From: Thermoleophilia bacterium
Lineage (GTDB): Bacteria; Actinomycetota; Thermoleophilia; BMS3ABIN01
Length of the DNA stretch: 13,654 nucleotides
Direction of reading: 5' to 3'
Assembly (NCBI GenBank): GCA_041658605.1
Contig: JBAZZU010000044.1
Span: 1 to 13,654 of the forward strand
Shown here: one piece after another, positions 1-13,654 of the stretch
Layout of the letters: every line of letters starts with the position of its first letter
How positions within the stretch are numbered: position 1 is the first letter of the stretch
Translations under genes and position numbers: made by a program
Notes under the pieces: generated by a model
Told to the model about the DNA's origin: nothing
Seen by the model: only the letters and a program-made list of their open reading frames with translations
Database searches by the model: none

Positions 1-368
1 TTGCCACGGCAAAACCAAAACGCTGGGCTCGCGCTTACTTCAACCGCGGATTGTACCTTTTTGCCCGGGGCGGCGGACGACCGCTTTCCTGCCGGGCCGC
101 AGACGACTTTTTTTTCCTGAGCCCGGAGGGAACCGTTTACGCATGTAATGTGCTGGACCTGCCGCTGGGAAGTCTCCGTGAATCGACATTTGAGGAGATA
201 TGGAACTCAGAGGCGGCAATCGAGGGAAGGAAGCAGGTCCATGCCTGCGGCATGGGATGCTGGATGGTCTGCACGGCACGCTCTTCAATGAAGCGGAACC
301 CGGTCAAAGTCGCAAACTGGGTCGCAACGGGAAAAGCGAAAGTCGCGCTGAAAAAGCCGGTCCTCTGA
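1..368 (+). CDS. C-terminal fragment of a radical SAM / SPASM (or twitch)-domain protein, 5'-truncated by the window edge
   Basis: The frame is open from base 3 to a TGA at 366-368. The translation contains 'EGTVYAC' (resembling the G-x-VYPC motif of SPASM domains) followed by a Cys cluster 'HACGMGCWMVC'. Domain identity is by motif only. Confidence 0.45.
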   Translation, partial: ATAKPKRWARAYFNRGLYLFARGGGRPLSCRAADDFFFLSPEGTVYACNVLDLPLGSLRESTFEEIWNSEAAIEGRKQVHACGMGCWMVCTARSSMKRNPVKVANWVATGKAKVALKKPVL

Positions 369-416
369 TCTCCGGCCTTCGGTTTATTTCGTGAGTCGAT
401 ATTTCATGAGTCATCA

Positions 417-1556
417 ATGAAGATAGCAGTGCTGGGAACCAAGGGCATACCGGCCCGGTTTGGCGGCATAGAACGCCATTGTGAGGAGCTTTATCCCCGG
501 ATTGCCGCACGCGGCCATGAGGTCACTGTATTCGTGCGGCGCTGGTACACGCCGGTCACCGGACCCTACAGGGGCGTCACCCTGAAAGCCGCGCCGACAG
601 CAAATTTCAAGGGTCTGGATGCTTTCGCTCACACCGCCGCCGGTTCATTCGAGGCGATGTTCCAGGGTTTTGACATAGTCCACTTTCATGCCATCGGGCC
701 CTCATTGTTCTCTTTCATGCCTCGCCTGAGCCGTAGCGGTACCGTCGCGACCGTACATGCCCTTGACTGGCAGCGCGCAAAATGGGGCAGGGGCGCACGG
801 GCCGTGCTGAAGGCAGGAGAATGGGCGTCGGCCCACTTTCCCCAGCGCACAATCGTCGTATCCCAGGAGCTGAAAAAATATTTCATGGAAAAGTACGGCC
901 GCGAGACGGTCTATATTCCCAACGGCGTGGTGCCGGTCGAGAAGCCACGCGCCAGAGACCTGATCGGGAAACTGGGTCTTGAACCAGGCAAATATCTCCT
1001 GTTTCTGGGACGCCTCGTGCCGGAAAAGGGCTGTCATGATCTAATTCAGGCATACCTGGGGTCGGGGATTCAGATGCCGCTCGTGATAGCGGGGGGAACC
1101 AGCCATTCTGACGATTACGTGCAAAGGCTGAAAAGCATGGCAGCGGATATATCTGGAGCCGATCAGCAGGGCGATGGCAAAGGGCGGGTCATCTTCACGG
1201 GAAATGTAGAGGGTGAACTGCATCACCAGTTGTCCGGGCATGCGGCGCTTTTTATACTGCCGTCGATGCTGGAAGGACTGCCCATTGTGTTACTGGAAAT
1301 GCTGTCTCTGGGCATACCTGTGCTGGCCAGTGACATCGGGCCGAACCGTGAAGCTTTGCTGGATGGAGAATTCGGCGCCATCTTCAAGGCTGGAGATGTC
1401 GCTGATTTGCGCTCGAAGCTGGTACAATCTCTCAAAAGACTTGAGGAGCTGGGGAAAAAGGCCGATGCCGGCCGCAGGCATGTGAGGAAAGCGAACGATT
1501 GGGACAAGATTGCAGAACAGACTGAAAGAATTTACGAAGAGATTCTGGCAAGCTGA
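417..1556 (+). CDS. GT4-family glycosyltransferase with a DUF1972-like N-terminus (WchF/RgpA-type, possibly a rhamnosyltransferase)
   Basis: The ATG-started 379-aa ORF has the N-terminus 'MKIAVLGTKGIPARFGGIERHCEEL', which matches the conserved start of DUF1972-containing GT4 enzymes. A C-terminal glycos_transf_1-like region carries 'GLPIVLLEMLSLGIPVLASDIG' (equivalent to the E-x7-E region). It lies adjacent to rml genes. Confidence 0.8.
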   Translation: MKIAVLGTKGIPARFGGIERHCEELYPRIAARGHEVTVFVRRWYTPVTGPYRGVTLKAAPTANFKGLDAFAHTAAGSFEAMFQGFDIVHFHAIGPSLFSFMPRLSRSGTVATVHALDWQRAKWGRGARAVLKAGEWASAHFPQRTIVVSQELKKYFMEKYGRETVYIPNGVVPVEKPRARDLIGKLGLEPGKYLLFLGRLVPEKGCHDLIQAYLGSGIQMPLVIAGGTSHSDDYVQRLKSMAADISGADQQGDGKGRVIFTGNVEGELHHQLSGHAALFILPSMLEGLPIVLLEMLSLGIPVLASDIGPNREALLDGEFGAIFKAGDVADLRSKLVQSLKRLEELGKKADAGRRHVRKANDWDKIAEQTERIYEEILAS

Positions 1557-3951
1557 ATCGTCAGCATTAAACGCGATATCTCCCGTAACCACGCCCGACG
1601 CGGCGCTTCTGGCAACAGTGGCCGCGGGGGAGGTCGAAGGCTCCGTGCTATGGGCGAAGAAGAAGAAACGCAAGCCCGCAGCCGCGCCGCCAAAGTCGCC
1701 TGCGAAATCTCCCGCGAAGAAGAAGGTACGCCACAAGCAGATTCCCGGAGAGGCACGAAAGCAAAAAAAGCCAACCTTTTCCAAAAGGGCTGACAAGTAT
1801 TTCGACGGCTGGAGCGCGAAGCTCTCCGGTGAGGCGTTATCGGGCACCGACTGGGCGAGGCTAGCGGTCCTGGCTGCGGGTCTGCTGGTGATCATCTTCT
1901 ACGGATTCAGCGCCGGGGGTTATTTCCCGATCCGGCGCAGCTATGGCGAACTCTGGGTTCTCTATCTGGTCGTTCTCGGCCTGCTGTTCAACTGGCAGGT
2001 TCCAGGCAGGATGTCCCGCCTGGGAATGGCGGAGGTCGGGGTTTTCAGCGCTTATTCGCTCTGGATCCTTTTATCCGTGACCTGGTCATACACCCCCGCC
2101 GAAAGCTACAGCGAGTTCCTGCGAGCCATTCTCTACCTGTCGGGTTTCCTGCTTTTTTACCTATATATGGCGCGGCGCGAGTGGCTGACCCTGTTGGGAC
2201 ACGTGTTCGTGACGATAGTGGCGATTGTGGCGCTTTCATCTCTGATGGGAAAGATCTTCCCCGATCAGAAGCCGTATGACTTCGACGCCAGGCTGAGCAA
2301 CCCGATAACTTACTGGAACACCATGGCCCTGTTCGCGGTGATGGCTTTCCCGATCGGGCTGAGGGTGCTGACGGAGAAAGCAACAAATTTGCTGACCCGC
2401 TGCCTGTACGCCTCGGCTCTGTTTCTCTTCCTGATCGTCATGTACTTCACTTTTTCCCGCGCATCCTATCCGCTTTTTGTGATTGTCATCGCCGTATATA
2501 TCCTGCTCTCGGTAAACCGTCTGCGTTCCCTGCTCCAGACCTGTATCACGCTTTTCTGGGCCGCGGTGACAATAGGTATCTGTTATCTGTGGCTGCCCGG
2601 GATGCTCAAGCTGTCTCCTGATCTTGATGAGCGAGTAGGCCAGGGGCACAATCTGGGTATTGTCATGCTGGTGGTGCTCCTGCTGGTGCTGGCGTCGCAG
2701 TTCTTGCTGCAAAGGCTTGAGAAACGTGTCGTTATCACAGTCGAACAAGCCGCAAAGATCGGTCGCGGACTGGCTGTGGCAGGGCTTGTCGCCGTCATCC
2801 TCACGAGCGGACTTTATATCGCTAAATATGGGAACCCGATTTCCAAGATCAGCGCGCAGATAGGAACTTCCGAAGCGAAGAGGACCGAGGCCGCGCAGAC
2901 GGCGGAAGAAAGGCTGTTCAGCCTCCAGTCCGAAAGATTCCAGGAATACAAGGTCAGCCTCGATACTTTTTCGGCTCATCCGATTACCGGCACCGGTGCG
3001 GCTACCTGGTCGGTCAGCTGGATGCAGAACCGTCCCGGCTTTACCGACGCGTCCGGCAAGATATATGACATGCCCGTAAAGAACGGCCACTCGATATTTT
3101 TTGATGCTCTCGCGGAGCTGGGCATCGCCGGCATCGGGCTGCTGGTCGCCTTCTTTACCCTGTTCATTGTGATAGCCGTAAGGGACCTGCGTTTTCTGGG
3201 ACACACCAGGCAACGTGAGATCTACGGAGCTTTTTTCGCGGCCTGTCTGGCGCTGGTAATACATGCACAGTTTGACTGGGACTGGCAGATGCCGGTGGTC
3301 TTTCTGTCGTTCGCCATGTTCGCGGGAGCGCTGCTGCGGTACGGGATGCTGTCCCGGGCTGAGGCGGCGGTGGAAGGTGAAGCACGGGTCAGCAATGAGA
3401 ATTCCGCACGGGGTTTTATCCTGGGCAGACCATCGGTCCTGAGATGGGTCGGCGGTGGCTTGTGCCTTGTCGCCATGGTGCTGGTTATCCTCTTCCTTTT
3501 TTCAGAGACCCGCATAGAGAGTGCCAACGAGCAGACCAGGACGATCGCCGTTCTGGCACAGCAGGGTAACATGACGCTGCTCGGCGGCAAGTATATCGAG
3601 ATGGAAAAGACGGCGAAGTCAGCCAGGAGTTATGACATCTGGAAGGTCGAGACCGAGCCGATCATTCTGCAGGCGATCGCCGTCCAGGGCCAGGGCAAGG
3701 TAGACGAAGCCGAGGCGCTGCTTCTCAAGGCCAGCGAGATCGAGCCCAACAACTACAAGATATACCTGAACCTGTCACGCCTTTATGTGAGCATGAAGAA
3801 TGTTGACAGGGCGGTAGAGACTATCAAGCAGGCCAGAAGGCTGAATCCGCTGGAGTCCAAGGAGATCGGGCCGCAGGAAGAGCAGGTCCGGGCTATTGGC
3901 GGGGCTATATACTACAGGTACGGGCCGGACGGCGTACTGATCGTCGATTAA
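1510..3951 (+). CDS. O-antigen ligase / Wzy_C-domain polytopic membrane protein with a Lys/Pro/Ala-rich N-terminal tail and C-terminal TPR repeats; start codon uncertain (alternative GTG at 1645 with GGAGG/GAAGG upstream)
   Basis: The 813-aa ORF has many hydrophobic segments. The periplasmic-loop motifs 'RLSNPITYWNTMALF' and 'NGHSIFFDALAELGIAGIGLL' are typical of the Wzy_C/O-antigen ligase family. The C-terminal 'KIYLNLSRLYVSMKNVDRAVETIKQARRLNP' is TPR-like. The annotated ATG overlaps the upstream gene by 47 nt, which argues for a later start. Confidence 0.7.
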   Translation: MQNRLKEFTKRFWQAESSALNAISPVTTPDAALLATVAAGEVEGSVLWAKKKKRKPAAAPPKSPAKSPAKKKVRHKQIPGEARKQKKPTFSKRADKYFDGWSAKLSGEALSGTDWARLAVLAAGLLVIIFYGFSAGGYFPIRRSYGELWVLYLVVLGLLFNWQVPGRMSRLGMAEVGVFSAYSLWILLSVTWSYTPAESYSEFLRAILYLSGFLLFYLYMARREWLTLLGHVFVTIVAIVALSSLMGKIFPDQKPYDFDARLSNPITYWNTMALFAVMAFPIGLRVLTEKATNLLTRCLYASALFLFLIVMYFTFSRASYPLFVIVIAVYILLSVNRLRSLLQTCITLFWAAVTIGICYLWLPGMLKLSPDLDERVGQGHNLGIVMLVVLLLVLASQFLLQRLEKRVVITVEQAAKIGRGLAVAGLVAVILTSGLYIAKYGNPISKISAQIGTSEAKRTEAAQTAEERLFSLQSERFQEYKVSLDTFSAHPITGTGAATWSVSWMQNRPGFTDASGKIYDMPVKNGHSIFFDALAELGIAGIGLLVAFFTLFIVIAVRDLRFLGHTRQREIYGAFFAACLALVIHAQFDWDWQMPVVFLSFAMFAGALLRYGMLSRAEAAVEGEARVSNENSARGFILGRPSVLRWVGGGLCLVAMVLVILFLFSETRIESANEQTRTIAVLAQQGNMTLLGGKYIEMEKTAKSARSYDIWKVETEPIILQAIAVQGQGKVDEAEALLLKASEIEPNNYKIYLNLSRLYVSMKNVDRAVETIKQARRLNPLESKEIGPQEEQVRAIGGAIYYRYGPDGVLIVD

Positions 3952-3974
3952 GGTAAGCGATACCGGGTGGAGTT

Positions 3975-4973
3975 CTACTTCTTCTCGTACATGTCCCGGT
4001 AATATTCCTCAAACTCGCCGCTCTTTATCTTCTCCCACCACCAGCGGTTATTGACGTACCAGTCCACGGTCTCCTTCAGGGCTTCATCGAAATCGTATTT
4101 CGGTTTCCACCCCAGGGCGCGGACCTTGCTGCAGTCGATCGAATACCGCAGATCGTGGCCGAGCCGGTCGGCTACCTGCCTGACCAGAGACTCCGGCTTG
4201 CCGAGGATCTCCAGGATCTTCTTCGTTATATTGATGTTGTCCCGTTCGTTGCCGCCGCCGATGTTGTAGACCTGTCCTACCTCACCCTGATGCAGGACGA
4301 TGTCGATAGCGTCGCAATTGTCGGTCACGTATATCCAGTCACGTACGTTGGTACCGGCTCCGTACAGGGGCAGGTCGAGGTTTTCCATGGCATTGGTCGC
4401 AAACAGCGGTATTAATTTCTCCGGGTACTGGTAGGGGCCGAAGTTGTTAGAGCTGCGGGTGATAAGCGTAGGCAGGCCGAAAGTCGTGTGATAGGCCATG
4501 ACCTGCATGTCGCCCCCGGCCTTGCTGGCCGAGTAGGGGCTGCTGGGTTCGAGTATGTCGGTCTCAGTGAAGGACCCCTCGTTGATGCTTCCATAGACTT
4601 CATCGGTGCTTATCTGCAGGTAGCGGCCGACGCCATGCTGGCGGGCGGCCTCCAGCAGCACATAAGTGCCGAAAACATCCGTATGGATGAAGTCGCCGGG
4701 GCCGCCGATGGAACGGTCTACATGCGACTCGGCGGCGAAGTTTACCACCGCGTCGACCTTGTCCATCACCTTGTCGACCACGTCCTCGTCGCAGATGTCG
4801 CCCTGCACGAAGCGGTAGTTGGGGTTGGGTTCGATATCCTTGAGGTTGTCGAGGTTTCCCGCGTAGGTCAGCTTATCGAGGTTGATCACCTTGTAATCAG
4901 GATGCTTGCTGAAAATCAGGCGTATGAAATTGCTTCCTATAAAGCCGGCGCCCCCGGTTACAAGTATCTTCAA
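3975..4973 (-). CDS. rmlB: dTDP-glucose 4,6-dehydratase (RmlB/RfbB), TTG start
   Basis: The 332-aa translation starts '(M)KILVTGGAGFIGSNF' (Rossmann GxxGxxG) and contains the catalytic 'YSASKAG' (YxxxK) motif of the extended SDR family. A GGAGG lies 7 nt upstream of the TTG at 4973-4971. Confidence 0.9.
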   Translation of the reverse strand: MKILVTGGAGFIGSNFIRLIFSKHPDYKVINLDKLTYAGNLDNLKDIEPNPNYRFVQGDICDEDVVDKVMDKVDAVVNFAAESHVDRSIGGPGDFIHTDVFGTYVLLEAARQHGVGRYLQISTDEVYGSINEGSFTETDILEPSSPYSASKAGGDMQVMAYHTTFGLPTLITRSSNNFGPYQYPEKLIPLFATNAMENLDLPLYGAGTNVRDWIYVTDNCDAIDIVLHQGEVGQVYNIGGGNERDNINITKKILEILGKPESLVRQVADRLGHDLRYSIDCSKVRALGWKPKYDFDEALKETVDWYVNNRWWWEKIKSGEFEEYYRDMYEKK

Positions 4974-4999
4974 GGTAAGTCCTCCATCAATAAGTTATC

Positions 5000-5108
5000 T
5001 GTCTTACAAACTCTTGCCTGTCATCCTGAGCTAGCCTGCCATCCCGAGTTAGCCTGACACCCCGACCTTGTCTGTCATCCTGAGCGAAGCGAAGGATCTG
5101 CTTCTCTC
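5000..5108. repeat. Intergenic repeat element A (rmlD-rmlB spacer). It has about five tandem 18-nt units (period starts 5000/5018/5036/5054/5072; CTGTCATCCTGAGCNNNN, degenerate). It ends in the terminal motif GTCATCCTGAGCGAAGCGAAGGATCT and a hairpin (5082-5108).
   Basis: Direct reading gives the units ctgtcttacaaactcttg, ctgtcatcctgagctagc, ctgccatcccgagttagc, ctgacaccccgaccttgt and ctgtcatcctgagcgaag. The terminal motif is shared with the elements at 6505-6545 (inverted) and 7722-7883. Confidence 0.7.
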
Positions 5109-6020
5109 TTAATTATCATCATCCTTCAGCTCGCCCAGCGCCGTCAGACATTCTACCAGCCCGTCGTGCCAGTCGGGCATGATGATCTCGGGAGCACGCG
5201 TATTGGCGAGCACCGAGAAGGCCGGCCTTGGGGCCGGGGCGCCGAATTCGGCGGTCGTCGTCGGCTGCAGGTCGATATCCACGCCTGCCAGCCTGAAGAT
5301 CTCGGCGGCGAAATCGTACCACGTGCACTGGCCGCTGTTGGTCATATGGTAGATGCCGGGCTGGTCCAGCCGGGTTTCGACCAGTTGCCTGATAGCGATC
5401 GCCAGATGCCCCGCGTAGGTCGGTGAGCCATACTGGTCGTTCACGACTTTCAGCTGGTCGCGCTCACGTCCGAGCTTCAGCATGGTCTTTACAAAATTGG
5501 CCCCGTGGTCGCCGAAAAGCCAGGCTGTGCGCACGATCATGCATCGATCCGGCAACGCCATGAGGACCTGCTCCTCGCCCGCCAGCTTGCTGCGGCCATA
5601 CTCCCCAAGCGGCGCCACCGGATCTTTTTCGGTGTAGGCCTCTCCTTTGGTTCCGTCAAAGACATAGTCCGTGCTGATGTGGATCATTGACGCCGGCGCC
5701 TTGCCTAACAAGCCGTAATCCTCAGCGTCAAGTCCCGCACAGGCCCGGGCGATATTGCCGGCGCCCGTGGCGTTCACGGCATATGCCGCATCCTTGTTGG
5801 TCTCGCAGCCGTCGACATTCGTGAATGCTGCTGAGTTTATAACAAGCTCAGGCTTCACATCCACGATGAGCGAGTTGACCGCGGCGGGATCGGTTATGTC
5901 GATCGCCCCTCCCACATCCGTGCCGGGCATATCCGCACCGATCACTTCGTGGTCTGGCGATAAGGTCTTAAGAAGATCATGGCCGAGCTGCCCGGCCGCG
6001 CCTATGACAAGGATTCTCAA
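5109..6020 (-). CDS. rmlD: dTDP-4-dehydrorhamnose reductase (RmlD), TTG start at 6020
   Basis: From the TTG the protein reads '(M)RILVIGAAGQLGHDL...', the canonical RmlD N-terminus, and is about 303 aa. The six-frame ORF extends further upstream only by reading through the rmlC 3' end in another frame, and no in-frame ATG/GTG is available there. Confidence 0.82.
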   Translation of the reverse strand: MRILVIGAAGQLGHDLLKTLSPDHEVIGADMPGTDVGGAIDITDPAAVNSLIVDVKPELVINSAAFTNVDGCETNKDAAYAVNATGAGNIARACAGLDAEDYGLLGKAPASMIHISTDYVFDGTKGEAYTEKDPVAPLGEYGRSKLAGEEQVLMALPDRCMIVRTAWLFGDHGANFVKTMLKLGRERDQLKVVNDQYGSPTYAGHLAIAIRQLVETRLDQPGIYHMTNSGQCTWYDFAAEIFRLAGVDIDLQPTTTAEFGAPAPRPAFSVLANTRAPEIIMPDWHDGLVECLTALGELKDDDN

Positions 6021-6027
6021 AGGTACA

Positions 6028-6483
6028 TCATCCCATCTGGATATCCCAGTCGTACGGGATCTCGTCGGTGTCGAAGGGCAGACGGTACTCGTCGGGGTTC
6101 TTGTAGTCGTAGGTCTCGGTCGAGACATTGACCACGATTCCTTCACGTTCGCTGATGCATTTCCAGCCGTGATAGACGCCCGGTGGTATCTGCAGCAGTT
6201 TGGCGTTGTAGTCACCCAGGAAAAACTCGTTGACCTCGCCCTTCGTGGCAGAGCCCTCGCGCGTGTCATAGAGCACTACCTTGAACATGCCGGTGATGAC
6301 GACGAAGTTGTCGGTCTGTATCTTGTGAAAATGCCAGGCTTTTACCACGCCTGGATAAGTCGTGGTCATGTAACACTGCCCAAACTTGATGAACAGGTCG
6401 TCGTCGGCGCGCAGCATCTCGGTCAAACGGCCGCGTTCGTCGGGCATGACCTTAAGGTCCTTGGTCTTTACTCCCTCAATCAT
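6028..6483 (-). CDS. rmlC: dTDP-4-dehydrorhamnose 3,5-epimerase (short cupin-type RmlC)
   Basis: The 151-aa cupin-like translation contains 'HFHK', 'GVYHGW' and 'VNVSTETYD', characteristic of the RmlC family. It sits between rmlA and rmlD. A strong GGAGG lies 4 nt before the ATG, and its stop is 7 nt before the rmlD start. Confidence 0.72.
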   Translation of the reverse strand: MIEGVKTKDLKVMPDERGRLTEMLRADDDLFIKFGQCYMTTTYPGVVKAWHFHKIQTDNFVVITGMFKVVLYDTREGSATKGEVNEFFLGDYNAKLLQIPPGVYHGWKCISEREGIVVNVSTETYDYKNPDEYRLPFDTDEIPYDWDIQMG

Positions 6484-6504
6484 TCATCCTCCCATGTTTT
6501 AAAA

Positions 6505-6545
6505 AGATCCTTCGCTTCGCTCAGGATGACAGTAATCTGTCATTC
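6505..6545. repeat. Intergenic repeat element B (rmlA-rmlC spacer): a single inverted copy of the terminal motif (plus strand agatccttcgcttcgctcaggatgac), followed by a partial GTCAT unit
   Basis: The reverse complement of 6505-6530 equals GTCATCCTGAGCGAAGCGAAGGATCT, the same motif as at 5074-5099. Confidence 0.65.
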
Positions 6546-6563
6546 ATGGTGATTTGATACTCT

Positions 6564-7631
6564 TTAAACTATCCCGATCCACGAATTGTCCCCGACCATG
6601 AACCGGTAGGCTTTCGGTTTAGTGTCCAGCCTGACGATCTCCACGTTCTTTCCGATGAGGCTGCCTTCCATCCGGCCGCGCAGGTCCAGGACCTTGCTTT
6701 GCTCCAGTATGATCGAGTGCTCGATCTCCGAATTGCGGATCTCCGCGTCGCTGTATATGGAAGTATAGGGACCGATGTAGCAATCGTGTACGACGGTCCG
6801 CTCTCCGATTATAACCGGGCCCCTGATGGTGCAATTATTGATTTTCGCGCCTTCCTCGATGATCACGCGGCCATGAATCTTTGAGTTTACCACCTCGCCG
6901 CGGATGTCCCCATCAAGGGCATCAAGAATGAGGCGGTTAGCCTCCAGCATGTCCTCGAGCTTGCCGGTGTCCTTCCACCAGCCCTGTACCACGTGTGGTT
7001 CCACACGCTTGCCTTGATCGATAAGACACTGGATAGCGTCTGTTATCTCCAGCTCGCCGCGCGGTGATGGTTTGATCGCTTTCGTGCATTTGTGTATCGC
7101 CGGCGTGAACATGTAGATTCCCACCAGCGCCAGGTTGCTCTTTGGTTTTTCCGGTTTCTCTACGAGCCTGACAACCTGTCCGTCCTCGACTTCCGCCACG
7201 CCGTAAGCTTCCGGATTGGGAACTTCCTGCAGCAGGATAAGCGCATCGGGAGTGTTCTTGACGAATGAATCCACCAGGTCGCTGATGCCATCGCGAAGAA
7301 GGTTGTCGCCCAGGTACATGACGAAGCTTGAATCACCCAGGAACTCCTCTGCGGTTAGTACTGCATGTGCCAGGCCCAGAGGCGCCTCCTGGGGGATGTA
7401 GGTGATCGTCACGCCCCAGCGTTCACCATTGCCGACAGCATCCTCGATCTCCGCGGCAGTATCGCCGACGACTATGCCGATGTCGGTGATTCCCGCGTCC
7501 CTGAGCGATTCAATGCCGTAAAAAAGAACAGGCTTGTTCGCCACGGGAACCAGCTGTTTGGCGCTGGTGTGGGTAATCGGCCGCAGGCGGCTTCCAGTGC
7601 CGCCACTAAGGATGAGTCCTTTAAGATTCAC
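6564..7631 (-). CDS. rmlA: Glucose-1-phosphate thymidylyltransferase, long form (~355 aa with a C-terminal left-handed beta-helix), GTG start
   Basis: The N-terminus '(M)NLKGLILSGGTGSRLRPITHTSAKQLVPVANKPVLFYGIE' is the nucleotidyltransferase signature G-x-G-T-R-L-x-P-x-T. The C-terminal third is rich in hexapeptide-like repeats. The start is the GTG at 7631-7629. Confidence 0.88.
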   Translation of the reverse strand: MNLKGLILSGGTGSRLRPITHTSAKQLVPVANKPVLFYGIESLRDAGITDIGIVVGDTAAEIEDAVGNGERWGVTITYIPQEAPLGLAHAVLTAEEFLGDSSFVMYLGDNLLRDGISDLVDSFVKNTPDALILLQEVPNPEAYGVAEVEDGQVVRLVEKPEKPKSNLALVGIYMFTPAIHKCTKAIKPSPRGELEITDAIQCLIDQGKRVEPHVVQGWWKDTGKLEDMLEANRLILDALDGDIRGEVVNSKIHGRVIIEEGAKINNCTIRGPVIIGERTVVHDCYIGPYTSIYSDAEIRNSEIEHSIILEQSKVLDLRGRMEGSLIGKNVEIVRLDTKPKAYRFMVGDNSWIGIV

Positions 7632-7638
7632 GCTGGAA

Positions 7639-7647
7639 AGTATATCA
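7639..7647 (-). promoter_or_regulatory. Candidate extended -10 promoter (TGaTATACT) for rmlA, positioned so that the TSS would fall at or next to the GTG start codon (a leaderless transcript)
   Basis: The minus-strand sequence ...TGATATACTttccagcGTG has only 7 nt between the -10 hexamer and the start codon. No Shine-Dalgarno sequence precedes the GTG, whereas rmlC and rmlB have GGAGG. Confidence 0.3.
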
Positions 7648-7721
7648 AAATTTGGTCAGATTGCGCTCTATTATCGTTCCGGGGCCGAAACAAAGTACTT
7701 ATCGCAGGGAGCGCGATGCAA

Positions 7722-7883
7722 TCCTGTCAGCCGGCGACGTATCGTCATCCACATAACATGTTCTGTCATCCTGAGCCAGTTTTGTCATCCACGCAACATG
7801 TTTTGTCATCCGGCACAACAGGTTTTGTCATCCACACAACATGTTTTGTCATCCTGAGCCGCAGGCGAAGGATCTGCTGTGTG
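7722..7883. repeat. Intergenic repeat element C (between the rmlA 5' end and the tRNA). It has six or seven tandem 19-22-nt units starting GTCATCC (unit starts 7744, 7765, 7784, 7805, 7827, 7848), most containing the palindrome AACATGTT. It ends in the terminal motif GTCATCCTGAGCCGCAGGCGAAGGATCTGCTG.
   Basis: Direct reading gives the units gtcatccacataacatgttct, gtcatcctgagccagtttt, gtcatccacgcaacatgtttt, gtcatccggcacaacaggtttt, gtcatccacacaacatgtttt and gtcatcctgagccgcaggcgaaggatctgctg. They abut one another with no spacers between them. Confidence 0.75.
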
Positions 7884-7901
7884 CATGGCGGCTAAAAGCT
7901 T

Positions 7902-7910
7902 TGTTATACT
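7902..7910 (+). promoter_or_regulatory. Candidate extended -10 promoter (TGtTATACT) for the tRNA gene
   Basis: TGTTATACT lies about 58 nt upstream of the tRNA 5' end. It is the same TGnTATACT 9-mer as found before rmlA on the other strand. Confidence 0.3.
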
Positions 7911-7930
7911 TGCGCATGAAGAATTTGAAC

Positions 7931-7956
7931 GAATCAGGCATTTCCATGCCTGATTC
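7931..7956. other. Perfect 11-bp inverted repeat (GAATCAGGCAT ttcc ATGCCTGATTC), 11 nt upstream of the tRNA
   Basis: Seen directly in the sequence: a perfect stem with a 4-nt loop. It lies in the presumptive tRNA leader. On the minus strand it is followed by a moderately T-rich stretch (gttcaaattcttcat), so it could also terminate read-through from the MarP-like gene. Confidence 0.4.
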
Positions 7957-7967
7957 CCGCTCCACCC

Positions 7968-8044
7968 GGGCCCATAGCTCAGTTGGTTAGAGCATCCGAC
8001 TCATAATCGGACGGTCGCTGGTTCGAGTCCAGCTGGGCCCACCA
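7968..8044 (+). tRNA. tRNA with anticodon CAT, either tRNA-Ile2 (lysidine-modified) or elongator tRNA-Met, with the 3' CCA encoded
   Basis: A manual cloverleaf fold gives acceptor GGGCCCA/TGGGCCC, D-arm GCTC-AGTTGGTTA-GAGC, anticodon stem TCCGA/TCGGA with loop CTCATAA (anticodon CAT), variable loop CGGTC, T-arm GCTGG-TTCGAGT-CCAGC, and then ACCA. The AGTTGGTTAGAGC D-arm resembles tRNA-Ile. Confidence 0.88.
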
Positions 8045-8096
8045 ATGTCAGACCGCCCGGAAACAATTGATTACCACAATTCCTCTGTCGCTTTTC

Positions 8097-9263
8097 TTAT
8101 TCTTCAGCGCAACTTGCCGTACTGACAGCCGTGTTGTCTTGTATTGCTTGCCGGATCAGCGGTCTGGCTTCGTCAATCATCAATGCATAGCCGACATTGT
8201 TCTGGCTTAAGGATCTGGCAAAAATTATTCCGGCTACGGATCCATCCGCGGCGATCAGCGGTCCGCCGGAATTACCAGGCTCCACATCGACCTGGACTTC
8301 ATAAATATTCCTGATCACCAGTCCCCGGTTATATATGTTGCGCCCCGTGGCAGTCACATGGTCAATGATCACCCCGCTTCCTGCAACCAGGGGACCGCCT
8401 CCAGGATAACCAAGGACTGCGGCAGCGTCATTATTTGGCAGGACCTGACCGGTTAACGCCAGCGGCGGATCGGCGAGACCGTCTACACGCAGCACAGCGA
8501 CGTCGAGATCGGGGTCGAACCAGATCGGCGTCGCCTGATAAGTTCCGCTTCCGTCAACAACTTCAGGAGCGGCAATGCCGCCTACCACATGAGCGTTTGT
8601 CACCACTATCTCATTGTCCACGACGAAACCCGATCCAAAAACCATCCCCCCGCAACCTTCGCCCTGTATTTTAACCACCGAGGCCTCATCATTGATCACT
8701 GCCTGATTATTAACAGTGTTGGACGGAGAAACGGTTGTGTGCTGAGGCTCGAGTCCCAGAAAGACATTCGGAAAGCCGTTGGGACTGATTATCTTTTCCA
8801 GCTGCGCGAAGATATCAGGTGGGGTCGGGAAAATTGCGTCCAGTTTACGGACGATAAGAGACTGCTTTACCGCGCCGCCGATATCATAACTCCGGACATT
8901 GGTCAGGGCGGAAGCCCCCAGCCAGACTACGATAAGAGTAAAGATCACCGCCAGACCGGCCCCGAGCGCCTGATTGAGTCTGCCCAGGTGCAACCGCCTG
9001 GCTACAGTATTTAAACGCAGGCCGGCTATTTCGCCCAGATAGGCAAGAAGCATGGCCAGTCCAAATTCCACACTCAGTACGATAAACAGTTTTACCAGGG
9101 GGTTTGAGGCATGAGGGGCTATCCACATGGCCACCTGTGAGCCGAGTAACAGGCCGGCCACAAAACCGATGGACGACAACAGGAGCTGCATGAGACCGGC
9201 CCTGATCCCTCTGACCACGGCAGACAGCAGAAAAGCAATAATTATCAAATCCAGTATATTCAT
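8097..9263 (-). CDS. Membrane-anchored trypsin-like serine protease: an N-terminal CvpA-family 4-TM domain fused to an S1/chymotrypsin-fold domain (MarP/Rv3671c-like architecture)
   Basis: In the 388-aa translation the first ~120 aa are hydrophobic and CvpA-like. The C-terminal domain carries the catalytic triad motifs 'TNAHVV' (His), 'DLDVAVLRV' (Asp) and 'GNSGGPL' (Ser). Confidence 0.75.
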   Translation of the reverse strand: MNILDLIIIAFLLSAVVRGIRAGLMQLLLSSIGFVAGLLLGSQVAMWIAPHASNPLVKLFIVLSVEFGLAMLLAYLGEIAGLRLNTVARRLHLGRLNQALGAGLAVIFTLIVVWLGASALTNVRSYDIGGAVKQSLIVRKLDAIFPTPPDIFAQLEKIISPNGFPNVFLGLEPQHTTVSPSNTVNNQAVINDEASVVKIQGEGCGGMVFGSGFVVDNEIVVTNAHVVGGIAAPEVVDGSGTYQATPIWFDPDLDVAVLRVDGLADPPLALTGQVLPNNDAAAVLGYPGGGPLVAGSGVIIDHVTATGRNIYNRGLVIRNIYEVQVDVEPGNSGGPLIAADGSVAGIIFARSLSQNNVGYALMIDEARPLIRQAIQDNTAVSTASCAEE

Positions 9264-9393
9264 GTCTCCAGCACAGGCAGGTTTCTATCCAGGAATATCA
9301 TAACGCGAAGTGGTCGCCCACCTTGAAACTGTTTATTGTACTGACTCAGGGTGACACGTAAGTGGTCCAACACCAACTCCGGAATGCTCCCCT

Positions 9394-9415
9394 TTACAGA
9401 ATCCTTACAGAATCT
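9394..9415. repeat. Tandem direct repeat TTACAGAATC x2 (period 12) in the divergent promoter region between the MarP-like gene and the 9519 gene
   Basis: The region reads cctTTACAGAATCctTACAGAATCttgata. It is followed by TTGATA, a possible -35 element. Confidence 0.4.
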
Positions 9416-9518
9416 TGATATTACGCCCGCGCCCCCGGTGTTAAAATTATTGGGTATTATCGTGCAGCATTCGAAGGCGCGGCTCCCGCCGCAAGGCTTT
9501 CATTGGAGGTAAGGGATT

Positions 9519-10058
9519 ATGAGGAATCGGCATAGACTCCTGTCAATATTATTTATGGTGGCGCTATTGATCATTGTTGCCGGTGTGGGTAGTTATGCCC
9601 TGGCACAGTCGAATGACGGAGCTCAGCCGCCGGCCAACGGAGCCAAAGAAGTTTCCCGGCATGTTGATTACGATCTGACCCTGCAGGTAACCGGCGACCT
9701 GTCGGTGGTGGATCCGAAGCTTGCGGGAATCCTGCCTTTGAATCTTAAGGCAACAGGCGGTGCTGATGTCAGTAAGGGTGAGAACGGGCCCGAGGTTGCT
9801 GGAAACCTGCAGGTAAAAGGAATGGATACGATTGTTCAGAAGATAGCCGCTGGAAACGGCGCCAGCGCCGCGCCGTCGGTGCTGGGTGCGGGCATAGTCA
9901 ATAGCGCCCTGTCAGATCTGCAATTCGTCGCGCTGGACAATAACATCTATGTAAAGCTGGCGGGGACCTGGTACAACGCTGGCGATGTATCGAAACATCG
10001 CGGCGGGAAACCGGCTGGTGATTCGATAAATAATTCAGAAAAAAGAAAATCGCATTAA
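9519..10058 (+). CDS. Hypothetical protein with an N-terminal signal anchor/signal peptide (179 aa)
   Basis: The ATG is preceded by GGAGGTAAGGGATT (a strong SD). The N-terminus 'LLSILFMVALLIIVAGVGSYALA' is hydrophobic, and the remainder is Gly/Ala/Val-rich with no motif I recognise. Confidence 0.6.
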   Translation: MRNRHRLLSILFMVALLIIVAGVGSYALAQSNDGAQPPANGAKEVSRHVDYDLTLQVTGDLSVVDPKLAGILPLNLKATGGADVSKGENGPEVAGNLQVKGMDTIVQKIAAGNGASAAPSVLGAGIVNSALSDLQFVALDNNIYVKLAGTWYNAGDVSKHRGGKPAGDSINNSEKRKSH

Positions 10059-10061
10059 AAT

Positions 10062-10088
10062 CATGGGCGGCCCGCAGGGCCGCCCATG
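10062..10088. terminator. Bidirectional intrinsic terminator: a perfect 12-bp GC-rich stem (CATGGGCGGCCC gca GGGCCGCCCATG)
   Basis: The stem starts 3 nt after the stop of the 9519..10058 gene. On the minus strand it is followed by TTTTAATGCGATTTTCTTTTTTCTG (a strong U-tract), which would terminate the flotillin transcript. On the plus strand it is followed by tatctatcc...ctttatttg. Confidence 0.6.
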
Positions 10089-10108
10089 TATCTATCCGCA
10101 GATTCGCT

Positions 10109-10200
10109 TTATTTGTGTCCCTTGTTCGACGCCAGGATGCTACCAAACACGAACCACGTTCCCAGAACAAACCCGAAGTTATACCAGTTACCGATATATC
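10109..10200 (-). pseudogene. Remnant of the 3' end of a paralogue of the 12539..12835 lipoprotein gene. It encodes ...GNWYNFGFVLGTWFVFGSILASNKGHK* and lacks its own 5' half.
   Basis: Positions 10143-10192 match 12569-12618, about 49 of 52 nt by eye with two identical 23-nt runs. The flanks are weaker but translate colinearly, since both copies end in a basic tail followed by a stop. The only in-frame ATG (10261) lies inside the flotillin coding sequence and has no RBS. Confidence 0.5.
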
Positions 10201-10214
10201 GGTCTAACAATCGA

Positions 10215-12251
10215 TTAGCGCGTGGCTTCCGCGGCGCCAGTGTCGTCTCCGGACCTGGCATTCGGTTTTCTAATAGAAGCGGAGCCGCTGCCTGACTTAG
10301 AAGTTCCCTTTTCTATTCGATTGCTAAGATCGACGCCAAGTTTGTCCATGTTCATCAGCATCGAAAGCAGCCCCAAAGAATTTCCCATGGAGCCACTACC
10401 GTCACCATCTCCACCACCGCCCATGTTGACCAGAGTCTCAGGCACCAGGGGTATCCTGCCCTCCTGTATGGCTTTCGTGAACACCTTCGCGACTTCCAGG
10501 GTCAGTTGCCGCTGAGGCCCGCCGAATGCTTCCGATTTAACCAGGATCGCGTGGGCTTCGCCATCGCCGATTGTCGACGCTTTCTCGCCCTCGGCCCGCG
10601 CCAGGGCCTTGATGCTCTCCGCATCCTGCTTGGCCTTGGCCAGCTCAGCCTTGCCCTGGTTCTCATTCACCTGGATATTTATCTGTGACTGGGTAAGCGC
10701 TTTTTGCGCTTCGGCGGCGGCCATGGCTTCATTGAGATTCTTCTCTTTTGCGGCTGCTGCCTGCTGCTGTTCGTAGGTCGTCATCTGCTCTTTGGCGATC
10801 TGGCGGTTTCTCAGCTGGGCCAGGATCATCTCGACATTGGCGTTGTTCGGATCAGCGGATTCCGGTGTGCCGATAAGGACCTCTTCTAATTCCAGGTTGT
10901 AATGCTGGAAGCGTTCCCGCATGTCTGCCGTGGCTTGCGCCTGTATCTCCATGCGGTTCTGGATCAGCTCGATGAAAGTCTTCTTCTGCCCTTCGTTCTT
11001 GAAGTAAGCAGAAACCATCGGATCGAGCGTGTCGTTGACCAGTTTCTTGATCTCGGCAAATCTTTGGATTACCAGCGGCGCGTTTTTGTAGTTGATGTGA
11101 ATGACTACTGAGAGCGGCAGCAGCAGCTCGAAGGCATCCTTGGTTATCATGTTGACCTCGGCGAGGTTCTCATCATACTGATGCGCGCCCGTTTCGCCCG
11201 CGATCCACTTGAGGATGATATTGGTCGTCGGTACCTTACTTATATTGCCGGCGTAGATGTTGAAGGCATACTTGCCCGGCATCAGCGGATCCTGCCAGAC
11301 ACCCCGGTAGCCGTTTTCCACCAATTCTCCGTGCTTGTAATCTTCGCCTGACTGGTCGGCTCCCTTGGGGCCGATATACGAAACCACGACGCCGACGTTG
11401 CCGACTTCGATCACGGTCTTGGGAAGCAGGTCGACGGTAGCGAAAAGACGGTTGATGAAATACGTGCCATCGGTCAGCACCTGATACTGACGGCCGCGCG
11501 AGCCGCATGCCGACAGGAACTTTTCCGGATCCTGGAAGTTGTTGTGGTATGTTGTCGCATCCTTGGGGTTGTCACCGACCGTGGGGGCGATGATATCCTG
11601 ATGGGAAAGAGAAGGCCCGTCGTGCACGGTGACAATGCCCATCTGATCGCTCTCACCTTTTATCACAACGGGAGCAAAGCCATAAAGATTGGACAGAAAG
11701 GTCGACATGCCGAGGATATTCTGGTCTTCTTCCTCATTGCCCATCGGCATGTAGTAAGTCTGGTTGGCGGTCAGGATCACAAACTGGGCCAGGTTAAAAG
11801 CGTAGGTGCCTTCCCGCAATATTGCTCTCTGAGGCCCTTTTTGACCCTCATTGTTTATATAGAAAGGAACATCCTGGAAGTTATTGCCTTCGATCACTTT
11901 TCCAAGAGTTTGCTGTGGCGGGAGCGGCTCGCCGTCCCTGGCGAATATATAGCCGATCTGGCCCTGGGGTATCGTCACGAGGGGGTATCTATGGACGCGG
12001 AACATAATCGGCGTTCGGAAATGGATGCCGCCGCGCAGTATTTCCGGCTGATAACCCGCCTCCCCGTTGAGCGCAATAATGCGACCCTCGAGCGAACCCT
12101 TGGTTGACCACCATTTTTCCACGATGCCCACCTGGTCGCTCTGAATGACGCGAACGCCTATCAATTTGAATATGACAAACAGAAGGAGGATAAAGCCAAG
12201 AATTCCTCCAATAATTGTCAACCATGGAGTCAGCTGCACCGATGCATACAT
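10215..12251 (-). CDS. Flotillin-family / SPFH (band-7) domain membrane protein, YqiK/FloT-like, with a Gly/Ser-rich C-terminal tail
   Basis: The 678-aa protein has a single N-terminal TM helix (LTIIGGILGFILLLFVIFKLIG) and an SPFH-like region. It also has a long Ala/Glu/Gln/Lys-rich coiled-coil, 'EQQQAAAAKEKNLNEAMAAAEAQKALTQSQ...AKAKQDAESIKALARAEGEKA', typical of flotillin EA repeats. 'GGGGDGDGSGSMG' lies near the C-terminus. GAGGAG lies 7 nt before the ATG. Confidence 0.85.
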   Translation of the reverse strand: MYASVQLTPWLTIIGGILGFILLLFVIFKLIGVRVIQSDQVGIVEKWWSTKGSLEGRIIALNGEAGYQPEILRGGIHFRTPIMFRVHRYPLVTIPQGQIGYIFARDGEPLPPQQTLGKVIEGNNFQDVPFYINNEGQKGPQRAILREGTYAFNLAQFVILTANQTYYMPMGNEEEDQNILGMSTFLSNLYGFAPVVIKGESDQMGIVTVHDGPSLSHQDIIAPTVGDNPKDATTYHNNFQDPEKFLSACGSRGRQYQVLTDGTYFINRLFATVDLLPKTVIEVGNVGVVVSYIGPKGADQSGEDYKHGELVENGYRGVWQDPLMPGKYAFNIYAGNISKVPTTNIILKWIAGETGAHQYDENLAEVNMITKDAFELLLPLSVVIHINYKNAPLVIQRFAEIKKLVNDTLDPMVSAYFKNEGQKKTFIELIQNRMEIQAQATADMRERFQHYNLELEEVLIGTPESADPNNANVEMILAQLRNRQIAKEQMTTYEQQQAAAAKEKNLNEAMAAAEAQKALTQSQINIQVNENQGKAELAKAKQDAESIKALARAEGEKASTIGDGEAHAILVKSEAFGGPQRQLTLEVAKVFTKAIQEGRIPLVPETLVNMGGGGDGDGSGSMGNSLGLLSMLMNMDKLGVDLSNRIEKGTSKSGSGSASIRKPNARSGDDTGAAEATR

Positions 12252-12325
12252 GGAATCTCCTCAAGGTGAATGGCCTGGTCGGCAGACCGTGGGTTTGTTG
12301 ACCGGAAGTCTAGCTATGTTAGCGC

Positions 12326-12354
12326 ATTATATTGGTATTGTAATTCGGTGTCTA
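12326..12354 (-). promoter_or_regulatory. Candidate sigma70-type promoter for the flotillin gene: -35 TAGACA (12354-12349), 17-nt spacer, -10 TATAAT (12331-12326)
   Basis: Hexamers were read on the minus strand with consensus spacing. The site is about 75 nt upstream of the flotillin ATG and downstream of the 12379-12413 terminator. Confidence 0.35.
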
Positions 12355-12378
12355 TAGTACTCGTAGTGTTTGCAAGAA

Positions 12379-12413
12379 CGCGTAAAAGCCGGCATCAGCC
12401 CGGCTTTTACGCG
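12379..12413. terminator. Intrinsic terminator hairpin (CGCGTAAAAGCCGG catcagc CCGGCTTTTACGCG) downstream of the small lipoprotein gene. It separates that gene from the flotillin promoter.
   Basis: A perfect 14-bp stem with a 7-nt loop. The stem contains its own U-run, and on the minus strand it is followed by ttcttg. Confidence 0.5.
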
Positions 12414-12538
12414 CAACATAAACATATGCAATATCTGTTATCTAACTGACGCAACGTCTCATTGCATATTCACGCAGTTCACGCAGGCGGGTTTGAATGA
12501 TTGACCGCAACGACCACCCGAAGAAGTGCTCCTGTCGA

Positions 12539-12835
12539 TTACTTCTTCTTTTTCGAAGCCAGTAAGCTTCCAAACACGAACCACGTTCCCAGCATGAACC
12601 CGAAGTTATACCAGTTACCGTTGTTGTGGATCTCGTAAATGCCCACGCCGTCATCAAAGAGGGAGGTGATAAAAGCGATCGGCAGAATCAGTCCATGCCA
12701 TAGCCCGGCCCAGAAGCCTGCAACCCCGGACGAGCCCGCAGTGCCTGTCTGCTGATTCGATTGGGCGCAGCCGCCAATAAGCACCGCAAGTAACAGGCAA
12801 AGCAACAGGATCGATATCGTTTTTCTCCAGTTCAT
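12539..12835 (-). CDS. Small lipoprotein-type membrane protein (98 aa) with a lipobox, two hydrophobic helices and a C-terminal KKKK
   Basis: Signal peptide 'MNWRKTISILLLCLLLAVLIGGC' carries an L-I-G-G-C lipobox. Two hydrophobic segments follow (GFWAGLWHGLILPIAFITSLF and WYNFGFMLGTWFVFGSLLA). The 3' 90 nt are duplicated at 10109-10200. Confidence 0.6.
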   Translation of the reverse strand: MNWRKTISILLLCLLLAVLIGGCAQSNQQTGTAGSSGVAGFWAGLWHGLILPIAFITSLFDDGVGIYEIHNNGNWYNFGFMLGTWFVFGSLLASKKKK

Positions 12836-13133
12836 GGCAGATTCATTCCTTTCCCGGTCCGGCCGTGATGCGGTGTTCGGACAGTACCCTGTTTTGAATA
12901 TGTCACCAGCTGCGATCCATATTCATCGACCACATTCAATCTCCTGTTTGAAGGGAATTAAAACAATAAGAGCCGGTCGGCTGAATCTTGCAACTTATAA
13001 GCTGGAATCGGTTAGATCCACGCAAATCATCCCCGAAATCCTGCATCGTATCTCCGCCTGGTTACACTATCCCGTCAAGTGGGAATCATGTCCACGCATC
13101 AAAAAACAAAAAACCCAGGAGTGGAGGCGGCTG

Positions 13134-13520
13134 ATGTCAATCGAAGACAACAAAGTACTGGCGCGTCGTTACCTTGAGGAAGTCTATTCGAGGGGGAACC
13201 TCGAAGTCATCGATGAGTGCCTTGATCGTGACATCCAGGATCACGAGGAGTTCGGCGACCAGATGCCCGCGGGGCTCGTGGGAGTCAGGGAGCTGGTAAA
13301 GGCGTTCAGGGCGGCTTTCCCGGACATAAGCGTCACTATCGATGATCTGGTGGCGGAGGGCGACAGGGTTTTTATCCGCGCCAGCTGGGTAGGAACCCAT
13401 AAAGGCGAGTTCATGGGGATAAGCCCCACGGGCAAGCGCATCTACTTCTCTTCCATGGATGAGATCCGGGTTGGCGATGACAGGATCAAGGAGCACTGGC
13501 GCATTACCGACACTATATGA
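13134..13520 (+). CDS. SnoaL-like / NTF2-fold predicted ester cyclase (128 aa)
   Basis: The ATG at 13134 is preceded by GGAGG with a 6-nt spacer. The translation 'MSIEDNKVLARRYLEEVYSRGNLEVIDECL...GKRIYFSSMDEIRVGDDRIKEHWRITD' matches the conserved pattern of the SnoaL-like polyketide cyclase / ester cyclase family. The longer six-frame ORF from 12834 is an unsupported 5' extension. Confidence 0.7.
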   Translation: MSIEDNKVLARRYLEEVYSRGNLEVIDECLDRDIQDHEEFGDQMPAGLVGVRELVKAFRAAFPDISVTIDDLVAEGDRVFIRASWVGTHKGEFMGISPTGKRIYFSSMDEIRVGDDRIKEHWRITDTI

Positions 13521-13654
13521 TTCGTTATGCAGCTGGGCGCTGTTTCAATACCTGACGAATTTCCTGGAGGCAGTTCACTTTACCTTGATGGGTAAGAAGC
13601 TGGGCAAAAAAAGCGTGATTTCCGCATAAACCGGGAATAATAAAATGTGCTCAA

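Follow-up and report, generated by a model that had tools for sequence, protein, structure and literature searches.

A widespread tagged hairpin repeat in the gaps of an rmlACDB operon and its probable place among the CGTC/TGTC REPs

The CGTC/TGTC-tagged REP superfamily, which includes dRS3 of Neisseria and RPE-4 and RPE-6 of Rickettsia, is distributed over several phyla, and its published description gives its members a loop of 4-5 nt, an unpaired 3-nt tail with the consensus CCA and a copy number per genome that runs from tens into the thousands; copies lie mainly between genes, favour unidirectional and convergent pairs of genes and are rarely clustered (Di Nocera, De Gregorio & Rocco 2013, BMC Genomics 14:522, PMC3733652). 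Dimers with the tags outside (HH) are predominant there, TT dimers rare and HT dimers negligible, and no dedicated transposase bounded by copies of the repeat is reported (PMC3733652). The GTAG REPs, REPINs and BIMEs of Escherichia coli and Pseudomonas, which are associated with RAYT (TnpA-REP) proteins, resemble the element described here in being short imperfect palindromes with a conserved unpaired 5' tetranucleotide that form inverted doublets, lie between genes, are polymorphic between strains, cause no target-site duplication and have single-stranded DNA as their presumed substrate. GTAG REPs are largely species- or genus-specific, whereas this element is near-identical across phyla; its YGTC tag speaks against a GTAG REP/REPIN-RAYT system, as does the finding of no RAYT or Y1 transposase near about 400 copies, with no Y1 enrichment among the neighbouring ORFs, although a single RAYT far from the copies may exist in each genome.

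The DNA analysed, hereafter the window, is a stretch of 13,654 nt from a Thermoleophilia bacterium (contig JBAZZU010000044.1), which adds Actinomycetota to the range of the element. Its rml genes are laid out as a preliminary description of this DNA had given them, with gaps of 135 nt (rmlD-rmlB), 7 nt (rmlC-rmlD) and 80 nt (rmlA-rmlC), and the features are as follows.

3975-4973, minus strand: rmlB
5019-5072, plus strand: array A, three tandem 18-nt half-units, 5019-5036 TGTCATCCTGAGCTAGCC, 5037-5054 TGCCATCCCGAGTTAGCC and 5055-5072 TGACACCCCGACCTTGTC (sequence reading, Tandem Repeats Finder and direct repeat family)
5073-5099, plus strand: full hairpin A in the rmlD-rmlB gap, antisense to the rml genes (predicted fold and family covariation), with tag TGTC 5073-5076, lower stem ATCCT 5077-5081 / AGGAT 5093-5097, tandem G.A 5082-5083 / 5091-5092, upper stem GC 5084-5085 / GC 5089-5090, loop GAA 5086-5088 and tail CT
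5109-6020, minus strand: rmlD
6028-6483, minus strand: rmlC
6505-6531, minus strand: full hairpin B in the rmlA-rmlC gap, exact reverse complement of 5073-5099
6537-6545, plus strand: partial inverted 5' unit CTGTCATTC (ATTC variant), tag-to-tag with hairpin B
6564-7631, minus strand: rmlA
7725-7846, plus strand: array C, six tandem 19-22-nt half-units starting at 7725, 7743/7744, 7764, 7783, 7804 and 7826 (sequence reading and Tandem Repeats Finder)
7847-7875, plus strand: full hairpin C, TGTC-ATCCT-GA-GCC-GCA-GGC-GA-AGGAT-CT (sequence and predicted folds)

That one element family occupies the rmlD-rmlB gap, the rmlA-rmlC gap and the region upstream of rmlA, as first proposed, is borne out by the inverted match, by shuffles and by 8-mer counts. 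The sequence TGTCATCCTGAGCGAAGCGAAGGATCT at 5073-5099 (plus strand) has a perfect inverted copy at 6505-6531 (minus strand) and a variant at 7847-7875 (plus strand); in a repeat comparison within the window, the 28-nt CTGTCATCCTGAGCGAAGCGAAGGATCT at 5072-5099 is 100% complementary to 6505-6532, and the 8-mer TGTCATCC occurs eight times against 0.5 expected, always within these gaps. A terminal motif with a 5-nt middle had been claimed for all three sites; it holds for A and B, the two matches in the window (none expected from 200 shuffles), but not for C, which reads TGTCATCCTGAGC-CGCAGGC-GAAGGATCT with a middle of 7 nt. The unit counts have also shifted. Array A had been credited with about five units and consists of three half-units (tag, 5' arm and 5-nt spacer, without 3' arm) before a full hairpin (Tandem Repeats Finder: 5016-5085, period 18, 3.9 copies); the six to seven units of C resolve into six half-units and a full hairpin (7744-7854, period 21, 5.3 copies), and the single unit of B into one full minus-strand hairpin with its inverted partial unit. 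In array C, (T)GTCATCC alone is common to all six units, CTGAGC being kept in two of them. Hairpin C, with an upper stem of 3 bp instead of 2 and the loop GCA, sits between the divergent tRNA-Met and rmlA promoter boxes (inferred promoters); in hairpin B the G.A strand is the rml sense strand, on which it forms a small palindrome, TGACAG-ATTA-CTGTCA, with the CTGTCATTC unit. In the 22.4 kb of the contig that were read, the three rml copies are the only ones.

Comparison with related operons shows that, in this lineage, the element came into an rmlACDB operon whose genes had been closely packed and translationally coupled, and that its copies have been quickly rearranged since. The element is absent from L243 (89% RmlA identity), where the gaps at both sites measure 15 nt, and from L245 (84%), where the rmlA-rmlC gap is 36 nt and rmlC, rmlD and rmlB overlap. 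It is present in L242, L249 and L250 (95-96%) at every site covered by their contigs; even at 95% or more, copy number, orientation and nesting are very different, with between 0-1 and at least 13 units per array, units of 18 versus 21 nt, one copy nested and one in the opposite orientation. The comparison of tandem-unit number between relatives, recommended at the outset, thus finds it strongly variable. Arrays are missing in L250 and L249; the orthologue of hairpin C in L250 carries GC-GAA-GC between the same flanks, and the arrangement of hairpin B with its facing partial unit recurs in L242 and L249.

A complete copy is an imperfect palindrome of 25-33 nt with an unpaired YGTC tag at its 5' end. 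Its lower stem has 5 bp and starts A-T/T-A; a tandem G.A/A.G internal loop separates this from an upper stem of 2-5 G/C pairs, which is closed by a GNA or GNNA loop, and the copy finishes with a short C(T/C)N tail. Among 415 copies with a fully paired arm, the tag is TGTC in 320 and CGTC in 58, and the tail always starts with C, the next base being T or C (CTC 172, CTG 60, CTA 48, CTT 46, CCC 31). Loops mostly have 3 nt (GNA) or 4 nt (GNNA), or 5 nt if the C-G pair is not counted as stem, and the commonest apex, GC-GNA-GC, is found in 142 of 320 copies. The stem ATCCTGAGC/GCGAAGGAT has nine positions, of which 6 and 7 are the G.A mismatches. In 149 distinct copies, anchored on GTC/GAG/CGA/C alone, 94.5% of the cells are paired (19-48% in slid controls), position 1 is A-T in 129 and position 2 is T-A in 140, and double changes occur at six of seven pairs, in 61 cells against 8.9 +/- 2.6 in shuffles. 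The upper stem shows 123 paired layers against 49.8 +/- 6.7 in shuffles, and the lower stem has the compensatory variants ATCCT/AGGAT (309), ATTCT/AGAAT (53), ATGCT/AGCAT (11), ATTCC/GGAAT (7), ATCCC/GGGAT (6) and GTCCT/AGGAC (6). This covariation supports a hairpin whose stem is kept paired across the family.

Folded singly, the hairpin is predicted to be no better than shuffled sequence, either as RNA (-7.0 kcal/mol, z = -0.16) or as DNA (-2.7 kcal/mol, z = 0.12), so that the case for a structure rests on the covariation and on the stability published for G.A and GNA motifs, to which the energy model may give too little weight. Sheared G.A pairs and the GNA mini-hairpin are both very stable in DNA; Hirao, Yoshizawa and colleagues reportedly described d(GCGAAGC)/GNA mini-hairpins and tandem sheared G.A pairs as DNA structural motifs. 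The commonest apex of the element matches the former, and its internal loop reads 5'-YGAR-3' on both strands, a context favouring sheared pairs; those motifs are biophysical rather than genetic elements, and here they are read from the sequence. The invariant tandem G.A with a GNA apex points to a specific folded strand.

The suggested search for the motif elsewhere returned at least 120 genome loci on contigs from at least 15 phyla (taxa taken from record titles), those named among the matches listed being Chloroflexota, Acidobacteriota, Saccharibacteria and other CPR, Bacillota, Bacteroidota, Planctomycetota, Omnitrophota, Gemmatimonadota, Nitrospirota, Cyanobacteria, Verrucomicrobiota, Fibrobacter, Bdellovibrionales and Alphaproteobacteria. 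The motif also occurs in metagenome contigs, in at least 120 viral contigs and on plasmids of cultured Planktothrix, Gloeothece, Hymenobacter, Granulicella, Nostoc and Phocaeicola, and other loci hold up to 4-6 copies per 8 kb. According to a crude ORF caller, copies are mostly intergenic, in unidirectional (110 + 93), convergent (51) and divergent (28) gene pairs, and on a crude first pass most 'genic' matches fall in short spurious ORFs or at ORF ends. No gene class is linked to them: neither the flanking ORFs nor those between two copies contain a recurrent family, and among 344 neighbouring ORFs compared with Pfam no family appears in more than two. The element is thus not specific to rml and is no special switch of the operon, which removes a tempting false lead, although it may have a local, selected role in this operon.

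Taken together, the three rml elements are very probably copies of a dispersed CGTC/TGTC-tagged REP-type repeat, an assignment made by published traits; the 2013 account distinguishes four CGTC families, and this sub-family may be one of them. The likenesses to that account include the unpaired 5' CGTC/TGTC tag (TGTC in all three window copies), a stem of about nine positions whose first two pairs are A-T and T-A, intergenic location with convergent pairs (51) exceeding divergent ones (28), occurrence in several phyla and no transposase flanked by the repeats. Loop and conserved tail are short in both, the agreement in loop size depending on whether the C-G pair is counted as stem. HH dimers predominate here too (73 distinct within 150 nt, against 25 TT and 27 HT), and the frame GTCAT-stem-loop-stem-ATC is shared with CGTC-1, whose peptide VIPAKAGI back-translates to GTCATTCCCGCGAAAGCGGGAATC. 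The preliminary description had recognised no known REP type, a view at odds with the defining traits of this superfamily that it carries. From the 2013 account (PMC3733652) the element differs in the invariant tandem G.A/A.G that interrupts its stem, in loops mostly of 3-4 nt (GNA/GNNA) instead of 4-5 nt, in a CTN or CCN tail instead of CCA, in commoner TT and HT pairs, in its polar arrays of 5' halves where clusters are rare in CGTC REPs, and in its occurrence in many more phyla (Actinomycetota, Chloroflexota, Acidobacteriota, CPR, Bacillota) and in viral contigs; the element would read VILSEAKDL, which matches no REP-encoded peptide listed in its supplement. A very common and apparently unnamed metagenomic repeat would thereby be placed in this superfamily.

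It had also been suggested that the element is a cis-regulatory RNA module, that is, a stabiliser, processing site, attenuator or ribosome stand-by site of the rml transcript in which a hairpin is combined with repeated SD-like GGAUGAC units, and REPs do affect mRNA decay in E. coli. Copies A and B lie within the presumed polycistronic rml mRNA, but in opposite orientations, and C, being upstream of both conserved TGnTATACT boxes, is probably not transcribed. The B gap (6484-6563, minus strand) folds better than shuffles (z = -2.3), with a hairpin followed by UCUUUUU, whereas region A is not unusually structured on its sense strand (z = +1.5), where AGGAUGA is repeated shortly before the rmlB start. 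An initial small sample had seven of nine arrays facing a gene start, a preference that disappears among about 100 arrays (51:56 and 51:49), just as sense and antisense copies are about equal (110:93). With no Rfam match at E <= 1, and with elements absent from the operon at 84-89% RmlA identity and radically different at 95% or more, such a module is very improbable. That the family had not been recognised as JUMPstart/ops agrees with the Rfam result, Rfam having a JUMPstart model, and with the position of the single exact match to the ops sequence GGCGGTAG, which belongs in a 5' leader but here lies inside a Wzy-like gene at 3810; allowing one mismatch gives 14 matches against 10.4 in shuffles, no excess.

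A conventional MITE would make the HH pairs the terminal inverted repeats of a deleted insertion sequence with a DDE transposase and the single copies its solo ends. MITEs such as the Correia elements of Neisseria are likewise small, non-coding and dispersed with inverted ends, and can sit in operons and change expression; HH pairs are common, with spacers mostly of 10-40 nt, and insertion is polymorphic among relatives. The element nevertheless lacks their target-site duplication, conserved internal sequence and cognate transposase. Target-site duplications, named at the outset as the sign of a routine MITE, are wanting, since none of the 73 HH dimers has a direct 2-6-nt repeat at its immediate flanks (offset 0), where 4.6 2-mers were expected, and the flanks extend the palindrome instead. 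The spacers have no sequence in common, pairs are less numerous than single copies and half-unit arrays, DDE transposases turn up once each in the set of 344 neighbouring ORFs, and covariation inside each 'end' is unexpected for a transposase-binding TIR, all of which makes this reading very improbable. The REP half of the original suggestion of a small mobile or recombinogenic REP/MITE-like element thus stands, through presence in many phyla, absence at 84-89% and rearrangement at 95% or more, and the MITE half is not supported.

The arrays are strikingly polar. Among 123 arrays of the 5' half, 113 end in exactly one complete hairpin, and a full hairpin is found once among 441 inner units. 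What is amplified, with a period of 18-22 nt, is the tag with the 5' arm up to a break in the hairpin apex, together with a few bases of flank; in 109 arrays the right breakpoint falls in the apex or the 3' CGA 94 times and in the 3' lower arm five times. No published description of polar half-unit arrays in such repeats was found, and their lop-sided tandem growth seems so far undescribed. Least probable of all is the proposed protein-binding array specific to the polysaccharide locus, with iteron- or operator-like TGTCATCC sites two helical turns apart: the 8-mer does recur every 18-22 bp and array C does lie between two divergent promoters, but the same 8-mer arrays stand in more than 120 unrelated metagenome contigs beside unrelated genes in any orientation, unit number and sequence differ between relatives at 95% identity (two of which have no array), no regulator gene is linked, and the attachment of arrays to a complete hairpin points to their origin rather than to a spacing rule. 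A CRISPR array (repeats of at least 23 nt, unique spacers of similar length) is rejected, the units having 18-22 nt in all and 'spacers' of 5-10 nt identical within an array.

Returning to the REP-type repeat, the best reading is a selfish or neutral DNA-level element for which the uncoupling of the rml genes is a side effect. It would act as DNA rather than as a regulator, its G.A strand folding when single-stranded, and copies might spread through a trans-acting activity, by analogy with REPs and RAYT nucleases; the analysis revealed neither a mobilising enzyme nor any direct sign of movement. An array could arise from a single short duplication whose end lies at the apex and then grow or shrink by slippage or unequal exchange, in which case the single full hairpin would necessarily be kept at the 3' end. 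As a by-product, hairpin spacers of 80 and 135 nt would replace gene overlaps, so that rmlC and rmlB would have to be translated from their own GGAGGA sites, overlapping and coupled genes becoming separately initiated ones, and the stability of rml mRNA segments may differ. More tentatively, and on balance doubtfully, the G.A-bulged TGTC hairpin could be the recognition site of a very widespread ssDNA nuclease or recombinase, or of a universal apex-cutting repair or replication activity, with polar arrays and nested or chimeric copies as its footprints; if true, this would be a pan-bacterial repeat system with its own propagation mechanism, not a passive palindrome.

No mobilising enzyme is known for the superfamily. 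Three traits may be of use to REP researchers: about 25 nt kept nearly identical in at least 15 phyla and in viral contigs, the invariant tandem G.A with its GNA apex, and the strict polarity of the half-unit arrays, which constrains models of how such repeats arise and change. The copies give rise to spurious short ORFs (RSFASLRMT, VILSEAKDL and the like), and the hypervariable mini-arrays could serve as strain markers.

The gaps of the minus-strand rmlACDB operon do carry a repeat family, as the preliminary description had claimed, once its details are corrected. The pattern proposed there matches two sites (0 expected), because the third copy, for which a 5-nt middle had been claimed, has a middle of 7 nt (CGCAGGC, 7847-7875). 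A 28-nt stretch, CTGTCATCCTGAGCGAAGCGAAGGATCT, lies at 5072-5099 and its perfect complement at 6505-6532; TGTCATCC occurs 8 times in the window against 0.5 expected, always within the three gaps, and Tandem Repeats Finder detects two arrays, at 5016-5085 with 18-nt and at 7744-7854 with 21-nt units. Base-by-base reading upholds the tandem units and revises their numbers to three half-units (5' tag plus 5' arm, without the 3' arm) at site A and six at site C, each with one full copy (a complete hairpin with its 5' YGTC tag). Beyond the three rml sites, no further copy was found in the readable 22.4 kb of the source contig.

Genes, repeat sites and promoter-like boxes of the window
3975-4973, minus strand, rmlB
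rmlD-rmlB gap, site A: three half-units and one full copy
5109-6020, minus strand, rmlD
6028-6483, minus strand, rmlC
rmlA-rmlC gap, site B: one full copy and an inverted fragment, CTGTCATTC, at 6537-6545
6564-7631, minus strand, rmlA, long-form
7639-7647, minus strand, TGnTATACT box, extended -10-like, 7 nt ahead of the rmlA GTG start
upstream of rmlA, site C: six half-units and one full copy
7847-7875, third full copy (site C), reading TGTCATCCTGAGC-CGCAGGC-GAAGGATCT
7902-7910, plus strand, TGnTATACT box, extended -10-like, about 58 nt before tRNA-Met
7968-8044, plus strand, tRNA-Met
10215-12251, minus strand, Band_7 (flotillin-like) gene

Read as a hairpin, the full copy consists of TGTC-ATCCT-GA-GC-GAA-GC-GA-AGGAT-CT, its G.A strand (the strand that reads as the hairpin) being d(TGTCATCCTGAGCGAAGCGAAGGATCT) as DNA; at site C the top is GCC-GCA-GGC, with pairing preserved. 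Relatives of the element were collected by an exact scan, one genome per species, with the pattern GTCATCCTGAG-N5-13-CGAAGGATC, which yielded at least 120 loci. Among the matches listed, pairing persists in the unconstrained middle (GC-GCA-GC, GGC-GTA-GCC, GCCG-CGAAGA-CGGC, GCCCC-GAA-GGGGC), with 123 paired layers where shuffled sequences give 49.8 +/- 6.7. Extra copies within the same loci, found with a pattern fixing GTC, GAG, CGA and C alone, display compensatory lower stems: ATCCT/AGGAT (309), ATTCT/AGAAT (53) and ATGCT/AGCAT (11), and more rarely ATTCC/GGAAT (7), ATCCC/GGGAT (6) and GTCCT/AGGAC (6), again among the matches listed. The 149 distinct 28-mers of this listed set have 94.5% of cells paired (slid controls 19-48%), two-sided changes at six of the seven pairs and 61 double-change cells, against 8.9 +/- 2.6 in shuffled data. 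Compensatory changes thus maintain the pairing of a dispersed hairpin repeat. Conservation of the tandem GA/GA and of the flanking GTC...C is imposed rather than measured, since both were set by the search patterns. In the listed copies the base preceding GTC is T in 320 of 415 and C in 58, the tail is CTN or CCN, and 142 of 320 carry a C-GNA-G apex. Sheared G.A pairs and GNA triloops are of published stability, and the structural case rests on this and on the covariation, because the folding energies of a single copy (RNA -7.0, DNA -2.7 kcal/mol) do not differ significantly from those of shuffles (z about 0). The use of G.T versus A.C mismatches to identify the folding strand yielded few informative cases, and 16 A.C at the stem base hint at the other strand.

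Searches of the literature by sequence and by encoded peptide returned unrelated primers or no match. The closest known relatives are the CGTC-tagged REP superfamily defined by Di Nocera, De Gregorio and Rocco (2013; PMC3733652), which according to that paper occurs in five phyla, lies chiefly between unidirectional and convergent ORFs, is prevailingly arranged in head-to-head dimers, has no associated transposase gene and includes Neisseria dRS3 and Rickettsia RPE-4/6. The element shares the tag, stem, dimers, location and lack of a transposase with the superfamily as described there, but differs in loop length, tail sequence and the tandem G.A in the stem. Peptides listed there for intragenic CGTC-1 copies include VIPAKAGI (PMC3733652), which would be encoded by GTCATTCCCGCGAAAGCGGGAATC (our back-translation), and this sequence shares the GTCAT-stem-loop-stem-ATC frame of the element; the element's own sequence is matched by none of the listed peptides. 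Compared by described features and listed peptides, the element is filed provisionally as a variant family of the CGTC superfamily rather than under any of the four families named there; it belongs to a TGTC-tagged branch, with a G.A bulge, of a known REP superfamily. Glycan loci with REPs are on record already, since the same paper reports a REP within the 3' end of Shewanella sediminis rmlA and, in Thauera, exopolysaccharide genes flanked by arrays of GTAG REPs (PMC3733652). What may be new is the very wide distribution, the polar half-unit arrays and perhaps the invariant G.A/GNA architecture, of which the tandem G.A was fixed by the search patterns.

The tandem 5'-half copies are a trait of the family rather than a local oddity. 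Among the matches listed, a same-strand GTCATCC occurs within 120 nt upstream in 155 cases versus about 58 expected, with a spacing peak at 19-22 nt. Searched for three tandem 5' units, metagenomes gave at least 120 loci; of 123 complete arrays (3-20 units) among the matches listed, 113 close on their 3' side with one complete hairpin and the remaining ten mostly end in a degenerate one, and only one of 441 inner units is complete. Periods in this listed set are 21 (48 arrays), 20 (25), 18 (20), 22 (14) and 19 nt (11), and the repeated segment starts 0-9 nt 5' of the tag. Among 109 of the listed arrays its end lies directly after GAGC in 40, within the upper stem or loop in 42, in the 3' CGA in 12 and in the 3' lower arm in only 5. 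The sole three matches to 3'-half arrays all come from one coding Ser/Glu/Gly repeat that has no relation to the element. Such arrays may have originated in a single short duplication, from just 5' of the tag up to the hairpin apex, followed by slippage or unequal exchange between the identical 5' units, a process by which a second complete hairpin could not arise. No description of this polarity was found in the REP literature, as far as it is searchable. In the listed metagenome arrays neither orientation with respect to adjacent genes predominates (51:56 and 51:49), nor is a GC-skew bias significant (48:36); an early small sample, in which seven of nine arrays faced a gene start, reflected chance.

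Sought in other genomes, as the preliminary description had proposed, the motif is present in many groups (at least 120 genome loci). By record titles, the matches listed include Chloroflexota, Acidobacteriota, Saccharibacteria and other CPR, Bacillota, Bacteroidota including Rhodothermales, Planctomycetota, Omnitrophota, Gemmatimonadota, Nitrospirota, Cyanobacteria, Verrucomicrobiota, Fibrobacter, Bdellovibrionales, Alphaproteobacteria and a 'delta proteobacterium'; the window adds Actinomycetota, since its RmlA homologues of 84-86% identity are labelled Thermoleophilia. At least 120 IMG/VR viral contigs carry the motif, as do plasmids of cultured Planktothrix, Gloeothece, Hymenobacter, Granulicella, Nostoc and Phocaeicola, and it is hardly present in records of cultured phages. 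In the listed viral loci the G.A strand is the C-rich strand in 76 of 95 (76:19, by GC skew, taken as a guide to the replication strand) and runs antisense to the majority of genes in 63 of 96, biases that are weak or absent in the listed genome loci (51:32 for GC skew, 45:38 for genes).

Of the explanations offered in the preliminary description, a REP/MITE-like element survives in its REP form, given the dispersed copies, which are mostly intergenic among the matches listed, and the inverted pairs, of which those with tags outside are commonest (head-to-head 73, tail-to-tail 25, head-to-tail 27 in the listed matches). Its MITE form fails, as no direct repeat marks target-site duplication at the flanks of the listed pairs, and a DDE-MITE is contradicted likewise; neither RAYT nor any other nuclease adjoins or separates the listed copies. 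A cis-regulatory RNA module is contradicted by the lack of an orientation rule, as co-directional genes enclose 110 copies in sense and 93 in antisense, beside 51 copies between convergent and 28 between divergent genes (crude ORF caller, matches listed). An operator-like, protein-binding array specific to this polysaccharide locus is at odds with the many phyla carrying the motif and with the lack of a linked gene family: none recurs near or between the listed copies, and no Pfam family appears more than twice among 344 neighbouring ORFs of the matches listed, which span ribosomal protein S2, RuvB and phage capsid proteins. The repeat is not an operon-specific device. A CsrA sponge or ribosome stand-by site built from repeated CAGGAUGA units fails on the arrays' lack of an orientation rule, and some motif-bearing phyla are not known to possess CsrA. 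RSFASLRMT, a reverse translation of the repeat associated with N-termini of small GIY-YIG proteins, gave one weak match in a motif scan of the 120 listed loci, not a GIY-YIG gene, and no GIY-YIG cluster appeared among the neighbouring ORFs. A hammerhead or k-turn reading of CUGA...GAA misfits the core (GA after N7 absent, no 3-nt bulge) and has no Rfam match.

The rml loci of relatives (L242-L251, identities by RmlA) were fetched and their gaps read, sites being compared wherever contigs reach. In the loci that lack the element, both sites of L243 (89%) are 15-nt gaps, L245/L246 (84%) combine a 36-nt rmlA-rmlC gap with overlaps between rmlC, rmlD and rmlB, and the gaps of L244 (86%) measure 97, 39 and 34 nt; such element-free loci mark the elements as insertions into a formerly compact operon, which was probably translationally coupled. 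In the clade of at least 95% identity (the window, L242, L249, L250/L251) all reached sites are occupied and none are alike. Unit copy number, whose comparison had also been proposed, is highly variable: at site C the window carries 6 half-units and L242 at least 13, of which five are perfect 22-mers; L250 has no more than one, and L249 just remnants. The orthologous hairpin of this site, within identical flanks, is GCC-GCA-GGC in the window versus GC-GAA-GC in L250. Site B holds a single copy in the window, a head-to-head heterodimer in L242, a degenerate copy in opposite orientation in L250 and, in L249 (2235-2379), an inverted copy nested in the loop, GTCATCCTGAGC-ccttcgcttcgctcgaggat...-CGAAGGATCT, plus a partner; the nesting suggests that the hairpin apex was a site of insertion or recombination. 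At site A, short of which the L250 and L251 contigs stop, the units of the window are 18 nt long; L242 has six of 21 nt, and L249 retains a chimeric remnant. The elements of this lineage were recently gained and have rearranged fast.

The repeat would accordingly be a REP-type DNA element, either selfish or neutral, whose G.A strand would fold when single-stranded, with a putative activity propagating or rearranging it and any effect on the operon probably incidental. Where genes once overlapped or met at 15-nt junctions, gaps of 80 and 135 nt now stand, so rmlC and rmlB would each rely on a GGAGGA site of its own; local mRNA decay may be changed by the hairpins. If the arrays and nested copies are footprints of one specific enzyme, the finding becomes more interesting. 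Site C lies between the two divergent TGnTATACT boxes, both kept in L243-L250 and, in the repeat-free L243, placed back to back. Judged by sequence, the boxes would be extended -10 promoters for tRNA-Met and rmlA, copy C would lie upstream of both, and the box only 7 nt before the GTG suggests a leaderless rmlA mRNA.

Some other features of the window and its flanks deserve mention. The 73-nt direct repeat at 10121-10193 and 12548-12620 (89% identical) is the 3' end of a 98-aa membrane-protein gene (12539-12835, minus strand) copied downstream of the Band_7 gene, and between these two genes a perfect 14-bp inverted repeat, CGCGTAAAAGCCGG-n7-CCGGCTTTTACGCG (12379-12413), has a sole, weak, sub-threshold Rfam match (rpfG, E = 0.39). 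The stretch from the putative promoter box to tRNA-Met contains a perfect hairpin of 11 bp, GAATCAGGCAT-TTCC-ATGCCTGATTC (7931-7956), which is unrelated to the repeat and may be a conserved tRNA-leader structure, its versions in L249 and L250 (GAATTAAG... and GAATCAAG...) retaining pairing. Beyond tRNA-Met the DNA is unlike in each relative (L244 8279-9811, L245 9047-9629, L249 125-707, L250 2463-2765), with a serine recombinase and PIN/RHH genes, ParE/PhD toxin-antitoxin pairs or HepT, so that the tRNA-Met flank resembles a hot spot of integration or variation beside the glycan cluster.

What the first reader, a model, noticed from the sequence alone, without database searches (positions are those of the whole stretch)
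10109..12622. The flotillin gene is bracketed by two direct copies of the same gene 3' end, a signature of rearrangement or insertion
The last ~90 nt of the 98-aa lipoprotein gene (12539-12630) recur at 10109-10200. Both copies are on the minus strand. The second lies directly after the flotillin stop and before the shared terminator. The core 52 nt are about 94% identical by eye, with two perfect 23-mers at 10143-10165 and 10170-10192 that match 12569-12591 and 12596-12618. The flanks have diverged but remain colinear at the protein level (GNWYNFGFVLGTWFVFGSILASNKGHK* versus GNWYNFGFMLGTWFVFGSLLASKKKK*). The ~2.4-kb flotillin module, with its promoter and terminator, therefore sits between direct repeats. 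One history consistent with this is an ancient tandem duplication of the small gene followed by replacement of one copy's 5' half by the flotillin module. The much higher identity of the core than the flanks then needs explaining, either by gene conversion between the copies or by constraint at the nucleotide level. A third possibility is that this transmembrane helix is a modular C-terminal anchor encoded at several loci.
Basis: seen in the sequence. Interest (0 to 1): 0.6.

Follow-up and report, generated by a model that had tools for sequence, protein, structure and literature searches.

The report
Orphaned gene tail after flotillin gene
The 73-base repeat is real, but the copy after the flotillin-like gene is most likely a leftover tail of a second lipoprotein gene stranded by local rearrangements, which is an ordinary genomic scar and not a new element.

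Summary
Window 10121-10193 and 12548-12620 are direct minus-strand copies, 73 nt, 89% identical, 2427 nt apart, with sharp borders. This is far beyond chance.

The downstream copy is the last 27 codons plus stop of a member of a widespread ~100-aa lipoprotein family. It is followed by a strong terminator hairpin (10062-10088). This ~165-nt island lies between two breakpoints:
- At 10194-10242, homology to the 94%-identical relative L170 is lost. L170 has the same SnoaL-lipoprotein-flotillin order but its own hairpin and no fragment after flotillin.
- At about 10032, the convergent 179-aa gene, the N-terminal half of a ~355-aa family, is cut off.

Flotillin is absent next to the lipoprotein gene in nine of ten relatives' loci. 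None of 160 flotillin loci has the peptide. The fragment's tail is a normal family C-terminus (25/27 to orthologue P0003), so no gene conversion is needed.

A 33-aa ORF (TTG 4 nt after the flotillin stop) cannot be excluded. It has no ribosome-binding site, is not seen in the one close relative that can be checked, and was never called as a gene.

Verdict: an orphaned 3' gene relic whose terminator now serves flotillin. Low interest.

The parts
12539..12835 (-). Full-length 98-aa lipoprotein gene: signal peptide with lipobox LIGGC, two hydrophobic helices and a basic tail. It belongs to a widespread ~100-aa family with no Pfam or NCBIfam model.
   Evidence: ORF. 426 homologues, of which the listed 120 are 85-135 aa, from Thermoleophilia, Aminicenantes, Acidobacteria and Spirochaetales. 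No family hit. Adjacent and divergent to SnoaL, as in L004, L170 and L173.
12548..12620 (-). Upstream repeat copy: codons 72-95 of the lipoprotein gene, encoding GNWYNFGFMLGTWFVFGSLLASKK.
   Evidence: (D2).
10121..10193 (-). Downstream repeat copy, 73 nt, 89% identical to 12548-12620.
   Evidence: D2; sharp borders, bit score 96.9 against a shuffle maximum of 30.1.
10109..10192 (-). Orphaned 3' end of a second lipoprotein-family gene: 27 in-frame codons (GNWYNFGFVLGTWFVFGSILASNKGHK) plus TAA. It lacks the signal peptide, the first helix and the YEIHNN loop.
   Evidence: The peptide matches orthologue P0003 at 25/27, P0049 at 25/27 and the neighbour at 21/26. Nucleotide identity over 66 nt is 89% to the neighbour, 85% to L169 and 82% to L173. 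Differences fall 2/0/6 by codon position.
10033..10108 (-). The relic's intrinsic terminator: a 20-nt spacer, the hairpin CATGGGCGGCCC-TGC-GGGCCGCCCATG (10088-10062) and a T-rich tract. It now ends the flotillin transcript. Its T-tract supplies the last 8 codons and the stop of the truncated convergent gene.
   Evidence: 12 pairs, 10 GC; the hairpin is kept in both the MFE and the centroid structure.
10194..10242 (-). Junction segment of unassigned origin. It contains the last ~8 codons and the stop of flotillin (TAA 10217-10215) and a TTG (10210-10208) that could open a 33-aa ORF. Breakpoint 1 lies somewhere in this segment.
   Evidence: Homology to L170 decays from about 10242. No significant residual similarity to the L170 or L171 tails or to any other fetched locus.
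10215..12251 (-). 678-aa flotillin-like SPFH (Band 7) protein gene, YqiK-like, with a strong Shine-Dalgarno sequence (GAGGAG).
   Evidence: Pfam PF01145, E = 4.6e-14. Thousands of homologues, some named YqiK or SPFH by their sources. Anti-SD pairing -8.6 kcal/mol.
12326..12354 (-). Promoter-like site (TAGACA-17-TATAAT) upstream of flotillin. It follows the hairpin after the lipoprotein gene (about 12384-12408).
   Evidence: 11 of 12 matches. The hairpin was read from the sequence, and one search shows a palindromic self-match there.
9519..10058 (+). Truncated convergent gene X179: the N-terminal half of a ~355-aa secreted or membrane protein family. Breakpoint 2 is at about 10032.
   Evidence: tblastn: X179 residues 1-176 match the first half of the 359-aa L166 gene, and a 355-aa homologue exists in L171. 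X179 is colinear with P0242 (74% identity, 254 aa) up to residue 171 and then diverges.

Best explanation
Window 10109-10193 is the orphaned 3' end (last 27 codons plus stop) of a second copy of the ~100-aa lipoprotein gene. It is still attached to that gene's own intrinsic terminator (hairpin 10062-10088).

This ~165-nt island sits between two rearrangement breakpoints. One lies within ~50 nt of the flotillin stop (10194-10242). The other, at about 10032, removed the C-terminal half of the convergent X gene.

The two copies diverged while both were working genes. This is inferred from the third-position-biased, conservative differences, and from the relic keeping the family-typical residues and tail. 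The truncation is recent. This is inferred from two facts: the only close relative available (94% identical) lacks the fragment after flotillin, and the relic has no frame disruption.

Today the coding part is most likely inert. What the island does, by inference from its position, is supply the terminator for the flotillin transcript and the stop for the truncated X gene.

The most economical origin is one-sided displacement. DNA carrying lipoprotein plus flotillin recombined by homology on the SnoaL/lipoprotein side and joined illegitimately inside the resident lipoprotein gene. That pushed the resident gene's tail and terminator downstream. A paralogue truncated by deletions fits equally well, and the data cannot separate the two.
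For: - The repeat is real and has sharp borders.
- The fragment is in frame with a family-typical C-terminus: 25/27 to P0003, which sits in the orthologous SnoaL-lipoprotein position. The 27-residue tail length is the family mode.
- At the nucleotide level it is closest to its neighbour (59/66) and shares rare synonymous codons with it. Values for other members are 56/66 to L169, 54/66 to L173 and 71-77% for the rest.
- The 8 differences fall 2/0/6 by codon position (P = 0.02), and all replacements are conservative.
- L170 (94% identity over 3.4 kb) shares lipoprotein, intergenic region, promoter and flotillin. It loses homology at about 10242 and carries a different hairpin and no fragment.
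- X179 is the N-terminal half of a ~355-aa family. It leaves its homologue at residue 171 and runs into the terminator's T-tract.
- Flotillin is not next to the lipoprotein gene in nine relatives' loci. In L171 the flotillin ORF sits alone in a different context.
- The region between the lipoprotein gene and tRNA-Met or CvpA-trypsin is variable: 27 nt in L169, a GH10 gene in L166, 4.5 kb here.
- The junctions are reproduced in an independent assembly.
- No usable RBS precedes either candidate start. Neither ORF is on record as a called protein.
Against: - Only one contig of this genome is available, so the supposed parent (a second full-length copy, or the pre-displacement state) has not been seen.
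- L170 ends 73 nt after the flotillin stop. A fragment further downstream there, or secondary loss in L170, cannot be excluded.
- The 27 codons are intact and a TTG lies 4 nt after the flotillin stop, so translation by reinitiation is not ruled out.
- Third-position bias rests on only 8 differences.
- Two breakpoints need either two events or one complex one.
Confidence: 0.72

Rival explanations
1. The stretch is a functional small gene. It would encode a 33-aa single-helix membrane peptide (TTG 10210, MLDRYIGNWYNFGFVLGTWFVFGSILASNKGHK) translated by termination-reinitiation after flotillin, or a 50-aa version starting at ATG 10261. It would be a newly domesticated gene fragment, perhaps acting with the flotillin in the membrane.
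For: The frame is open to a proper stop, with all family-invariant residues kept (G1, Y4, G7, G11). The TTG lies only 4 nt after the flotillin TAA. Differences from the neighbour are biased to third positions. The ORF would be co-transcribed with flotillin, because no terminator lies between them.
Against: Anti-SD pairing is at background level: -3.3 kcal/mol, misplaced 15 nt upstream, for the TTG, and +0.2 for the ATG. Five of seven reference starts in the window give -5.9 to -10.6, and the background median is -2.8. The fragment is absent after flotillin in L170 and in all 160 other flotillin loci. No family member shorter than 85 aa is among the 120 listed. The exhaustive search found only a 69-aa internally deleted member, though that search had low sensitivity. 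Neither ORF exists as a called protein among 15 billion. The codon-position bias is equally explained by divergence before truncation.
Confidence: 0.1
2. The two copies are the target duplication of the flotillin insertion itself, or of a tandem duplication whose second copy had its 5' part replaced by the flotillin module. They have since been kept similar by gene conversion.
For: The repeats are direct and flank the flotillin ORF exactly. The copies are each other's closest relatives at the nucleotide level. The flotillin gene is accessory at this locus.
Against: L170 has flotillin at the same site with the same upstream junction but no downstream copy within 73 nt. No transposase, integrase or terminal inverted repeats lie between the copies. 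At 11% divergence, the relic is the copy that keeps the family-consensus residues and tail, while the working copy is the derived one. That is the opposite of what a decaying duplicate predicts. Gene conversion is unnecessary once the flanks are recognised as a breakpoint and a hypervariable tail. This history also leaves the truncation of X179 unexplained.
Confidence: 0.12
3. The fragment is read as a C-terminal membrane anchor of flotillin, either through a programmed +1 frameshift or because a sequencing frameshift hides a fused ORF.
For: The fragment is in the +1 frame relative to flotillin, and that frame is open from about 10312.
Against: Two independent assemblies are identical here. 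No fragment-like C-terminal helix was found in 160 flotillin loci, nor in the two close relatives L170 and L171, which are 671 and 672 aa. No slippery or prfB-like site is visible by eye at ...ACG CGC TAA TCG. Read in the +1 frame, the 49 nt before the fragment are not lipoprotein-like.
Confidence: 0.02
4. The arrangement is an assembly artefact: a chimeric join at a repeated sequence.
For: The source is a metagenome-assembled contig. The Logan contig L172 ends inside the upstream copy, at 12586.
Against: L172, made by a different assembler from run SRR8449812, is 100% identical through both junctions (8015-12586). The longest exact shared run is only 24 nt, which is too short to mislead standard k-mer assemblies. 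It is not known whether the two assemblies used the same reads.
Confidence: 0.03

Closest known systems
Orphaned 3' gene fragments left by C-terminal displacement or homology-facilitated illegitimate recombination (Rhs, CDI and T6SS effector loci)
   Same: A complete gene is followed downstream by a displaced 3' fragment of a related gene. The two share a short conserved stretch in direct orientation. The proposed mechanism anchors the incoming DNA by homology on one side and joins it illegitimately on the other (PMC5361080, section 13, read; PMC3240628 abstract).
   Different: No toxin, immunity gene or polymorphic C-terminal domain is involved here. The displaced piece is a 27-codon membrane helix of a small lipoprotein. 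What lies between the copies is an unrelated flotillin gene, not a new tip of the same gene. There is a single relic, not an array. The mechanism is inferred, not shown.
Gene remnants (truncated pseudogenes) at indel and rearrangement junctions in variable regions next to tRNA genes
   Same: Two truncated genes (the lipoprotein tail and X179) face each other in a segment whose content differs among relatives. That segment lies between conserved anchors: SnoaL-lipoprotein on one side and CvpA-trypsin/tRNA-Met on the other.
   Different: No integrase, att-like repeat of the tRNA 3' end or mobility gene was seen in the window. It is therefore not a classical tRNA-targeted genomic island.
Transposon-type target-site duplication
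   Same: Direct repeats flank an inserted gene.
   Different: The repeat is 73 nt and 11% diverged, where target duplications are short and identical. There is no transposase and no terminal inverted repeat. A close relative has the insert without the second repeat copy.
Small membrane proteins encoded next to SPFH/flotillin genes (for example NfeD partners; from general knowledge)
   Same: A short hydrophobic ORF lies immediately downstream of, and is co-transcribed with, an SPFH gene.
   Different: The ORF bears no resemblance to NfeD. No Pfam, NCBIfam or other family hit was found. It is not conserved with the flotillin family.

Membership tests
~100-aa lipoprotein family (unnamed; P0001-P0120) | N-terminal signal peptide with a lipobox cysteine | tested here: not met
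   Present in the full copy (LIGGC). Absent from the fragment: the sequence upstream of 10193 is unrelated (24% identity at the repeat offset).
~100-aa lipoprotein family (unnamed; P0001-P0120) | First helix GFWxGLWHGLILP and the loop YEIHNN that precedes the second helix | tested here: not met
   The fragment begins exactly at GNWYNF. Upstream it reads ...NRLLDRYI.
~100-aa lipoprotein family (unnamed; P0001-P0120) | C-terminal GNWYNFGF motif, second helix and short basic tail | tested here: met
   The fragment keeps all four residues that are invariant in the 111 members where the motif was located (G1, Y4, G7, G11). It also has the modal 27-residue tail, and matches P0003 at 25/27.
~100-aa lipoprotein family (unnamed; P0001-P0120) | Protein length of about 85-135 aa | tested here: not met
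   The longest ORF over the fragment is 50 aa, or 33 aa from the TTG. All 120 listed members are 85-135 aa.
Independent small protein-coding gene | Start codon with a ribosome-binding site at functional spacing | tested here: not met
   Anti-SD duplex energies are -3.3 (15 nt away) and +0.2 kcal/mol. Five of seven reference starts in the window give -5.9 to -10.6, and the background median is -2.8.
Independent small protein-coding gene | Conservation as an ORF in related genomes | tested here: not met
   Absent after flotillin in L170 and in 160 flotillin loci. The exact ORFs are not in the 15-billion-protein collection. The only short hit is a 69-aa internally deleted lipoprotein. Only one close relative could be examined.
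Mobile-element insertion with target-site duplication | Transposase or integrase and terminal inverted repeats within the bracketed segment | tested here: not met
   The only long ORF between the copies is the Band_7 protein. No inverted repeat bounds the segment.
Mobile-element insertion with target-site duplication | Both repeat copies present wherever the insert is present at this site | tested here: not met
   L170 has the insert and the upstream copy but no downstream copy within 73 nt. The contig ends there, so this covers the immediate flank only.
Flotillin-like SPFH proteins (YqiK/FloT type) | SPFH/Band 7 domain | tested here: met
   PF01145, E = 4.6e-14, residues 280-498.
Flotillin-like SPFH proteins (YqiK/FloT type) | N-terminal membrane anchor and a C-terminal Ala/Glu/Lys-rich coiled-coil region | tested here: inconclusive
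   Read from the translation only: LTPWLTIIGGILGFILLLFVIFKLIGV at the N-terminus and AAAAKEKNLNEAMAAAEAQKAL...KAELAKAKQDAESIKALARAEGEKA near the C-terminus. No topology or coiled-coil predictor was run.
Flotillin-like SPFH proteins (YqiK/FloT type) | Adjacent NfeD-type partner gene (usual but not universal; from general knowledge) | tested here: not met
   No NfeD hit among the window proteins scanned.
C-terminal displacement loci (Rhs/CDI/T6SS type) | Polymorphic toxin C-terminus with a cognate immunity gene after each orphan | tested here: not met
   The neighbouring genes are a lipoprotein, an SPFH protein, truncated X and CvpA-trypsin. No toxin or immunity families were found. The resemblance is in the mechanism only.
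Programmed ribosomal frameshift fusion | Slippery site, with the fused product conserved in homologues | tested here: not met
   No fragment-like helix was found in or after the flotillin genes of 160 loci, nor in L170 and L171. No slippery motif was seen by eye in 10215-10312.

The most novel reading that the evidence does not exclude
The stranded 27-codon tail has been co-opted as a new micro-gene. It would be a 33-aa single-helix membrane peptide translated by reinitiation 4 nt after the flotillin stop, giving this lineage a flotillin-coupled micropeptide born from a gene fragment.
Probability: 0.08. Interest if true: 0.45.

Novelty: new member of a known kind. Interest (0 to 1): 0.15.

Why it matters
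It matters little beyond annotation hygiene. The stretch should be annotated as a gene remnant, and X179 as a truncated gene, not as new ORFs. The flotillin gene's terminator is a borrowed one. The locus is a small, clean example of how accessory genes are slotted into a variable segment between conserved anchors in uncultured Thermoleophilia, and of how displaced gene tails can donate terminators. It would become moderately interesting only if the 33-aa ORF proved to be translated, as a case of micro-protein birth from a gene fragment.

Tried and rejected
1. By eye, window 10200-10221 seemed to retain the 5' arm of L170's flotillin hairpin (14/21 matches). Local alignment against shuffles showed no significance (score 12 against a shuffle mean of 12.5), so I dropped it. 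Breakpoint 1 can only be placed within 10194-10242.
2. The exhaustive HMMER search with the 33-aa peptide gave 5 hits. Four are tandem-repeat artefacts and one is a 69-aa internally deleted family member. Normal ~100-aa members did not reach threshold, so this is only a weak negative.
3. tblastn of both peptides against 160 flotillin loci found nothing near flotillin.
4. BLAST of the junction segment and of the island terminator against all 173 fetched loci matched only L172, which is the same sequence.
5. Rfam on the whole window found only tRNA-Met. The 97.5% match to L169 is that tRNA.
6. The contig for P0242, the longer X homologue, is not on record, so the intact X neighbourhood in a closer relative could not be seen.
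7. I considered a tandem-duplication model with a junction joining terminator to mid-X, and capture of filler DNA at a single deletion. Neither can be tested with one contig.
8. A whole-genome paralogue count was not possible.


Full report
**What the window is.** The window is a complete 13,654-bp contig of a Thermoleophilia metagenome-assembled genome. The 98-aa protein is recorded at 100% identity under NCBI locus tag WC911_10215 on a contig of exactly this length. Read on the minus strand, the region of interest runs:
- a SnoaL-like gene (divergent);
- a 98-aa lipoprotein gene (12835-12539);
- a hairpin and a promoter-like site;
- a 678-aa SPFH/Band 7 flotillin-like gene (12251-10215);
- the repeat copy;
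- a strong terminator hairpin;
- a convergent 179-aa ORF (9519-10058);
- a CvpA-trypsin gene (9263-8097);
- tRNA-Met (7968-8044).

The rest of the contig encodes rhamnose-pathway and glycosyltransferase genes.

**The observation.** The repeat is real.
- Window 10121-10193 and 12548-12620 are 73 nt, 89% identical without gaps and 2427 nt apart.
- The borders are sharp. At the same offset identity is 18-33% on both sides.
- The self-match scores 96.9 bits, against a maximum of 30.1 in 30 shuffles.
The true pairs are 10143-10165 = 12570-12592 and 10170-10193 = 12597-12620.
- A separately assembled contig from run SRR8449812 (L172) is 100% identical across window 8015-12586. Both junctions around the fragment are therefore reproduced.

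**What the two copies are.**
- The upstream copy is codons 72-95 of a complete gene. That gene belongs to a widespread family of ~100-aa lipoproteins with no Pfam or NCBIfam model (426 hits).
- All 120 listed members are 85-135 aa.
- In the 111 members where the motif could be located, it forms the second hydrophobic helix. It is followed by a short basic tail, most often 27 residues counted from the first Gly.
- The downstream copy is exactly that: 27 in-frame codons (GNWYNFGFVLGTWFVFGSILASNKGHK) and a stop. Nothing of the signal peptide, first helix or YEIHNN loop lies upstream.

Its 'diverged' tail is a normal family tail.
- The peptide matches P0003 at 25/27 (22/22 in the core) and P0049 at 25/27. 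It matches its own neighbour at only 21/26.
- P0003 sits in the orthologous SnoaL-lipoprotein position in L173.
- At the family-variable positions the fragment carries common states (V9, I19). The neighbour and its L170 orthologue carry rarer ones (M9, L19, tail KKKK).

At the DNA level the fragment is still closest to its neighbour.
- The counts are 59/66 to the neighbour, 56/66 to L169 and 54/66 to L173. Other members are 71-77% identical.
- Fragment and neighbour share rare synonymous codons.
- The eight differences fall 2/0/6 by codon position (P = 0.02), and all replacements are conservative.

Together this says the two are sister copies within this lineage, and that they diverged while both were under coding constraint. 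No gene conversion or nucleotide-level constraint is needed to explain 'core better than flanks'. One flank is a breakpoint and the other is a hypervariable tail.

**Synteny.**
- The lipoprotein gene is not followed by flotillin in nine relatives' loci (L001-L004, L165-L169, L173).
- L166 keeps both anchors, lipoprotein and CvpA-trypsin, with a GH10 gene between them.
- In L169 the tRNA-Met gene follows the lipoprotein gene after 27 nt.
- None of 160 loci encoding flotillin relatives (51-67% identity) has the peptide anywhere.
- Two close flotillin relatives exist. L171 (88% aa, 82% nt) carries only the ORF in an unrelated neighbourhood.
- L170 (97% aa; 94% nt over 3,395 nt) shares SnoaL, lipoprotein, intergenic region, promoter and flotillin. 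Its homology with the window fades from about 10242.
- After its own stop, L170 has a different hairpin and no lipoprotein fragment in the 73 nt before the contig ends.

So flotillin is accessory at this site. The fragment's position right after flotillin is not part of the shared lipoprotein-flotillin arrangement.

**A second breakpoint.**
- The convergent 179-aa ORF is only the N-terminal half of a ~355-aa family. It aligns with residues 1-176 of the 359-aa L166 gene, and L171 has a 355-aa homologue.
- It is colinear with the 74%-identical P0242 (254 aa) to residue 171, about window 10032. It then reads eight codons out of the terminator's T-tract.
- The lipoprotein tail and its terminator (hairpin 10088-10062, 12 bp, 10 GC) therefore form an island of about 165 nt between two truncated ends.

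**Is the fragment a gene?**
- A TTG at 10210-10208, 4 nt after the flotillin TAA, would open a 33-aa ORF. An ATG at 10261 would give 50 aa.
- Neither has a usable ribosome-binding site. Anti-SD pairing is -3.3 kcal/mol (misplaced) and +0.2. Five of seven reference starts in the window give -5.9 to -10.6, and the background median is -2.8.
- Neither sequence exists as a called protein in the 15-billion collection, although the neighbouring genes on the same contigs do.
- No stand-alone short homologue was found. The exhaustive search was insensitive for so short and hydrophobic a query.
- The fragment is in the +1 frame relative to flotillin. No homologue carries such a C-terminal helix, and two assemblies agree on the sequence.

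**Most likely explanation.** The fragment is an orphaned 3' gene relic with its terminator. It was stranded by recent rearrangement in a variable segment between conserved anchors. Its terminator now ends the flotillin transcript, and its T-tract closes the truncated X ORF. The anatomy and synteny are shown. The history is inferred.

One-sided displacement fits the sharp 5' border, the intact native tail and terminator, and the relic being the more consensus-like copy. In that model the incoming DNA is anchored by homology in the SnoaL/lipoprotein side and joined illegitimately inside the resident lipoprotein gene. The process is documented as homology-facilitated illegitimate recombination (PMC3240628). 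It has been proposed to leave shifted 3' ends and orphaned regions in T6SS and Rhs loci (PMC5361080). A paralogue trimmed by two deletions fits as well. With one contig the two cannot be separated, and the truncation of X requires an additional or more complex event in either case.

**Verdict.** The rearrangement interpretation is right in outline, but its specifics need revision. The feature is an ordinary genomic scar, and the only mildly novel possibility left open is an unproven 33-aa ORF.

Noticed in passing
window 9519-10058 (+): The 179-aa ORF facing the fragment is a truncated gene. It is the N-terminal half of a ~355-aa family (L166 4260-5339; L171 16773-17840). It leaves its homologue P0242 at residue 171 and ends in the terminator's T-tract.
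   Followed up: yes
window 9394-9529; L173 2-137: The 125 nt upstream of X179 (a promoter-like TTGATA...TAAAAT plus leader) are 86% identical to the end of L173, where they lie next to SnoaL. Coding genes in the same comparison are only 73-78% identical. This may be a conserved leader or regulatory element of the X gene. Rfam found nothing there.
   Followed up: partly
window 7968-8044 (+); L169 1773-1849 (-): In L169, tRNA-Met(CAT) lies 27 nt after the lipoprotein gene. In the window it is 4.5 kb from it. The segment between the lipoprotein gene and this tRNA or CvpA-trypsin is a variable region, and no integrase was seen.
   Followed up: partly
window 5013-5099, 6505-6532, 7739-7864: A family of short repeats has the core TGTCATCCTGAGC. 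It includes three ~43-nt tandem units at 7739-7864, copies at 5013-5085, and a perfect 28-nt inverted pair (5072-5099 / 6505-6532) flanking the RmlD-like ORF 5109-6269. It looks like an intergenic repetitive element and was not analysed.
   Followed up: no
window 10215-10330; L170 9900-10016; L171 9919-10019: The last ~35 residues of the flotillin-like protein are low-complexity and evolve quickly, with indels (678, 671 and 672 aa). Identity between the window and L170 drops there from about 94-97% to about 70% even before homology is lost.
   Followed up: partly
L171 6799-10019: In the 88%-identical relative, the flotillin gene sits downstream of an Imm40-domain gene and upstream of a Cys-rich 92-aa ORF. 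Homology to the window starts only 18 nt before the start codon, so the ORF with its RBS is the conserved unit.
   Followed up: no
window 12834-13520 (+): The mechanical 228-aa ORF over the SnoaL gene is probably too long. Relatives encode 153 aa, and the Pfam domain starts at residue 110. The true start is likely internal, which leaves a ~230-300-nt divergent intergenic region to the lipoprotein gene.
   Followed up: no
L172 ends (window 8015 and 12586): The independent Logan contig stops inside tRNA-Met at one end and inside the upstream repeat copy at the other. The longest exact repeat run is only 24 nt, so the second stop may instead reflect strain variation.
   Followed up: no
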